Shown here: piece by piece, positions 1 through 64,000 of the stretch
Numbering within the stretch: position 1 is the first letter of the stretch
How the letters are laid out: every line of letters begins with the position of its first letter
Assembly: GCA_045126855.1 (NCBI GenBank)
Contig: JBGVPG010000019.1
Coordinates: 5,061-69,060, forward strand
Source of the DNA: Eubacteriales bacterium
Lineage (GTDB): Bacteria > Bacillota > Clostridia > Oscillospirales > CAG-272
DNA length: 64,000 nucleotides
Reading direction: 5' to 3'
Notes under the pieces: generated by a model
Database searches by the model: none
Seen by the model: only the letters and a program-made list of their open reading frames with translations
Told to the model about the DNA's origin: nothing
Program-made: the position numbers and the translations under genes

Positions 1-843
1 AAGCTGGTAGAAGAAGGAGGCAACCGAAAGGCTCTGCTCGTAGCCTGTGGGATGACGGCTTACCGTCTCGCTTGCAAAGTCAAAGAAAATGAGGTCACGT
101 CCTACCGCACAATCCTCGCCAACGCATCTGAGCTTAAAGCCCTTGTATGCCTCGGTGGTGCTTACGAAGCTGGCAAAGGAAAGCCTCTCCCTCATCTCGT
201 AGGGGAGAACGCTCATAATAGCGTTGATGATCACAAGCGCCTCATCCGAGGCCTTGGAATCCTCCACGGGGAGACGGAAGCAGACATCCTCACCGCCCTC
301 GCACAGAGATGCGGCTACCGCATAAATTAGTCCCTTCATCATCTCGGGGCTGTACTTCTTTACCACCCCATGAGAAGCCGTCAGTGGACGGGGGGTATAC
401 ACCTTGTCTGCAAGGGAGGGATTTGCCGACGCCGCAGGGTCGGTAAGCTTGAATACCGATACGTCGGTAATGAACATATCGGGGTTGTATACGTCGTTGG
501 TATTGCCGTAGAAAACGGCTGCACGCTCCTGCTGATTTAAAATCAGCGAATGAGCAAGATATGCGCTTCTCTCACCTGTAAAGTCGGTGGGAAGATATTT
601 AAGAGTGGTCTGCACGATATCACCGTCCGAGAGCCTCGCCTGGCTATAGACCGTGGGAATCTCACCCCTTCTGATCCTGACGGGATTATGAACCGCAAGC
701 TTATCCTTATACATAGGAGCAAGCTCACCCATAACGACGTCACCGGGAAGGGTCTCACTCTTTGCAAAGGTGTCAAAGCCGTCGCATTTATTATAAAGAC
801 TTACACGTGCAGGTACACGGGAATAAAAATGCTGTCGTGCCAT
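1..843 (-). CDS. Hypothetical protein, GAP1-N2/GAP1-M-like; 3' end runs off the window
   Basis: Not in the ORF track. Hand translation from ATG at 843 (RBS GAAAGGA) stays open to position 1: MARQHFYSRVPARVSLYNKCDGFDTFAKS...GERSAYLAHSLIL...AIMSVLPYEMRERLSFASF. Family call is by motif recollection. Confidence 0.6.
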   Translation of the reverse strand, partial: MARQHFYSRVPARVSLYNKCDGFDTFAKSETLPGDVVMGELAPMYKDKLAVHNPVRIRRGEIPTVYSQARLSDGDIVQTTLKYLPTDFTGERSAYLAHSLILNQQERAAVFYGNTNDVYNPDMFITDVSVFKLTDPAASANPSLADKVYTPRPLTASHGVVKKYSPEMMKGLIYAVAASLCEGGEDVCFRLPVEDSKASDEALVIINAIMSVLPYEMRERLSFASFVSTTEAYKGFKLRCVGEDCAVGRDLIFFDFASETVSRHPTGYEQSLSVASFFYQL

Positions 844-920
844 AGTTATCCTTTCTCGTGGGAGCATGGAGCTCCCGAATTTCGTCTATTGAAATCCGCA
901 CAAGCGGAAATTTTGCCGTT

Positions 921-1424
921 TTAAAAACCGCTGATGGGCAGGTCCTCATTGTCCTCGCCCTTCGTAATTTTCTTTATTTGAACGTAATATGTCATGGTGT
1001 CGTTAACACGGACAAGCACACGGTCGCCGACCTTATGGCCCATAAGTGCGATGCCAAGAGGAGACTCCTTGCTGACAAAGCCAAGAAGTGCGTTCTGGCG
1101 GAGGGTGGTAACGATCTGTATCTCCTTCTCCGCATTCATCTTTTCGTTAAAGACCAAAACCTTGTCGAAGAGGGTTACCACGTCATCCTTCTCCTCGATC
1201 TCAATAACCTTAGCGGTTCTAACCATCGCCTCGAGATACCTGATACGGCTCTCGTTCTTACGTTTCAAATATTTGGCTTCCTTGTACTCGGCATTTTCCG
1301 AAAGGTCGCCGTATTCTCTGGTGCGCTTCAGCTCCGCACCAAGCTCGGGAGCGAGGATGTTTTTGCGATAAGCAATCTCCTCCTCCATCTTTTTTATGTC
1401 AACTTCTGTTAATTCGTCGTACAT
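921..1424 (-). CDS. greA: Transcription elongation factor GreA/GreB family
   Basis: GDLSENAEY motif and SKESPLGIALMGHKVGD; start taken at MYDELT. Confidence 0.93.
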   Translation of the reverse strand: MYDELTEVDIKKMEEEIAYRKNILAPELGAELKRTREYGDLSENAEYKEAKYLKRKNESRIRYLEAMVRTAKVIEIEEKDDVVTLFDKVLVFNEKMNAEKEIQIVTTLRQNALLGFVSKESPLGIALMGHKVGDRVLVRVNDTMTYYVQIKKITKGEDNEDLPISGF

Positions 1425-1447
1425 TCTGACTTTCCTGGAGTTTTGAT

Positions 1448-1472
1448 TGGGGCTGTCGGAGGACAGCCCCAA
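1448..1472. repeat. GGGGCTGTC-N-GACAGCCCC palindrome (REP-like hairpin or terminator)
   Basis: ttggggctgtc-gga-ggacagccccaa; the same stem recurs at 25445-25470. Confidence 0.5.
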
Positions 1473-1524
1473 AGATTTCAGACTTTTTCGGTCTCACCAA
1501 ATATGACATCCCACATTTTGTCGA

Positions 1525-2724
1525 TTATGAGAGAGAATTAAGGATTTCAAGTGTATCCCTTGCGATCACAAGCTCCTCGTTGGTGGGAATGACAAGAACC
1601 TTAATGGGAGAATCGGGAGTAGAGATATCGATCTCCTCGCCGCGAACCTTGTTCTTTTCAGCGTCGATCTTGACGCCGAGGAATGCGAGCTGCTCGCCAA
1701 GAGCCGCTCTGTAGTGTCCTGCGTTCTCACCGATACCACCTGTAAATACGATAGCGTCAGCGCCGCCCATAGCAAGCATATATGCGCCTACGTTCTTTGC
1801 GATCTGATGAGAATACATCTCCTCGCATAGGATAGCTCTCTTGTCGCCCGACTCTGCAAGTCTGCCGATCTCCTGGTTATCGCTTGTCTTACCGGAAACA
1901 CCGAGCATACCCGACTTCTTGTTGAGCATCTTGTCAATGTCGTCAGCAGTTGTGATCTCGCCCTTACGCATAAGGTAAGGAATGATAGCAGGGTCGATGT
2001 TACCCGAACGGGTACCCATCATAATACCCTCGAGAGGAGTAACACCCATAGAGGTGTCGAAGCACTTGCCGCCCTTAACCGCTGCAAAGGATGCGCCGTT
2101 GCCGAGGTGACAGGTGATCACGTTGCACTGATCCAGGGGCTTGCCAAGCATAGCCGCAGCTCTCTCGCTTACGTAGCGGTGAGAGGTACCGTGGAAGCCG
2201 TAGCGACGGATCTTGTAATTCTCGTAATATTCGTAAGGAAGTGCGTACATGTAAGATGCATCGGGCATGGTCTGGTGGAATGCGGTATCGAATACTGCAA
2301 CCTGGGGAACGCCCATAAGCTTTTCGCAAACAACGATGCCGTTAAGGTTTGCGGGATTGTGAAGGGGTGCAAGGTCTGCGCACTCTGCGATGATCTCCTT
2401 AACCTCGTCGGTTACGAGAACAGAGGAAGCAAACTTCTCACCGCCGTGAACAACTCTGTGTCCAACTGCGCCGATCTCGGATACAGACTTGATAACGCCC
2501 ATCTTCTCGTCAACGAGAGTGTTGAGAACGAGCTGAAGAGCCTCTGCATGAGTGGGCATGGAAATAGCAGCCTTATAATCCTCTCTGCCGGGAACCTTGT
2601 ACTTGAAGCCCGACTTACCGCCGATCTCCTCACAAATACCCTTGGCAATTACCTGCTCGTTTTCCATATCGATAAGCTGGAATTTGAGAGAGGAGCTACC
2701 TGCGTTGATAACCAGAATCTTCAT
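1525..2724 (-). CDS. ackA: Acetate kinase
   Basis: MKILVINAGSSSLKFQL, GHRVVHGG, APLHNPAN, RRYGFHGTSH, IPTNEEL. Confidence 0.98.
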   Translation of the reverse strand: MKILVINAGSSSLKFQLIDMENEQVIAKGICEEIGGKSGFKYKVPGREDYKAAISMPTHAEALQLVLNTLVDEKMGVIKSVSEIGAVGHRVVHGGEKFASSVLVTDEVKEIIAECADLAPLHNPANLNGIVVCEKLMGVPQVAVFDTAFHQTMPDASYMYALPYEYYENYKIRRYGFHGTSHRYVSERAAAMLGKPLDQCNVITCHLGNGASFAAVKGGKCFDTSMGVTPLEGIMMGTRSGNIDPAIIPYLMRKGEITTADDIDKMLNKKSGMLGVSGKTSDNQEIGRLAESGDKRAILCEEMYSHQIAKNVGAYMLAMGGADAIVFTGGIGENAGHYRAALGEQLAFLGVKIDAEKNKVRGEEIDISTPDSPIKVLVIPTNEELVIARDTLEILNSLS

Positions 2725-2753
2725 TTTGATTTTCCTCCAAAATATATTATTAA

Positions 2754-3224
2754 TTAATTTCTAAGCAAAAAATGATAAACGAGGGCGATCACAGCTCCAA
2801 GAAGCGAGCCGACAACGACCTGCAAGGGAGTATGACCTACGAGGACCTTCAGCTTTTCGGTCTTGATCTTATCATCGTGCTCGGAGAAGTAATCGTTGAG
2901 CTGCTCAACGATGCTGATGATAGAACGCGCGTGCTTTCCGGCCTCTGCTCTTACACCGGTGGCGTCGTGCATAACCACGATGGCAAAGACCATGGCAAGA
3001 CCGAATACAGGGCTGCCAAATCCCTCCGTAAGACCGCACATTACCGCTAAAGCAGTAACGGTAGCAGAATGTCCGCTGGGCATACCTCCGTCACCGACGA
3101 GACGGTCAAAAGAAAACTTTTTATTTACGATTGCGTTAATTATGCTCTTTACGACCTGGGCTATGATCCAAGCGCATCCGGGAACGATTAAAACGGGATT
3201 GGTCAGAATATTGAGGAAGTCCAT
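2754..3224 (-). CDS. Divergent PAP2 family membrane protein (DUF212/YuiD-like)
   Basis: GGMPSGHSA, VMHDATGVR and GHTPLQV motifs. Confidence 0.9.
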   Translation of the reverse strand: MDFLNILTNPVLIVPGCAWIIAQVVKSIINAIVNKKFSFDRLVGDGGMPSGHSATVTALAVMCGLTEGFGSPVFGLAMVFAIVVMHDATGVRAEAGKHARSIISIVEQLNDYFSEHDDKIKTEKLKVLVGHTPLQVVVGSLLGAVIALVYHFLLRN

Positions 3225-3415
3225 ATTATCATCTCCTTCGTTTGTGTTTCCAACATTAATATTTTATCACTTTTTTTATATAAATGCAATAGATATTTAA
3301 ATTTTTTAGCGATTTTGTTGTCAAAAACAGAAAAACGGAAACTTAGGCAAGCATTAAAATCTTGGATTTTGCTCTCAAAACACCGATTTTGCAAATCTTA
3401 GTTGTCATTTTAATG

Positions 3416-3452
3416 AAAAAATGCGCTCTTTTTCGTTTGAGAGCGCATTTTT
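3416..3452. terminator. Intrinsic terminator downstream of metA
   Basis: aaaaatgcgctc-N-gagcgcattttt hairpin with A/T tails. Confidence 0.75.
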
Positions 3453-3464
3453 GTTTTTCTGTTT

Positions 3465-4391
3465 TTATTTGATTTCCTTGATCTTCATTATGTCGTATGG
3501 CGTGGTCTGATATACGAAATAATTAAGCCAATTTGTGAAAAGGAGGGTGGCGTGGCCACGCCAGGTGCTCATGGGAGCCTTGGTATCGTCGTCGTTCGGG
3601 AAGTAATTTTCGGGAATCCTTGGGTTGATTCCTGCCGCCTTGTCACGGGTATATTCCTTATTCAGGGTGTCGGCATCGTACTCCGAGTGACCCGTGAGGA
3701 ACACCTGTCTTCCCCTCTTGGTCTTTACGGCGTAAACGCCAGCCTTGTCGGAGGATGCGAGAATTTTCAGTCCCTTGACCTCCTCAATATCCTCTCGCCT
3801 TACGGTGGTGTAACGGGAGTGTGGCACGTAGAACAGGTCATCAAATCCACGGAAGAGAATGGATTTTTTATGATCCACGTGGTGGGCGTATACACCCGAA
3901 AGCTTCTCCTCCATCATATACTTTTTGATGCCGAAGTGGTAGTAAAGTCCTGCCTGTGCACCCCAGCAAATGTGAAGGGTGGAATGAACGTGGGACTTAG
4001 ACCACTCCATGATCTCGCAGAGCTCGGGCCAATAGTCGACCTCCTCAAACTCCATCTTCTCAACGGGTGCACCGGTGATGATCATACCGTCGTAGAAATT
4101 GTCCTTTACGTCGGAAAACTCCTTATAAAAGGCGAGGAGATGATCCTCAGCGGTATTTTTCGCCTTGTGGGTGGTGGTTCGGATAAGCTCGATCTCCACC
4201 TGAAGGGGGGTGTTACCGAGAAGACGTGAAAGCTGTGTTTCGGTATCAATTTTCGTGGGCATAAGGTTGAGGATAAGTATCTTCAGGGGACGGATATCCT
4301 GCTTTATAGCCCTTTTTTCGGTCATAACGAAGATATTTTCGTTCTCCAACGTTTTGACCGCAGGTAATTCATTTGGAATTTTAATCGGCAT
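3465..4391 (-). CDS. metA: Homoserine O-acetyltransferase (MetA family)
   Basis: [30 protein letters not shown] carries Glu at the specificity position (acetyl-CoA type), consistent with the adjacent metY. Confidence 0.95.
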
Positions 4392-4406
4392 TTGTCGATA
4401 CCTTTC

Positions 4407-5693
4407 TTAGTCGATAGATGCAAGGGCTGCCGCAAGGTCCTCGATAAGGTCATCGGCAGACTCAATTCCGCAGGAATAGCGGATAAGGTCGGGGGATACG
4501 CCTGCGGCACGAAGCTCGTCGTCGTTCATCTGTCTGTGGGTTGCGCTTGCAGGGTGGAGACAGCAGGTGCGTGCGTCGGCAACGTGTGTCTCGATAGCAC
4601 CGAGAGTCATATTCTTCATAAACTTCTCAGCAGCGGCACGTCCGCCCTTTACTCCGAAGGAAACCACACCGCAGGAGCCGTTGGGAAGATATTTCTTAGC
4701 AAGCTCGTGGAACTCGTCGCCATCAAGGTCGGGATATTTTACCCAGGTAACGTTGGGGTGGGTCTGAAGGAACTTGGCAACCTTCAGGGCATTTTCACAA
4801 TGGCGTGCCATTCTCACGTGCAGGCTCTCGAGTCCGAGACCGAGAAGGAATGCCGACTGAGGAGACTGGGTGCAGCCAAAGTCACGCATAAGCTGTGCGG
4901 TCGCCTTGGTGATAAACGCACCCTCAAGGCCGAATTTGTCAACGTAGGTAACGCCGTGATAGCTGTCGTCGGGGGTGCAGAGGCCGGGGAATTTGCCCGA
5001 TGCTCGCCAGTCAAACTTACCCGAATCAACGATACAGCCGCCAACAGCAGAGCCGTGACCGTCCATATACTTGGTGGTGGAATGGGTCACGATATCGGCG
5101 CCCCACTCGATGGGACGACAGTTGATGGGAGTTGCGAAGGTGTTGTCAATAATAAGCGGAACGCCGTGGCGATGAGCCACCTTAGCGTAAAGCTCGATAT
5201 CAAGAACGCAGAGGGCGGGGTTGGCAATGGTCTCGCCGAACACAGCCTTGGTGTTGGGTCGCATAGCCGCCTCCAGCTCCTCCTCGGTGCAGTTGGGAGC
5301 AACGAAGGTGAACTCAACGCCCATACGCTTCATTGTAACCGCAAAGAGGTTGTAGCTTCCGCCGTAGATCGCAGAGGAGGAAACCACGTGGTCACCCTGA
5401 GAGGCGATGTTGAAAACAGCAAAGAAGTTCGCCGCCTGACCCGAGGAGGTCAGCATTGCGGCAGAACCGCCCTCAAGGGCGCAGATGCGAGCCGCAACGG
5501 TGTCGCAGGTAGGGTTCTGCAGACGGGAGTAGAAGTAGCCCGACGCCTCAAGGTCGAAGAGCTTACCCATATCCTCGCTGGTGGAATATTTGAAAGTAGT
5601 GCTCTGTACGATAGGGATCTGTCTCGGCTCACCGTTTCCGGGAGTGTAGCCACCCTGCACGCACTTTGTTTCGATTCTTAAATCCTTTTTCAT
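4407..5693 (-). CDS. metY: O-acetylhomoserine aminocarboxypropyltransferase/cysteine synthase
   Basis: YSRLQNPT, SSGQAA, DNTFATP, HSTTKY (PLP lysine), HPASATHRQ. Confidence 0.93.
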   Translation of the reverse strand: MKKDLRIETKCVQGGYTPGNGEPRQIPIVQSTTFKYSTSEDMGKLFDLEASGYFYSRLQNPTCDTVAARICALEGGSAAMLTSSGQAANFFAVFNIASQGDHVVSSSAIYGGSYNLFAVTMKRMGVEFTFVAPNCTEEELEAAMRPNTKAVFGETIANPALCVLDIELYAKVAHRHGVPLIIDNTFATPINCRPIEWGADIVTHSTTKYMDGHGSAVGGCIVDSGKFDWRASGKFPGLCTPDDSYHGVTYVDKFGLEGAFITKATAQLMRDFGCTQSPQSAFLLGLGLESLHVRMARHCENALKVAKFLQTHPNVTWVKYPDLDGDEFHELAKKYLPNGSCGVVSFGVKGGRAAAEKFMKNMTLGAIETHVADARTCCLHPASATHRQMNDDELRAAGVSPDLIRYSCGIESADDLIEDLAAALASID

Positions 5694-5751
5694 CTTAAAA
5701 TCCTCGATTTTTGATTAAAGTTCGCCCGAGATCGACTCTCGGGCGGTGTGG

Positions 5752-6903
5752 TTAGGTTTCAATCTCACGACCCTCAAGCGCCGCAAGTCCCTCACGGAAT
5801 GCACGGGCACCGAGAAGTCTCTCGTCCTCGTCTGCGCTCTCCAGCATGGGAAGAAGCTGACGGAAGAGCTCACCCTTCACCGACATATCACGGCGGAAGC
5901 TCTTAGTTCCGTAAAGAGGCAGGGTCTTATCCCTCATCTCAAAGGAGTAAAGACCGAAGGCATCACTGCCAAGGTTCTTGGGCAGGATAAATCTGGGGTC
6001 AATATCACCGACGAAATCAATGGAAAGTGCGGTGTTCTCGTCATACTTTTTCTCGCTGACAAGACGGCTCACACGGTTGATAACCTCGTTATTGCTGTCA
6101 ACGCCCGTAACGTCAAGGGTCTCGGTTCTGAAGACGATCTTACCAAAGGTAAGATTTTTCGCATCGATAGACATCTCGCCGTCCTTGTATTTGACGGTAA
6201 GAAGCTTTGCACCGCCAATACCGGGCTCGTCGTAGCCCGTGGACTCGATAGCACCCGAATAAGCGCAAAGAGCGCTGCCGATCTTGATAAATTCGCTGCC
6301 CTCGTGGCGAGAGCCGAATGCATAGTAATCTGCGCCAAATCTCTTGAGATCCTTGGACGATATAGGACAAAGGGTCGAGCCAACGGCACCGTCAAGGTCT
6401 GCATATCCGACTACGATATTGATCATAGAGCCGTCTCCTACGGTACGGTCGAAAATAGGACTTTCGGTAATGCTGTCGGTAACGAAGCCCCAGCCGTAAA
6501 CGACTACCCTGTCATCCTCAAAGTCAAATCTGTCGATCTTATCGGAGGTGAAGACGTAGCAGTTCTCGGGAAGTCTGCCCGAGGTATAGATAGGGTTATT
6601 CTCGTAGCAATCGTATCTGCCGGGAGCAATAATGAACTTTGTATGCTCCGAGGCACGGAACTCACGAATGAGAAGCTCTGCCGTATTGTTGGTGGCACAC
6701 TCGGTCTCAAAAAGGTCGCCGCTTATGAGAACGTAATCAATTCCCGCGCCACGGACGTACTCCATCATTTTTATAAAATTCTCACGAAGTCCTCTGCGTC
6801 TTTCATCGCTTTTCTCGGGCGAGAGGCCTGCAAAGGGGGTGTCAAGATGTATGTCTCCGAAATGGAGGAATTTCAAAACGGTTGTCTGAGCCTTATCACT
6901 CAT
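5752..6903 (-). CDS. SbcD/Mre11/YhaO-like metallophosphoesterase with degenerate active site
   Basis: GDIHLD and SGDLF are retained; GNHD is replaced by GRYD and GHxH by GSRH. Start could also be 6915. Confidence 0.8.
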   Translation of the reverse strand: MSDKAQTTVLKFLHFGDIHLDTPFAGLSPEKSDERRRGLRENFIKMMEYVRGAGIDYVLISGDLFETECATNNTAELLIREFRASEHTKFIIAPGRYDCYENNPIYTSGRLPENCYVFTSDKIDRFDFEDDRVVVYGWGFVTDSITESPIFDRTVGDGSMINIVVGYADLDGAVGSTLCPISSKDLKRFGADYYAFGSRHEGSEFIKIGSALCAYSGAIESTGYDEPGIGGAKLLTVKYKDGEMSIDAKNLTFGKIVFRTETLDVTGVDSNNEVINRVSRLVSEKKYDENTALSIDFVGDIDPRFILPKNLGSDAFGLYSFEMRDKTLPLYGTKSFRRDMSVKGELFRQLLPMLESADEDERLLGARAFREGLAALEGREIET

Positions 6904-7117
6904 TTTATGTACCATTCCTTTCCCGTTATAGGCGGCACTTTTGCCATGATTTGGCAGGCGCCGTTGAGTAAATATTATTTTACGATTACCATTATATCAT
7001 CTTTCGACGGCATTTGCAACATTTTTAACAAAAAAAGTAAAAAATACTTGAAAAAAATAAATCACTATGATAAAATAATAGTTGATAATTTAAGGCAGAA
7101 ATACATTGGAGGTAATT

Positions 7118-8632
7118 ATGCTCAATCTAGCCGTAAGAAATACAGGAAAGCTCATCAGAGAAAAATCCAAATCCGAGAATATCCGTCTCGGCAGACTTTT
7201 CACTAAAAAGGACACCGCACGCCTTATGGCAGGCATGCTTACTCTTGATGAGAAAAAGACAGTTTATACAATTCTCGACCCCGGTGCAGGCACCGGTATC
7301 CTCGCGGCAGCAGCAATCGAGGAGGTTTGCAAGAAATGCCCCTCCGCTACCCAGATCTTCATCACCTGCTACGAGAACAATCTCGTTTTCCTTCCCATGC
7401 TGAAGGACAACCTTGAAAGAATCAGAAAAAAGGTGCGCCACGACTACGGCGCAAAGCTTTACGTAACCGTATACGAGGAGAACTACCTCACCGATTCCAA
7501 GAATCACTACACCGTCTCTCTCTTTGACGAGACCCGTGAGGACAAGTTCGACCTTATTATCTGCAATCCCCCTCTCGACCTCATCGACAAATACTCCCCC
7601 GAGGCAGAGGCGGTCGGCAAGGTGACCCAGCTCAAGACTGCGGCAGCATATCTCTTCTGCCGTCTTGCCGCAAAGCACCTCGAGGATGGCGGCCAGCTTG
7701 TAATTATGCTTCCCACCACCGCATCCACCTCCGCAGGCCTTGCTCCCTTCAGAAAGGAAATGGCAAACGCCCTTTCTCTTCGCAAGATCCACCTCTTCGT
7801 AGGAAAGCAGAAGAACCAGAAGCGTGCGGTTCCCCTTAAAAAGTCCTTTATTCTTGCTTATGCAAAGGCAGAGAAGACCGACACTATTGACGTTACCACC
7901 TCGGTTGACAACGGTGCGACCGTCGTTACCCTGCCCCCCGTTCCCTACGGCTTTGTCGTTGACTCCGCCGACGGAACTCTCACCCTTCCCAAGAGCGTTG
8001 AGGACACCAAGATCGTTAAGCACATCTCCGACCTTCCCGAGACCCTCTCAAGCCTAGGACTCAAGGTATCCACCGGTCTCGTTCTCGACTCCAGATGCGA
8101 GGGTATGCTCTTCACCGAGCCTATGAATGGTGCTGTTCCCGTGCTTCGTCCCTCGGCTATCAAGGGCGGTCAGATCCGCTTCCCCCAGCCCGTAAAGAGA
8201 CAGTATCTTGTGACCAACGACGAGCGCCTTGTTCAGAAGAACAAGAATATGATCATCATCAAGCGTGTGCCTGCAAAGAGCGACGAAAGATTCGTCAACT
8301 CAGCTATCTACATGGCGGCTCAGCTTCCCGGATACAGATACATAAGCACCCACAACAAGATCAACTTCATCGACACCGTCAATAAGAACGAGGAGATGTC
8401 CCCCAGATTCGTCTTTGGTCTCTTCGCCCTTCTCAACTCCACAATCTACGACAGATACATTTCCATTATGTCCAAATCTAAGCAGATCAACGCTAAGGAA
8501 ATGAAGGATCTTCCCCTTCCTCCCAGACACATTATCGAGAACATCGGTATGCGTCTTATGAGCGCAAGACAGACCAGCGTTGCTATGTGCGACCAGCTTG
8601 TTAATCCCACCCTTCATATTATAGGAAGATAA
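7118..8632 (+). CDS. Eco57I/BsuBI-PstI-like adenine DNA methyltransferase homolog (NPPL variant)
   Basis: ILDPGAGTG motif I; IICNPPL in place of NPPY; C-terminal VSTG, KRVPAK, LLNSTIYDRY and QINAKEMKDLPLP. RBS GGAGG precedes ATG 7118. Confidence 0.8.
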   Translation: MLNLAVRNTGKLIREKSKSENIRLGRLFTKKDTARLMAGMLTLDEKKTVYTILDPGAGTGILAAAAIEEVCKKCPSATQIFITCYENNLVFLPMLKDNLERIRKKVRHDYGAKLYVTVYEENYLTDSKNHYTVSLFDETREDKFDLIICNPPLDLIDKYSPEAEAVGKVTQLKTAAAYLFCRLAAKHLEDGGQLVIMLPTTASTSAGLAPFRKEMANALSLRKIHLFVGKQKNQKRAVPLKKSFILAYAKAEKTDTIDVTTSVDNGATVVTLPPVPYGFVVDSADGTLTLPKSVEDTKIVKHISDLPETLSSLGLKVSTGLVLDSRCEGMLFTEPMNGAVPVLRPSAIKGGQIRFPQPVKRQYLVTNDERLVQKNKNMIIIKRVPAKSDERFVNSAIYMAAQLPGYRYISTHNKINFIDTVNKNEEMSPRFVFGLFALLNSTIYDRYISIMSKSKQINAKEMKDLPLPPRHIIENIGMRLMSARQTSVAMCDQLVNPTLHIIGR

Positions 8633-8683
8633 TTTTTAATCGGTTATCAATAATATAAATCAACCTTTCAAGGCGAGGTTCAT

Positions 8684-10363
8684 ATGTTAACAGGAAATGA
8701 AATAATGCAACTTTTGCAAAGCCTTATATGGCTGCTTGCCGGCGTTGGCGTGTTTATAATCGGAATGAACTTCCTCAGCGAGGCTCTCGAAAAGAGTGCA
8801 GGAAGCGAAATGAAGAAGATGCTGGAGAAAATCAGCAACAACCGTCTTTCCGGCGTGTGTATAGGTGCCGGTGTAACCGCAATTATTCAAAGCTCATCGG
8901 CAACCTCCGTCATGGTAATCGGATTGGTTAATGCCGGTGTTATGACACTCTTACAGGCTACACCCATAATTATGGGTGCCAATATAGGTACTACCATCAC
9001 AGGCGTTCTGGTAGCATTAAAGAACGACTACTTTGATATGCTCATGTATCTTCTCGCCTTTGCGGGAGTTATGATGGGCTTTGTAAAAAATGAAAAGGTT
9101 AAGCTCGCCGGTCTGCTTTGCTCCGGCCTCGGCCTGATCTTCGTTGGACTCAACGTTATGAGCAGCGAGGATGCCTTCGGAAACCCTCTCATCGAGGAGC
9201 TATTCACCGACATATTCTCTGTCATTAACTTTCCTCTCCTCCTCATTATCGTAGGAGCAGTCTTCACCGCGCTTATTCAGAGTTCCTCCGCCGCAACGGG
9301 TGTTGTTATCACCATGGTTGGCGCAAGCGTGCTTCCCCTGGATCTTGCCCTGTTCATCATTTTGGGCGCAAACATCGGAACATGCGTTACCGCACTCCTT
9401 GCATCCATCGGCGCCAATGCTAATTCCAAGCGAGTTGCTCTTATCCACTTCACTTTTAACGTTATCGGAACGGCTATTTTCACCGCAATCATTTGGATGC
9501 TGAGGGAGCCTGTAATAAATCTTCTCGTATTGGTATTTCCCGGCAACGACCCTATGTCGTTGCAGATGCGTGTATCGCTCTTCCACGTAATATTCAACGT
9601 TACAACCACATGTCTCCTTCTTCCCTTCACAAAGCTGCTGGTGAAATATTCCACTGTAATTATCAAGGATAAGGATGAGCAAAGCGAAAATCTTACTCTC
9701 AAGTATGTGGATGACAGACTTTTGAGCACCCCTTCTGTTGCTCTAATGCAGGTAAAGAAGGAAATCGAGTATATGCTTGATCTTGTTGAGGAAAACATCA
9801 ACATGTCCTTCGATGCCATGGAGAGAGGAAATATTATCAACGGCGAAAAGGTTAGAAGCAATGAGAAAATCATCGACTTCACCAACGGCGCACTAACCAA
9901 GTTCCTTATCAAGCTCTCCACAGATGCGTCCGAAAGCGACGAGAGAGTGATCGGTTCTTACTTCCACGTTCTCAACGACCTTGAGCGTATCGGTGACCAC
10001 GCCGAGAACTTCTATGAGATCGGAGAGGAAATGCGCACAAAGAAGATCGAGTTCTCCGAGAAGGCAAGGGCCGATATCAAAAATATGTGCAGAGCCGTTC
10101 TTAACATGCTTGACATTTCCAAGGATGCATTCGAGCATCTGAATAAGAGCAGACTCTCAGATCTGACAACAATGGAAAACACTGTTGACAAAATGAAAAA
10201 GGATCTCACCGCCAGCCATTTCTCCCGCCTCGCCGAGGGAAATTGCAGCATGGAAGTAAGCCCCTACTACTCCTCTGCCATCGTTGGCCTAGAGCGTGTA
10301 GCAGATCACCTTGTAAATATCGGATACAGTATTGTTAACCCCGTTGGATCACAGAAGGGTTAA
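8684..10363 (+). CDS. Na/Pi cotransporter family protein with C-terminal PhoU domains
   Basis: Two QSSS...GANIGT repeats; DLERIGDHAEN and LERVADH. Confidence 0.95.
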   Translation: MLTGNEIMQLLQSLIWLLAGVGVFIIGMNFLSEALEKSAGSEMKKMLEKISNNRLSGVCIGAGVTAIIQSSSATSVMVIGLVNAGVMTLLQATPIIMGANIGTTITGVLVALKNDYFDMLMYLLAFAGVMMGFVKNEKVKLAGLLCSGLGLIFVGLNVMSSEDAFGNPLIEELFTDIFSVINFPLLLIIVGAVFTALIQSSSAATGVVITMVGASVLPLDLALFIILGANIGTCVTALLASIGANANSKRVALIHFTFNVIGTAIFTAIIWMLREPVINLLVLVFPGNDPMSLQMRVSLFHVIFNVTTTCLLLPFTKLLVKYSTVIIKDKDEQSENLTLKYVDDRLLSTPSVALMQVKKEIEYMLDLVEENINMSFDAMERGNIINGEKVRSNEKIIDFTNGALTKFLIKLSTDASESDERVIGSYFHVLNDLERIGDHAENFYEIGEEMRTKKIEFSEKARADIKNMCRAVLNMLDISKDAFEHLNKSRLSDLTTMENTVDKMKKDLTASHFSRLAEGNCSMEVSPYYSSAIVGLERVADHLVNIGYSIVNPVGSQKG

Positions 10364-10380
10364 TTCGCTTAAAAAAGCAC

Positions 10381-10410
10381 AAAGAGCCTGCGGAAAACCG
10401 CAGGCTCTTT
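10381..10410. terminator. Bidirectional intrinsic terminator
   Basis: aaagagcctgcgg-aaaa-ccgcaggctcttt between convergent genes. Confidence 0.85.
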
Positions 10411-10424
10411 CATATATATAAACG

Positions 10425-11381
10425 TTATATCCATCCAAAGGATTTTGCCATTGTAATGAATATAAACATTGTAACAACCGACAGGAGTGTGCCAAGGGTG
10501 ATTATCTCACCTGCAAGCTCGTAATCGGCCTCGTAGTTTCTCGCCATAGCGTAGCTGGAAACCGCATTGGGAGTAGCAAATACCGCTACGAGAATCGCCA
10601 TTTCAAGCTTGTTAAAGCCGAGAAGAGAGGAAACCGTCAGCATAACGAGAGGAATAATAACCGTCTTTCCAAGCACCGAGAGAAGCGAGAACTTCACGTT
10701 CTTCAGCATATTTCCAAACTTCAGATCACCGCCGAGAATAAGGAAAGCCACGGGAGTCGCCGCAGACTTTATGTTGAAGAGGGTGGTGTCAAGAATCTCG
10801 GGCATATCAAAGCCGATGGAATTGCGGATAATCGAGAAAACAAGACCGCTGACGCCACCGATAATAAGAGGGTTTTTCACGATTCCGAGAAGAGCCGACT
10901 TGATATTCTTGTTCTCCGCCTCGCTGAAAGCGTAGAGCGAAATTACCGAGAGCATATTGATGACGGGCACGTAGAAGGATGCAACCACAGCCGCAAGGAC
11001 TGCGCCCTCATCACCGCCAATGCTGAGACCGAGAGGCACGCCGAAGAGCAGGAAATTGGAGCGGAACGTACCCTGAATCATTACGCCGCGGCGCTTCTTG
11101 TCCTTAACGAAGATAGGAACGATGAGGAAAAGCAGACCGCAGAGAAGACAGGCGCAAAGGCAAACGTAAAGAATAAGACGAAGGTTAAATACCTCGAAGA
11201 TGTTAGCCGTTGCAACGTTATAGAAAAGAAGGACGGGAAGCAGACACTTAAAGCACACCTCGTTTGCCACCTTTAAGAAATGGCCGTCCCAAAGCTTAAT
11301 TCGTGTAAGGAAATAACCGAGAATAATTAAAAGGAAGATCGGAACAACTACGTTCGCGGAAAAAATCAGATCAGCTCCCAT
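10425..11381 (-). CDS. AEC (auxin efflux carrier) family transporter
   Basis: About 10 hydrophobic segments; FRSNFLLFGVP, KNPLIIG, ATPNAVSSYAMA. Confidence 0.9.
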   Translation of the reverse strand: MGADLIFSANVVVPIFLLIILGYFLTRIKLWDGHFLKVANEVCFKCLLPVLLFYNVATANIFEVFNLRLILYVCLCACLLCGLLFLIVPIFVKDKKRRGVMIQGTFRSNFLLFGVPLGLSIGGDEGAVLAAVVASFYVPVINMLSVISLYAFSEAENKNIKSALLGIVKNPLIIGGVSGLVFSIIRNSIGFDMPEILDTTLFNIKSAATPVAFLILGGDLKFGNMLKNVKFSLLSVLGKTVIIPLVMLTVSSLLGFNKLEMAILVAVFATPNAVSSYAMARNYEADYELAGEIITLGTLLSVVTMFIFITMAKSFGWI

Positions 11382-11522
11382 AAAAACTCCTTGTTTTTGA
11401 CAAATTACGCCTAATTATACACCCATTTTTTTCATATTTCAATAGAAAAAATGAAAAAAACGCAAAATCTATGATTTGCGCGTTTTTAACTAAATTCGTG
11501 CCGTGTTTTTGTATATAATGAC

Positions 11523-11554
11523 AAAAGGACAGAAGGTTAATACCCTCTGTCCTT
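11523..11554 (-). terminator. Intrinsic terminator after addB
   Basis: aaggacaga...tctgtcctt stem followed by a T-run on the minus strand. Confidence 0.65.
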
Positions 11555-11557
11555 CAT

Positions 11558-14500
11558 TTATTGCTTTCTGCAAATAGGCTTAAACTCACAGTATTCGCAG
11601 GGGGATACGCCGCTCCTTTTCTTGGGATCGGCAGGCATTTTGCCGCCCCTGATACCCTCTGCGGCGGTGATAACCGATTGCTCAACCGTCTCCATAAGCT
11701 CACTCCAGCCATCCTCGGTATAGAGAAGCTCACGCTTATTATCCCTTATCTCATCGGGATAGGAGGCGGAGTATACGGGGGTATATCGCAGAGTCATTGC
11801 GGAAATATTCTCGGGAGTATCAAGTATCATTCCCTCCCTGCCCTGAGCCGCCTTGACAGCCTCGTCGGCAAGCTTATCATCAGGTGTTGCCACCTTAACG
11901 TCGGATACGGCGGTTTTGACGTAGATAACGCCTGCAGGAACCAGCCTGCCCTCATCACCGACACCGACCCTCTCACGGAATTTCGACTTATCGCTTTCAA
12001 CCAAGGCACGAAGATAGAGGAACATCTGAAGATTGGATCCCTCGGCAAGGTCGGTAGGCGAAAACGCCTTCTGTCCCGTCTTGTAATCCACGACCCTGAG
12101 GTAGACGTCATCACCCTTTTTATAGGCGTCAACTCGGTCGATAATACCGAAGATATTTATATCACCCTTATCGGTCTTGATGTTTATGGGGCTGGGGCTT
12201 GCCTCGTCGTAGGAAAGACGAAGCTCGAAAAAGCGCGGCTCGTATGCCGACTGTCGGAATTCCTCGCACAAGCCGTCCACCACGGGAAGGGCGGCACGGC
12301 ATAGTCTGTCGATCTTGATCTTCGTCCTGACAGATGCTCCGACCGAATCCTCGCCAAGCTCGGCAATATACTTCTCCGCCGCGCGGAGAGTCAGAGCCTT
12401 GCGCTCGTCAGCGGTAAGCTCGCCCGACCTTCTTCCCTCACGGGAAAGGGCGGAAAAGAAATTCTCAAGAATAGCGTGGATAAAGGAGCCGATGCTCCTT
12501 GCATCAAACTCCGCACGCTCCTCCCTGCCAAGCTTAACCGTATAACGGCAGAAATAGCCGAAGGGACAGTTCACGTAGGAGTCAATTTTGCTCTGTGACA
12601 GGGACAGCGGTCTGCCAACCAGACTGTTTACTATGCCCTCGCCAAGAGATGCCTTTGTATTTGAAATATCCCCCTCAAGGACCTCTACCTCACGCGCAAA
12701 TCCCGAGCGCAAAAGGGCGTCCTTTACCGAGGAATAGTCCTTGCCCGCTCCGCCGATATCAAGCAGGGTAAGTCCGGGAGAGTAGGATCTTTCGCAGGCG
12801 GTAAGGCTGTCCACACGTCTGGGTGTGACCTGACCGCCGGTCAGCTTAGTGATCCTTGAAATAACCTCGGCAGGGGCAACCGACTTGAACCTGGTATCCT
12901 GAGCCGAGTAGCTGAGGGTCACCGAGGTCGTGGCATAGGAGAATGCACGGCTGAAGATAAACAACTCACGTGCGCCCTTGATCTCCAGCTCGGGAGCAAT
13001 GGCAAGGCCGCCTGCCAAAAGGCGTTGTCTGTCTCTCTCGGTAAAGTAGGATCTGTCCGATACGGTGGCAGGGAATTTCCCCTCGTTTACACCGATAAGA
13101 TAGATGTGCTTTTTCTCATAAAGTCTGAGCATATCGGCACTACCAACCGTCACGCTGTCAACGTAGGCAGGAATATGGCCAATATTTGCCGCAGAAAATA
13201 CCGTTTTTAGCTGGGAAAGGAAGGCGTCACGGTCGGCAGGAAGATCGCCAAGGACGGTAACCACCGTGTCAAGCGACGCGCAGATCACCTTCCAAAGAGC
13301 CGCATTATCCTCCGCAAGGCTATTTTCACCCATTTCGCTGAGCGCCAGGGCACGTTTTTTCAAGGAATCCTCCATATTAATACTCAGAAGGAAGGAAAGG
13401 AGCGCCTCTGCCTGCTCACGAACCGTGCCGGCCGCCGCCGAGGAGGTTGCAAAAGCAAGCAAGGGAGATATTACTCGACGCCTTATACCGTCGATACGAA
13501 GGAGTTTTTCGTCAGTACCCTCGTCACGGTGGGTGGTATAGCCTGCAGGATTCATATTCCATAGCTCGCCGTCGGTAAAGCGGCGACCGTTTATCTGCCA
13601 CTTATTGACGTACATTTCAAGCTCATCGCACTCCTCACGGCTGACGCCCGACAAAGCACACTTGGCATAGCTGATAACGTCACCGCGAGAGAAGCCTCGT
13701 AGGACGGCGTAGGCGGTGTATATAAGCTTAACCGCCTCCAGCTCCTGAACGTCACGTCGGTAGGAGGTGAAGGAGGGTATACCTGCAGTATCAAGAGCAC
13801 AGTCAAGGATGCCAAGATAGCTCTCCGCCTGTCTTGACACGATGGCAAAGTCGGAGTAGGAGTCTCCCTCCATCACTCTGCGCCTGATATCCTCGCATAC
13901 AAAGGCGCATTCCTCGTAAGGCGTTTTTGCCTCAAAAATACGCAAAATATCGCTGTTTTGTAAAGTTATATTGTCATTTGGCGTTATTGCAGACCATAAA
14001 TAACGTGAAATCTCTGCGAGTGACTCGTCGGATTTCGTGCCGTAGCCCTCCTCCCTGACAAGGTGAACCTCAACACCGCTCTTACGGGCGTAGGAGCTGA
14101 GCTTAGCACGGCAATCGAGGATCTCCGAGAACTCAAAGGCATCCTCCCTGCCCTTTGGGAGCATTAAAGCAACCGACACGGTCGTTCGCTCGGCAAGGAG
14201 AGACAGAAGCCTGTACTGTGGCTCGGTAAATGAGGTGAAGCCCTCTACGAAAATCTCGGTATCCGAAAGGAAATCGGGGTTCTCACGCAGTTTTTTTATC
14301 ATCATATCAGCGTCATCGCCCGTATCGGCGTAACGCTCGTTAAGTATATCCTTATAGAGCGAATAGATGCTCGAAAGGTCGCAAAGCTTGGAGTATAGTC
14401 TCTTGTCGCTCTGTATCTCCTCATCAAGGCAGACAGCGGAAAGCTCGGAGGGAGAAATACCGAGACTCTGCATTTCGCCGACGGCGGCAAGAGCCGATTC

Positions 14501-14851
14501 CACCATTCCCTCTCCAACCTCTCCCCTGCCACGGGTCATTGCAAGTGTGGGGGCAAGCTCGGTCAGGGCACGCCACATAATAAGCGACTTTTTCGCATTA
14601 TCACAGTACTCGCCCACAAGTCCTCCGAGAGAACGGAAGGTGCTGTTGGCAAGACGGGTGAAATTCGTTACCTCAAAGGAGAGAGCGGAGGACGGCGGAA
14701 GCACTCTGGCCATATATCCTTCAGCCATAACCGTCTGCTGCTCGGGTACTATCAGAATACTTTTATCGCCACGGTTATTGATTAGCCCTATCTCACGGCA
14801 AAAGGCCTCACGTGCCGCACCGGGATATCCCGATTGCATAATTTTCAGCAT
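11558..14851 (-). CDS. addB: AddB/RexB-like helicase-nuclease subunit B
   Basis: LIVPEQ, GFTSFT, GIIDRVD...VVDYKTG nuclease motif; Fe-S cysteines CPFGYFC and CEYCEFKPIC. Confidence 0.88.
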   Translation of the reverse strand: MLKIMQSGYPGAAREAFCREIGLINNRGDKSILIVPEQQTVMAEGYMARVLPPSSALSFEVTNFTRLANSTFRSLGGLVGEYCDNAKKSLIMWRALTELAPTLAMTRGRGEVGEGMVESALAAVGEMQSLGISPSELSAVCLDEEIQSDKRLYSKLCDLSSIYSLYKDILNERYADTGDDADMMIKKLRENPDFLSDTEIFVEGFTSFTEPQYRLLSLLAERTTVSVALMLPKGREDAFEFSEILDCRAKLSSYARKSGVEVHLVREEGYGTKSDESLAEISRYLWSAITPNDNITLQNSDILRIFEAKTPYEECAFVCEDIRRRVMEGDSYSDFAIVSRQAESYLGILDCALDTAGIPSFTSYRRDVQELEAVKLIYTAYAVLRGFSRGDVISYAKCALSGVSREECDELEMYVNKWQINGRRFTDGELWNMNPAGYTTHRDEGTDEKLLRIDGIRRRVISPLLAFATSSAAAGTVREQAEALLSFLLSINMEDSLKKRALALSEMGENSLAEDNAALWKVICASLDTVVTVLGDLPADRDAFLSQLKTVFSAANIGHIPAYVDSVTVGSADMLRLYEKKHIYLIGVNEGKFPATVSDRSYFTERDRQRLLAGGLAIAPELEIKGARELFIFSRAFSYATTSVTLSYSAQDTRFKSVAPAEVISRITKLTGGQVTPRRVDSLTACERSYSPGLTLLDIGGAGKDYSSVKDALLRSGFAREVEVLEGDISNTKASLGEGIVNSLVGRPLSLSQSKIDSYVNCPFGYFCRYTVKLGREERAEFDARSIGSFIHAILENFFSALSREGRRSGELTADERKALTLRAAEKYIAELGEDSVGASVRTKIKIDRLCRAALPVVDGLCEEFRQSAYEPRFFELRLSYDEASPSPINIKTDKGDINIFGIIDRVDAYKKGDDVYLRVVDYKTGQKAFSPTDLAEGSNLQMFLYLRALVESDKSKFRERVGVGDEGRLVPAGVIYVKTAVSDVKVATPDDKLADEAVKAAQGREGMILDTPENISAMTLRYTPVYSASYPDEIRDNKRELLYTEDGWSELMETVEQSVITAAEGIRGGKMPADPKKRSGVSPCEYCEFKPICRKQ

Positions 14852-14880
14852 ATCTCTACTCCTTTCTTTCATTTGAAAAT

Positions 14881-14909
14881 ATTATAATATAAATAAGCCT
14901 TTTTGTCAA
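14881..14909 (-). promoter_or_regulatory. Sigma-A promoter for addB
   Basis: TTGACA-17 nt-TATAAT on the minus strand. Confidence 0.75.
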
Positions 14910-15046
14910 GAATTCGAGTATTTCGAAATGTATTTTCTACTTAATGTCAATTTTTGCAATCTCAAATAGCAATTTTTGCAATTCTCTCATAAAAGATTAT
15001 GTTGTATAATTATGTTGATAAAATATGCAAAAAGGAGTATAAACCA

Positions 15047-16012
15047 ATGAACAATATGATTAATAAGCTCTATTCCATCGGACTTATCCCCGTTATCAAG
15101 ATTGAGAACGCAGAGGATGCAGTTCCCCTTGCAAAGGCACTTATCGACGGCGGACTTCCCGCAGCAGAAATTACCTTCAGAACCGCTTGCGCGGCTGAGG
15201 CGATCAAGAACATCACCGATGCATACCCCGAGATGCTCGTAGGTGCAGGCACCGTTCTCACCACCGAGCAGGTTGACGCGGCTATTGCGGCAGGCTCCAA
15301 GTTCCTCGTTTCCCCCGGTCTTAACCCCAAGGTTACCGCTTATGCACTCTCCAAGGGCGTGCCCATGCTTCCCGGCTGTGCTAACCCCTCCGATATCGAG
15401 GCTGCTCTCGAGCTTGGTCTCAAGACAGTTAAGTTCTTCCCTGCTGAGGCAGCAGGCGGTCTCAAGATGCTCAAGGCTATGGCTGCTCCCTACGGTCAGC
15501 TCACCTTTATGCCTACAGGCGGCATCAACGCAAACAACCTTCTCGACTACCTCAAGTTCAACAAGATCATCGCTTGCGGCGGCTCCTTCATGGTTGCCGA
15601 CGACCTCGTAAGAGACAAGAAGTGGGACGAGATCACCGCTCTCACCAAGAACGCAGTTAAGGTTATGCTTGGTCTTGAGTTCGTTCACATGGGTATCAAC
15701 AACGAGTCCAAGGAAGAGGCTGAGAAGGCCGCAAAGCTCTTCAACCTTATGTTTGGTATGCCTCTCAAGGAGACCTCTAAGTCCACCTTCGCAGGCGAGC
15801 AGCTTGAATTTATGCACAAGAAGGGCCCCGGCGCACACGGCCACATCGGCATCCGCACCAACTTCGTTGACCGTGCTATGGCATACTTCAAGAGAATGGG
15901 CTTCGAGTTCGACGAGTCCACCATCACCTACGACGACAAGAGCGGCAAGCCCAAGTTCGTTTACTTCAAGGACGAGATCGCAGGCTTTGCTATCCATCTG
16001 GTTCAGAAGTAA
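15047..16012 (+). CDS. eda: KDPG/KHG aldolase with C-terminal VOC-like extension
   Basis: AEITFRT, GAGTV, VSPG, KFFPAE, PTGGI; about 110 extra C-terminal residues (HMGIN...GHIGI...AIHLVQK). Confidence 0.92.
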   Translation: MNNMINKLYSIGLIPVIKIENAEDAVPLAKALIDGGLPAAEITFRTACAAEAIKNITDAYPEMLVGAGTVLTTEQVDAAIAAGSKFLVSPGLNPKVTAYALSKGVPMLPGCANPSDIEAALELGLKTVKFFPAEAAGGLKMLKAMAAPYGQLTFMPTGGINANNLLDYLKFNKIIACGGSFMVADDLVRDKKWDEITALTKNAVKVMLGLEFVHMGINNESKEEAEKAAKLFNLMFGMPLKETSKSTFAGEQLEFMHKKGPGAHGHIGIRTNFVDRAMAYFKRMGFEFDESTITYDDKSGKPKFVYFKDEIAGFAIHLVQK

Positions 16013-16156
16013 TAAACATTAAGCGTTTTCGGTAGTCTGATTGCAGACCGCTCACTCACCCCGTATGGTGAGCGCGAAAAGGCACCGAAAGGCCGTACTG
16101 TGTTAGAACAGACTAAACGCCTTTCTGGTCCATCTTGTACAGAAGTAATTTAAAGC

Positions 16157-16195
16157 AAAAAATATACCGAGAGGCTCTCGCCTCTCGGTTTTTTA
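16157..16195. terminator. Bidirectional intrinsic terminator
   Basis: accgagagg...cctctcggt flanked by A and T runs between convergent genes. Confidence 0.8.
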
Positions 16196-16200
16196 TTTAG

Positions 16201-16698
16201 TTAGTGATTTTTGATAAACGAGGGTACTTCCTCAATGGGAATGTCAAGAACAAGTGCGAGCTCGGAGTGAAGCAGGCGCTCCGCCTTCTGGCGAGCCGTC
16301 TCGTCGGTCAGGAAGTTCTTTTTGCCCTCAGCCTCACGGCGCTTCGCATTCTCGTCGATCGCACGGATCATACTGAACATCGCCTCTCTGTCTGCCGATT
16401 CCATAAGCTTCTTAAAATGATCGGCACGGGCACGGTTCGACTCCACCCACTCTATGTCGGGAAGCTTGTCTATGCGACCGATAAGCTCCAGGGCCTCCTC
16501 CCGTGTAAGAAGATGGCGCATAACCGAAAGGAGCCTTTCGCTATCGCAGGGCACGAAGATAAGCGAGTCGGATCGGCTGCAGACAGACGACAAAACGTAG
16601 TAGTTGCGAGAGACGTCTCCAATAGACTCCTCCCGTACGTCAACTATTTCCATAACGCCGTTTGCGCCGTATACGATTCTGTCACCAATCTTAAACAT
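16201..16698 (-). CDS. CarD-like transcriptional regulator
   Basis: MFKIGDRIVYGANGV N-terminus; C-terminal AERLLHSELALVL. Confidence 0.85.
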   Translation of the reverse strand: MFKIGDRIVYGANGVMEIVDVREESIGDVSRNYYVLSSVCSRSDSLIFVPCDSERLLSVMRHLLTREEALELIGRIDKLPDIEWVESNRARADHFKKLMESADREAMFSMIRAIDENAKRREAEGKKNFLTDETARQKAERLLHSELALVLDIPIEEVPSFIKNH

Positions 16699-16776
16699 AG
16701 GCCCTCCTAAGCAGCTTTCTACTACTATTTTATCACAAAACGTCTAAAATTGCAAGGGGACATTTTTCACAAATTT

Positions 16777-19221
16777 TTATTCAACCGAAATAACCTTATA
16801 ACCTGCTCCCTCAACGGCGGCTATGATCTCCTCCCTGTTGTCGCAGCCTGCGGCAAAATGAACGATAGCCTGATCCTTCTCGTGACTTACCTCGGCATAC
16901 TCTACGCACGCAAGCGCCTGGAGTGTATCACGGACTCTAGCCTCACAATGGGGGCACATCATACCCTGAATTTTCATAGTAACTGTCATATTTATTTCCT
17001 CTTTTTCAATAGTTTTTTCATCATTAATCTTTGTTTTGTTATATTTTGACCTAAATCCGTTAAGCCTTAAAGCATTCATAACGACCGTGACGGACGAGAG
17101 GCTCATTGCCGCCGCACCGAACATCGGGTCAAGGGTAAGGCCGAACAAGCCTGCCGCAAGGGGAATGCCCACAAGGTTGTAGCAGAATGCCCAGAAAAGG
17201 TTTTCATAAATATTCTTCAGCACCTTCCTACCCAGGCGAATAGCGTCTACCGCACCCGAGAGAGAATCGCTCATAAGAACTACGTTTGCAGATTCGATGG
17301 CAATATCGGTGCCGCCGCCAATAGCCATTCCGACGTCGGCACGGGTCAGGGCAGGCGCATCATTGATGCCGTCGCCCACCATAATCACCCTGCCCTCCCT
17401 AGCAAGAGAGCGTATCGCCTCCTCCTTGCCACCGGGCAGAAGACCTGCAAAGACCTCGCTGACACCTGCGTCACGACCGATAGCATTGGCGGTACGGACG
17501 TTATCTCCCGTCAGCATAACGACACGAAGTCCCATATCCTTCATATCCCTGATAGCCTCGGCGCTGTCAGGACGAATAGCGTCTGCAACGGCAATGAGAC
17601 CAAGCAACCTATCGCCCTTTGCGAAGAACAAGGGTGTTTTTCCCTCACCCGTCAATCTCTCGTAGTCCTGAGTGAGTGAGGAAAGGTCAAAGAAGCTTGA
17701 AATAAACTTATAGCTTCCTCCGAGAACCCTCTCGCCGCCGAGATAGCCCTCTACGCCGCTACCGCTAAGAGCCTTGAAATCGGTGATTTCGGCAGGTGCG
17801 CCTCTGCCCTCGGCATAGCTTACGATAGCCCTCGCCAAGGGATGCTCACTTTTTGCCTCAATGGCATAGGCGACCGACAAGAGCTCGTCCGTGCTGCTGC
17901 CGCTAGAAGAAATGACGGTTGTCACCGCAGGATTTCCCTCGGTTATAGTGCCCGTCTTATCAAGACAAACAATCTTGGCACGTCCCGTAAGCTCCAGCGC
18001 CTCGGCATTCTTAAAGAGGAGACCGAGTCTTGCGCCCTTTCCGCTTCCAACCATAATTGCCACGGGTGTAGCAAGTCCGAGAGCACAGGGACAGCTGATA
18101 ACCAAAACAGAAATTGCCCGTGAAAGCGCATAGGAGAATATTCCGTCGGCAATCATCCAGCCGGCGAAGGTAACTATTGCTATACCGAGAACGGTGGGAA
18201 CGAAAATTCCCGATATTTTGTCGGCAACCTTTGCAATAGGTGCCTTCGTAGCCGAGGCATCCTCGACCATTCTGATAATTGAGGAAAAGGCAGTCTCGTC
18301 GCCAACCTTGGTCGCACGGCACTCGAGATATCCCGATCTGTTGACGGTGGCAGCCAAAACGTCGTCGCCCACCTGCTTATCCACGGGAACCGACTCGCCG
18401 TTCAGCATAGACTCGTCAATACTGCTGTGACCCTTAATAACCACACCGTCAACCGGGATAGCCTCGCCCGGCCTAAGGATAAATACGTCGCCAACCACCA
18501 CCTCGGAGGCGAGAATAACCCGAGTTTCACCATTCCTGATAACGGTTGCGATTTTAGGTGCAAGGCTGATAAGGCTGTTTATGGCATCGGTGGTTTTACC
18601 CTTTGCCCTCGCCTCCAGCATCTTGCCGACCGTGATAAGCGTCAGGATCATCGCCGCCGACTCAAAATACAGACCGTGAAGATCGTGGAAGGAGCCGACC
18701 CCGAGCAGCAGATAAAGACTGTAAACGTAGGACACGCCCGAGCCCAGAGATACGAGGGTATCCATATTGGGGGAGCGGTTGATTACGGCGCGGAAGCCGC
18801 TGATGAAAAATCGGCGGTTAACAATGAGTATAGCACCGCTGATCACAGCCTCAATTACAGCTATTATAATGGGGTTGTTGACTAAAATTTTGGGTATGGG
18901 CGCGCCTAGCATCACCGCGCCCATGGAGATATACATCAGGGGAATAAGAAGGCATACAGAGACGATAAGACGTCTTAAAATGCTCTTTTCCTCGTTATTT
19001 TGTACATTATTGTTTACTTTTTCACCTTTAGTCGTAGCTCCATAGCCACTTTTTATGACCGCCGAGATAATCTCATCATCGCTTATATTTCCCTCAACGA
19101 CCATGGAGTTAGTCAGAAGATTTACCGAGCAGCTGCTTACCCCATCAAGGGATGACACCGCATTTTCTACCCTTGCCGAGCAGGCGGCACAGCTCATTCC
19201 TGTAATATTGAATTGCCTCAT
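16777..19221 (-). CDS. copA: Heavy-metal (Cu+) translocating P1B-type ATPase
   Basis: GMSCAAC and C-terminal GMMCPHC HMA domains; [18 protein letters not shown]; YN and MxxSS Cu(I)-type residues. Confidence 0.93.
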
Positions 19222-19274
19222 AGGCCCTCCGTTTTAGCTTTTTCTACCTCTATTATACACCAAATGTCAAAAAT

Positions 19275-19994
19275 TTACAAGATAGCATTTAATAAAAGCA
19301 TGAAAGAAAATCCCAAAAGAAGGAAATAAGTGGGTGCCCTTCCCCCTGAGGAATGGGTTTCGGGTATCATTTCATCGCTGATAACGTAGAGCATCGTTCC
19401 GCCTGCAAAGGAAAGTATCAAAGGCAAAAGCGCAGCGGAAACGCCTACGGCAAAGTAGCCGATGAGAGTGCCGAAGATCTCGATTACCCCCGTCGCCCCT
19501 GAAATAAGAAACGCCTTTATTCGACCGACACCTGCACCTCGCATGGCAACGGTGACGATAATTCCCTCGGGAATATTCTGAATGGCGATGGCGGTGGCAA
19601 TCATCAAAGCACCGCTACTGTCACCGCTACCAAGCCCTACGCCTGCCGCTATCCCCTCGGGAAGATTATGCAGAGCTATTGCCATAACAAAAAGTGCAAC
19701 TCGCCGGAGTTTATCGTCAAAGAAGCTTCGCTTTTTCATCAGATATGGAAGAGGAAGGTCAAGAAGATTTACAAGCCCGGCACCGAGGAATATTCCTATA
19801 ACACAAACGGCGACTCCCCCCTCAAGGGACGGAAGGATCAAGCCGATTATTGCCGCCGAAAGCATCACTCCTGCGGCAAAGGAAAGCATGGCATCGTTTG
19901 CCCTTTTTCCAATAGTCGAAAAGAGCAGTCCAACTCCTCCGCCAAATATAGTTGCGCCGCCCACAAGGACAGCGGTTAATAATACATTGTTCAT
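19275..19994 (-). CDS. ZIP family metal transporter (ZupT/GufA-like)
   Basis: HNLPEG, QNIPEG and EMIPETH motifs. Confidence 0.9.
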   Translation of the reverse strand: MNNVLLTAVLVGGATIFGGGVGLLFSTIGKRANDAMLSFAAGVMLSAAIIGLILPSLEGGVAVCVIGIFLGAGLVNLLDLPLPYLMKKRSFFDDKLRRVALFVMAIALHNLPEGIAAGVGLGSGDSSGALMIATAIAIQNIPEGIIVTVAMRGAGVGRIKAFLISGATGVIEIFGTLIGYFAVGVSAALLPLILSFAGGTMLYVISDEMIPETHSSGGRAPTYFLLLGFSFMLLLNAIL

Positions 19995-20060
19995 TTTCAG
20001 TCCTTAGAATAGAGATTTTGCTCCTTCTATCATTCTATTCTTTGACCGTTTTTTTGACAT

Positions 20061-20096
20061 AAAAATCCCCACAAATTCGTCATTTGTGGGGATTTT
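20061..20096. terminator. Intrinsic terminator after infB
   Basis: aaaatccccacaaat...atttgtggggatttt. Confidence 0.8.
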
Positions 20097-20125
20097 GCAA
20101 TGTTTAGTTTACTTTTTGAAGCGAA

Positions 20126-22978
20126 TTATCTCGCCTGTTCCTCCATAATGAAGGCCTCGAGAGTATCGCCCTCACGGATATCGTTGAACTTCTCGATACC
20201 AACGCCGCACTCATAACCCGAGTTAACTTCACGAACGTCGTCCTTGAAACGGCGGAGAGAGGAGATCTTATCCTCAAAGATCACGATACCGTCACGAACG
20301 ATACGGATCTGAGCATTTCTGGTGATCTTACCGTCCTGGATGTAGCATCCTGCGATAATACCAACGCCGGGAACCTTGATGGTCTGGCGAACCTCGGCGT
20401 GACCAAGGAGAACCTCCTTGAACTCAGGTGCAAGCAGACCCTTCATAGCCGCCTCGACCTCATCGATGATCTCATAGATGATACGGTGAGTACGGATATC
20501 GACCTTGTTTCTCTCTGCGGAGTCGAGAGCGTTTCTGTCGGGACGAACGTTGAAGCCGCAGATGATAGCGTTGGAAGCTGCCGCAAGCATAACGTCGCTC
20601 TCGGTGATACCACCTACCGCAGAGTGAATAACGGAAACCTTAACCTCCTCGTTAGAGAGCTTGATAAGAGACGCCTTAACAGCCTCAACAGAGCCTGCAA
20701 CGTCAGCCTTAACTACGATATTAAGAGTCTGAACGCCTGCTGCGATCTGACCGAAGAGCTCGTCAAGATTAACTCTGGAGTTAGCCTGGAGAATTTCCTG
20801 ACGGAGTCTTTCCTTTCTCTGCTCTGCAAGATCTCTTGCCATTCTCTCGTTTTCAACCGCATTAAGCTCATCGCCTGCCTGAGGAACGTCGTCAAGACCG
20901 ATGATCTCAACGGGAACCGAGGGACCTGCAGTCTTTACGGTCTTGCCCTTATCGTCAACCATTGCACGAACTCTACCAACGGCGTTACCTACGATAACGT
21001 AGTCGCCCTGGTGGAGGGTACCGTTCTGAACGAGAACGGTTGCAACGGGACCACGGCCCTTGTCAAGCTTGGACTCGATAACGAGACCTGCCGCACGGCG
21101 CTTGGGATTTGCACGAAGCTCCTTAACCTCGGCAACGAGGAGAACGTTCTCAAGAAGGTCCTCGATACCCATCTTGGTGTGAGCAGAACAGGGCACGCAG
21201 ATAACGTCGCCGCCCCATGCCTCGGGAACAAGCTCGTACTGTGTAAGCTGGTTAAGCACGTTGTCGGGATTTGCGGTGGGCTTATCCATCTTATTAATTG
21301 CTACGATAATATCAATGCCTGCCGCCTTTGCGTGGTTAATAGCCTCGATGGTCTGAGGCATTACGCCGTCATCGGCAGCTACTACGAGGATCGCAATATC
21401 GGTGGACTTAGCACCTCTCATACGCATTGCGGTGAACGCCTCGTGACCGGGGGTGTCAAGGAAGGTGATATCCTTGCCGTTTGCCTTTACTCTGTAAGCA
21501 CCGATCGCCTGAGTAATACCGCCAGCCTCACCACGGGTAACGTTGGTGTGTCTGATAGCGTCAAGAATAGAGGTCTTACCGTGGTCAACGTGACCCATAA
21601 CGCAAACTACGGGTGCACGCTCGAGGAGATCCTCCTCGCTGTCCTCCGCCTCGGTAAAGAGCTTTTCCTCAATGGTGACAACGACCTCCTTGGTAACCTT
21701 AACGCCAAACTCGTCGGCGATAAGCTCTGCGGTGCCGTAGTCAATAAGGTCGTTAAGGCCCTTCATCTCGCCCATGAACATGAGCTTCTTGATAACCTCA
21801 GCGGCGGTCTTCTTCATTCTGGTTGCAAGCTCGGAAACGGTGATTTCCTCGGGAACTGTGATTTCGAGCTGCTTATTTCTCGCACGCTCTGCCTCAAGCT
21901 TCTTGATCTTTTCCTGAGCCGCTCTTTCCTTATCCTTAGCGCTCTTCTGATTCTGTCCACGGTTATCCTGCTTCTTCAGCTTCTGCTTCTGAGCCTTGGA
22001 GTCACCGCCGTTAAGAATGGAATAGTAATGGTCGTTGTATCTTTCGTTGTACTTGTCAAGGTTAACGTCGTGAGTTCTGGTATCAACGATACGGGTCTTG
22101 GGAGCCGCCTCGTTAACGTACTCAACGCCAACGTTTACACCGCCCTTGACATTCTGGTTTACGGTAGGAGTGAGGGTCTTGAACTGCTGCTTCTGAGCCT
22201 TCTTCTCCTCCTTCTTCTGCTTAGGCTGCTGTACGGGAGCCGCTGCCTTCTGCGCCTGTGCCTGCTGCTTTTCAAGCGCCGCCTTCTGTGCAGGAAGAAC
22301 TACTGGCTGCTTCGCCTCAACCTTAGGTGCAGGCTGCTGAACCGCAGGCTTAGCTGCAGGAGCCTGAGGCTTCTGCACGGGCTTTTCTCCGGGCTTCTGC
22401 CAGGAGGAATTGGGGTTGCGAAGGCCCTGAGCCTGTCTGTTCATATTGTCGTGCTTCTTAGCAAAGGGATTCTCCTGAGGAGCTGCGCTGTACTTATTGT
22501 AAGCAGGCTTTCTGTCGTCACGGGCAGGGCGCTCGGGACGCTGATCCCTTCTGTCATTTCTCTGCTGATTATTCTGTACCTGCTGAGGCTTGCGCTCGGT
22601 CTGCTGAGGCTGAGGCTTGCGCTCGGTCTGCTGAGGCTGGGGCTTGGGCTGAGGCTTGGGTGCCTCGGGTGCCTTGGGCTCGGGCTTTGCCTCCACCTTG
22701 ACCTCGGGCTTTTCCTCCTTAGGTGCAGGTGTGGGAGCAGGCTTTTCCTTCTTTTCCTCAACGCTCTTGATGGTCACACGACCCTCTCTGTAAGCGTCAA
22801 GGTCCTTGATCTGGTGCTTTGCGGTAAGGGTGGCAAAGAAGAGCTCAAACTCATCCTTGTCAGCGCTTCCGCCGCTCTTCTTCTCAATACCGAGATCCTT
22901 GAAGGCGTCAAGCACGTCCTTGCTCTTTATGTTGAAATCCTTAGAAATCTGAGTCAGTTTGATAGGTAAATTGGGCAT
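20126..22978 (-). CDS. infB: Translation initiation factor IF-2
   Basis: [30 protein letters not shown]; long P/Q/K-rich N-terminal linker. Confidence 0.98.
22582..22639. repeat. 27-bp tandem duplication inside infB (KPQPQQTER x2)
   Basis: gctgaggcttgcgctcggtctgctgag occurs twice back to back. Confidence 0.85.
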
Positions 22979-23013
22979 ATAAATCACCGTTTCCCGAAGG
23001 AAACTCCCTTTCT

Positions 23014-23367
23014 TTAGTTGTCTGTGACCTCTTTGCCGCCAGCCGTAAGGGCAAGCTTTATCTCATGGGCAAAGCCGTCATCTATGATAGCCAGGGTGGC
23101 AGGCGCATAAAGCTTACCAAGTAAGCGGCCAAGCTCATCCGAATCAATATTAATCTCGAAGCAATCAACACCGTAAAACTCAGCCTTGGTGGAAATCTTT
23201 TTCTTAGTTCCCTCGGAGGCGCTGTGCGAAAGGAGGATCACCCTCGGGCGGTCCTTACCGTTCTTTGCCATCGCAGAGCAAACGAGTTCGGTGCCGATTA
23301 TCACCCTGCCTGCACGCATGGCAAAGCCAAGCATACCTCTGAGGCGAATATCTGATTTATTTTCCAC
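23014..23367 (-). CDS. ylxQ: L7Ae/L30e-like RNA-binding protein (YlxQ)
   Basis: MLGFAMRAG and ELGRLLGK; position between ylxR and infB; GTG start inferred. Confidence 0.85.
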
Positions 23368-23635
23368 CTTCAAGCTCCTCCTCCATCCTCTGGTAAAGCT
23401 CATCGGAAATCCTGCATTCAAGCGAGCTCTCGATCCTTTTCGACTTTCTCGCCTTCTTGAGGCACTGGGCGTTTTTACAAATATACGCTCCCCTGCCCGA
23501 TTTCTTGCCCGTAAGGTCGAGGATTATCTCGCCCTCGGGAGTTCTGAGCACTCGGATAAGAGTGTTTTTCGGGAAATGCTCACCGCATCCCGAACACCTT
23601 CTGGTGGGAATTTTCTTTACGGTAGTGTTGCTCAT
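23357..23635 (-). CDS. ylxR: YlxR/RnpM RNA-binding protein
   Basis: KKIPTRRCSGC and GKKSGRGAYIC. Confidence 0.93.
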   Translation of the reverse strand: MSNTTVKKIPTRRCSGCGEHFPKNTLIRVLRTPEGEIILDLTGKKSGRGAYICKNAQCLKKARKSKRIESSLECRISDELYQRMEEELEGGK

Positions 23636-23636
23636 C

Positions 23637-24668
23637 TTAAGCCTTGATGTCTATCTTACAGCCTGTAAGACGGGCAACGAGCTTAGCGTTCTGTCCCTCC
23701 TTACCGATGGCAAGGGAGAGCTGCTCGGGAGCTACGGTTACACGGCAGGTGCGCTCGTCCTCGAGATAAACGTCAAGAACTCGTGCAGGAGAAAGAGCCT
23801 CCTTAACGTACTCGCAAATGTCGTCGCTGTACTTGATGACGTCAACCTTCTCGCCCGAAAGCTCGGCAAGAATTGCGTTGATTCTCATGCTGTTTTTACC
23901 GATACAAGAGCCAACCGCCTCAACGTTAGGATCGGTGGAATATACGGCAACCTTGGTTCTGGAGCCTGCCTCACGGGCAACGCCCTTAATTACGATAGTT
24001 CCGTCAGCAATCTCGGGAACTTCAAGCTCGAAGAGACGCTTAACGAAGTTGGGATGTACTCTGGAAAGAGTTACGAGAGGACCGCGGGTCTCACCCGACT
24101 TAACCTCGGAGATGAACACCTTGATTCTGTCGCCTACGTCGTAGATCTCACCGGGGATCTGCTCCTCGTGAAGGAGGGTTGCATAGCCTGTGCCGGTATC
24201 AAGAATAAGGTTACCGTTGGTGGTATCAACCTTATCAACGATTGCGGTGATGATCTCCTCGCGCTTTTCCTCATACTCTCTGGTCTGTCTCTCACGCTCG
24301 GCGGTACGGATCGCCTGAACGATCATCTGCTTACCTGCCTGTGCGGAAAGTCTGCGGAAGTCCTTGGTCTTGAGCTCGGTCTCAACAATTCCGCCAAGCT
24401 TGTGGCGACGGGAAAGTGCCTTTGCTGCGGTGTAGCCAATCTCACAGTTTTCATCGTAAACCTCTCCGTCGGGAACGACCGTTCTCTGCTGGAATACTCT
24501 CATATCCTTTTTGTTAGGATCAAGCTGTACTCTGATAATTGTGGTGGGACCAACCTCACGTCTGCAAGCGTTTGCAAGCGCAAGCTCGATCTGAGAAATC
24601 ATATACTCCTTTGAAATGCCGTTTTCCTTCTCCAGAAGGTCAAGGGCGGTGAAGAAATCTGCGTTCAT
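23637..24668 (-). CDS. nusA: Transcription termination factor NusA
   Basis: AREAGSRTKVAV and LSLAIGKEGQNAKL; S1 and KH domains. Confidence 0.97.
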   Translation of the reverse strand: MNADFFTALDLLEKENGISKEYMISQIELALANACRREVGPTTIIRVQLDPNKKDMRVFQQRTVVPDGEVYDENCEIGYTAAKALSRRHKLGGIVETELKTKDFRRLSAQAGKQMIVQAIRTAERERQTREYEEKREEIITAIVDKVDTTNGNLILDTGTGYATLLHEEQIPGEIYDVGDRIKVFISEVKSGETRGPLVTLSRVHPNFVKRLFELEVPEIADGTIVIKGVAREAGSRTKVAVYSTDPNVEAVGSCIGKNSMRINAILAELSGEKVDVIKYSDDICEYVKEALSPARVLDVYLEDERTCRVTVAPEQLSLAIGKEGQNAKLVARLTGCKIDIKA

Positions 24669-24730
24669 TTTTCCGTTGTACCTCGTATTTTATACGATCC
24701 TTTCCTTGTTAATGATATATGTTAATTAAA

Positions 24731-25192
24731 TTAGTCTTCAAAGTAAATGGTCTGGAGCTTGGAAACCTCGCTCTGAGCGAGAAGAATCTCATTTTCTCCC
24801 TCGGTGATAGTGATTTTTCCGTCATCAAAGGCACAAAGAATGCCCACGATGGACTTTCTGCCATCCTTAGGGGCAAACAGCTTAGCCTCAACCTTCTCGC
24901 CGATAGAACGGCTGATATGCTCTGCCGTGCGGAGCTCACGCTCCACTCCGGGTGAGGAGACGTCGAGATAATAGAAGGTCTCAATGGGGTCAAGCTCATC
25001 GAGAATAGGATCGATCGCACGGTGAACCTTCTCGCAGTCCTCAATGTTAATTCCCTTCTCCGAATCAATAGTGATCTCAAGATGATAGTCTGCGCCGACC
25101 TTGGAATAGGTCACGTCCCAGATATCATATCCCAGCTCGGTTACGGTTGGCAAAATAGCCTCTCTTACCGTTTCTCTGATATTCTTTTTCAT
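24731..25192 (-). CDS. rimP: Ribosome maturation factor RimP
   Basis: GINIEDCEKV and YYLDVSSPGVEREL. Confidence 0.95.
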   Translation of the reverse strand: MKKNIRETVREAILPTVTELGYDIWDVTYSKVGADYHLEITIDSEKGINIEDCEKVHRAIDPILDELDPIETFYYLDVSSPGVERELRTAEHISRSIGEKVEAKLFAPKDGRKSIVGILCAFDDGKITITEGENEILLAQSEVSKLQTIYFED

Positions 25193-25222
25193 CTCTTTTA
25201 CTCCTCCAAAAAAATTATAAGT

Positions 25223-25435
25223 AATTCACTTAACACGAAGTGTTAAACTTCACTGCGCTCAAACTTCACTATCAAAGATAACTTCACTGCGAGAGAAACG
25301 AGCAACTTCACCACCGGTCAAAGGTGAAGTTTATGCTACGCATAAGTGAAGTTTGAACTACCTTCAAGTCAAGTTCACCTTCGGTGAGTGAAGTTTTTGC
25401 GTTGCAAAAGATGTTTGCGTACATGGCGCAAACAG
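25223..25435. repeat. Ladder element 1: AACTTCAC x5 then GTGAAGTT x4, units separated by mini-hairpins
   Basis: Motifs and spacer hairpins (taacac-gaa-gtgtta, tatgc-tac-gcata, cacc-ttc-ggtg) read directly; one copy on each arm is a variant. Confidence 0.8.
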
Positions 25436-25493
25436 CATTGTGAAGGGGCTGTCACTTTCGCGACAGCCCCATAAAACACTATTTACTGTATGT

Positions 25494-25522
25494 ATTATAT
25501 CACAGTATTTCAGAAAATGCAA
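25494..25522 (-). promoter_or_regulatory. Sigma-A promoter for the rimP-nusA-infB operon
   Basis: TTGCAT-17 nt-TATAAT with extended TG. Confidence 0.65.
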
Positions 25523-25554
25523 TAGATTTTCTAAAATTTATTCAGAAAGGGAAA

Positions 25555-25761
25555 TTATGCCTTGAAGTCGTTGGGCGCCTTGCCAACCTTTGCCTTACGT
25601 CTAGCAAGCTTTCTGAGGCCGGTAGCCTTAGCATACTTCTTCATAAGCTTTTCCATTTCCTTCTTGAGAGCAAGTCTCTCCTTCTCGAGCTTTGCAGCCA
25701 TCTCTGCGCGAGTCTTTACGCTTTCGGTCTGCTCAAGAGATGCGGACTTTCTTTTAGCCAT
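25555..25761 (-). CDS. Small, very basic helical protein (68 aa)
   Basis: GGAGG RBS, codon bias like its neighbours, K/R/A-rich. Confidence 0.75.
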   Translation of the reverse strand: MAKRKSASLEQTESVKTRAEMAAKLEKERLALKKEMEKLMKKYAKATGLRKLARRKAKVGKAPNDFKA

Positions 25762-25780
25762 TTTATATTATCCTCCGTAA

Positions 25781-25912
25781 TTATTTAATAAATTGATTCA
25801 TCAAAGAACTAATATCCCCGTTCTGCTCGATGAAATAAAGCAGAAGGAGTCCGGCTCCAATTGAGAGCAATAGCAGGTAAAGTGCTATCCACCACATGGT
25901 GTTAGTTGACTT
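25781..25912 (-). CDS. In-frame transmembrane extension of the upstream ORF (or 38-aa membrane peptide from ATG 25897)
   Basis: KSTNTMWWIALYLLLLSIGAGLLLLYFIEQNGDISSLMNQFIK* in the same frame directly after TGA 25913-25915. Confidence 0.6.
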   Translation of the reverse strand, partial: KSTNTMWWIALYLLLLSIGAGLLLLYFIEQNGDISSLMNQFIK

Positions 25913-27487
25913 TCAAGCGCGGTGCTTGATCTTCTTAATTACCCAGTTGATGTCCTTAGTGTTCTGGTTGATGAGTCTCTTTGTGGTCTGAACGTCCTTA
26001 CGAAGAGCTCTCTTCTCCTTGCCGTTCTTGTACTCCTTGGTCTTAAGGCGGTACTTAGCAAGAGAAAGGTTAGAGGATGCCTCTACGCTGCTGTTAAGGA
26101 TGCCGTAAAGTCTCTGCTTCTCGCCACTGGATGCGGGGAGACGGAAGATCTTCTTAGCGAGGCTCTTGTTCTTTCTTACGAACTTCTCAGCTGCGTCAGA
26201 TCTGATCTGGCGCCACTTGTTGTTGATGCTTACGCCGTCAAGGGTAACCTCAGAGCCATTGTAGATGGAAAGAAGCTTGGAGTTAAGCTCATCTCTCTTG
26301 TTAAGGAGAGTCATCATCTCGGTACGGAGAGATGCGATCTTAATTCTGTCTGCACGACGCTTCTTGGTCTTCATGGTTACGGGATCGTTGGTGATAACTG
26401 CGTAGTAACGAGCGTTATCCTTCTCCTCATACTTGATAGCTGCCTTGTGAGCCTTCTGAAGAGCCTTGATCTTCTTGTTAGCAAGCTTCTTAACCTTCTT
26501 AACGTCAAATACGTTCTTACCGAATCTGTAGTAGCTGATGTCCTTCTCAGACTCGATGTTGGCAATCTTGTAATCGTAACCCTTGGTGAGAACCGAGAGA
26601 TCCTTGTTAGCCTGCTCAGCGATCTTCTCCTCAAGAGCGGACTTCTGAACTGCCTTCTTGGACTTCTTAGCGTGCTGCTTCTTAGCCTTTGCTGCCTCAA
26701 CTGCGGAAGCTGCGGAAGCTGCTACTGCTGCAACGTCAGCGTCGCTGTTTCTAGCGGAGCCGTCGTTAGCGGTGTAAGAAATTGCGGGAATGGGAGCGTA
26801 GGGCTTGTTAGCAAGGATGTCAGCGGGGATATCCTCGGAAGCGCGGGTGAGCTTAGCTCTGGTGAGTACCTCGTACTCGTCAACGAGTGCGTTGTAACCC
26901 TTGATCTCATTGAGAAGAGCCTTCTTGAGGGACTTAACCTTCTTGGTCTCCTCAAGCTTGTGGCAAACGTGAAGGTTCTCAGCAAGTCTCTCGATAACGT
27001 ATCTCTGATAAGTGAGACAGTTGATGATGAGAAGCACCTTGTTGTAGCCCTCAGCGCCGTTCTTCTGCTCAACGGTTGCTGCGAGTCTGGTCTTTACGTT
27101 GTTAAGTGCCTTGTCGCTCTTAGCGAGGTACTTCTTGAGCTCCTTCTTGTCAAGGATGCTGATGTTAGCGTTGTATGCGCTAACGGTTGCGGATGCGGGA
27201 GCGCCTACGGCGTCAATGCCATAGTTGTTAGAACCTGCAAGGATCTCTGCGGGAAGACCGTAAGAAACCTCTGCTGCCTTCTCGCCGGAAGCCTTGTTGT
27301 AGTTGCTAACGAGAGAATTGTATCTCTTGATCTGGTCCTTGAGGTCCTTTGCGACCTTCTTAGCGCCCTTCTTGTCACCGCTGTCACGGCAAGCTGCAAG
27401 GTCGTCGCAGAATTCAACGAGAATCTGCTTCTCCACAGCAATGCTTTCAACAAGAAGTTCTACCCTGTTCTGCTGCTTTTTACTCAT
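25913..27487 (-). CDS. Lys-rich helical hypothetical protein (524 aa) with two 'YN' repeats
   Basis: RBS GAAGGAG before MSKKQQ; strong codon bias; repeats shared with the upstream giant protein. Confidence 0.85.
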   Translation of the reverse strand: MSKKQQNRVELLVESIAVEKQILVEFCDDLAACRDSGDKKGAKKVAKDLKDQIKRYNSLVSNYNKASGEKAAEVSYGLPAEILAGSNNYGIDAVGAPASATVSAYNANISILDKKELKKYLAKSDKALNNVKTRLAATVEQKNGAEGYNKVLLIINCLTYQRYVIERLAENLHVCHKLEETKKVKSLKKALLNEIKGYNALVDEYEVLTRAKLTRASEDIPADILANKPYAPIPAISYTANDGSARNSDADVAAVAASAASAVEAAKAKKQHAKKSKKAVQKSALEEKIAEQANKDLSVLTKGYDYKIANIESEKDISYYRFGKNVFDVKKVKKLANKKIKALQKAHKAAIKYEEKDNARYYAVITNDPVTMKTKKRRADRIKIASLRTEMMTLLNKRDELNSKLLSIYNGSEVTLDGVSINNKWRQIRSDAAEKFVRKNKSLAKKIFRLPASSGEKQRLYGILNSSVEASSNLSLAKYRLKTKEYKNGKEKRALRKDVQTTKRLINQNTKDINWVIKKIKHRA

Positions 27488-27585
27488 TTTCTTCTCCTTC
27501 TGGGGGCTTGGTACAGCCCCCATCAAATTTATATTTTTTTGTTAATTATTTTGAGTAGTTAGTAAAGATGTGACACATGCTCTTC

Positions 27586-30500
27586 TTAGGAGACCTTCAC
27601 ACCGTTCTCAATGAGAACATCAATGAGCTTACGGCCATACTTGCCGCCAAGCTGATCAACTATTTCACCGAGATTTTTGGAAAGCTCATTTACTTCGCTC
27701 TTGGGGATCTCGAATCCTGCGCAAGCAAGCGCAAATTCACGCTTGAGCTCAAGACGCTCGCCCTCACCGGGCTTGTCGCTCTTTCTTGCATAAGCAATAA
27801 GCGTCTGCATGGGAGCGTGGAGTGCCTCGGATGCTGCTCTGTTCGCCTCAGCGCTGAGGTCGATTGCGTTGATCGCCTTTACGGTCTGATCAACGAGATC
27901 ACCGTACTGAGCAAGGCTATAAGCTCTGCCGCCCGAGAAGATCATGTCGTCTGCCGCAAGAACGCCGATGATTCTACGGCTGTCTCTACCGCCAAGCTGG
28001 TCAACAACCTTGATAACATTTCTTGCGAAGATTTCCTTCTTCTCATTGCTGATGTCAAATCTGTTAATACCTTCAATAAGATCACGCTTGAGCTCGTATC
28101 TCTCGTTCTGAGTAGGTCTGATCTCGGTCTGAACGAAGTGGATCAGCTTTTTCATTGCGATCTGGATAAGATCAACTGCAACCTGATTGTCGGTTCCGTC
28201 GATATTGATGCCGTTGATAACCTGATTGATCTCCTCAACCATATTACCAAGCTCTCTGTCGTTAAGGGTCTTGCAACGCTCGTGTTTGTCAACTCTCTCA
28301 ACGATCTCTCTTACGTAAACAAAGTTCTGAAGCTCGGAGAGCTCGTGTCTCTGACCGGAGGTCAGCTTGTCAAGAAGAGCGGTGATCTCGATAGACTTGA
28401 TCGGAACACGAAGAACCTCGCTGTAAACCTCAATACGCTTGTTATAATCGTTTACGGTAGCGATAAGGATCTTCTTTGCACGGTTGGATCTGGGCTTAAC
28501 GCGAACGTTCTCGCACGCGAGAAGGAGCTTGTGCTGCTCGTTTACGAAGCAGTCAAGGATCGCACCGTAGCGGTGACGCTCAATGTCTCTTGCACCGTAT
28601 CTGATAAGCCAGATGTTTCTGGTGAGAAGAAGAACAACGCTTGCGAGGAACATCACGATATCGTATACGAATCTGATCGCAACGAAGATGATGGGAAGTG
28701 CAGCCCAGATAATACCGATTGCTGCAATAGCCTGAAGCGCACTGTTAACACCGAGGAAGATACCCGCGATAGCGATGATCAGTGCAAAGGCGAGAGTAAC
28801 GATCCAATAAATGGTGTGGTCAACTCTGAGACCTCTGTAGATCAGCTGACGGATACGCATGTTGTAATCGATGCGGAAGTTACGGGCCAGATACTGACGA
28901 AGAACCTTATGTACTCTTGCCTGATACTTGATAGGATCGGAGGCAACGCCAACTGCACGAAGAGTGTTCTTGTTGTAACGTCTCATGCTTCTCGCCTTCT
29001 CGTAACGGATACGGTAGTGGCGGTTTTCGTTTTCCTGGCGTCTCATAGCGGTTCTTACGATTCTCTTGTTGAGAATCTTTACTACCAGAGCGTGGATTCT
29101 CTCCTGCTTATTAAGCTCGAGTCTATCCTGACGTCTGTCAGCAGCCTTATGCTTGCCCTTTTCTCTGAGAGCGGCGATCTTTGCCTTTGCTCTCTTATTA
29201 TCATTGTAGTAAATCTTGCGGAGTCTACGTACCCATGCAGAAACTCTGAGGTTACGAAGGAACTTAAAGAGCTTACCCGGCAGGCTGAGTATCATACCGA
29301 AGAGCGAGTCGTTGATATCCTTCTCAACGTCGTACTCCTTGATTCTATCTGCACTCTCAAGAGCGTACTCAACGAGCTTGTGATAGATCTCGTCGGTGTA
29401 GATAGGAGCCTTGTTGTCATCAATCTTAACTCTGTTACGAAGACTGAGAACGGGAGGTACAGGAGGTCTGTCGGTCTTTCTGTACTTAATTGTGTCGGGA
29501 ATATTGAGAGACAGAAGCTCAAGGTGCTCGTAACGAGCCTTGCCCTTGTTGTACTGTCTAACGAAATCGTTGTAACGCTGAATATCGTCGTGAAGCCATG
29601 CGCTCCAGAGTCTCTGAGATCTTCTTACGCCGGTCTTAACCGCGGAATAGTATCTCTTGCACTCGATGTCGATAATGCCGCCGAGCTTTGCGATAATTCT
29701 GAGAAGCTCCTTATCGCTGTGCTTAACGCGTCTGTTAACGACCTCAACGAATTCATCGGTGGGAGGAAGAAGTGCACGAAGGAAGCCCTGGCTTCTGAGA
29801 AGAAGTCTTCTCATAATGCGCACGTTGATCTCGCTACCAACCAGCTTCCACCAGTTTGCAACGTTATCAATGGAGGTCATGCTTCTTGCTCTGAGAGCTC
29901 TTGCAAATCTCTCCTCAATCATCTTGGTCTCAAGGTCAAGAGGAGTCTCAACCTCAATACCGGAGTGAAGGTCCTTAGCATCCTCCTCAGCCTCATCGGT
30001 GTATCTGGCGTCAACGCCTCTCTTCTGAATACCGGAGAAGGGATCGGTCGTGTTAGCCGCACCGAGGATGAGAGAATCCTGGTCGTATCTTCCGGAGTCA
30101 AGAACGATAGCACCGTCGGTGCCGGTAAGCATCATAGGAGTACCGGTGAAGGGAATGCTGGTCTCGCCGGAAGCATTGAATCCGATAAGAGGTACGCCAC
30201 CGGGAGTCATACCCAGAATGGTCATACCGTCGAAGTCAGCCTTGAGGAAGGGAACGCCCATATCGGTTGCATAACCCATAGCGCCAACAGACATTACAGG
30301 TGCATTGCCGTCGCCTGCCTTAGAGCCGGTAGTGCCGGTGTAGAGGCCGTAACCGTGCCATCTGTCACCAACGGTTCTCTCACGACCGTTAATGGTCTCG
30401 ATAACCTCTCTGCAGCATACGATCTCGGGGAACTTGATAAGGTGACCGTATCTGATGATCTCATCAGCAACGGTGGTGGAAACCTCCGCGAACTTAACGC

Positions 30501-33500
30501 CGATCATATCACTGAGCTTACGAGCAGTATTGTTGTGAGCGGTGATAGCATCAACGAACTTCTTCTTATATCTGACGAGAACGTTGCGTGTGAAGGTGAT
30601 TCTACCGTAGTTACGGTACTTAATAAGCACCTTGTTGATACCCGAAAGTCTCTCTCTCTCAAGAACGAGACGCTCAAGGAGAAGTCTTGCGGCATTTCTC
30701 TCGGTGCAGTCACGCATATAGCGGACTTTAAGTCTGTAAACCTTACGGCTGTATTTTGCGTTAATTCTGTAAAGCTTCTTCTGATATTCCTTACCGTGGC
30801 GGTCAGACTCGTGAACAACAGTCTCAAGGTTGAGGATCTTAGCGGTGTGCTCCTCGTTGAGGCGCTTCAGCTTGAGCTCAAATCTTGCATTCTTCCTGTC
30901 GTTTCTGTTCTGTCTGCCCTGAAGTCCACTCTTAGAGAACAACAGCGATTCGTCGACGAACCAGATCTCGATGTTGGTGCAAACTCTGTGCCACCAAGCA
31001 ACGATGGGCTGTGTCCAAACGAAGAGGTGCTGCCAGAATCCAATGGGATGCCACCAGTTGGTTGCAGGCATCTCGTCGGTCATAACGTCGAAGACGAAGG
31101 GAGAGTTGATAACGGTTGTTTCAACCGAACGGTTCTCGGTAAGTCTGTAGTGCTGCATCAGAAGGGGCGTATAAATGCCCGAGCGCCACAGTCTGGGCTT
31201 CTCATAAGTAGAATCCTTGAGGGGATCCTTGGGGAATACCTCTATGTAGTTATCCTTATATGTGATAACGGGAATTCTGAGCTGCTCTGCAGAATTGATA
31301 AGCTCCTTGGCGGTAGCAAGAGGAATTCTGGAGAACTGCTCGCCAACGATTGACATATAGTCGATCGCACGGCCGTTATAGAGATCAATATTCTTGTAAA
31401 GTGCTCTTGCATTGCTTCTTGCAAGGTCCTGACGGTTAAGTCTCTTGGCAACCGAGATACAAATGCGTCTTACCTCAATGAGGTTAGAGATAACTCTGAG
31501 GTTCTCAACGAGAGCGGTTACAACGCCGTGCTCGTCGAAGGCCTTAGAGATCGCACGCTCGGTTCTGCGGAGTGCTCTCTTGAAGAACTTGATAGCCTTC
31601 TCGCACTTAACCTCGAACTGGTCGAACTCGTCTGCGGTGAGAACGAGATCTGCAGAATCTCTGAGAGACTCAAGCATAACTGCCGCAACGGCAGATGCTC
31701 TGTCAACCATAGCGGATTCGGGAGAAAGAGAGGTTGTGCTCTTGAGCTTGTTGCTCTTCTCAAGAATCTTTGCAGATGTCTCTGCATACGCCTCAAGATC
31801 GGGATCGATATCCGAGCAAACAGCCATGCTGATAACCTTGGAGCTCTGTCCAACGGTCTCAATAAGCTCACGCTTATACGCTACAGCAGGGAATACGATC
31901 TCGCTGCTGCGACAAGCCTGCTCAATAATACCTGCAGGAAGAAGGTCAAGGTCGATGCCAACGGTTGCGGAGCAACGCTTTGCAGCATTGTTATACTCGG
32001 TAACTGCGTTAGCGAAGAACTTTTCTGCTACCTTTTTCTGGCTGTAACGGCCCTTGCGGTATACGTTACGGAGATACTCGTAAGCAAGAACAAGCTTTTC
32101 TCTCTCGAGAGCAAATCTCGCAACCTCAAGACGGATAGCGGTTCTCTCGAAGGCGCTTGCAGCCTTTGCAGTGCTGATGCCTGCAAGTCTCTTACCGTAC
32201 TTGATATTAATCTTGAATACTCTGTTCTTATATTCATCAGTAGCGCGCTCGTTGATAGGAGTTCTCATTTCGAGAGCATCAAGCTCGCTCTGGTATCTCT
32301 TAGCAAGAAGCTGAGTCTCAGCTATCTGCTTTTCGATACGGGTAGCCTCACGCTGAACCTTCTTGGTTGCACGTCTGATCTTGCGACCATAGGATGCGCA
32401 GCCTGCCTTGGAACGGGGAGGCTTGATATTGAGAAGGAGATCGTCTGCGCCGATCACGGGAGTGATAACGGTGGTAGATGCCGCCTCTTCAGCGGTAAGC
32501 TCCTCATCGGGGAATACCTGTACGTAGCTTTCGTCAAAGCTAAGCTCGGGGATCACGCCAAGCGACTTGCCCGAAGCGATATTCTCGGGAAGGAAGACGG
32601 AAAGTCTTGTAAGCTGCTCACCTGTGATCGAGGAGTAGGAAATAACGTAATCGTTATATCTGTCGATCTCGCAGTGCAGAGCCTTACGGGCTTCCTTGTA
32701 ATAGGTGTAAGCCTTTACTCTTACGTAGTTCTCAAGGTTGTTACATCTGACCTCAAGAAGCTTGCCGCAAATCTTAATAATTCCGGCAAGAATAACGGGT
32801 GTTTCCTTTTCATCACGGTTTGCCTCAAGTGCCTTCTGGCCTGTCTTGAGAGCACCCTCAAGGTTCTTGATAGCCTCCTTGCTATGCTTCGCATAGATCT
32901 TGAGACTGTCCTCGCTGTTTGTCAGCTTTTCACCCTCAGCCTTAATGGCCGAAACAACCTCGTCGTGGATTACGAGATCCTCGGGGTCGATCACTACAGG
33001 ATCGTCCTCAAACACCTCTTCCTCTTCGGCTTCCTCGCCCTCGCTATCACTCTCGGGTTCGGTCGCTTCATCGGACTCTTCCGATTCGTCAGCGGTCTCT
33101 TCTGCGATCTCCTCGGCTGTCTCTTCAGCAGGTGCTTCAGCAGTCTCTTCAGCAGCTTCCTCGGCGGTCTCTTCAACCGTCTCCTCCGCAACCTCATAAG
33201 CTACCTCTTCGTCCGTCTGCTCGAGAACCTCCTCGGTCTCCTCGCTCTCCGTTTCGCCGACCTCTTCGGTTGTCTCCTCGGAAAGTTCCTCTTGTGCCTC
33301 GGCTGCCTCAGCCTCAGCCTCCTCGGTCTCTGCTACGGGCTCTTCAGCCTCGGGCTCGACCTGAGTCTCGGATTCTTCCGGTTCAGTATTCAATGGCTCT
33401 TCAACAGTTGCCTCAGGTTCGGAATTTACGGTCTCTTCGATCGCTGCTTCCTCAGCCTCAACAGACTTTTCCATCTGCTCGGTTTCCTGATTTTCAGGCT

Positions 33501-33534
33501 CCTGCATAGGCATATTTTTTTCCTTGTCTGCCAT
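27586..33534 (-). CDS. Giant hypothetical membrane protein (1982 aa): acidic N-tail, six 'YN' repeats, TM hairpin, duplicated C-terminal domain
   Basis: Long ORF with genome-typical codon usage; TAATG overlap with the CBS gene; no recognisable catalytic motif. Confidence 0.9.
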   Translation of the reverse strand: MADKEKNMPMQEPENQETEQMEKSVEAEEAAIEETVNSEPEATVEEPLNTEPEESETQVEPEAEEPVAETEEAEAEAAEAQEELSEETTEEVGETESEETEEVLEQTDEEVAYEVAEETVEETAEEAAEETAEAPAEETAEEIAEETADESEESDEATEPESDSEGEEAEEEEVFEDDPVVIDPEDLVIHDEVVSAIKAEGEKLTNSEDSLKIYAKHSKEAIKNLEGALKTGQKALEANRDEKETPVILAGIIKICGKLLEVRCNNLENYVRVKAYTYYKEARKALHCEIDRYNDYVISYSSITGEQLTRLSVFLPENIASGKSLGVIPELSFDESYVQVFPDEELTAEEAASTTVITPVIGADDLLLNIKPPRSKAGCASYGRKIRRATKKVQREATRIEKQIAETQLLAKRYQSELDALEMRTPINERATDEYKNRVFKINIKYGKRLAGISTAKAASAFERTAIRLEVARFALEREKLVLAYEYLRNVYRKGRYSQKKVAEKFFANAVTEYNNAAKRCSATVGIDLDLLPAGIIEQACRSSEIVFPAVAYKRELIETVGQSSKVISMAVCSDIDPDLEAYAETSAKILEKSNKLKSTTSLSPESAMVDRASAVAAVMLESLRDSADLVLTADEFDQFEVKCEKAIKFFKRALRRTERAISKAFDEHGVVTALVENLRVISNLIEVRRICISVAKRLNRQDLARSNARALYKNIDLYNGRAIDYMSIVGEQFSRIPLATAKELINSAEQLRIPVITYKDNYIEVFPKDPLKDSTYEKPRLWRSGIYTPLLMQHYRLTENRSVETTVINSPFVFDVMTDEMPATNWWHPIGFWQHLFVWTQPIVAWWHRVCTNIEIWFVDESLLFSKSGLQGRQNRNDRKNARFELKLKRLNEEHTAKILNLETVVHESDRHGKEYQKKLYRINAKYSRKVYRLKVRYMRDCTERNAARLLLERLVLERERLSGINKVLIKYRNYGRITFTRNVLVRYKKKFVDAITAHNNTARKLSDMIGVKFAEVSTTVADEIIRYGHLIKFPEIVCCREVIETINGRERTVGDRWHGYGLYTGTTGSKAGDGNAPVMSVGAMGYATDMGVPFLKADFDGMTILGMTPGGVPLIGFNASGETSIPFTGTPMMLTGTDGAIVLDSGRYDQDSLILGAANTTDPFSGIQKRGVDARYTDEAEEDAKDLHSGIEVETPLDLETKMIEERFARALRARSMTSIDNVANWWKLVGSEINVRIMRRLLLRSQGFLRALLPPTDEFVEVVNRRVKHSDKELLRIIAKLGGIIDIECKRYYSAVKTGVRRSQRLWSAWLHDDIQRYNDFVRQYNKGKARYEHLELLSLNIPDTIKYRKTDRPPVPPVLSLRNRVKIDDNKAPIYTDEIYHKLVEYALESADRIKEYDVEKDINDSLFGMILSLPGKLFKFLRNLRVSAWVRRLRKIYYNDNKRAKAKIAALREKGKHKAADRRQDRLELNKQERIHALVVKILNKRIVRTAMRRQENENRHYRIRYEKARSMRRYNKNTLRAVGVASDPIKYQARVHKVLRQYLARNFRIDYNMRIRQLIYRGLRVDHTIYWIVTLAFALIIAIAGIFLGVNSALQAIAAIGIIWAALPIIFVAIRFVYDIVMFLASVVLLLTRNIWLIRYGARDIERHRYGAILDCFVNEQHKLLLACENVRVKPRSNRAKKILIATVNDYNKRIEVYSEVLRVPIKSIEITALLDKLTSGQRHELSELQNFVYVREIVERVDKHERCKTLNDRELGNMVEEINQVINGINIDGTDNQVAVDLIQIAMKKLIHFVQTEIRPTQNERYELKRDLIEGINRFDISNEKKEIFARNVIKVVDQLGGRDSRRIIGVLAADDMIFSGGRAYSLAQYGDLVDQTVKAINAIDLSAEANRAASEALHAPMQTLIAYARKSDKPGEGERLELKREFALACAGFEIPKSEVNELSKNLGEIVDQLGGKYGRKLIDVLIENGVKVS

Positions 33535-33956
33535 TAATTACCCCCCTTTTCATGTTTTTTATAATTATTAAATAAAAAATTCAATATATCCCTACGTAAT
33601 ATAATCCCGATAAAGCATCCCCGATCATCAACGACGGGAACGAAATTGTGCTCGCCGACCCGTTGTATCAGCTCATCCATCGAGGCGTAGTGGTAAAGCG
33701 GCGGAGAATACTTCCTATCAAGTATCTCGGTCACGCAATTCCTCTCTGCCACTCTGGTGTCGAAGCTGCCGTTATCAAAGAAATACGCGAAAATATCATC
33801 GTTACGAAGCGTACCAACGTACTTGCCCTCACCGTCTATAACAGGAATAGCAACGTACCTGTGGAAACGCATTTTTTCAAGCGCCTGTCGGACGGTCTGG
33901 TCCGTGGTTACGTATTCAACCAGGCTCTTGGGTACAACAAATCGCATTATGTTCAT
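33534..33956 (-). CDS. Stand-alone CBS-pair protein (YkuL/CbpB-like)
   Basis: RQALEKM...YVAIPVIDGEGKYVGTL and FVPVVDDRGCFIGII. Confidence 0.9.
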   Translation of the reverse strand: MNIMRFVVPKSLVEYVTTDQTVRQALEKMRFHRYVAIPVIDGEGKYVGTLRNDDIFAYFFDNGSFDTRVAERNCVTEILDRKYSPPLYHYASMDELIQRVGEHNFVPVVDDRGCFIGIILRRDILNFLFNNYKKHEKGGN

Positions 33957-34810
33957 TTCTCACCCCACCGCATTCCGATCATTGCCGCGCCGATGGCAGT
34001 AGCGAATCTCGAACGCTCCGGAATCAGGAAGTTCAGTCCCCTTCCGACCTCGAGGTGATTAAATTCTTCAAATTTGCGTTTGCAGTGCGAAAGTCTTGTT
34101 ATGTTACCGGTAAGAATTATGTCCTTAACCCCAACCGATCTTGCCGCGAAAATGGATACCATTCCGACGGTTTCAAAGACGAGATTCATTATTCCAAGTG
34201 CAATATCGTCCTTGCTTGCAATATCCGAAAGCTTGCCGAAATTGGCAGCTGTCAAATCCGCCTCCAGCGTCTCTATCGAATTGGAGGCTGTCATATCCTT
34301 GATCTTCAGATCAACGTTATCAAGGCTTCCGGACTCGGCAAAATTCTCAATATGAGAAATCGTATCCGCATTCAGAAGCAGTCTCGAAAGACCCATCAGC
34401 GTGCCGCCGCCAACGCCGGTTCCGCCAAGGTATTTCATTCTTCCGTCTGCCATGGCGTGAACCATAGCAGTTCCCGTTCCCATGCTGACGACCAACGCCT
34501 CCGAAAGTCCGGATAGGTAGGTTCCGCCTCTGCCAATGCTGTCGAACTCAGCGACCCTCTGGCATTTCAGCCCGTAAAGGCTGTTTTTAACGTGGGAGGC
34601 ACCCACGCCTGTCATCATAACCTTCGAGATATCCGATATAGCCAGATTGTTCTCGTCGGTAAACTTTCCAAACGCGCCGTAGGTAGAGGTCACGGGGTCG
34701 TTGGCTTTGACGATCTGCGGCTCGATAAGCTCCCATTCCTTACCCTTAGCAGAAAATCCCACAATTTTCGTGCTGCTGCCACCGATGTCGATTCCGATTA
34801 CAACGCTCAT
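33953..34810 (-). CDS. coaW: Type II pantothenate kinase (CoaW-like)
   Basis: IGIDIGGSSTK, TGVGA, SMGTGT, GGTGVGGGTL, TAANFGK. Confidence 0.85.
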   Translation of the reverse strand: MSVVIGIDIGGSSTKIVGFSAKGKEWELIEPQIVKANDPVTSTYGAFGKFTDENNLAISDISKVMMTGVGASHVKNSLYGLKCQRVAEFDSIGRGGTYLSGLSEALVVSMGTGTAMVHAMADGRMKYLGGTGVGGGTLMGLSRLLLNADTISHIENFAESGSLDNVDLKIKDMTASNSIETLEADLTAANFGKLSDIASKDDIALGIMNLVFETVGMVSIFAARSVGVKDIILTGNITRLSHCKRKFEEFNHLEVGRGLNFLIPERSRFATAIGAAMIGMRWGEK

Positions 34811-35134
34811 ACCTCGTACCACCCTTCAGAAAGAGAAAATGCTTGAATTGATTTGTTTTTAATCATTTTAGCACCCCTTTCTTTATATAGATAATACGCG
34901 TATAATTATGAATTCACAGACACATTATAGCACAGCCCTTTTCTTTTTTCAATAGAAAAAGAATAATTTTTTTAATTTTTCGTTAACTTTGTGAATAATG
35001 CCGAAAATTTTTGGCGTTTTACCGAATCATATATAGATGATTCTTGAAATTTTGCGAAGGAAATGTTATAATATATCCGAACCGTATCGGTTTTTCAACC
35101 TAGGCATAGACTACAATAAACGAAAGGATGAACT

Positions 35135-35755
35135 ATGAAGGTACTTTTGATAAACGGCAGCCCCCATAAAAACGGAACCACCTACGCCGCTTTGAGCGAG
35201 GTGATCAAGACTCTCGAGGGGGAGGGTGTGGAATGTGAGCTTGTTCAGGTCGGACATCTTACCGCACGCGGCTGCGTAGGCTGTGGCGGTTGCTTCAAAA
35301 CGGGAAAATGCGTAACCGACGACATCGTAAACGAGCTCTCCAGCAAATTTGAGGAGGCCGACGCACTAATTGTAGGCTCTCCGGTACACTACGCAGCACC
35401 GGCAGGTACTCTGCTCTGCGTTCTCGACAGACTGTTTTACAGCACGCACTTCGATAAAAGAGATAAGGTCGGCGCAGCTATCGTATGTGCAAGACGAGGA
35501 GGCTGTACGGCGGCACACGACGTGCTGAACAAATACTTCACCATATCCCAGATGCCCCTGGCAACAAGCACATATTGGAATCAGGTCCACGGTGCAAATG
35601 CCGAGGATGCCGCATTGGATGAGGAGGGTATGCTCTGCATGCGCAACCTTGCGAGAAACGCCGTCTTCCTTATGAGAAGCATCGCTCTCGGAAAAGAAAA
35701 GCACGGTCTTCCCGAGAAGGAAAACCGTGTCAGAACCAACTTTATTAAACGCTAA
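35135..35755 (+). CDS. Flavodoxin family / iron-sulfur flavoprotein
   Basis: LINGSPH, CVGCGGC...C, GSPVHY, RRGG. Confidence 0.9.
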   Translation: MKVLLINGSPHKNGTTYAALSEVIKTLEGEGVECELVQVGHLTARGCVGCGGCFKTGKCVTDDIVNELSSKFEEADALIVGSPVHYAAPAGTLLCVLDRLFYSTHFDKRDKVGAAIVCARRGGCTAAHDVLNKYFTISQMPLATSTYWNQVHGANAEDAALDEEGMLCMRNLARNAVFLMRSIALGKEKHGLPEKENRVRTNFIKR

Positions 35756-36160
35756 AATGCATTGTTTTTGATATATTGTAAACTATTATTTACGCTTATC
35801 TCGGCGATTTTTTGAGAAAATCCTAGATTTTTCAAGGGTTTTCAGGGGGGTTTGAGACAATAGTCAAAAAGCTTCAAAAATGCCATTTTCCCACTTTTCT
35901 ACATTATATTATATCACGCGTATATGCGTACGCATTATAAGTGAAGTTTTGTTTTGAAGCGGTTTGAAGTGGGAAAAAAGCGAAATTAATGTAAACAATA
36001 GTTGGGCAAATAATTGTTTACATACAAAAAGAGCGGTCAAACAATGTTGCCAAAAAGGGCACCCCCTTTTGACGACCCGGCAACCCTGGATATTCACTAT
36101 GTGAAGATACCCTCTCCCTTCGCCTGGAGAGCCGGCTCTCCGATCTTCGGTCGGGGTATG

Positions 36161-36180
36161 CGAACCCAGACATACAGAGT
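36161..36180 (-). repeat. 20-bp exact copy of part of tRNA-Gln (att-like duplication)
   Basis: cgaacccagacatacagagt is identical to 36418-36437. Confidence 0.85.
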
Positions 36181-36340
36181 TTGCCGCTCGGGGTTTTGTT
36201 TGCACGAATTGCGATTAAGGTGCTTTTGGATGTCCGATCTCCTCGCCTGGCAATATACCGCCATCCGGCGGTATGCATAGTCTGCTAACTTCGCCTTTGG
36301 CGAAGGCAGGCTCCGATCATATGTCTGCGACCGAAGGTCG

Positions 36341-36412
36341 TAGTTCCGCTGTCAAAAGGAAAGAAAAAACGACCATCGTATGATGGTCGTCTTTCTTTTG
36401 GCAGCGGAACTA
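36341..36412. terminator. tRNA terminator nested in an inverted repeat that includes the tRNA 3' end
   Basis: tagttccgctgtcaaaag...acgaccatc-gtat-gatggtcgt...cttttggcagcggaacta. Confidence 0.65.
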
Positions 36413-36473
36413 GGATTCGAACCCAGACATACAGAGTCAGAGTCTGCTGTGCTACCTTTACACAATTCCGCTA
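36399..36473 (-). tRNA. tRNA-Gln (anticodon CTG)
   Basis: TAGCGGA acceptor stem, anticodon loop CT-CTG-AC, GGTTCGAATCC T-arm, encoded CCA. Confidence 0.95.
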
Positions 36474-36491
36474 TGTTTTTCACGCTTGAAC

Positions 36492-36520
36492 ATTATACAA
36501 CATAATATTGCTTTTGTCAA
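36492..36520 (-). promoter_or_regulatory. Sigma-A promoter for tRNA-Gln
   Basis: TTGACA-17 nt-TATAAT. Confidence 0.8.
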
Positions 36521-36578
36521 GTACTTTTTTAAATTTTTTGAAATTTCTTGAAAATGTGCGCTCGAGGGTGGTTTTCTC

Positions 36579-36607
36579 TTGACAAATATGCGAATTTGGA
36601 GTATAAT
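36579..36607 (+). promoter_or_regulatory. Sigma-A promoter for the DtxR-family gene
   Basis: TTGACA-17 nt-TATAAT. Confidence 0.8.
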
Positions 36608-36637
36608 GTTTCTATTAAATATTTACTGGAGTTTATA

Positions 36638-37000
36638 ATGCACTTACAAGAATCCGGCGAGATGTATCTCGAGACAATATTAATACTGACCCAAAAGAGC
36701 TCAAACGTCAGATCCATTGACGTTTGCGAGGAAATGGGGTTCTCAAAGCCAAGCGTCAGCCGTGCAATAGGTCTTTTGAAGAGTGGCGGATACGTCGAGG
36801 TCGATCGGGACGGCTTCCTCTCTCTCACAGAGCTTGGACGTGAGGTTGCTATGAAGGTATATGATCGCCATACGATCCTCACAAGATTTCTCGCATCTAT
36901 CGGTGTTGATGAGGAAACCGCCGCAAATGACGCTTGTAAGATCGAGCACGTTATCAGCGACGAAACTCTTGAAGCAATACGAGAATTTGTAGAAAAATAA
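36638..37000 (+). CDS. DtxR/MntR family metal-dependent regulator
   Basis: ESGEMYLETI, SKPSVSRA, DACKIEHVIS. Confidence 0.92.
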   Translation: MHLQESGEMYLETILILTQKSSNVRSIDVCEEMGFSKPSVSRAIGLLKSGGYVEVDRDGFLSLTELGREVAMKVYDRHTILTRFLASIGVDEETAANDACKIEHVISDETLEAIREFVEK

Positions 37001-37051
37001 GCAATTTTGTAATCTTTAATTTACATTTATACAAAAATCAAGGAGAAAAGT

Positions 37052-38245
37052 ATGAGTCGTACTATTGGAACTGTATCAAGAGGTGTCAGAGCACCTATCA
37101 TCAGAAACGGTGACGATCTCGCAAAAATCGTAACAGAATCCGTCTTCGAGGCATCACGTGATGCCGGCTTTGAAATTCAAAACAGAGACATCATCGGTAT
37201 GACCGAGGCTATCGTCGCACGTGCCCAGGGCAACTACGCCAGCGTAGACGATATTGCAGCCGACGTAAGATCCAAGTTCCCCGAGGGAACGGTTGGTGTA
37301 ATATTCCCTATCCTCAGCCGTAACCGCTTTGCAATCTGCCTCAAGGGTATTGCAAGAGGAGCAAAAAAGGTAGTTCTCATGCTCTCCTACCCCTCCGATG
37401 AGGTTGGAAACCATCTCATCAGCGTTGACGCTATGGACGAGAAGGGTGTTGACCCCTACAGAGACGTTCTTGACGTTAAAAAATACCGTGAGCTTTTCGG
37501 ATATGAGAAGCATCGCTTCACCGGTGTAGACTACGTTGAATATTACGACAGCCTTATTCGTGGCGAGGGTGCGGAATGCGAGATCATTTTCGCAAACAAC
37601 CCCAGAGCAATTCTTGACTACACAGACGCAGTTCTTAACTGCGATATTCATACACGCCAGAGAACCAAGAGAATTCTCAAGTCTGCAGGCGCAAAGACGG
37701 TTTACGGCATGGACGAGATCCTTACCGAGTCCATAAACGGCTCGGGCTACAACGAGGAGTACGGTCTTCTCGGCTCCAATAAGGCGACCGAGGAGCGGGT
37801 AAAGCTCTTCCCCAGAGATTGCCAGACCCTTGTTGAGGATATTCAGAAGAGAATCCTTGACGCCACGGGCAAGCTCGTAGAGGTTATGGTTTACGGTGAC
37901 GGTGCCTTCAAGGACCCCGTCGGAAAGATCTGGGAGCTTGCAGACCCCGTTGTTTCTCCTGCATACACCGCAGGCCTCGAGGGTACACCCAACGAACTGA
38001 AGCTCAAGTACCTTGCCGACAATGATTTTGCCGCCCTCTCCGGCGAGGAGCTGAAGGCAGCTATCAAGAGCGAGATACAAAAAAAGGACAGCAACCTCGT
38101 TGGAAAAATGGCGTCCGAGGGCACGACACCCAGACGACTTACCGACCTTATCGGCTCGCTTTGCGACCTGACCTCGGGCTCGGGCGACAAGGGTACTCCC
38201 ATCATCTACATCCAGGGTTACTTCGACAACTACACCACAGAATAA
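37052..38245 (+). CDS. Coenzyme F420-0:L-glutamate ligase (CofE)-like protein
   Basis: PIIRNGDDL, TEAIVARAQG, DLIGSLCDLTSGSGDKGTP. Confidence 0.8.
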   Translation: MSRTIGTVSRGVRAPIIRNGDDLAKIVTESVFEASRDAGFEIQNRDIIGMTEAIVARAQGNYASVDDIAADVRSKFPEGTVGVIFPILSRNRFAICLKGIARGAKKVVLMLSYPSDEVGNHLISVDAMDEKGVDPYRDVLDVKKYRELFGYEKHRFTGVDYVEYYDSLIRGEGAECEIIFANNPRAILDYTDAVLNCDIHTRQRTKRILKSAGAKTVYGMDEILTESINGSGYNEEYGLLGSNKATEERVKLFPRDCQTLVEDIQKRILDATGKLVEVMVYGDGAFKDPVGKIWELADPVVSPAYTAGLEGTPNELKLKYLADNDFAALSGEELKAAIKSEIQKKDSNLVGKMASEGTTPRRLTDLIGSLCDLTSGSGDKGTPIIYIQGYFDNYTTE

Positions 38246-38249
38246 GCTC

Positions 38250-38275
38250 AAAAGCCTTCCTTTGGGAAGGCTTTT
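38250..38275 (+). terminator. Intrinsic terminator
   Basis: aaaagccttcc-tttg-ggaaggctttt. Confidence 0.8.
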
Positions 38276-38288
38276 GTTATTTATTAAC

Positions 38289-38317
38289 TTGACAAATAAC
38301 TTCTAAAGCTTTATAAT
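38289..38317 (+). promoter_or_regulatory. Sigma-A promoter for trkAH
   Basis: TTGACA-17 nt-TATAAT. Confidence 0.8.
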
Positions 38318-38356
38318 ATATTTTGAAGTATTATGAACTAAACGGAGGTATTCCGA

Positions 38357-39712
38357 ATGAATATAATTATCGTAGGCTGCGGAAAGGTTGGCGAGACCCT
38401 GGCTGCCGAGCTTAATCTCGGCGGAAATAACGTCACCATCATCGACAGAGATGCCGCCAAGGTTAAGTCTATTGCCAACAAGCTGGACATTATGGGTGTT
38501 ATCGGCAACGGAGCATCAAGAACCACGCAAAAGGAAGCAGGCATCGACGACGCAGATATGCTTATTGCGGTAACCGGCAACGACGAGCTTAACCTGCTCT
38601 GCTGCATCGTTGCGAAGAAGTCGGCAGGCTGCCGCACTATCGCAAGACTTAAAAATCCCGAATATTCCACCGACGCACCCTATATCAAAAACGAGCTTGG
38701 TCTGGCTATGGTTATCAATCCCGAGCTTGCCGCCGCAAAGGAGATCGCAAGAATTCTCAACTTCCCCTCTGCCATCAAGGTTGATATTTTCGCAAAGAGC
38801 CGAGTTGAGCTTCTTACCTTCAAGCTTCCCGAGGACAGCCGACTTGCAGGTATGTCTATCAAGGACGCATCAATGAAGCTTAAAACAGGCGTCACCTTCT
38901 GTACCATCGAACGTGGTGACGACGCATATATTGCAAACGGTAATTTCGTCTTTGAGGGCAAGGACGTTATCTCCATAATCGCCTCGCCGAAGCAGGCAAA
39001 GGACTTCTTCTCCAAGATCGACTACAAGATCCAGCCGATTAAAGACGCCCTTATCGTGGGCGGAAGTGCCATCAGCTATTATCTCATCAGTCTCCTTGAA
39101 AAGAGCGGCATCTCCTGCACGGTGATCGAGAAGGATGCTGCCCGTTGCAACGAGCTTGCAACCGAGTTTGAAAAGGCTACCATCATCAACGGCGACCCCT
39201 CCGACGAGGACACTCTCAAGGAGGAGGGCATTGGACGAGTTGCCTCCTTCGTGGCTCTGACGGGAATCGACGAGGAGAATATTATGCTCTCGCTCTTCGC
39301 CAAGAAGGCAGGCACGAGAAAGGTTATCACCAAGATAAACCGAATCGACTTTGACGACATCATCTCTCACCTTGACCTCGATTCCATCGTATATCCCAAG
39401 AACACCACCGCCGACATCATCGTCAGCTACGTGCGTGCTATGACCAACGCAGGCAGCTCCAGCATCGATACCCTCTACAACCTTAACCATGGCAAGGTCG
39501 AGGCTGCCGAGTTTACCGTTCTTGCAGGCTCGCCTATCGTGGGAATCCCTCTGATGAACCTGACTCTGAAGCCCGACGTGCTCGTTGCGGCGATCCAGCG
39601 TGGAAAGGCGCAGATAACACCCCGTGGTCAGGACGTTATCGAGCCCGGCGACTCGGTCGTTATCGTAACCAAGGATCTTGAACTGAACGACATTACCGAT
39701 ATTCTGAAGTAA
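38357..39712 (+). CDS. trkA: Trk K+ uptake NAD-binding subunit
   Basis: GCGKVG and two RCK-N/RCK-C modules. Confidence 0.95.
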   Translation: MNIIIVGCGKVGETLAAELNLGGNNVTIIDRDAAKVKSIANKLDIMGVIGNGASRTTQKEAGIDDADMLIAVTGNDELNLLCCIVAKKSAGCRTIARLKNPEYSTDAPYIKNELGLAMVINPELAAAKEIARILNFPSAIKVDIFAKSRVELLTFKLPEDSRLAGMSIKDASMKLKTGVTFCTIERGDDAYIANGNFVFEGKDVISIIASPKQAKDFFSKIDYKIQPIKDALIVGGSAISYYLISLLEKSGISCTVIEKDAARCNELATEFEKATIINGDPSDEDTLKEEGIGRVASFVALTGIDEENIMLSLFAKKAGTRKVITKINRIDFDDIISHLDLDSIVYPKNTTADIIVSYVRAMTNAGSSSIDTLYNLNHGKVEAAEFTVLAGSPIVGIPLMNLTLKPDVLVAAIQRGKAQITPRGQDVIEPGDSVVIVTKDLELNDITDILK

Positions 39713-39722
39713 GGAATTTAAA

Positions 39723-41162
39723 ATGAATTATCGAATGATAAAATACACACTGGGCTGGCTGGCTATGTTTGAGGCGGCGTTCTTCGTTCTGCCTATAATA
39801 ACCGCCATTTGCTACGGAGAGTGGAGTACCCTTCTGGCATTCGCCGCCGTGGCTGCCATCTGCCTTGTGATCGGCTTCCTTTGTAAAAGGAACAAACCCG
39901 AGAAAACCACGATCTACGCTCGTGAGGGCTTTGTGATCGTATCACTCTCCTGGATTTTGCTCTCGCTTTTCGGTGCTCTGCCCTTCATTTTTGCAGGCTG
40001 CACCACAAGCTTTGTCGACGCACTTTTCGAGGCGTCGTCGGGCTTTACCACAACGGGTGCAAGTATTTTCCCCGAGGTTGAGATCCTGCCAAGGTCAATT
40101 CTCATCTGGCGTAGCTTTACCCACTGGATAGGCGGTATGGGAGTGCTTGTGTTCATCATGGCATTTCTCCCTCTCGGCGGCGGACAAAATATGCATATCA
40201 TGCGTGCGGAGTCTCCCGGTCCCGAGGTTTCCAAGCTGGTTCCCAAGGTAAAGCAAACGGCTCTTATTCTCTACTCAATCTACTTCACCCTGACTGTCAT
40301 TCAGTTTATTATTATGCTGATCTCGGGCATGAACCTATTTGAGTCGCTGAACACCGCCCTTGCAACCGCAGGAACGGGTGGCTTCGGCTTCAGGAACGAT
40401 TCCTTTGCCTCGTTCAGCGCAGCGCAGCAGATTATCGTTACGGTGTTTATGCTGCTGTTCTCTATAAACTTCAACTCCTACTATCTGGTTCTCAGACTGA
40501 AGTTCAAGGACGCCCTGAACGCAGAGGTGCGTGCCTTTATTCTTATCGTAATCGCCGCAATCGGTATTATCACCGCTAATATTTATCAGCAATACGACAG
40601 CATTGGCGAGGCTATGCGCCACGCAGCATTCTCGGTTGCGTCCCTTATCTCCACCACAGGCTTCGCCACCGAGGACTTTGACCTCTGGCCATCTCTTTCA
40701 AAGACGATCCTTGTGCTTGTAATGTTCATCGGTGCTTGCGCAGGCAGTACGGGAGGCGGAATAAAGGTGTCGAGAATTCTCATAGCCTTCAAGGGATTTG
40801 TCCGTGAGACCTTCACCCTTATTAACCCTAAGCAGGTCAAGAAGATAACCATCGACAAGCGACCCGTTGACCGTGAGGTGGTTCGCTCGGTTAACGCATA
40901 TATTTCCTGCTACATTCTCGTCTTTGCGATTTCGCTGCTGCTCATCACCCTGGACAACCGTGATATGATTACCAACTTCACCGCTATTGCTGCAACCATA
41001 AACAACATCGGTCCCGGTCTTGCAGGCGTTGGTCCGACGTCAAACTACGCAGCCTTCTCGGTGTTCTCAAAGCTTGTTTTGACCTTTGATATGATCGCAG
41101 GTCGTCTTGAGCTCTTCCCGATGCTTATTCTCTTCAGCCCTGCAACCTGGAAAAACAGATAA
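39723..41162 (+). CDS. trkH: TrkH family K+ uptake membrane protein
   Basis: SGFTTTGAS, STTGF, GACAGSTGGGIK, GRLE. Confidence 0.95.
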   Translation: MNYRMIKYTLGWLAMFEAAFFVLPIITAICYGEWSTLLAFAAVAAICLVIGFLCKRNKPEKTTIYAREGFVIVSLSWILLSLFGALPFIFAGCTTSFVDALFEASSGFTTTGASIFPEVEILPRSILIWRSFTHWIGGMGVLVFIMAFLPLGGGQNMHIMRAESPGPEVSKLVPKVKQTALILYSIYFTLTVIQFIIMLISGMNLFESLNTALATAGTGGFGFRNDSFASFSAAQQIIVTVFMLLFSINFNSYYLVLRLKFKDALNAEVRAFILIVIAAIGIITANIYQQYDSIGEAMRHAAFSVASLISTTGFATEDFDLWPSLSKTILVLVMFIGACAGSTGGGIKVSRILIAFKGFVRETFTLINPKQVKKITIDKRPVDREVVRSVNAYISCYILVFAISLLLITLDNRDMITNFTAIAATINNIGPGLAGVGPTSNYAAFSVFSKLVLTFDMIAGRLELFPMLILFSPATWKNR

Positions 41163-41163
41163 T

Positions 41164-42096
41164 ATGAAAAAAAGACAGGCGTATCTACTTTTCCTCATCG
41201 CCACCATAATTTGGGGCTTCGCCTTCGTTGCACAGAAGGCGGCGGTGGTTCTCCCACCCTTTACGGTGTGCGCCCTACGGGCAGGAATTGCGGCTATATT
41301 CATTTTTGCCCTCATTCCCTTCACCGACAAATTTACAGGTACGGGAAGGAAATTTCTCAGTAAAAAGGGCATCGACCTGACGAAGCGGGAGCTTATTTGC
41401 GGATCTGTTTTAGGCGTGATTCTCACGGCTTCCAGCGTTCTGCAGCAGGCAGGTCTTACAGACACCGATGCAGGCAAGGCAGCCTTTATAACCACACTTT
41501 ACGTGCTTTTCGTTCCGATAATTTCCGCTGTCCTTGGTAAGAAGCCCACCGTAAGCGTTTTTATTGGAGTGCCCGTAGCAATTTTCGGCTTCTATATGCT
41601 TTGCATCAAGCCGGGAATAGGAATTTCGGGTGGCGACCTTCTGGTGCTTACCTGCGGCATCGTTTTCGCATTCCACATCATTTGCGTTGACAAATTCACG
41701 GAACGCTGCGAGGGCGTTCGCCTTTCGCTTATACAATTTGCCGTGTCCTTCCTTTTGAACTGTATAATCGGCATTTTTGCCGAGGGTCTACCGAGTCCCA
41801 CGGTTCTTCTCTCGGTTTTGCCGGCCCTGCTTTTCCTTGGCATTGGCTCAAGCGGAATTGCATACACCCTTCAGATCATAGGGCAAAAATATGCCGACCC
41901 AAGCGTTACGTCGCTTATTCTGTCCCTGGAGGCGGTCTTTGCCACCGTTGGCGGAACGCTGGTGCTTGGAGAAACTATGAATAGGCGGGAAATCCTTGGT
42001 TGTGCTATGGTGCTGATTGCAGTTATCGTCGCTCAGACCGAGCCCGATTTCATTGCAAAACTCTTTAAAAAGAGCAAGAATGCAAACAAGACTTGA
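41164..42096 (+). CDS. DMT/EamA family transporter
   Basis: IWGFAFVAQ, AYTLQIIGQK, LSLEAVFA. Confidence 0.9.
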   Translation: MKKRQAYLLFLIATIIWGFAFVAQKAAVVLPPFTVCALRAGIAAIFIFALIPFTDKFTGTGRKFLSKKGIDLTKRELICGSVLGVILTASSVLQQAGLTDTDAGKAAFITTLYVLFVPIISAVLGKKPTVSVFIGVPVAIFGFYMLCIKPGIGISGGDLLVLTCGIVFAFHIICVDKFTERCEGVRLSLIQFAVSFLLNCIIGIFAEGLPSPTVLLSVLPALLFLGIGSSGIAYTLQIIGQKYADPSVTSLILSLEAVFATVGGTLVLGETMNRREILGCAMVLIAVIVAQTEPDFIAKLFKKSKNANKT

Positions 42097-42112
42097 CAAA
42101 AAGAGGTAAATA

Positions 42113-42652
42113 ATGAGCAATCTTGAAGAAAAACAAATCTGCCGTGAGGAGATTTTTCACGGTGTTGCGCTCCACGTGGTTAAGGACGAGGTCCTGCTCC
42201 CCAACGGAAACAAAAGCGTCCGTGAGATAAGCCTGCACGTGGGAGCGTCGGCGGTTATTCCAATACTCGGCGACGGCAGAGTGATAATGGAGAGGCAGTA
42301 CCGCTACGCCCACCACAGAGTTATGCTCGAAATCCCTGCAGGCAAGCTTAACGGTCCCGACGAGGACCCCCTCATAGCCGCCCAGCGTGAGCTCCGTGAG
42401 GAGACGGGTGCTGCCGCAGGTAAATATACCTACCTTGGCAGTATCGCCACAGCCCCTGCTCTTATCGACGAGGTGATCCACCTTTATATGGCGGAGGATA
42501 TCAGCTTTGGTGAAAGAGAGCTTGACCCCGACGAATTCCTCGACGTAGAGTATATCCACATCGACAAGCTATACGAAATGGTAATGAAGGGCGAAATTGC
42601 CGATGCCAAGACCCAGATTGCAGTTCTTAAAGCAAGAGAATTGCTTAAATAA
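42113..42652 (+). CDS. nudF: NUDIX hydrolase (ADP-ribose pyrophosphatase-like)
   Basis: EIPAGK...AAQRELREETG Nudix box; QYRY, DPDEFL, DAKT. Confidence 0.85.
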   Translation: MSNLEEKQICREEIFHGVALHVVKDEVLLPNGNKSVREISLHVGASAVIPILGDGRVIMERQYRYAHHRVMLEIPAGKLNGPDEDPLIAAQRELREETGAAAGKYTYLGSIATAPALIDEVIHLYMAEDISFGERELDPDEFLDVEYIHIDKLYEMVMKGEIADAKTQIAVLKARELLK

Positions 42653-42669
42653 ACGCTTTTTATTTTCTC

Positions 42670-42713
42670 AAAAAAATAACGGAGAGGCACCAATTAAGGT
42701 ACCTCTCCTTTTT
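42670..42713. terminator. Bidirectional terminator
   Basis: ggagaggcacc-aattaa-ggtacctctcc with T and A tails. Confidence 0.7.
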
Positions 42714-42742
42714 GTTCGGTCTCACCAAACGTGACAGACCGT

Positions 42743-44311
42743 TTATCTTTTAGATTTTATTTCGTCCTTATGAAGATACATATTGTGGTCTGCACGGGTG
42801 AAGATATCCTCATACTTGGTGTCTACTCCGGGATTATAAACCGAGACACCGCGAGCCACAGATACGGGGATCCTGTCGCCGTTTGCTTCCACGTGGACCT
42901 TGCTGCAGGCATCGTCAAGTACGGTAACAAGTGCGTTTCTGTTATCCAGATCTCCATCCTCAAGGAGAACGACAAACTCATCTCCTCCAATACGGAAGAC
43001 GGGACTATGCTTAAATACGGTACAGATAATTTTGGTTGCCTTAATGATAAGCTGGTTACCGACGTCGTGGCCGTAACGGTCGTTAGTGTCCTTCAGCATA
43101 TTTATATCGCAAACAAGAACACCGAACTGACTGATATCGCCAAGACGCATTCTGCGCTCTATATCCACAACGGTCTCATTGTAGGCGGTAGAATTTTTCA
43201 CGCCTGTCAGTGCGTCACGATACGCCAGATTGTTGATGTAGGTCATATAATTGTTGATCTTATCGGAGGTCCTCTTCAGCGCATTGTTCAGCGCACCGAT
43301 CTCGGAATCAACGTCCTCCTCCATAACAAACTCGTACCCACCGTCGGCAAGATGCTCGGCTGCCTCGGTAAGATGCTTCAGGGGCTGAACGATCCTTATA
43401 GTAATAGCGTAGGTGATAAGAATAAAGATAAGAACGATAAAGAGTGCAATAAGCACCATAACGATAAGCAGGCGGTAGGAATCCTGCTGAATGTCGTTGT
43501 AATCAACGTGAACGATAAGACTCATTCCGTTAACGAGATCACGACTTACCTCGGCATGTCCGTGATTGGTATCGAGCTTGTTCATGGTATGCTCGTTCGC
43601 AGGGGTAAACACAACGTCCTCACCGTGGGCAAGATAAGCAAATCCGTAGTCGTGAACGGAAATTTCCGCAACCATGTCGGTGATGAATGCGAAATCAATA
43701 TCAACACCAACGACTCCGAGCAGCGTGCGGTCCACGTAAAAAGGAATAACGTAGGAGATGATCTCAACCTTGTTGCTTTCATTAAAATAAGGATCGATCC
43801 AGGTTGCCGCTCCGTTTTTTACAGGCTGAGCGTACCAGCCCGAAACGTTTACGGGCTCATTCTCCCAGTCGGAAAGATCGTATGGCTCATATTCATAGAA
43901 GGGAGAATCATATCCGCTGGAGCCGATAAAGAAGCCCGACGTAGGAGTGGTAAGCTCGGGAGCAAAGCGAAGGTAATAACCGACGACGCCCGGGGAGTTT
44001 GCTGCAATATTTTCAAGATTCGCCTTCATATCCGAAATAATATTATCTCGGAACTCGGCGTCAAGGATATCGTCCTTGCTATTAATGGAGGATAAAACGT
44101 AGCTCTCCATCGTTTTTGCAGAAACGACCACGCTCTCAAGCATATCGTTGATAGCGACCTCACCTGCCTCTGCAACCGAGTCGGTAATTATATCCGAGTC
44201 GTCATTCATCGTCTTGGTTATGTATATTGCACTGATAGTACCGACGGCAAGGGCAACAAGCACCATGCCCGATATGACAACCGTCAGAAATTTTATTCTA
44301 ATGGACTTCAT
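42743..44311 (-). CDS. Diguanylate cyclase (TM-Cache-TM-HAMP-GGDEF)
   Basis: WIDPYF Cache motif, HAMP, RDALTG, intact RIGGDEF. Confidence 0.92.
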   Translation of the reverse strand: MKSIRIKFLTVVISGMVLVALAVGTISAIYITKTMNDDSDIITDSVAEAGEVAINDMLESVVVSAKTMESYVLSSINSKDDILDAEFRDNIISDMKANLENIAANSPGVVGYYLRFAPELTTPTSGFFIGSSGYDSPFYEYEPYDLSDWENEPVNVSGWYAQPVKNGAATWIDPYFNESNKVEIISYVIPFYVDRTLLGVVGVDIDFAFITDMVAEISVHDYGFAYLAHGEDVVFTPANEHTMNKLDTNHGHAEVSRDLVNGMSLIVHVDYNDIQQDSYRLLIVMVLIALFIVLIFILITYAITIRIVQPLKHLTEAAEHLADGGYEFVMEEDVDSEIGALNNALKRTSDKINNYMTYINNLAYRDALTGVKNSTAYNETVVDIERRMRLGDISQFGVLVCDINMLKDTNDRYGHDVGNQLIIKATKIICTVFKHSPVFRIGGDEFVVLLEDGDLDNRNALVTVLDDACSKVHVEANGDRIPVSVARGVSVYNPGVDTKYEDIFTRADHNMYLHKDEIKSKR

Positions 44312-44458
44312 TTTTCCTCCTTTAAACAGCGGTTTTTCCCACTTTAAAATGGCTATTTGATATATTGTAGCATATTTTTCGCACATTTTCAAGTGTTTTG
44401 GCCTTCTATGGCACTTTTTGGCAGTGTTGCACAAAAATCACTTTTTTTCCGACTTAGA

Positions 44459-44487
44459 TTGACAAAGGATATTTTTGGTTGTATAAT
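44459..44487 (+). promoter_or_regulatory. Sigma-A promoter for the membrane EAL gene
   Basis: TTGACA-17 nt-TATAAT. Confidence 0.75.
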
Positions 44488-44529
44488 TATCTTAGTATGC
44501 TAATTTTTTTAGAAAGAGGAATATAGCCA

Positions 44530-46440
44530 ATGGAAATACTAGGCAATGTTTTTTCCCTTTGTATATTAGTTACAATTGGCGTAGTTTACTTCCAAAGCAA
44601 ATATTATTTCACCCGTGCAAGCAAGCATTTTGCCCTTGCTCTCATACTCAGCGCATCATATTGTCTAGTGTCAATCGCTATACACGAGAGCACCTGGTTC
44701 CCAAGCTTCAATCCTATATTGATGCACGTTCTGGGATTTCTTGAAGCCTTGCTTATCGCGGCATCCACCACGGTTACTGCCCTTTACGTCGTGTTGAAGC
44801 TCACCGAGCACACTCAGGGCTGCAACTGCTTTGAGCGAGCGCAGAAGGTGTTCCTCTCCTTCTTCACCGTGTACTTTACCCTTCTGGTTTCCAACATACC
44901 CGTTGGCTGGATATTCAGCGTTGACGCAAACGGAAGATACATACCCGGACCTCTTGCAAACCTGGAATATTACCTCATATCCCTGCAGATATTAATGGTT
45001 GTTTACTGTGCGATCATAAACCGCAAAACGGTCAGTAAGAGCGCACGGCTTGCCTCCTGGCAGTCGCTGTTCACCGCCATTCTGTGTATTGCTCTGAGAT
45101 ACATGTTCCCCGATACAGGATTTCTTGCTGCAGCACTCGCCATGCTGCTTGCGGTGTTCTTCCTCAACTTCCAGAGCCACCGTATCGGCGTTAACACCCT
45201 TACGATGCTGAACGACAAGCGCCGTTTCTTCGTTGAGCTTGAAGAGCGAATAAAGCTCAAAAACAAATTTAACGTATTTCTCTGCAGAATAGAAAACTAT
45301 GAAGTAATCAACAGTCTTTACGGTCACAGCGTTGGTGACGAGGTCCTTTACCTCTTTGCCTTCGGCCTTGAAAAGCTGTTCCCCGAGGGTGTTGCATTCC
45401 ATATTCATTCCACCACCTTTGCAATCGTTGTTCCCGATAACAACAAGGAAGAACGGTATGAAAAGAAGTTCCTTCATTACGCAAGCACGCCAATCGATTA
45501 CCAGGGTATTGCGATCAAGCTCAAATACTGTATGGTAAGCCGTACCTGCGACGGTGAAGTGGACCCCGTGACCTTCTACGAGCAGATGACCTTTGCTCTG
45601 CATCAGATTCAGGGCAGCGACAAAAAGTATATTGAATATACTCCCGAGCTCTCCTCGGCAATGTTCAGAGAAAAGCATATTATCTCGAAGATTGAAAAGG
45701 TTGACCGTGACCACGGCTTTGAGGTTTGGTTCCAGCCTATTTACAGTACAAAAAAGAAATGCTTCTCTTCTATGGAAGCCTTGATCAGACTTCGTGAATC
45801 CGACGGCGGTTTTATCAGCCCCGGTGAATTTATTCCCATCGCCGAAAAGACAGGTCTTATTACTCCGATTACCAAATTCGTGCTTCACGAGTCCTGCCGT
45901 GCCCTACGTGACAACCCCTGGCTCGGCAACATCCGTGCATCCATCAACCTCTCTATATCAAACCTCGTGGACGAGAGATTCGTCGACAATATCAACCAGA
46001 TCGTAGACAGCTACGGTATTCCTCATAACCGCATCAGCTTTGAATTTACCGAGCGAGTTTTGATCGAGCATCTTGACGAGGCAAAGAAAAATATGCAGAG
46101 GCTGACCGAGAGCGGATACACCTTCTACCTTGACGATTTCGGAGTTGGATATTCCAACTTTAATTGCGTATTGCAGCTTCCCCTCCGTACTGTCAAGCTT
46201 GATATGAGCCTTACGTCGTCATCCGCTATGGAAAATGACGATTACGGACTCGTAGGAATACTTACCGACCTGTTCCACAACATGGGTCTCAAAGTAGTTG
46301 CCGAGGGTGCCGAAACCGACGAGCAGGTGGAAACGCTTATTAAATACGGTGTCGACGGCATTCAGGGCTATTACTTTGCAAAGCCTATGTCTATTAATCG
46401 GCTGCGCGACTTCCTTTCAAAGCAAAAGAGTGAATCCTAA
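44530..46440 (+). CDS. Membrane c-di-GMP phosphodiesterase (multi-TM, degenerate GGDEF, EAL)
   Basis: GGDEF site reads HSTTF; intact EALIR, DDFGVGYS, AEGAET, QGYY. Confidence 0.9.
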   Translation: MEILGNVFSLCILVTIGVVYFQSKYYFTRASKHFALALILSASYCLVSIAIHESTWFPSFNPILMHVLGFLEALLIAASTTVTALYVVLKLTEHTQGCNCFERAQKVFLSFFTVYFTLLVSNIPVGWIFSVDANGRYIPGPLANLEYYLISLQILMVVYCAIINRKTVSKSARLASWQSLFTAILCIALRYMFPDTGFLAAALAMLLAVFFLNFQSHRIGVNTLTMLNDKRRFFVELEERIKLKNKFNVFLCRIENYEVINSLYGHSVGDEVLYLFAFGLEKLFPEGVAFHIHSTTFAIVVPDNNKEERYEKKFLHYASTPIDYQGIAIKLKYCMVSRTCDGEVDPVTFYEQMTFALHQIQGSDKKYIEYTPELSSAMFREKHIISKIEKVDRDHGFEVWFQPIYSTKKKCFSSMEALIRLRESDGGFISPGEFIPIAEKTGLITPITKFVLHESCRALRDNPWLGNIRASINLSISNLVDERFVDNINQIVDSYGIPHNRISFEFTERVLIEHLDEAKKNMQRLTESGYTFYLDDFGVGYSNFNCVLQLPLRTVKLDMSLTSSSAMENDDYGLVGILTDLFHNMGLKVVAEGAETDEQVETLIKYGVDGIQGYYFAKPMSINRLRDFLSKQKSES

Positions 46441-46475
46441 GGGGTACCTACCGTAAAGCAGTTTTTCATCAATAT

Positions 46476-46506
46476 CAAAAGGGACGAGATTTTCTCGTCC
46501 CTTTTG
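46476..46506. terminator. Bidirectional terminator
   Basis: caaaagggacgaga-ttt-tctcgtcccttttg. Confidence 0.8.
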
Positions 46507-46569
46507 CACACTACTTTGCCATGCAAGGTATAGTGTGTTATACTGTATTTTACTTTCGGGTGGTAAATA

Positions 46570-46773
46570 AGTGATGTTTTTGCTTACGCAAAAGTGATGT
46601 TACTCGCTTCGCTCATAATGATGTTGCTCCCAATGGTCGCAATGATGTGATGTTTGCCAACTGTGCCGAAGGCACAGCATCATTGCCGAAGGCTACATCA
46701 CAAGGCGGAGCCGACATCACTTGCCCGCAGGGGCAAACATCGTTCGGCTGACCTGCTTTATCGCAGGTCGCCG
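46570..46773. repeat. Ladder element 2: (G/A)TGATGTT x4-5 then ACATCA(C/T) x4 with mini-hairpin spacers
   Basis: Spacers ttttgc-ttac-gcaaaa, ctgtgcc-gaa-ggcacag, gcc-gaa-ggc, ttgccc-gcag-gggcaa. Confidence 0.8.
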
Positions 46774-46790
46774 TAAGATTCACTCTTTTT

Positions 46791-49067
46791 TTATTTAACC
46801 TTTGATTTGTATTTAATCGAGGTATTGGAGTTCACGAAGATCTTAAACTCCTCAAGGCTGATTGCCTTGGCATAGTAGTAACCCTGTACCACGTCAACGC
46901 CCATGGAAACGACCTTGTTGAACATATTTTCCGTCTCAACGCCCTCCTGAACGACCACCATATTCATGGATTTTGCAAGGTCGATCATTGTGGAAAGGAT
47001 CTTGTCGTCACGCTGAACGTTTCCGCTGGGAGCGGCGAATACTGCGTCAAGCTTCAGCTCGTCAACGTGAATACGCTTCAGAATATTGAAGGACGAATAT
47101 CCCGAGCCAAAGTCGTCTATGGAGCAGCGAATACCGTTCTTATGAAGCTCCTCAATAACGTGGGCTATCTTATCGTAGTCCTCCATTGCAAAGCTCTCGG
47201 TAAACTCGATGGTAATGAAGCCGTCGGGAATACGGTATTTCTTCTTGTTGCCGATATAGAAATTAAGGAAATCCTCGTTACCTGCAGTTACACGAGAGAC
47301 GTTGACCGCAACGGGAACAACCTTATCTCCATGCTCGGCAGCCTTGCTGATGAACTCAAGGACCTCTGTATATACGAAATGGTCAAGCTTCCTAATGAAG
47401 CCGTTAGTCTCAAAGAGGGGAATGAACTCGCCGGGGAACATATACTCGCCACGGGTGGGATCAAACCAACGCACGAGAGCCTCGACGCTGTCGATCTTAT
47501 CCGCACTGACGTTATACTTGGGCTGGACAAACACTCTGAAATCACGGTTATCAAGTGCGTTCTCCATCATCAGCTCAATACGCTCGTTACGTGCGATATC
47601 CTGGCTGATCTCCTCGGTGTAAACCGAGAAGAGCTGACCCGACTTGTCCGAATTATGCTCTGCGGCGGTGGAGGCACACTCTATCATCTGATAAACCGTT
47701 CTGTTACGGTTTTCAAATATATTGTAAACACCCACGTCAAAGGCAAGCTTGATCTTGCGGCTGAGAAGTATATCGTTTCTTCTCGAAACCCTTTCCACAA
47801 GATAAATTCTATCCCTTACCGAATGAGGGGAAACGTTGTTGATCAGCATAGCAAAGCTGCCGTCACCAAGGAAGCCGTAGCACTCGTCATCGGAGAGGAG
47901 GCTGGCAAACAGTTTGGCAATGAATGAGAGAAGCTCTATGCTCTTATCCTCGCCAATCTCCTCGTTTATGTAGAGATAATTATGGATAGAAAATACCACT
48001 ATAGAGTATTTCTGTCTGGTATTAACCAACTTCTGCTGTACACGTCTGCGGAAGCTTTCACCGTTAGGACAGTCAAGCATCGCATCGGTAAGCGTTGCAG
48101 CCGCAATAGCCTCCTGTGACTTCTTACGGTACAAAAGCGCAAACGCCGAGCCGACAACCAAGGCAATAATAGCCACGAGAAGAAGGCTTACGATATGTCT
48201 TACGTAGGTAAGCTCGGGAGCTATCAAGCCGTCGGAGGGGCTGATGCAAACAAGCCAAAGGTGATCACCGAACTTGTGTATAGGTGAATATGTAATGGTA
48301 TAATTTACAGCGCCAAATCCGAAGGTATAAGCACCGGGCTCTCCGAGAAGAATAGCATCCGCCAGAGCGTTGGCATCGTTTTTGTTACCCGTAACAAGAT
48401 CGATATAATCAAAAATATTGTTACCCGTAGTAATAGTCTCGTCTTCATCGGTAGCATCGGCATAAATACGTCCGCTTGGGTCGATGAGAGCGAGAACGTC
48501 GGCATTTTCCTGTAAAACACCGTCAAGGCTGATAAGATTTCTGGCAGGAACTATGGAGAGCACGCCGTCAACGTATATTGATCCTCTAACGGGAACGAAA
48601 AAGGCGATACAGCTCATTTTCACATAGTGATCCTCGTAAACGTCGGTACAACCCTCGGTCTTTGACTGAGAGAGTGCCCTGATCTGCTCATCGGCGTGCA
48701 TTTCCTGAGTGATCTCTGCGCCGAAAACAGAATAGGATTTTCCCTGAGAATAGTATCTGAGGTCGCCAAATTGCTCCGAGCCGACGTAGCTTGACATAAT
48801 ATCGTTGACCTCGGAACGGCTGGCAGCATACTGAAGTTTGTCTGCCAGGGCGTACAGATTTTCGTAATGCTCGTCTGCAAGGTCGTTGACCTTAGTAATA
48901 TCGTTACCGAAGCTGGACATAGCATTCTGCTCTGCCGAATCACTGAAATATTCTCTGGAGCTAAACAGAACGGTTATAAGATAAACCAAAAGAACCACAA
49001 TGGCAATGATCAGCGCGGCAATATAAAAATTGGACAGTAGCTTTTTAATCTTGCTGTTCTTTTCCAC
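46791..49067 (-). CDS. Sensor (Cache-like)-degenerate GGDEF-EAL phosphodiesterase
   Basis: Two TMs flank an extracellular domain; GGDEF site reads GDGSF; intact EALVRW, DDFGSGYSS, QEGVET, QGYY. Confidence 0.9.
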   Translation of the reverse strand: MEKNSKIKKLLSNFYIAALIIAIVVLLVYLITVLFSSREYFSDSAEQNAMSSFGNDITKVNDLADEHYENLYALADKLQYAASRSEVNDIMSSYVGSEQFGDLRYYSQGKSYSVFGAEITQEMHADEQIRALSQSKTEGCTDVYEDHYVKMSCIAFFVPVRGSIYVDGVLSIVPARNLISLDGVLQENADVLALIDPSGRIYADATDEDETITTGNNIFDYIDLVTGNKNDANALADAILLGEPGAYTFGFGAVNYTITYSPIHKFGDHLWLVCISPSDGLIAPELTYVRHIVSLLLVAIIALVVGSAFALLYRKKSQEAIAAATLTDAMLDCPNGESFRRRVQQKLVNTRQKYSIVVFSIHNYLYINEEIGEDKSIELLSFIAKLFASLLSDDECYGFLGDGSFAMLINNVSPHSVRDRIYLVERVSRRNDILLSRKIKLAFDVGVYNIFENRNRTVYQMIECASTAAEHNSDKSGQLFSVYTEEISQDIARNERIELMMENALDNRDFRVFVQPKYNVSADKIDSVEALVRWFDPTRGEYMFPGEFIPLFETNGFIRKLDHFVYTEVLEFISKAAEHGDKVVPVAVNVSRVTAGNEDFLNFYIGNKKKYRIPDGFITIEFTESFAMEDYDKIAHVIEELHKNGIRCSIDDFGSGYSSFNILKRIHVDELKLDAVFAAPSGNVQRDDKILSTMIDLAKSMNMVVVQEGVETENMFNKVVSMGVDVVQGYYYAKAISLEEFKIFVNSNTSIKYKSKVK

Positions 49068-49713
49068 CTTCTGTCTCCTCCTTCAGTATTTTTTCGCCCT
49101 CGTCCGGTTCACCTTGGGCATTTTTCTTCGCCTTCACAAACATCCACGCCGCCATAGCGAAGATAAAGGCCTCAAGCACGAACATCAAAATCATCATTCC
49201 ACCGCCCTCGAGAGCTGAAGCAAACGCGGTGAGACCGTCTAAGTTCTTCACGTATCTGCCGATCAGATCATCTCCCTTTGCGGTGACCTTATCGTTTGCG
49301 GGGTTTGCATCCCCTCGGGTCACAAACTCGATTCCATTATCTCCGATAATAGGCGGTTCAACGACCCTATGAGTATTAGGCAATCCATAGATGGCATAGT
49401 CGGAGGAATAGAAGGTGATAACGTCATTTTCCTCCACCTCGTAGGGATCTACCTTTTTAATAAGTATATAGGATCCCTCGGGTATATCGGTCTCCATGCT
49501 TCCGCTGACGATCCTCATAACCGAATGACCAAAGATCATCGGAACCTCGCCGCGGAACTTCGCCCCGATTATGCTGAACATCAGCAGGGCAAGAGAGATC
49601 AGAACCATCCACCAAAGAATGCCAAGTGTTTTCTTTATAATGAGAGAACGCTTTTCACGATCTCTGAAAAGGTTTAATATCAGTTCTTTACCCTTTGAAC
49701 TGCATTTTGCCAT
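49045..49713 (-). CDS. sipW: Signal peptidase I, SipW/S26B type
   Basis: VSGSM catalytic Ser, THRV catalytic His, TRGDAN; N- and C-terminal TMs. Start uncertain. Confidence 0.85.
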   Translation of the reverse strand: MAKCSSKGKELILNLFRDREKRSLIIKKTLGILWWMVLISLALLMFSIIGAKFRGEVPMIFGHSVMRIVSGSMETDIPEGSYILIKKVDPYEVEENDVITFYSSDYAIYGLPNTHRVVEPPIIGDNGIEFVTRGDANPANDKVTAKGDDLIGRYVKNLDGLTAFASALEGGGMMILMFVLEAFIFAMAAWMFVKAKKNAQGEPDEGEKILKEETEGGKEQQD

Positions 49714-51476
49714 AGCTGAGAGTTTGGCAGGAATCTGCTCTCCTCCTCAAGTCTTATTTCAAGGGCCTCTATTCTCGACAGAATTCTCGGGTTATCCGAC
49801 TTCATATCGTAGAGTGCATCCAGAAGTCGCTTGGTAGCGTTGTAATTTACGAGCTTCTTGACGTTCATCAGGACGCTCTTTTTCTTTTTTCTCGGCAGGG
49901 CGAGATACTGGGCACGGGTGTAAGGCAGAAGGACCTGACCCTCGGCACCCTCCTCGTCTGCAAAGGCGAAGGGCGAACGCTTAGTGTCGGAGCTCATCAT
50001 ACGAACTCCCCTGTCGATAGCCGACTCGATCATCTCCGCCACAGTCTCATCGGACTCACCCGATGCGGCGATGGATGCGATCTCCTCGCTGATCTCCAGA
50101 GCGGCACGCTTCTGCTCCTCCTCTGCGATACGCTGTGCATCCTCCTCGGCAAGGCGTGCTGCCTCCTCGGCGGCGAGTCTTGCTCGCTCCTCCTCCTCGG
50201 CTCTTATGCGCTCTGCCTCAGCCTGACGCTCTGCCTCCTCGGCAGCAAGGCGAGCCTCTCTTGCAAGCCTGCGCTCCTCTGCCTCACGGCGAAGCATCTC
50301 GGCATTGATAAGCTCGTCGGCCTTGAGCGCCACGTCAATGGCCTCACGTATCTTTTTCTCATCCTCGGAAAGCTTCTTACGGTTACCGAGAAGACGCGAC
50401 ACGGGCACGGTCTTCTTGTACTCCGAGTCGTATACCAGGTAGTCCTGAAGCTCGTCTTCATCAAAGACGTCGTCATACTCGGGGAAGGTCTCGGAAATAT
50501 GCTTTTTGGTCATCACCCTGTTATCTTCGCCATCCTTAACTATACCGCTATAGAAGGCGAGATACTGCCAGGCAACCGAGGAATACATTCCGCCGACGTA
50601 ATCGGGGGAAGGCATATCTATCGTGTGGTCGGCAACGAAGGAATAGCCGACCTTGTCATAATTCTCAATGTATTCCCAGAGGTTAAGACACTCTCTGAGA
50701 TTTTTGTTTTTCAGAATCGCATTGGTTCTAATAACCGGAGGACGTATATAGTTTCTTCCCAGCTTCTGTGCGAAGGCAGAAGATCTGTAGGAAATAAGCG
50801 CCATATTTATCCTCTTGAGTCTGTTAAGAGCCTCTATATATCTCTCGCTAAGCTCTATATCCGCCTCGGTCATCTCCTTATCGAGAGGTGAGGTCAACTC
50901 AATGTGGAGATTGACCTTAGCGGAACTTTTACCGTCGTGGTCGGGAAGGTCATGATCAAATTCGGTGAGGTAGTCAAATTTGTAATTGGCCTCGACTCCG
51001 CTGCCCCCACTTAAGGCCTGGAGTCTCTTATCCACGAAGGCACAAAGGCGTGCAAGAAGTGTATTGATAAACCTGTTCTCATAGGTGAGGTAGGTCTCCT
51101 CGTGATATACGTTGAGTATCTTGGAGGGAGTGACCTCATCGTCGGTTGCGTTGAGAATCAGATTCGTGTGAGTTGCGAGGTGCTTAATAGACTTCTCGGT
51201 GATATGTCTCGAAAGCTCAATGGGCAGGATCTCGTCAACGTCCTCGATTGCAACCGAGGGGAAACGAATAATGGTATCAAGAGCGGGAATAGTCGCCTCA
51301 ATACGCTCGATCCACTCGATCTCGATGGTTCGGGAGATCTTGTTACGCTTCAGCGAGACGTTCGTATCTGCCGCGGCAACGATCATTTCGGCGTCGGCAA
51401 ATGGCTCGCATTCCTTGGCGAGCGTTCTGAACACGGAGAACGCCTTGTCTTTTAATTCTTCGTACTGTTTATTCAT
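49680..51476 (-). CDS. DUF2357 (McrC-N-like) protein with coiled-coil tail and no visible nuclease domain
   Basis: TYENRFINTLL motif; follows an McrB-like gene; C-terminal EEERARLAAEE coil. Confidence 0.75.
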   Translation of the reverse strand: MNKQYEELKDKAFSVFRTLAKECEPFADAEMIVAAADTNVSLKRNKISRTIEIEWIERIEATIPALDTIIRFPSVAIEDVDEILPIELSRHITEKSIKHLATHTNLILNATDDEVTPSKILNVYHEETYLTYENRFINTLLARLCAFVDKRLQALSGGSGVEANYKFDYLTEFDHDLPDHDGKSSAKVNLHIELTSPLDKEMTEADIELSERYIEALNRLKRINMALISYRSSAFAQKLGRNYIRPPVIRTNAILKNKNLRECLNLWEYIENYDKVGYSFVADHTIDMPSPDYVGGMYSSVAWQYLAFYSGIVKDGEDNRVMTKKHISETFPEYDDVFDEDELQDYLVYDSEYKKTVPVSRLLGNRKKLSEDEKKIREAIDVALKADELINAEMLRREAEERRLAREARLAAEEAERQAEAERIRAEEEERARLAAEEAARLAEEDAQRIAEEEQKRAALEISEEIASIAASGESDETVAEMIESAIDRGVRMMSSDTKRSPFAFADEEGAEGQVLLPYTRAQYLALPRKKKKSVLMNVKKLVNYNATKRLLDALYDMKSDNPRILSRIEALEIRLEEESRFLPNSQLWQNAVQRVKN

Positions 51477-51507
51477 TTTTCGGCTTCTCCTTGTCAGATT
51501 TAACTAA

Positions 51508-53049
51508 TTAATAGGTACGCTGAAGTCTCTCAAGGAACTCGATAGAGGACTTCATGGTGTCCTTACCAAAGAGGGTGTTAAGGTAGTTGATAAGACCCTT
51601 CAGCTCGTCGCGGATAAGCGAAAGGTTAAGGCTCTCGAACTTACGGAACACCTTGGTGGCAAGGATGTGGTCAATACCCTCAAGAACAGTACCGCCGCAA
51701 GCGACGTATACGGGAACGAACACCTTGAGCTGCTTCATAATACGGTTACCGAAGGCAACACGGAACTTTTTGATAACATAGTTATCAAGAGACTCGATCA
51801 TATCAAGATATTTCTGATCAACGGGGTAGTCCTCCTGTGCCTTATCAAAGAGGCTCTGGAGGTAGGAATAGCTGATCTTAACAGGTGCTGTGTCGGGGGC
51901 GTCGAAGGGAATACCCTTGTTATCAATATTAATGGTAAGCGCACGGTCGTAAACCTTATCCGAAACGGCGAAGGTCGTATCGTCGTTGTTCGCAGTACCG
52001 ATGTACCAAGCATTCTGAGGAATCAGAAGCTTACCGTCGGTAAGATGCTTGGGGTCGTTTGCCCAAGAGGAGGTAACAAGCTCGATCTTCCACTCGTCAC
52101 CGTCGGGCATTTCCATTATAGACAGCATCTCGGCGAAGTAGTACTCTACTCGCGCGATGTTAAGCTCGTCGAGGATGATGAGGTTAACGTCATCATTGTA
52201 GGACGCCTCGTAAATTCTTCTCAGAACGTCGGTCTCGTTAAACTTCTTCGAGAACTCGTTGAAGTAACCGAAAAGCTCGGTACGGTCACGCCAGGAGGGC
52301 TGAACCGAAACGATGGTAGAGTCGTTCTCCATAAACTTACCGAAGGCGTAAGGAAGCGAGGTTTTACCTGTACCCGAAATACCCTGAAGCAGCACCAGCT
52401 TCGTAGAAGCAAAGCCTGCAAAGAGAAGACGGATAACCTTCTCCTCGTAGTACAGACCCATACGGGAGTTTGCAAAGTTTCTGAACTCTGCGCAGATCTC
52501 CTCGAGAGTATAGTCCTTTCTGTACTCAGGTGCGGTATAGTAAAGATATTTCTGGTCGATAGCATCCAGCTTCGCAAATCTGGGAGGCAGATCGCCAATC
52601 TCCTCGGCGGTCTTTTCACCCTCCTCATCACCGTCGTGATCGTAAATATCATTAAGTATGTCGACGGGGATATTGGTATCACCTATCTTGAGAGCGAGAA
52701 TTCTCTCCTTCTCCTTTGTAAGACGCATAACGTCACGGTGAAGCTCGGCAACCTCCTCAAGAAGATCCTCGCTGCCAACGGCAGACTTACGGTATCTTAT
52801 GTACTTTCTTATGCCGAGGACTATGAGGAATACGACGATTGCCCAAATTGCTATGATCAGCAGGAAGGCAATTATCGCCAGTATCCAGTCGAGTGCCGTA
52901 AAGCCCTCTTTAAAAGCGCCAAACTGATTGAAATAATCGACTACGTTAAAGATCTGAACGATTCCGTTAAAGAATCCGCTGATGATCATCCAGATGCCGT
53001 CAATCATTGTGGTCAGAAAAGCAAAAAACCAATCAAGAAATGCTCCCAT
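51508..53049 (-). CDS. Membrane-anchored McrB-like AAA+ NTPase
   Basis: GISGTGKT Walker A, VQPSW...LFGYFN, ILDELNIARVEYYFA Walker B, GTANNDD (NxxD), SDKVYDRA; N-terminal amphipathic and TM helices. Confidence 0.88.
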   Translation of the reverse strand: MGAFLDWFFAFLTTMIDGIWMIISGFFNGIVQIFNVVDYFNQFGAFKEGFTALDWILAIIAFLLIIAIWAIVVFLIVLGIRKYIRYRKSAVGSEDLLEEVAELHRDVMRLTKEKERILALKIGDTNIPVDILNDIYDHDGDEEGEKTAEEIGDLPPRFAKLDAIDQKYLYYTAPEYRKDYTLEEICAEFRNFANSRMGLYYEEKVIRLLFAGFASTKLVLLQGISGTGKTSLPYAFGKFMENDSTIVSVQPSWRDRTELFGYFNEFSKKFNETDVLRRIYEASYNDDVNLIILDELNIARVEYYFAEMLSIMEMPDGDEWKIELVTSSWANDPKHLTDGKLLIPQNAWYIGTANNDDTTFAVSDKVYDRALTINIDNKGIPFDAPDTAPVKISYSYLQSLFDKAQEDYPVDQKYLDMIESLDNYVIKKFRVAFGNRIMKQLKVFVPVYVACGGTVLEGIDHILATKVFRKFESLNLSLIRDELKGLINYLNTLFGKDTMKSSIEFLERLQRTY

Positions 53050-53169
53050 TTCTTGTTTTCACCTCTCTTTCAGGTTTATAAAGTCAAAGCCCCTCGCCGT
53101 CAAAAAGGCATAGCTATCGCAAAAGATCGCGCGCACGTGCATGCGTGCGAAGGGGCGTAATTTTCAAAT

Positions 53170-53979
53170 TTAATTTTCGGAGCTTTCCTCTGTGGGCTCG
53201 GTCTCAGCCGACTTTGCCGCCTGAGCCGCAAGGTACTCCTCAACTGCGCGTCTCTTGATCTCCTCCTCAGCCTCAGCCTTAGCCTTTTCAGCCGCCTGAG
53301 CCGCAAGGAATTCCTCAATAGCACGCTTCTTAATCTCCTCCTCGGTCTCGGCAGCGTTTGCGGAAGCAAGCTTCTTGCGCTCTGCCATAAGAACGGTGAT
53401 GAAATTATAAAGCTCGTACAGGAAGAAGAGAATCAAGGGCAGAACTATGCAGAGGAAGAATCCGAGAGAGGAGGAAAGGAACTTAATCACGTTTCCAAGT
53501 CCAGGGAATACGTCGTCCTCTTCACAAACACCGATGATGTCGTCTACGTGTACGGTATAGGGGTTGTCACCAACGTTATCGGGATAGGGGTTGTGGTCAC
53601 CCTTTGTAACGAAGCTGAGCGTATCTCCCCTGCCCTCGTGAATACGGTGCGTATTAAGGTCGCCGGGTTTACCGTCGTTATCGATGTCGATAGACGTACG
53701 GAAGGTGATGATCTGACCCTCTTTGAGATTAAGCTTCTCATCTTTAGTCAGCTTGGTCATAATAACCATGTCACCCATGTTGTATGTTCCCGTCATGGAA
53801 GGAGATTCAATTGTGATGAAGCTCTTACCAAAGAGGGAAGGAACTCCGTCCTCGCTCTTCTGCGCGCCAAATACCATGGCGGTTATAACGAGGGACAGAA
53901 TGACGAACGCCCAAACCAGGACGTTACCAACGATGGACAAGATCTTTTTTACGTCCACCTTTTTTTCATTTGCATTCAT
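53170..53979 (-). CDS. sipW: Signal peptidase I, SipW/S26B type, with charged repeat tail
   Basis: ESPSM, THRI, TKGDHN; C-terminal EEEIKxRAxEExLAAQAA twice. Confidence 0.85.
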   Translation of the reverse strand: MNANEKKVDVKKILSIVGNVLVWAFVILSLVITAMVFGAQKSEDGVPSLFGKSFITIESPSMTGTYNMGDMVIMTKLTKDEKLNLKEGQIITFRTSIDIDNDGKPGDLNTHRIHEGRGDTLSFVTKGDHNPYPDNVGDNPYTVHVDDIIGVCEEDDVFPGLGNVIKFLSSSLGFFLCIVLPLILFFLYELYNFITVLMAERKKLASANAAETEEEIKKRAIEEFLAAQAAEKAKAEAEEEIKRRAVEEYLAAQAAKSAETEPTEESSEN

Positions 53980-54176
53980 TTAGCAGTCCTCACTTACTGT
54001 TGTCAATGCATTATATAAATATAAAATACAATTGATTTAAAATATTTTTATAATTCTTCTGCCGTCGCAGTATTACCTGCGACGGCATAGACTACCCCCT
54101 TGACCTCACATCAAAAGGGTATACTTATAGCTAAAAACGCGCGTTTTTAGGCCAAAATGTTAAGTTGTGTTTGCTT

Positions 54177-55550
54177 TTACTTCTCGTTATCTGCATAATA
54201 AGGCTTATCGATCTCGAAGTGAACATCAATCTTGTGACCGGAAATATCGAGAGAGTTGTATGTAGCAACAGCCTCATCAGTACCGTCATAGTAAACGTAC
54301 ATTTCAACAGTTACAACTTCACCGTTGTTGCCGATAAGATTTTCAAAGATAAGCTGAGAATCAGTGTAACCTTCTTCATTTGTGAACACACCGGTACGGT
54401 GGTTATAATGAATGACGGTGTGCGCATCCTCATCAGCATTGGTAGTAGCTACGAAGATGATACGAATAGCCTGAGTCAAAGAAGTTCCTGCGTCGGAACC
54501 AAGAATATCTACTTCGCTAATTCTAAGATCGGTTGCGTTCGCAGATCCCTGTGCCATTCTAAGATAGAAGGTATCATAGAGGTAATAGGGAGTGGTGCTG
54601 TGATCATACTCACCATCAGCAATAACACCGGTTATACGACCAGACTGTGCATCGGGATTAGAAAGATCAACGTTGTCGGAATAACCTCTATACCAATAGC
54701 CATCAAGGATTGGAGCTTTTTCACCAACAGCAGGTGCCTTGTGAGCCTTCACTGCATAGTAATGAGGGTAAACATCGCTATCGCTTCTTACACTTTCAAC
54801 ATAGAAGGTATCACCTTCATTAACGGAGATTGCACTCTTTTCAATAGTGTAATAACCATTAAGAGGGGATCCCTCGTCAAGACCGATAACGCGAATAAAT
54901 GCGCCATTTTCGTCCTTAGAGTAATACACCTTAGAAGAATCGTAAGTTCCTTCGGTACATGCTGCACCTTCCGAAATTGTGTAATAACCAAGGGGAGTTT
55001 CATCCTGCTGAAGTGTATAGGGAACGTAATCGTTATAAACCTTCTTGTAAAGATCTCCACTATAATCGGTAGATGTAATGGGAGTAGCAACAAGGCCATC
55101 ATAATAACCTGCAACAGACGAACCGCCGCGAAGTCTCTCATTTACGCAAATGTAATCATATTCACCGGTGTAGGTATCGTTTTCGGTAGTCTTAAGTACC
55201 TTTTCATAGTAGTACTTCTGCGTTTCTCCAGCCTTAGCAACTACAAAATAACCACTAGTGATCCTCGTTTCGTCAATTGCATAAGGAGTACCAAGTTCTT
55301 CACCAATATGACCGTAGTCAATGGGTCTCATAGCCTTCTTAGGAGTATCAGCAGTTATGGAGCCTGCTGCATAACCACTGCTTGCATTATTACTGATCTC
55401 AAGGAAGAGAGAATCAGAATATGCCTCGAACTGAATGCCCTCAACAGAAACGTCTGTGTTCATGGAGAACCAAGCGTAGGATGCAGAGCTAAGCATAATA
55501 GCCGATACAAGAAGCATTGCAAGAGACATTAAAATTCTTTTGTTCTTCAT
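54177..55550 (-). CDS. TasA-like secreted protein with SipW-type signal peptide and Tyr-rich insert
   Basis: Basic-hydrophobic N-terminus ending SSASYAWF; C-terminal VTVEMYVYYDGTD. Confidence 0.8.
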   Translation of the reverse strand: MKNKRILMSLAMLLVSAIMLSSASYAWFSMNTDVSVEGIQFEAYSDSLFLEISNNASSGYAAGSITADTPKKAMRPIDYGHIGEELGTPYAIDETRITSGYFVVAKAGETQKYYYEKVLKTTENDTYTGEYDYICVNERLRGGSSVAGYYDGLVATPITSTDYSGDLYKKVYNDYVPYTLQQDETPLGYYTISEGAACTEGTYDSSKVYYSKDENGAFIRVIGLDEGSPLNGYYTIEKSAISVNEGDTFYVESVRSDSDVYPHYYAVKAHKAPAVGEKAPILDGYWYRGYSDNVDLSNPDAQSGRITGVIADGEYDHSTTPYYLYDTFYLRMAQGSANATDLRISEVDILGSDAGTSLTQAIRIIFVATTNADEDAHTVIHYNHRTGVFTNEEGYTDSQLIFENLIGNNGEVVTVEMYVYYDGTDEAVATYNSLDISGHKIDVHFEIDKPYYADNEK

Positions 55551-55630
55551 ATCGTTTCCTTTTTCATTATTGCGCCACCCGTGCGCACAGGCGCACGAGT
55601 AGCTTTTTTAGATTAAATTAAACTGATAAA

Positions 55631-57109
55631 TTAGTTGTAAGTAAGCTCGTCGATTGCGAACTCGATCTCTACGGTCTGACCGTTAAGAACTGCGCCTGCA
55701 ACCTGCTTGTTGTTTGCATCAGCATCAGTACCGTCGAAGTAAATGTAAACCTGAACGGTGATCTTCTCCTGCTCATTACCAAGGAGAGTGCTGAAGAGGC
55801 GCTGAGACTCTGCCGAATTACCATTCTCGTTATCGTTCTCATGATCGTAAATATAGGTAACGAGAGTATCGGGATCATGCTCAGAGTATGCTACAAAGAG
55901 AACTCTGAGAGCGTTGGAAAGCTCGTTCTTTGCGCCACCGATTCTTACGTCCTCAATTCTAAGGTTAACAGCATTGTTAGTGCCCTTAGCCTGACGGAGG
56001 TAAAGAGTCTTTGCAAGGTAGTAGTTAGTAACCGCATTATCACCGGTTCCGTTAGGATTGATGATGTTAAGGGTGTTGTTCTCCTGAACAGCGTCAGGAT
56101 CGTTGGAGTATGCTCTGCCCCAGTAGAGGTAGTTTTCAAGAAGCTTATCTCTGGAAACAGTACCGATATAAGAGTAATCGGTGTAGAGAACGTTGTCCTC
56201 ATCATCCTTTACATCATTCTTGAGGTAGTATACGCTTTGACCGTCACCAGTTGCGCCTGCAACGGTTACAACACTATCCTCAGTAACAGTGTAGTAGCCC
56301 TTAAGCTCAGAACCAAGCTCAAGACCGGAAACAATTGCATACGCAGATGCGCCGGAGGTGTTAACCTTCTTGTAGTAGTAGCTAACGCCGTCATATGTGC
56401 TGTTGTCGGGGTTGGGGAAACCATTACCTCTTACATAGTAATTGGTAACGTTTTCGCTAGTAACAACAGAGGGATCAGCAACCGCCTCAAACTTTCCGCC
56501 ATTCTTCTGATAATAGGTAGCAGTAGAGCTGTAGGATGTAGCTGCATTGTAGTATACAGCAACGTAGCAACCCTTTGCAGACTGATTCCGGAGATCAGTA
56601 AGAGTATAGGTGTTCTTAGAGAAGGTATAGTAGGTATCATTGTTTGTTACAAGCTCATCGGAAGTAACAACAACGAATTCCATATCCTTATACATATCTG
56701 TAGTAGCGCTAGGCTCCTTAAGCTCATCGTTAGCGTAAGAGTAGTTAAGCTTGCTGCCGGCCTTGTCGCTATCTACTGCCTTGTAGTAAGTGCCTGTACC
56801 ATCGTAACGACCTTCGGTAACAGGGGTTGCGGTAATAGTTACGATCTCGCCATCCTTCATGAACTTAGGAGTTACGAGTCTGAGAAGACCGGATGCATCA
56901 TCCTCGAAGGTGGTATTAATGCCGAATGTGTTATCCTCATCACTGCTGATTTCAAGGAAGTTGGAATCAGAGTATGCCTCTACGGTAAGACCGTTTGCTA
57001 CAGAACGAGTGTTCATTGCGAACCACGCGTAAGTTGCAGTACCGAGCATAATTACGGAAACAAGCAACATCGCTGTAGCGGCAAGAATCTTGTTTGTTTT
57101 ACGTGTCAT
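55631..57109 (-). CDS. TasA-like secreted protein with SipW-type signal peptide and Tyr-rich insert
   Basis: GTATYAWF; C-terminal ITVQVYIYFDGTD; paralog of both neighbours. Confidence 0.8.
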   Translation of the reverse strand: MTRKTNKILAATAMLLVSVIMLGTATYAWFAMNTRSVANGLTVEAYSDSNFLEISSDEDNTFGINTTFEDDASGLLRLVTPKFMKDGEIVTITATPVTEGRYDGTGTYYKAVDSDKAGSKLNYSYANDELKEPSATTDMYKDMEFVVVTSDELVTNNDTYYTFSKNTYTLTDLRNQSAKGCYVAVYYNAATSYSSTATYYQKNGGKFEAVADPSVVTSENVTNYYVRGNGFPNPDNSTYDGVSYYYKKVNTSGASAYAIVSGLELGSELKGYYTVTEDSVVTVAGATGDGQSVYYLKNDVKDDEDNVLYTDYSYIGTVSRDKLLENYLYWGRAYSNDPDAVQENNTLNIINPNGTGDNAVTNYYLAKTLYLRQAKGTNNAVNLRIEDVRIGGAKNELSNALRVLFVAYSEHDPDTLVTYIYDHENDNENGNSAESQRLFSTLLGNEQEKITVQVYIYFDGTDADANNKQVAGAVLNGQTVEIEFAIDELTYN

Positions 57110-57136
57110 AATTTATTCTCCTTGTCTAAACAAAGT

Positions 57137-57877
57137 TTAGTTGGATACGTCGGTAACGTCAGCGGTAAAGGAAACGCTAATAGTGCTATCAGTGATAGAA
57201 GCAATACCGTTAGTGTTAACAGTAGTATGGTTACCATCATAGAAGATGTAAATGTCTACCTGAACAGTTGCGTTATTGGGAACAGTACCGAGATTTACAG
57301 TATCAAAACCATCGGTCGCGTAGGTGCTCACTGTATTAAGTGCGGTCTTGCCAGTGCTGGTTACGATAAGAACTTTGATAGCTTCGTCGCCGATATCATC
57401 GCCGTTCTTGATGCTAACCTTTGCTCTGAGATTCTCCATAGGGTTGGAACCGGCAGCAACTGCAAGATAATAGGTACCGGAGTATACGTAGTTAGCGAAG
57501 GTGTCATCTGCTGTAAGATATGTCTTGGCACCGGTGGATACAGAGCTATTAGCTGCATCAGCTACCTGATGATACCAAGTAGAGGGGTTTTTAAACTGCT
57601 CAAGAAGGTTGCCGGTATTCTTGGACTCATCATAAGCGATGGGAAGAAGGTCAGCCTTGTCATTGTTAACGTTAATGCTGATGAGCTTGTCAGCTCTGAT
57701 GGTGTCAAGGTTATTGGTGGTAGAGATCATAAGGAACGAAGAATCGGACTTGATACTTACGTTTACGTTCTCAACGGATACGGATTTGCTCATAGCAAAC
57801 CATGCGTAAGATGCGGTGCTCAGCATCACTGCGGAGATGATCAGCATCGCGAGTGCGGGGAGGATTGTCTTTTTCAT
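57137..57877 (-). CDS. TasA-like secreted protein, short core form
   Basis: STASYAWF; VQVDIYIFYDGNH. Confidence 0.8.
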   Translation of the reverse strand: MKKTILPALAMLIISAVMLSTASYAWFAMSKSVSVENVNVSIKSDSSFLMISTTNNLDTIRADKLISINVNNDKADLLPIAYDESKNTGNLLEQFKNPSTWYHQVADAANSSVSTGAKTYLTADDTFANYVYSGTYYLAVAAGSNPMENLRAKVSIKNGDDIGDEAIKVLIVTSTGKTALNTVSTYATDGFDTVNLGTVPNNATVQVDIYIFYDGNHTTVNTNGIASITDSTISVSFTADVTDVSN

Positions 57878-57984
57878 TTTTGCGTTTTTCTCCTTTTTTA
57901 TTTTTATTTTTTTGAAGATTATTTAAAATCTGCGGTAGTGGGGGCTACCGTAGGTTGTTAAACCGTGGTTAAAGTGTCTTTGGC

Positions 57985-58115
57985 ATTGCGTGAAGCCTCT
58001 CACACAACCCTATTCACTACGGCCATAGCCGTGTGTATTTCACGCTTACAAGGTAAGCATTTCAAGGCTGTGCCATTTCACTTGCCGAAGGCAAATTTCA
58101 TTGCGGCTCTGCCGC
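57985..58115. repeat. Ladder element 3 (half): ATTTCA(C/A/T) x4 each followed by a mini-hairpin
   Basis: atttcac-gcttac/gtaagc-atttcaa-ggc/gcc-atttcac-ttgcc/ggcaa-atttcat-gcggc/gccgc. Confidence 0.75.
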
Positions 58116-58838
58116 CTAGTGCACGACGCTCATCTGCATCTCAACCTTGATCGTTCCGCCGATAAGCCAGTCGATACAGTCGGGGTCGTTACCCTCAAGC
58201 CAAAGGACAAGCGTGTACTTCGTTACGCCGCCGGGGGCAAGGTTTTCAATTCGCTTGTGAACCATAACGTTGTTGGCGTAAAACTCCTCGGTTCCCGGCT
58301 CTGCGCCGAGACCGTCGCTACGGGTCTTTGCATAGGTGGTAGGCTCGCCGTCCACGTAAAGGCGGAGGCGGATAGCCTCGTCAAGTCCGTTTGTCACGTT
58401 GGACATAATGACCTGATAATCATAGGTGACCTCGTATTCGCCTGCATTCTGCAGATAGAAGGTGTAGGCGATGTAGTCTCTGCCGTTGTGCTCGCCGTCG
58501 ATCATATCGACGTTTGAGGCGATGCTCTTATCCGAGATATTGGTCATTTTCTCGGCGATTCGGGCGTTAAGGTGGGAGGTCATGTGGGTCATCTCACGGG
58601 ATTCCGAAAGTGAGAGACCGTATTTTGTCATTTCGTATTTGTCAATGCTGATGGTCAGCGTTCCCGATCTCTTATAGAGAATGGAGACGACGTAGACCGT
58701 TCCGACAAGGAAGATCAGCATAGAAAGCAGGAGCGAAAGGAGCCTAACCATTACACGGTGGTTACGAACCTCCTTGGCGGTTCTCTGCAAAATTCCGACT
58801 CGGCGCTCGCTGCCGGGTGAATATGTTCTATCCTTCAT
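58116..58838 (-). CDS. Single-pass membrane protein with TasA-like extracellular domain
   Basis: Basic N-tail, one TM, YIAYTFYLQN, DEAIRLRLY, YTLVLWLEGNDPDC; no YAWF cleavage motif. Confidence 0.75.
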   Translation of the reverse strand: MKDRTYSPGSERRVGILQRTAKEVRNHRVMVRLLSLLLSMLIFLVGTVYVVSILYKRSGTLTISIDKYEMTKYGLSLSESREMTHMTSHLNARIAEKMTNISDKSIASNVDMIDGEHNGRDYIAYTFYLQNAGEYEVTYDYQVIMSNVTNGLDEAIRLRLYVDGEPTTYAKTRSDGLGAEPGTEEFYANNVMVHKRIENLAPGGVTKYTLVLWLEGNDPDCIDWLIGGTIKVEMQMSVVH

Positions 58839-59796
58839 CAGCGGCACCTCCTATCTCCTCAAGCTCCTCGCTGTTTTCCTCTGCTACGGGAGAGGGGTCG
58901 TTTGGAATTTCCTCTGCGGTTTCCGCAGGCTCAATAATCGGCTCAAGCTCAGGCTCAATAATCAGCTCGGCTTCGAGCTCGATGATCGGCTCGGCTTCGG
59001 GCTCAATAATCGGCTCGGTCTCCTCGGCGATCTCAATCTCATCGCTCGGAGCCTCGGTCTCAGCCGCCTGAATTTCCTCTTCCTCCTCAGGAGGAAGGTT
59101 TGCCGCAAATCCGTCACAGCCGATGCGACGGAGAGTCGCCAGAATTTCGGGGTCGGTGACCTCGGGGGCAAATGCTTTAACCTCAAGCCCCTTGAGGTAG
59201 CTTATCATGCTTGCCGCCGTTTTTTCTCCGCCGGGATCAGCAAGCGAGGCGATCACCGACTCATCGAGAAAGGCGTAGTCAAAATCAAGCTGCGCCAGCG
59301 AAAGGATGGGACAGAATCTGTCGCCAACCTCGGAGATTGCTATCTTGAAGCCCATTGAACGGAGCTGGGATATTCTCTCCTTCACCGTCTCCATGTCCTC
59401 AAAAAGAATGTCGGCGGTGATTTCTATGCAGACCTTTGCAGGGTAGGCATCGGGGTAAATGGACATCGCCCTAAGAAGAATGTCGACCAGCTCGCCGTCA
59501 CGAACCAGCCTTGCATACACGGGAACGATGTAGCAGGAAATATCGGGTCTGGACTCTCCCAGGGTCGGGATCTGTCGGAAGAGCTTCTGCAGGTGGCGAT
59601 CGGTAAGCTGATTTGCCTGCTTGGTTCTTCTCGCAACCATGCGGTACTGCTTGTAGGTCAGTACACCGAGGTCGAGGCTGTTGATGGTTAAATAGGTTCT
59701 TGCGAGCTTCTCGCGGCTCTCAAAATAGTTTACGTCGCAGAGCTCAATTACGATCGGTGTAATACCGCTCTCAATGGTTTCCTGTACCGTTGCCAT
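58828..59796 (-). CDS. Degenerate EAL-domain protein with acidic Glu/Pro tail
   Basis: CIEIT, GFKIAISEVG (for DDFG), DFDYAFLD, CDG; catalytic residues absent. Confidence 0.75.
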   Translation of the reverse strand: MATVQETIESGITPIVIELCDVNYFESREKLARTYLTINSLDLGVLTYKQYRMVARRTKQANQLTDRHLQKLFRQIPTLGESRPDISCYIVPVYARLVRDGELVDILLRAMSIYPDAYPAKVCIEITADILFEDMETVKERISQLRSMGFKIAISEVGDRFCPILSLAQLDFDYAFLDESVIASLADPGGEKTAASMISYLKGLEVKAFAPEVTDPEILATLRRIGCDGFAANLPPEEEEEIQAAETEAPSDEIEIAEETEPIIEPEAEPIIELEAELIIEPELEPIIEPAETAEEIPNDPSPVAEENSEELEEIGGAADEG

Positions 59797-59830
59797 CTTC
59801 TCCCTCCCCTCTAAAATATTTATATAAATA

Positions 59831-59871
59831 AAAGAAAAGCCAGCTGCACTCTAGATTTAGTTGCAGCTGGC
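59831..59871 (-). terminator. Riboswitch expression-platform terminator
   Basis: GCCAGCTGCA-N-TGCAGCTGGC-TTTTCTTTT on the minus strand; its 5' arm overlaps the aptamer 3' end. Confidence 0.85.
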
Positions 59872-59940
59872 GAGCTTACTTATTAGTTAGGCCCCTATAG
59901 CTTTGCGTCACACCCTTTCGAGTGCTTTGCCGGCAGGATA
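59860..59940 (-). ncRNA. Cyclic di-GMP-I (GEMM-I) riboswitch
   Basis: GGCAAA-GCACTC-GAAA-GGGTGT-GACGCAAAGCTATAGGGGCCTAA...GCCAGCTGC matches the class-I consensus; G at the G20-equivalent position. Confidence 0.92.
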
Positions 59941-59951
59941 AATTTTATATT

Positions 59952-59980
59952 ATTATATATCTTCTCTGCCCGTTTGTCAA
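59952..59980 (-). promoter_or_regulatory. Sigma-A promoter upstream of the riboswitch
   Basis: TTGACA-17 nt-TATAAT. Confidence 0.85.
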
Positions 59981-60034
59981 GGGATTTACAAGTTTTTCCA
60001 CACTTTGCACAAAAGCGGTTTGCCATATTTATTG

Positions 60035-61252
60035 TTATTGTTCAACTGTTTGTGAATTTTTTTCCAATTCTGCCGCCTTTACGCCGTACTTATCAATGTA
60101 CAGAGTCTTGTCGGCAAGGTCGTAAAGCATCTCCATACTCATACCCTTACCTGCGTAGACAGTATATCCTACGCTTATAGAAATGCTGTGGTTCATCTCC
60201 TCGCTGAGAGCGGATACCTCGGATTTGATATCACGCACAAGCTCGTCCACCCTTTCCTTCGAGGGAGATTCAAAGATTGCGCAGAACTCGTCGCCTGCGT
60301 ATCTTGCAAGAAAGAGATCAGCCTTGTACTTGAGTCCAACCTTTTTCAGCTGGAAGGCTATGGAACGAAGGACGTCGTCACCCTCATTGTGACCAAAGTG
60401 GTCGTTAATGGACTTAAAATCGTCAACGTCCATCATAAGGTAATAGAGGTGATTATTTCGCTTCATTCCGGTGGCATACTCCTTCATCTTATCGATAACG
60501 TAGTTGTCGAGAGCATACCTGTTATGCAGAGTAGTAAGTGTATCGTTGGTGATCTGCTCGTCCTGGAATCTGACGAACATAATGAAGATTCCCGTCGTCA
60601 TACCAAGACAATGGAGCGCAAGCTTGCCGTCCGACAGCGCCTGCAAGGTGCCGAATATAAGCGTCAGGAGGCCGAGCCAAAGAATACCGTTACGCATTCT
60701 TCTGCGTCTCAGGGTCTTAACACCGAGGTCGTAGACCAGGGCACGAACGATTACGAGAAGATAAGGGATGTACTGAATGGTGAAGCTAACCCAATAGAGG
60801 TCTCCTCTGGTGTAAATATTGTCATCACCTATTGTATATACTCTACCTGTGAAGAGATTATAAATCAACATAATAGTCGCAAGGTTGGTCGGTATCATAT
60901 ATACGACCCATCTGCGAATCCTGAGATTTTCGATCCTGAAGATGATGTCAAAGAATCTCATCCAAAGCGAGCCGACCAAGGCGGTCAGCTGAACGCTCAT
61001 AAACATTGAAATATGATTTCCAATCCTTGCTCCCGGGAAGGTCTGCATATCAAAGACGTAGCTCAGCATATCAAAGGAAACGCAGGCGAGAGCAATAACA
61101 ACGAATCGCTTGAACCATATTCTCATGTGAGAGTTGTTTTGGTTTTCCAAGGCAATTCTCATGAAAACGATAAGAAATATACAGAAAACGAAGTGAAACA
61201 GATTTGCGCCAAGCAAATACTGCTCCATAGTTTGAAAGGCAAGTCCTCTCAT
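60035..61252 (-). CDS. Multi-TM GGDEF-domain protein (diguanylate cyclase)
   Basis: DTLTTLHNR, DVDDFKSINDHFGHNEGD, RYAGDEF; RBS AAAGGAG. Confidence 0.88.
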   Translation of the reverse strand: MRGLAFQTMEQYLLGANLFHFVFCIFLIVFMRIALENQNNSHMRIWFKRFVVIALACVSFDMLSYVFDMQTFPGARIGNHISMFMSVQLTALVGSLWMRFFDIIFRIENLRIRRWVVYMIPTNLATIMLIYNLFTGRVYTIGDDNIYTRGDLYWVSFTIQYIPYLLVIVRALVYDLGVKTLRRRRMRNGILWLGLLTLIFGTLQALSDGKLALHCLGMTTGIFIMFVRFQDEQITNDTLTTLHNRYALDNYVIDKMKEYATGMKRNNHLYYLMMDVDDFKSINDHFGHNEGDDVLRSIAFQLKKVGLKYKADLFLARYAGDEFCAIFESPSKERVDELVRDIKSEVSALSEEMNHSISISVGYTVYAGKGMSMEMLYDLADKTLYIDKYGVKAAELEKNSQTVEQ

Positions 61253-61291
61253 TACACGTCTCCTTTCCCAAAATTTAGACATTGTTCGTAT

Positions 61292-61320
61292 ATTATACCA
61301 CACCGCGCAAAAAAAGTCAA
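61292..61320 (-). promoter_or_regulatory. Sigma-A promoter for the GGDEF gene
   Basis: TTGACT-17 nt-TATAAT with TG extension. Confidence 0.7.
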
Positions 61321-61422
61321 GAACAAAAAACGCCCCTCTTGCCGGCATTGCCTCTATCGCAAAAAATCTCAGTTTTGTAAACCTTGGTTGTCGTTTTTGT
61401 AAAGTATTGTTGTCATAGAAAA

Positions 61423-61450
61423 GAAAAAGAGGGCATCTGCCCTCTTTTTC
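61423..61450. terminator. Intrinsic terminator
   Basis: gaaaaagagggca-tc-tgccctctttttc. Confidence 0.75.
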
Positions 61451-61459
61451 TGATGAAAA

Positions 61460-62788
61460 CTATTCTCCAACCGCTTTGTTCGTAAGCATAGTTTTAATAA
61501 GACTAAGCATACTTGGTTTGCCCATTTTTGTCGCATCGTCGCCAAAGAGCATAACCTTTCCGCTGCTCTCTACCGAGCTCCATTCGGGGTCACCTACGGG
61601 TCTGCCCTCCTTAGCAAAGGAGCAGAGGTAGTTAACCATAGACTCCGAGATCTCATAATCCCTCTTTTCCATAGGACGCCAGCAGTTCGGCAGAGTGCCA
61701 AACCAATACCAGAGGTCTGCGGAATGCCAGGAGCCGTTGTCGTCACCCGGGATCATACGGGCGAGGTGATAGCCGTAGGTGGTAACCGAATGCTTTTTAC
61801 CCCATTTTTTACCCATAGAATAGAGAATGGGGGGAGCCATATCGTGGCTGTTCGCTCCGATTATATAGGGTATATTCTTAGGCTTTGCGCCCGAGACGAT
61901 GATTTTTTCGTCCTTTACGGGGAAGGTTGCCATAGTGCCGCCCTTAATTTCCTTTTTCCAGCTATTCCACGCCTCAAAGAGTTTTTCAGGACTTACGGCA
62001 CGGAACTCAGCAAGGGTCTTGCAGCCGAGTCGGCTCATAACCTCCTGCCAGAATGGATATACCTTTTCGGGCGTAGACATCAGCATATCTGTCATACCGC
62101 ATCCGCTGGACATTACTGCGCTGCGGAAGATACCCTCGGTAAGGGGGCTCAGGCATTGAAGCTGAACGCTCATCGCACCTGCAGACTGACCCATAATTGT
62201 TATCTTATTGGGGTCACCGCCAAATGCCGCAATATTGTCCTTTACCCACTTCATAGCACAAAGCTGATCGTAAAGGCCGTAGTTGCCGCTGTGCCCTGCC
62301 TCGTCGGTAAGCTCGGGCAGGCAAAGGAATCCCATTGGACCGAGACGGTAGTTGATCGTAACGGCTACGACGCCCTTTTCGGGCCACACGGGGTCGTCAA
62401 AGTGCTTTTCGTGACCGCATCCGCCTGTAAATCCGCCGCCGTGAATGTAGAAGATTACGGGAAGGCGGCTGTCTGCCGTTGCGCTCTCGGGTGTCCATAT
62501 ATTAAGGAAGAGACAATCCTCGCCGTAGGTATATTTTTCGCCCTTGCGGAACTCGTTGTAGTAAAATATCTTCTTCAGGTTTTCCTCCTCGTTATAGAAG
62601 GAACGGGGCTGGTAGGAGCAATTTCCGTAGCTTGTGGCGTCGTACACGCCCTCCCAGGAGGTCACCTGCTTGGGATATTCCCATCTGCCTGCGGTAGCGT
62701 AGCGAATGCCCTTGAAGGCAACCACACCGTCAAGACGGCAGGAGGTGCCTTGGATCTCACCGCAGGGACAGTTTATTCTTTTTTCCAT
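61460..62788 (-). CDS. Carboxylesterase type B
   Basis: EDCLFLNIW, IHGGGF, NYRLG, FGGDPNKITIMGQSAG. Confidence 0.92.
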   Translation of the reverse strand: MEKRINCPCGEIQGTSCRLDGVVAFKGIRYATAGRWEYPKQVTSWEGVYDATSYGNCSYQPRSFYNEEENLKKIFYYNEFRKGEKYTYGEDCLFLNIWTPESATADSRLPVIFYIHGGGFTGGCGHEKHFDDPVWPEKGVVAVTINYRLGPMGFLCLPELTDEAGHSGNYGLYDQLCAMKWVKDNIAAFGGDPNKITIMGQSAGAMSVQLQCLSPLTEGIFRSAVMSSGCGMTDMLMSTPEKVYPFWQEVMSRLGCKTLAEFRAVSPEKLFEAWNSWKKEIKGGTMATFPVKDEKIIVSGAKPKNIPYIIGANSHDMAPPILYSMGKKWGKKHSVTTYGYHLARMIPGDDNGSWHSADLWYWFGTLPNCWRPMEKRDYEISESMVNYLCSFAKEGRPVGDPEWSSVESSGKVMLFGDDATKMGKPSMLSLIKTMLTNKAVGE

Positions 62789-62804
62789 AAAAACTCCCTT
62801 TAAC

Positions 62805-62834
62805 AAAGAGACCGAGCCGGGGCTCGGTCTCTTT
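62805..62834. terminator. Hairpin/terminator after the ABC ATPase gene
   Basis: aaagagaccgagcc-gg-ggctcggtctcttt. Confidence 0.7.
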
Positions 62835-62847
62835 TAATTCTGATGAA

Positions 62848-63972
62848 TTAGATAAGCAGGTTCTTCTGACTTTCGGTGTCGAAGAAGTGCATAACCTTAC
62901 CCTCGAAGGTAACGTTAATGTTTGCGCCTGCAACGAGGGACGCACGCTGATCGTCGGTGAGAGAAACGGTGGGGATACGAACGATAAGCTTATCACCGTT
63001 GTTAGTGGTAACGTGAAGGTGAAGCTCACTACCCATCATCTCGTTTACGAGGATCGTGCACTCAATAGAATCAGCGGCACCGGCGTTTGCAAGAGTGAAG
63101 TGCTCGGGACGAACGCCGAGGGTGATCTTGCCACCCTGAACGCCCTTTTCCTTGAGGCCATCAGCCTTCTGACCGGTAACCTCGATCTTTGCGCCGTAGG
63201 GTGCAACGTAGTACTTACCGCCCTCAAGGAGAAGCTCGGTCTCAAAGGTGTTCATCTTGGGAGCACCGATGAACTCTGCAACGAAAAGGTTGCAAGGCAT
63301 ATCAAATACCTCGGTGGGAGTACCAACCTGCTGGATAAGACCGTCCTTCATAATTACGATGCGGTCGCCAAGAGTCATAGCCTCGGTCTGATCGTGAGTT
63401 ACGTAAATGAAGGTGGTGTTGATCTTCTTACGAAGAAGGATGATCTCTGCTCTCATCTGGTTACGAAGCTTAGCGTCCAGGTTGGAGAGAGGTTCGTCCA
63501 TAAGGAATACCTTGGAGTCACGTACCATTGCACGGCCGATAGCAACTCTCTGACGCTGACCGCCCGAAAGAGCTCTGGGCTTTCTGGTCAGGTACTCGGT
63601 AATGCCGAGAACCTCGGCAGCCTCGGTAACCTTCTTATATACCTCATCCTGGGGAACCTTCTTGAGACGAAGGCTGAACGCCATATTCTCAAAAACGGTA
63701 AGGTGAGGATAAAGTGCGTAGTTCTGGAATACCATCGCAATGTCACGGTCACGGGGCTGAAGGTCGTTTACAACAACGCCGTCGATCTCAACGGTACCGC
63801 CGGAGATATCCTCAAGACCTGCGATCATACGAAGGGTGGTGGACTTACCGCATCCCGAAGGACCTACGAATACGATAAATTCCTTGTCGGCAATATCAAG
63901 GTTGAAGTTATCAACCGCGAGAGTATCCTTGCCGTATATTTTCTTTACGTTAGTTAATTTTACACTAGCCAT
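62848..63972 (-). CDS. Carbohydrate ABC transporter ATP-binding protein (MsmX/UgpC family)
   Basis: GPSGCGKST, VFQNYALYPH, LSGGQRQRVA, DEPLSNLDAKLR; C-terminal TOBE domain. Confidence 0.95.
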   Translation of the reverse strand: MASVKLTNVKKIYGKDTLAVDNFNLDIADKEFIVFVGPSGCGKSTTLRMIAGLEDISGGTVEIDGVVVNDLQPRDRDIAMVFQNYALYPHLTVFENMAFSLRLKKVPQDEVYKKVTEAAEVLGITEYLTRKPRALSGGQRQRVAIGRAMVRDSKVFLMDEPLSNLDAKLRNQMRAEIILLRKKINTTFIYVTHDQTEAMTLGDRIVIMKDGLIQQVGTPTEVFDMPCNLFVAEFIGAPKMNTFETELLLEGGKYYVAPYGAKIEVTGQKADGLKEKGVQGGKITLGVRPEHFTLANAGAADSIECTILVNEMMGSELHLHVTTNNGDKLIVRIPTVSLTDDQRASLVAGANINVTFEGKVMHFFDTESQKNLLI

Positions 63973-64000
63973 TCTAATTTCTCCTTATCCCTTTACTGCT

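Follow-up and report, generated by a model that had tools for sequence, protein, structure and literature searches.

Can a bacterial gene keep a membrane anchor behind its stop codon? On the minus strand of the window (the whole 64,000-nucleotide stretch of DNA that was analysed, in whose coordinates positions are given unless a contig is named), a gene for a 524-aa protein ends at a TGA codon, and the same reading frame then continues through further sense codons that encode a transmembrane (TM) helix. An earlier note on this DNA had proposed that the UGA is leaky and that soluble and tail-anchored isoforms are made from the one gene. To our knowledge, few chromosomal cases of readthrough are known in bacteria; those of viruses and eukaryotes are well documented.

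Layout of the locus

Re-reading the minus strand reproduced the described arrangement exactly: the 524-aa ORF ends in KKIKHRA-TGA and is followed by 43 sense codons up to a TAA (Table 1). The C-terminus of the ORF is INWVIKKIKHRA, which closes in KKIKHRA, and the extension translates as KSTNTMWWIALYLLLLSIGAGLLLLYFIEQNGDISSLMNQFIK. In the ORF listing, the same ORF has an alternative start, an upstream TTG at 27526, which gives 537 aa. The extension contains a single TM helix with a Kyte-Doolittle 19-mer maximum of 2.39; the basic KKIKHRA precedes it and it is modelled as helix 532-555, in line with the earlier description of one clean helix behind a basic stretch. Likewise, the extension does reach almost to the next ribosome-binding site, with GGAGG at 25776-25772 lying just past the TAA at 25783-25781. 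An in-frame ATG occurs inside the extension at 25897, 15 nt past the TGA. Inspection of the sequence found no GGAGG-like motif upstream of this ATG, as expected from the note, which had seen no obvious Shine-Dalgarno sequence there. The stop context is CGC GCT TGA AAG in the window and CGY GYT/AAA TGA AGG in 12 of 12 relatives.

Table 1. Coordinates of the features at the locus and of the tRNA-Trp gene
Feature	Position	Strand	Remarks
Gene body, 524-aa, all-alpha, highly charged	25916..27487	-	Start is ATG 27487; orthologs begin MSK/MSN
In-frame TGA, proposed readthrough site	25913..25915	-	+4 base A
43-codon in-frame extension: KSTNT, TM helix and 15-residue tail	25784..25912	-	
TM helix MWWIALYLLLLSIGAGLLLLYFI	25829..25897	-	Basic KKIKHRA-(stop)-K precedes
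TAA closing the extended form	25781..25783	-	
GGAGG (25776-25772) and gene for 68-aa basic protein, ATG 25761	25555..25776	-	Directly past the extension
1982-aa membrane giant, paralogous xYNxxVxxY modules	27586..33534	-	Upstream of the 524-aa gene
Sole tRNA-Trp(CCA) found	G000 contig C6, 7690-7765		Outside the window; 4-bp anticodon stem

The gene at 25555-25761 (-) encodes a very basic 68-aa protein (MAKK...TEAIKTRAGMAEKLEKE) that is kept in all relatives, and the gene is present on the 3' side in every one of them; a Pfam search with this protein gave only a sub-threshold match to Scm3. At two loci (L028 and L036) the stop of the tail overlaps the ATG of the 68-aa gene (TAATG), and at L031 the same overlap (TAATG) is formed by the last stop of an upstream frame that lacks the tail. 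These overlaps suggest translational coupling of the 68-aa gene with the frame upstream. Further downstream, the same strand carries rimP, nusA, ylxR, an L7Ae-like ORF and infB. A sub-threshold Rfam match to Gut-1 RNA lies at 25322-25399 (+), in the intergenic DNA that separates the 68-aa gene from rimP, with 37.2 bits against a gathering threshold of 50 and an E value of 1.7e-05. Long antisense ORFs lie opposite real genes at 25922-27562 (+; 546 aa) and 27577-31353 (+; 1258 aa), and such ORFs are a by-product of codon bias. They spoiled a first, crude list of ORFs in the genome, and a self-trained gene set was used instead.

Predicted protein

No Pfam family was identified in the 537-aa, 38-aa or 1982-aa products. 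Based on a 25-row alignment, AlphaFold2 modelled the readthrough product with helices only (mean pLDDT 76.4), and the tail appears as the helix at residues 532-555 of 568. A Foldseek search of the PDB returned no match at E ≤ 0.001, and the ESM Atlas gave no usable match. The N-terminus (MSKKQQNRVELL) is polar, as judged by eye. The readthrough form has the features by which a tail-anchored protein is recognised, namely one C-terminal TM helix with a basic N-terminal side and, by eye, a polar N-terminus; the basic stretch and the polar N-terminus predict an anchor with the N-terminus inside and the C-terminus outside.

Conservation of the stop and of the tail among relatives

We searched 213 genomes of the same genus, of which 36 had a match at E ≤ 1e-40. 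Full-length close orthologs with 62-100% identity were found in 17 of the 213, the window included, and one further genome contributed an N-terminal fragment, located where a contig ends. Twelve of the 17 orthologs carry one in-frame TGA, with the alignment continuing through the tail to query residues 566-580, and the other five terminate in TAA. A metagenome scan identified two loci only, one with TGA AGG and a tail and one with TAA and no tail. TGA followed by an open, TM-coding tail is therefore found at 13 loci in total (12 genus genomes and one metagenome contig), and TAA without a tail in six relatives (five genomes and the metagenome locus). A sample of 400 other family genomes, seven from this genus and 393 from 96 other genera, contained no close ortholog at E ≤ 1e-100.

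In nucleotide terms, the sequence around the stop in the TGA species is AAG AAG ATY AAG AAG CGY GYT TGA AGG, and further on come ...ACG TTY TGG TGG and codons for a hydrophobic segment. The corresponding codons in the TAA species are CGT AAG TAA TTT TAA, CGT GCT TAA TT... or CGT ACC TAA TAG, and the helix is absent behind these stops. A scrambled remnant of the tail is present in one of them (L033; TDNKFTYLLLLL), and the other TAA species do not have the stretch; the tail DNA of the TAA lineages has thus been deleted or scrambled, and the 68-aa gene has been retained.

Among 108 database homologs, 101 (50-99% identity) terminate at the position of the TGA, with A, V, T, K, G or S as the residues after their final ...KR, and none of these runs through. 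Six, the most distant (32-44% identity), have the C-terminal helix fused with no stop, and the remaining one is a fragment. An in-frame stop conserved between species at one position, as expected of programmed readthrough, is what the 13 loci and 101 of the 108 homologs show, and aligning the orthologous loci, the check that the earlier note had suggested, revealed a conserved downstream TM tail at each of the 13 loci. Gene callers end the protein at the TGA, and all 101 database entries that stop there are without the anchor.

Ancestry of the TGA and of the fused helix

Maximum-likelihood analysis grouped the 17 orthologs in one clade (100/99), apart from ten fused homologs. Both branches of the deepest split in the clade, L035 and L036 versus the rest, contain TGA, and the TAA species lie nested within the TGA species; one of the TAA species, L033, stands beside L032 (TGA) with weak support. 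It follows from this branching order that the common ancestor of the clade had TGA with a tail and that a change to TAA took place one or two times.

The helix of the fused homologs aligns to the tail helix of the TGA species. The column that corresponds to the TGA is variable in the fused homologs (A, G, I, S, L or a gap), with no conserved Cys or Trp. In two genomes, G061 and G080, single ORFs of 1767 and 1786 aa match both neighbouring genes of the window: they align with the N-terminal part of the 1982-aa protein at E values of 2e-24 and 3e-33, and with the 524-aa gene plus tail at 3e-106 and 2e-86. These single ORFs indicate that the 1982-aa and 524-aa genes derive from one tail-anchored protein, and they suggest that a gene fission in this clade split the two. 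The 1982-aa and 524-aa proteins also share repeated xYNxxVxxY modules (BLASTP E 2e-06). Judging from these alignments, the ancestor of the clade's gene is one that was fused to the helix.

Selection on the tail

The 13 tails, the window's included, are 41 to 50 codons long. Frame 0 is free of stops in all of them, each other frame contains between zero and six stops per tail, and the indels between tails are whole codons. Differences at codon positions 1, 2 and 3 of the tail were 0.44, 0.27 and 0.55; the low value at position 2 fits conserved hydrophobic residues. Using the Nei-Gojobori method with JC correction on five phylogenetically independent pairs, we obtained a dN/dS of 0.37 for the tail (bootstrap 95% CI 0.21-0.54; none of 2000 replicates reached 1), a figure that is rough since pS is near saturation at 0.62. 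The dN/dS of the body was 0.22, and pN was 0.36 in the tail versus 0.11 in the body, so the tail evolves about threefold faster. The conserved residues just past the stop are an R and then T-F-W-W, and the tail is in every case in frame with the upstream gene. By these measures, the tail is under purifying selection, open and in phase, with no conserved start.

The absence of a conserved start bears on the possibility that the tail is made as a small membrane peptide of its own (38 aa in the window), by termination-reinitiation or internal initiation, and serves as the split-gene partner of the soluble protein. The window's ATG lies close enough behind the TGA for re-initiation to make the helix in this species, and two other loci (L026 and L027) have an ATG at tail codon 2. 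These three, with the window's start at codon 6, are however the only tails among the 13 with a start codon ahead of the helix: in seven the first ATG, GTG or TTG is inside or behind the helix, and in three an in-frame ATG, GTG or TTG is absent altogether. Where other tails conserve T-F-W-W right after the stop, the window has Met in place of the Phe, the frame never departs from that of the upstream gene, and the GGAGG-like motif is missing ahead of the window's ATG. The re-initiated 38-aa peptide mentioned in the earlier note thus stands as a possibility for the window's species and two others, but it fails for the clade, in which the ATG is not conserved and Phe mostly takes the place of Met; as an account of the tail we consider it improbable.

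We assign a similarly small chance to the tail being untranslated, whether as a slowly decaying remnant of the fused ancestor or through a DNA- or RNA-level role for the 68-aa gene. The faster nonsynonymous change of the tail would suit such a reading, and so would the frequency with which open frames of this length occur after a TGA. The self-trained gene set of the source genome holds 1260 genes, which make up 85% of the genome's bases. Of the 260 genes in this set that end in TGA, 25 stay open in frame for at least 43 codons past the stop, as do 9 of the 85 TGA-ended genes with nothing downstream. By these counts, the open frame by itself is not beyond chance, and its conservation across relatives is what exceeds chance. 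Against an untranslated tail stand the dN/dS below 1 in every bootstrap replicate and the lack of any stop in 13 of 13 tails, although the bodies of proteins within the TGA/TAA clade differ by up to 38%. The tail DNA itself is also dispensable, because the TAA lineages lost it yet kept the 68-aa gene, and the tails have neither a conserved RNA fold nor an Rfam match. Readthrough best explains the tail because the tail is selected as protein, lacks a start and is always in the upstream phase. The stop, too, appears to be kept by selection, since eight of the nine possible point mutations in TGA would turn it into a sense codon, yet no close ortholog runs through.

Another TGA-ended gene was observed on G000 contig C9 (38131-38986, +), where 284 aa are followed by 51 in-frame codons that hold an ATG and a strongly hydrophobic segment (Kyte-Doolittle 2.83). 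This downstream stretch might encode a small membrane protein of its own, or the locus might be a second candidate for readthrough.

Decoding of the UGA

TGA is a normal stop in this genome: it ends 260 of the 1260 modelled genes, and RF2 (prfB) is present with 494.7 bits, over the cut-off. The prfB gene (G000 contig C4, 1139-2185, +) matches profile positions 5-353 with no internal stop, and it may therefore lack the usual programmed +1 frameshift site. ARAGORN identified 41 tRNAs, a set that is incomplete (none for Ala or Ile) in a source genome that is 93% complete; none of the 41 is a tRNA-Sec or has a UCA anticodon. In five TGA-bearing genomes, SelB was over the cut-off in none, and tRNA-Sec was likewise found in none of the five.

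These data make it very unlikely that the UGA is decoded by dedicated machinery, that is, as selenocysteine, by a suppressor tRNA or under a lineage-wide reassigned code. A suppressor tRNA could be among the unassembled parts of the genome, given the incomplete tRNA set. The selenoprotein reading is not supported, since SelB above the cut-off and tRNA-Sec were both missing from the five genomes searched and no conserved hairpin follows the UGA. A UGA-reassigned code (table 4 or 25) is not supported either, as TGA is used as a stop, RF2 is present and the UCA anticodon is absent from the tRNAs found. The TGA column of the fused relatives, with no conserved Cys or Trp, argues in the same direction.

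Past the stop, RNAalifold found no conserved RNA structure (-0.08 kcal/mol), and the stop site has no Rfam match. A hairpin of 6-7 bp that includes the window's TGA is partly kept in relatives; it would unwind on the ribosome, and we gave it no role. The +4 base is A in 13 of 13 loci, and 12 of the 13 have TGA AGG, in which the codon after the stop also encodes the conserved Arg.

The sole tRNA-Trp(CCA) found has a C27-U43 mismatch, a 7-nt loop (CTCCAAA), and retains A9 and G24; it therefore has every feature of the Blastocrithidia-like type (27:43 unpaired, 7-nt loop, A9/G24 unchanged). The same tRNA-Trp is present in 11 of 12 TGA genomes (none was found in the twelfth), in four of five TAA genomes and in several fused outgroups. 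An identical copy occurs in 29 genus genomes, G000 included, and elsewhere in the genus the 27:43 pair is C-G, G-U or A-U. Because this 4-bp-stem tRNA-Trp is also found in TAA species and fused outgroups, it predates the TGA and can be no more than permissive. In E. coli, a Blastocrithidia-like 4-bp-stem tRNA-Trp raised UGA reporter readthrough about 2.5-fold (PMC13092985), and the available text of that study leaves the native role of such a tRNA open. In the accessible portion of another E. coli study, TGA is described as the leakiest stop, read mostly as Trp, and reporters show that G at +4 raises and T at +4 lowers readthrough (PMC11126739). For wild-type B. subtilis, a quoted figure of 6% UGA readthrough is given in the part of PMC7918605 available to us.

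A genome-wide sign of leaky UGA codons was also considered and rejected. A backup stop within five codons follows 129 of 260 TGA genes versus about 32% of TAA genes; the excess was not significant once genes with downstream overlap were dropped (33 of 85 versus 132 of 436; Fisher p 0.13).

Support for the stop in independent runs

Between 25781 and 25930, contigs from four runs of four studies (two DNA, two RNA-library) had zero differing letters, in a comparison at contig level that could hide rare or minor variants; each of them showed strain differences elsewhere in the 901 bases compared. The organism occurs in bovine gut samples. The earlier note had called for a check of the support at 25913-25915, and the TGA there is identical in all four. 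Both an assembly error and a recent TGG>TGA nonsense mutation, which it had listed as alternatives, are excluded, the former by the agreement of stop and tail across the four runs and the latter by a TGA that is common to 12 other loci and ancestral in the tree; the chance that a sequencing or assembly error, or a mutation private to the source genome, produced the stop is negligible. One RNA-library contig, from run X16, joins 25692 to 25912 and skips 219 bases including the tail. This contig, which is without 25693-25911, is probably from a tail-less relative.

Proposed mechanism

We consider conserved UGA readthrough, giving a major soluble and a minor tail-anchored form, to be the probable explanation of this locus, at roughly three chances in four. 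The proposal of a leaky UGA that yields two isoforms is favoured by the conserved TGA, the start-less TM tail, the loss of the tail in TAA lineages and the fused ancestors. One mRNA would give two proteins. Most ribosomes would end at the UGA and release a soluble, cytoplasmic, helical protein of 524 aa, and a minority would decode the UGA with a near-cognate tRNA, most likely the 4-bp-stem tRNA-Trp(CCA). Readthrough would add 44 residues: a linker of basic or polar character, the single TM helix and, on the outside, a short tail. The extended product would be a tail-anchored membrane isoform oriented N-in, C-out. We infer that the tail is translated, that this happens by readthrough with insertion of Trp, and that the ratio of the two forms is low, fixed and maintained by selection. 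More speculatively, the leakiness conferred by the 4-bp-stem tRNA-Trp might have let one nonsense change at a domain boundary turn a fused tail-anchored protein into a selected, fixed-ratio switch between soluble and membrane-bound isoforms, with a ratio that is perhaps tunable by growth; we hold this scenario only tentatively, with the odds against it.

Comparison with known systems

The coat protein gene of phage Q-beta ends in a leaky UGA that tRNA-Trp reads in a few percent of passages, and a minority of molecules, the A1 protein, thereby gains a functional C-terminal extension. The present locus would resemble that system in having a leaky UGA at the gene end and a C-terminally extended minority. 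The Q-beta product is a structural protein of a phage, whereas here the gene is chromosomal, belongs to Clostridia, has a membrane anchor as its extension and descends from a fused ancestor.

In fungi and animals, the accessible text of PMC4207609 describes UGA readthrough that gives dual localisation through peroxisomal targeting of metabolic enzymes. As in those cases, a short conserved extension would relocate a share of the protein; they are, however, eukaryotic and depend on a defined short context motif and a targeting signal, whereas the present candidate is bacterial and carries a TM helix. For prokaryotic in-frame stops whose surrounding sequence has a dN/dS below 1, readthrough has been the interpretation (Belinky et al. 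2021, PMC7918605), and the portion of that paper available to us describes most such stops as short-lived, at roughly the level of SNPs, and as deleterious over long times. Unlike those stops, the TGA described here has been kept across at least 13 sampled loci and sits exactly at a domain boundary, and because of that position either product makes a plausible protein. The relatives that lost the tail serve as its natural controls.

The genome's only detected tRNA-Trp is like the type studied in PMC13092985 in its C27-U43 pair, 7-nt loop and A9/G24. That paper, in its available text, names no natural target gene in the standard code; the present locus offers a candidate target, with the qualification that the tRNA is also found in genomes that do not carry the TGA. 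The similarity to stochastic readthrough in E. coli lies in the UGA stop and the expected Trp, and context and environment alter the rate there according to the accessible part of PMC11126739. Whereas that work concerns reporters and proteome noise, the site here is conserved, and its +4 A is neither the favourable G nor the unfavourable T.

A literature search, with most subscription journals and supplements outside its coverage, did not turn up a bacterium in which readthrough produces a membrane anchor. A gene of gut Clostridia that keeps a membrane anchor behind a long-preserved in-frame UGA would exemplify a kind of decoding rarely documented for bacterial chromosomal genes. The locus offers a concrete native test case for the 4-bp-stem tRNA-Trp in standard-code bacteria, a question that PMC13092985 leaves open in its available text, and the predicted outcome, a change of cell location, is easily assayed. 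If the proposed switch is true, it would be a first natural target gene of this tRNA outside reassigned codes. The relatives form a natural series from fused genes to TGA with a tail to TAA without one, in which stop and tail both appear to be selected; under the tentative scenario above, the gene would be a readthrough switch at UGA that selection has maintained over a long time in a bacterium with the standard code.

Follow-up and report, generated by a model that had tools for sequence, protein, structure and literature searches.

A genus-specific YN-module protein carried by two genes, with a conserved in-frame TGA ahead of a predicted membrane anchor

The locus examined here raises the question of what a giant predicted protein and its smaller neighbour, adjoining on the reverse strand of the window (the whole 64,000-nucleotide stretch of DNA that was analysed), are to one another and to the cell. 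A sequence-only reading had proposed that the two are paralogous subunits, sharing an unrecognised "YN" repeat domain, of an abundant membrane-attached scaffold or cytoskeletal polymer. The giant protein P0001 (1982 aa; 27586..33534 (-), stop TAA) begins with an ATG that overlaps the TAA stop of the gene directly upstream (TAATG), which encodes a 140-aa CBS-pair protein (33534..33956 (-)). A type II pantothenate kinase-like gene (33953..34822 (-); 232.7 bits against a 234-bit cut-off) is the first of the apparent operon, and 5' of it lies a promoter-like TTGAAA-17-TATAAT with TG (34924..34952 (-)), which is a consensus match only. The neighbour P0002 is 524 aa long from an ATG at 27487 that is preceded by AAGGAGA (25916..27487 (-)); its open reading frame (25913-27526 (-)) would give 537 aa from a TTG start.

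The helix motif that had been reported six times in the giant protein and twice in its neighbour was present at all eight sites (P0001 residues 289, 510, 715, 996, 1317 and 1693; P0002 residues 65 and 207 in the 537-aa numbering), as were all five of the quoted P-x-hydrophobic-x-Y strands. The motif belongs to a module of about 125 aa, which we call the YN module. An HMM trained solely on residues 200-345 of 21 orthologues, and in that sense independent, matched elsewhere in P0001 at 635-769 (1e-22) and 1268-1354 (1e-7) and in P0002 at 126-252 (1e-15) and 10-99 (6e-10), so that the significance of the repeat, on which the sequence-only reading had staked its proposal, was borne out. Its matches at P0001 486-559 (0.07), 985-1028 (0.45) and 1677-1707 (0.1) were weak. 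A family-wide HMM, built from 172 non-redundant of 403 YN copies and trained in part on orthologous copies, gave significant values for all eight modules (2e-38, 2e-9, 5e-22, 6e-11, 2e-8 and 4e-5 along P0001; 4e-25 and 6e-37 in P0002). Within P0001, a genome search also found that residues 871-1052 resemble approximately 393-566 (E 2e-13) and residues 707-772 approximately 281-347 (E 4e-7).

Modules 1 (32530..32913 (-), P0001 residues 208-335) and 3 (31252..31635 (-), 634-761) are canonical. Modules 2 (31870..32250 (-), 429-555), which is followed by ELIETVG, and 4 (30409..30804 (-), 911-1042), in which HN replaces YN, are of a divergent type, and module 5 (29440..29742 (-), 1265-1365) lacks the N-terminal part. 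Module 6 (28339..28569 (-), 1656-1732) is partial and the weakest (E 0.1 with the independent HMM, 4e-5 with the family-wide one), and its YN copy (1664-1716) is the least certain of the eight. P0002 has two YN modules, an N-truncated YN-a (27215-27487 (-)) and YN-b (26768-27148 (-)), then an Ala/Lys linker and finally a C-domain that is basic (25916-26632 (-), net +32); the whole protein has a pI of 9.8 and a net charge of +45. Across 172 copies, the N of the YN pair is conserved in 171, the Y in 163 and a later P in 152. The consensus runs from a K-rich helix through a variable turn and a hydrophobic helix to a helix ending YN..V.EY..TGE.LT, and then to ..I..G..y..iP.i.Y. The module is probably folded as a helical bundle; the profile search of PDB gave no significant match, and its best hits were to designed helical bundles, to the Habc domain of syntaxin and to vinculin.

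The description of the domain as unrecognised was upheld, as no match to the family was found in Pfam, NCBIfam, PHROG, PADLOC or PDB sequences, and P0001 and P0002 themselves matched nothing in Pfam at E<=1 except by two chance matches. The taxonomic range, which it had been suggested to map, comprises 318 representative clusters at E<=1e-3. The family occurs in 112 of 212 other species of the genus, and is thus absent from about half, and was found in none of the 393 genomes of the family sample outside the genus, in none of the 398 of the class sample and in no viral contig. The acidic N-tail of P0001 alone matched four genomes of the family sample that lie outside the genus. As far as similarity searches reach, the YN family is found only in one genus within the samples searched, and the module, with more than 400 copies and no detectable relatives, defines a new domain. 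The genus is uncultured and lives in the ruminant gut.

The remaining features that had been claimed for P0001 were also recovered. The low-complexity acidic N-tail (residues 1-190; 32965..33534 (-)) is 44% D+E with a pI of 4.05, and the Trp-rich segment (770-870; 30925..31227 (-)) contains 8 W, is very conserved in orthologues and is too little hydrophobic for a TM helix (Kyte-Doolittle maximum 0.64). The Gly-rich stretch (1053-1200; 29935..30378 (-)) is conserved and also rich in Met, Pro and Thr, and the stated lack of an NTPase motif agrees with the absence of Walker A from P0001. The hydrophobic region described as a TM hairpin (1571-1645; 28600..28824 (-)) is read here as two variable TM helices and a conserved third segment that has Arg on either side; by the positive-inside rule, both ends of the hairpin would be cytoplasmic. 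An internal hydrophobic segment is found in 95 of 98 P0001-type proteins. Near its C-terminus, P0001 also carries a second, distinct repeat of about 100 aa in two copies (1761-1859 and 1876-1974; 27613..28254 (-); 30% identity, E 2e-19). Of the 97 homologues of P0001 that were found, one is 27% identical to it and the other 96 share 43-99% identity across most of its length.

That P0001 and P0002 are related, as had been proposed, can be put more exactly: judged by similarity and position, their genes together correspond to what is a single gene in relatives, each being one half of it. At this locus, same-genus relatives encode one protein of 758-6671 aa, a nine-fold range in length, between pantothenate kinase/CBS and rimP-nusA-infB; it carries one to four YN modules, together with a C-domain that is basic and a membrane anchor at the C-terminus. 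In three such fused proteins (G226, G206 and G225; 1714, 1672 and 1460 aa), the N-part matches P0001 143-726 (22-35% identity, E down to 3e-26), and the C-part matches the whole of P0002 (E 2e-86, 5e-58 and 8e-29) and ends in a TM helix. A typical member of the family combines a coiled N-region of basic character with acidic linkers, one to eight YN modules, a basic C-domain with the motifs EDNxRYY and LLNxRD, and one C-terminal TM helix. In the clade of the window, one gene became two, the N-part P0001 coming to hold six modules and the internal TM hairpin and the C-part P0002 retaining two modules and the C-domain.

Of 14 genomes, 11 had both flanks (kinase and/or CBS upstream, rimP-nusA downstream) and three had one flank only, two of them at contig ends and one lacking a rimP match in the fetched sequence. 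NusA is 76-95% identical, whereas the part corresponding to P0002 is 21-35% identical outside the clade of the window; by this comparison the YN gene evolves far faster than the genes flanking its fixed locus. It is also dispensable, since it is absent from otherwise intact loci in three genomes (G885, G183 and G213). The locus thus pairs housekeeping genes with an abundant (by its codon usage), fast-evolving and dispensable giant protein. The fused relatives, the strict synteny, the confinement to a single genus and the extreme divergence were absent from the sequence-only reading, which taken as a whole was partly supported.

A hydrophobic segment ends within the last 45 residues in 132 of 150 family representatives. 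Family N-termini are acidic or polar, and the family shows the single C-terminal TM helix and lack of a signal peptide that mark C-tail-anchored proteins. The bulk of the protein would be cytoplasmic, given the missing signal peptide and the basic residues ahead of the anchor. P0002 would be such a tail-anchored protein only if its stop codon were read through. It ends at an in-frame TGA (25913..25915 (-)) in the conserved context CGY-GYT-TGA-AGG (AAG in the window), which is followed by a 43-codon in-frame extension with a TM helix (KSTNTMWWIALYLLLLSIGAGLLLLYF...; 25784..25912 (-)) and then by TAA at 25781-25783. This extension corresponds to the C-terminal tail anchor of the fused relatives, and in the separate P0002-type genes of two genomes (G882 and G973) the helix is fused with no stop between. 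Neither the family's C-terminal anchor nor the in-frame TGA ahead of the anchor of P0002 had been noted in the sequence-only reading.

Among 17 split loci, 13 have the TGA followed by 41-50 stop-free in-frame codons that encode the conserved helix, always in the frame of P0002 and with no frameshift, while the other two frames close after 0-24 codons in most of them. The remaining four end in TAA; there the frame shuts after 0-21 codons and the helix is absent. The dN/dS of the helix codons was 0.35 in frame, while the two other frames gave 0.60 and 2.56; dS across the helix was saturated at about 1.2. These are pairwise Nei-Gojobori estimates on related sequences and do not come from a tree-based model. 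A conserved extension under purifying selection, the hallmark of programmed stop-codon readthrough, is therefore found at 13 of the 17 loci. RNA-run contigs X10 and X16 cross the TGA with 0 differences, and X18 has 4 differences, apparently away from the TGA; what these contigs show is that transcripts contain the TGA. No conserved RNA structure was found after the TGA (consensus energy -0.14 kcal/mol, 0 covarying pairs). The 13 loci are kin and probably have one origin.

This kinship, the poor codon adaptation of the extension and the complete loss of the helix at the four related loci would fit an ordinary nonsense mutation, with an anchor that is being lost and a frame that persists through recent common descent. 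We consider this improbable, as dS is saturated across the helix at a low dN/dS, 41-50 codons have stayed free of stops and frameshifts at every TGA locus while other frames mostly shut, and the divergence of these loci is not recent, P0002 identity among them dropping to 62-65%. Somewhat less unlikely is a purely soluble P0002 beside an independent micro-protein, translated from the hydrophobic frame after the TGA through a start of its own or through re-initiation following termination; the micro-protein may recruit P0002 non-covalently. An ATG precedes the helix in the window (6 codons after the TGA), L018 and L016 (2 codons after), so that separate initiation is possible at these three of the 13 loci; a weak purine-rich stretch lies within TGA-AGG, and gene fission has already occurred once in the YN family. 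However, the other 10 loci have no ATG, GTG or TTG ahead of the helix, the conserved F-W-W and the R.D.T preceding it would sit 5' of any internal start, and the hydrophobic frame is in phase with P0002 at all 13 loci and gone where the stop is TAA.

The conservation of the TGA at 13 loci might also be taken to mean that it is a sense codon, through selenocysteine or a reassigned code, but P0001 runs 1982 codons without a TGA, and we regard this reading as scarcely credible. For selenocysteine, no tRNA-Sec was detected by ARAGORN, no SelB exceeded its cut-off and no conserved hairpin follows the TGA; for a reassigned code (tables 4/25), prfB is above its cut-off (494.7 bits), TGA terminates 212 of 1022 long ORFs and ARAGORN detected no tRNA(UCA), all in a genome that is 93% complete. 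As RF2 is thus present and TGA is an ordinary terminator, readthrough at the TGA of P0002 would be a minority event. On the side of readthrough, TGA-ended ORFs of G000 are backed up by another in-frame stop within 3 codons more often (79 of 212) than TAA-ended ones (157 of 738; OR 2.2, p 6e-6), as counted on a crude ORF list that includes some antisense shadow ORFs.

The only tRNA-Trp(CCA) detected in the genome has C27 and U43 unpaired, leaving 4 stem pairs and a 7-nt loop (ARAGORN), and retains A9 and G24 by our own numbering of that output, which places it with the Blastocrithidia-like 4-bp-stem type. In E. coli, C27A, which disrupts the 27:43 pair, raised UGA readthrough about 2.5-fold, and whether a 4-bp-stem tRNA-Trp gives meaningful UGA readthrough at native level is described as still to be assessed (PMC13092985). 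The same tRNA type was found in at least seven genomes in which the anchor is fused with no stop (G212, G227, G971, G230, G960, G882 and G973), so that it is at most a permissive background. The 4-bp anticodon stem and the TGA before a conserved membrane helix are both new observations here, and together they offer a natural test case for the function of conserved in-frame stops in bacteria, a subject treated in PMC7918605, and for UGA readthrough by such a tRNA.

The claim of a high-expression-like codon bias held as well. With EF-Tu, GroEL, enolase and RplB as the reference set, the CAI of P0002 (0.83) equals that of EF-Tu (0.83) and P0001 reaches 0.70, as against 0.33-0.64 for typical genes of the window, 0.43 and 0.35 for the kinase gene and the CBS gene that share the apparent operon, and only 0.27 for the extension after the TGA. 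Contigs from 3 RNA runs of 3 studies span P0001 and P0002 at high identity, although contig depths cannot properly rank genes. Codon usage and these contigs are consistent with high expression of both.

We judge it about an even chance that P0001 and P0002 represent a split, genus-specific, tail-anchored cytoplasmic protein that forms an abundant membrane-tethered scaffold, with a small subunit either free or anchored through a leaky TGA. Most ribosomes would terminate at the TGA and release soluble P0002, and a fraction would decode it, most likely as Trp with the 4-bp-stem tRNA-Trp(CCA), and yield tail-anchored P0002; the TGA would set the ratio of free to anchored subunits in an abundant polyvalent scaffold on the inner membrane face. 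More tentative is the stronger version, in which the leaky UGA, tolerated or enabled by this tRNA, acts as a fixed-ratio switch between cytoplasmic release and membrane tail-anchoring of a protein that ranks among the most abundant in the cell, and the YN module is a new fold that builds genus-specific sub-membrane scaffolds of 758 to 6671 residues. If true, a bacterial chromosomal gene would have its membrane anchoring controlled by readthrough. Lineage-specific "dark" proteins of this kind are likely to shape cell architecture.

Given the strong positive charge beside the membrane, the partner may be nucleic acid, ribosomes or acidic lipids, and the family might serve to tether ribosomes or the nucleoid to the membrane, in the manner of YqjD/ElaB/YgaM, rather than as a structural scaffold or polymer. 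YqjD, ElaB and YgaM are only about 100 aa long and have no YN modules. They are tail-anchored bacterial inner-membrane proteins that lack a signal peptide and whose cytoplasmic part is basic or helical (bioRxiv 10.1101/2024.08.16.608256; PMC6389858), and C-tail-anchored ribosome inactivators are described in the former source. The strongly basic C-domain beside the anchor, the adjacency of rimP-nusA-infB wherever both flanks are seen and the translation-factor-like codon bias would favour such a tether; adjacency to a housekeeping operon, however, says nothing of function, and P0001 and P0002 have no DUF883 (PF05957) or other Pfam match, the sole DUF883 match in G000 being below cut-off and elsewhere in the genome. 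We consider the tether unlikely. The co-polymerisation of P0001 and P0002 into a cytoskeleton-like filament beneath the membrane is a poorer prospect still, for while the repeated modules, the high predicted abundance and the membrane anchors would suit it, neither a nucleotide-binding motif nor a resemblance to any filament-forming protein was seen, about half of the genus and some intact loci do without the gene, and the nine-fold length variation is unusual in a lattice-forming protein.

The proposed scaffold resembles known systems in part. LemA, in sequences fetched from relatives, likewise has a helix with a ...YN..V..YN... motif, and its anchor is N-terminal; PF04011 matched neither P0001 and P0002 nor G000, and hhalign gave a probability of 1.6%. 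The anchor of EzrA, a division regulator of Firmicutes, is also N-terminal, unlike that of the YN family, which is C-terminal or internal, and EzrA is conserved and of fixed length, in contrast to a family of one genus spanning 758-6671 aa. Both would be membrane-anchored cytoplasmic linear repeats of a helical bundle (about 100 residues in EzrA) forming a sub-membrane scaffold (PMC4243239). No PF06160 was found in P0001, P0002 or G000, and no spectrin-repeat profile matched. Nesprins, giant spectrin-repeat proteins of eukaryotes, are built alike, from a binding region at the N-terminus, a long linker of many helical repeats and a C-terminal TM anchor, and they too vary greatly in length (PMC3296292), but as eukaryotic proteins of other membranes they are an analogy without homology. 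Functional readthrough that adds a C-terminal signal occurs in eukaryotic peroxisomal LDHB/MDH1 and in the A1 extension of phage Qbeta. As in such systems, P0002 has a conserved, putatively leaky stop, an in-frame extension under purifying selection and two predicted isoforms from one gene; it differs in that the extension is a membrane anchor and the gene is on a bacterial chromosome, in a genome with a 4-bp-stem tRNA-Trp. No case of bacterial readthrough adding a membrane anchor was among the top literature matches listed.

The locus also includes a gene that the sequence-only reading did not mention, encoding a 68-aa basic protein (25555..25761 (-); CAI 0.77) with no Pfam-type match. Just 3' of the YN gene, in the sequence fetched there, it was found in 23 genomes, which cover every examined sub-type of the YN family.

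We placed the giant protein P0001 (1982 aa) at 27586-33534 and its neighbour P0002 at 25913-27526, counted from a TTG codon, both on the minus strand; the true start of P0002 is likely the ATG at 27487, which is preceded by AAGGAGA and gives the 524 aa that the sequence-only reading had stated. That reading had proposed a repeat domain common to the two proteins, and all eight helix motifs and five P-x-h-x-Y strands that it listed were found at the positions it gave. The proposal held with two profiles. An independent profile (alignment A1), for which nothing but residues 200-345 from 21 orthologues was used, matched P0001 elsewhere at 635-769 (1e-22) and 1268-1354 (1e-7) and P0002 at 126-252 (1e-15) and 10-99 (6e-10), and was weak at the three other P0001 sites (0.07-0.45). 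The family-wide profile, made from 172 non-redundant copies drawn from 403 significant copies in 259 proteins and trained in part on orthologous copies, was significant for all six copies in P0001 and both in P0002 (2e-38 to 4e-5), copy 6 being a partial module only. The weak copies were supported by a genome search in which P0001 871-1052 aligned with approximately 393-566 (E 2e-13) and 707-772 with approximately 281-347 (E 4e-7). Divergent copies 2 and 4 gained further support from the motif ELVETVG, which follows them as it follows the second module of the relatives, itself matched by the A1 profile at 3e-16. This new repeat domain, the YN module, is about 125 residues long, and among its 172 copies the asparagine of the YN pair is conserved in 171, the tyrosine in 163, the TG glycine in 145 and a late proline in 152.

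The other features named for P0001 were also present, namely the acidic tail (44% D+E), the W-rich and G-rich segments and a hydrophobic hairpin at 1571-1645, and no Walker A motif was found in the protein, in line with the stated lack of an NTPase motif. A second, different repeat of about 100 aa occurs in two copies at the C-terminus of P0001 (window 27613-28254, minus strand); the copies share 30% identity (E 2e-19), and both end in VDQLGG(R/K)..R..I.VL.

The repeat had been considered unrecognised, and we obtained no match to a characterised family in Pfam, NCBIfam, PHROGs, PADLOC or the PDB sequences. Pfam and NCBIfam searches with P0001 and P0002 gave chance matches only (E>=0.13), Pfam searches with nine mid-size and three giant relatives gave nothing beyond one sub-threshold match to a TM tail, and with 25 single YN modules at E<=10 no Pfam family was matched by more than two members; PADLOC and PHROGs gave no match. 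Three profile searches of the PDB sequences (A1, A2, A3) returned nothing significant, the best match being a designed protein at 8e-4. The weak top PDB matches were to designed helical bundles, the syntaxin Habc domain and vinculin, which are compatible with a helical-bundle fold of the module and no proof of it. LemA, a lead suggested by its YN..V..YN helix, was rejected at an hhalign probability of 1.6%, EzrA had no match in G000 (the genome of the window), and no paper on the YN family was among the literature matches listed.

A word-indexed protein search (8000 scored candidates, 1090-3469 aa) yielded 97 homologues of P0001, 96 of them 43-99% identical over most of its length and one 27% identical; the sole name supplied by a source was 'hypothetical protein [Oscillospiraceae bacterium]'. 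All 19 loci in reference genomes came from MAGs of uncultured Oscillospiraceae, Eubacteriales or Clostridia, with isolate names pointing to animal gut sites in three and fecal material in one. At the same locus, the genomes G226, G206 and G225 encode one protein each (1714, 1672 and 1460 aa), whose N-terminal part resembles P0001 143-726, whose C-terminal part resembles the whole of P0002 (E 2e-86, 5e-58 and 8e-29, respectively) and which carries a TM helix at its C-terminal end. Because these fused proteins of the same genus match both P0001 and P0002, the two are halves of one gene, which is unsplit elsewhere. An exhaustive search using a profile of the P0002 alignment (A2) recovered 318 representative clusters at E<=1e-3 (280 at E<=1e-10). 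Family members range from 758 to 6671 aa with one to eight modules; in the commonest form, of 800-1200 aa, a basic coiled N-region is followed by an acidic linker, one YN module, a basic C-domain carrying the motifs EDNxRYY and LLNxRD, and a C-terminal TM helix. Of 150 representatives, 132 had a hydrophobic segment whose end fell in the final 45 residues. P0001 and P0002 are thus the split counterpart, by orthology, of a tail-anchored protein specific to the genus.

The gene order around the locus is strictly conserved and runs from the type II pantothenate kinase-like gene through the CBS-pair gene, the YN gene and the 68-aa basic gene to rimP, nusA, L7Ae and infB. Both flanks were found in 11 of 14 genomes and one flank in three, two of which lie at contig ends, the third being G230, with no rimP match in the 9 kb fetched downstream. 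The neighbours of the YN gene were 55-95% identical, versus only 21-35% for the P0002-like part outside the window's clade and 62-79% within it; the gene diverges fast at a fixed locus. The G230 orthologue (L045+L046, contig C140), at the same locus, is 6671 aa long with just three recognisable YN modules, and approximately 5000 residues lie between them.

The P0002 gene stops at TGA, which is followed by 43 in-frame codons encoding a TM helix. We compared the 17 loci that have a separate P0002-type gene (the window and 16 others). In 13 of these, the reading frame beyond the TGA stayed open for 41-50 codons, began with the conserved R.D.TFWW and encoded a hydrophobic helix; the remaining two frames closed early in most loci, and in 10 of the 13 no ATG, GTG or TTG preceded the helix. 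The helix codons had a dN/dS of 0.35 (dS approximately 1.2), and the other two frames gave 0.60 and 2.56. The four loci with TAA, an internal control for the fate of the frame without a TGA stop, lacked the helix, and their frame closed after 0-21 codons. In the older split forms (G882, G973) and in most fused forms the helix is joined without a stop. TGA was retained in the RNA-run contigs. These comparisons show that the TGA is conserved and that the in-frame anchor beyond it is under selection, and they support translation of the extension as part of P0002; no bacterial anchor added by readthrough was among the literature matches listed.

No selenocysteine route was found for this codon: G000 gave no tRNA-Sec and no SelB over the cut-off, and no SECIS or readthrough-stimulating hairpin was conserved after the TGA. 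TGA is a normal stop in G000, since RF2 is present and 212 of 1022 long ORFs end in it. Among G000 ORFs of >=200 aa, taken from a crude list that includes some shadow ORFs, a second stop in the same frame lay within three codons downstream of 79 of 212 TGA versus 157 of 738 TAA stops (OR 2.2, p 6e-6), an excess that fits a leaky UGA and selection against its leakage. The prfB gene usually has a programmed +1 frameshift site with an in-frame UGA. In G000 (contig C4:1139-2185) prfB occupies one 387-aa open frame, with its model matched across positions 5-353, and as this frame has no internal stop the gene may lack that site.

The only tRNA-Trp(CCA) detected in G000 (contig C6:7690-7765, outside the window) has C27 and U43 unpaired, leaving a 4-bp anticodon stem. 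PMC13092985 gives approximately 6.5% of standard-code bacteria as having solely such a tRNA-Trp, describes an increase of about 2.5-fold in UGA readthrough with a C27A variant in E. coli, and names the effect at native expression levels as still to be assessed. An identical tRNA was present in 29 other genomes of the genus among the matches listed, and 16 more divergent copies that we fetched had 4 bp in seven and 5 bp in nine. The genus falls into 4-bp and 5-bp groups, the latter taking in the genomes with the 1700-aa fused forms (G226, G989, G894, G983). Among the 17 genomes in which the gene is split, 15 carry the 4-bp form and two are without an assembled tRNA-Trp. The 4-bp tRNA is at most a permissive background, because it also occurs with a directly fused anchor in at least seven genomes (G212, G227, G971, G230, G960, G882, G973); the genomes are moreover related to one another and do not count as independent samples.

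The YN family was found in 113 of 213 genomes of the genus, including G000 (29 of 74 among high-quality genomes), in none of 393 in the family sample outside the genus, and in none of 398 in the class sample, two genomes not being scored. A phage origin was rejected, no relative being found among viral contigs. Across these samples and the viral contigs, the family is confined to one genus. Within it the gene is dispensable: where it is missing, rimP directly adjoins the CBS gene (G885, G183) or the kinase gene (G213), or the neighbours are different ones (G027, G210). A 2602-aa ORF preceding rimP in G210 (L101, G210:C4, 1206-9014, minus strand) was considered as a relative and proved to be an unrelated secreted protein, with an N-terminal signal peptide and no match to the YN profile.

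Relative to a reference set of EF-Tu, GroEL, enolase and RplB, the CAI of P0002 was 0.83, equal to that of EF-Tu. The 68-aa protein had 0.77, and P0001 had 0.70, versus 0.72 for nusA and 0.75 for infB. For the kinase and CBS genes, which apparently share the operon, the values were 0.43 and 0.35, and 13 other window genes gave 0.33-0.64. The codon bias of the YN genes is that of highly expressed genes. The stretch was found in eight RNA runs from three studies, and contigs of three of these runs cover the P0001 and P0002 genes with few differences. In RNA run X18, contig depths were 251 and 116 for P0002, 40-70 for the giant, about 15 for nusA/infB and 7.4 for rimP, with a trend in the same direction in runs X10 and X16 and a flat depth (about 16-26) in DNA run X5; this contrast is a weak hint only, because contig depth cannot rank genes, and the runs were picked using this very gene. 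Long open frames also lie on the plus strand (27577-31353, 31528-33537, 25922-27562 and 20399-22969; up to 1258 aa), opposite P0001, P0002 and infB, and are probably not genes but shadows cast by the strong codon bias.

The proteins are predicted to be cytoplasmic, because they lack a signal peptide and have basic residues ahead of the anchors. In the model that we propose, each YN module would form a helical bundle, P0002 would exist in two putative forms, one free and one anchored through readthrough, and the proteins would make up a polyvalent scaffold beneath the membrane. The cytoskeletal polymer suggested by the sequence-only reading is a possible but unsupported alternative. A putative function as a ribosome or nucleoid tether is as plausible as the scaffold. 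With a pI of 9.8 and a net charge of +45, of which the C-domain has +32, P0002 is a strongly basic protein.

Directly downstream of the YN gene lies the gene for the 68-aa basic protein (25555-25761, minus strand), with the motif LE.ER..L..E.E.LM..YAKATG...R.K.G.APNDF. Among the genomes whose sequence was fetched at this position, it recurs in 22 besides that of the window, in every family sub-type examined, and its product probably belongs to the same system. The protein had no family match, and the idea that it is a miniature YN helix was unsupported (hhalign probability 2%). The interval between this gene and rimP (25440-25530, minus strand) contains a promoter-like TTGCAT-17-TATAAT, together with a strong hairpin, GGGGCTGTC-GCGAAAGT-GACAGCCCC, which are probably the promoter and leader of rimP-nusA-infB.
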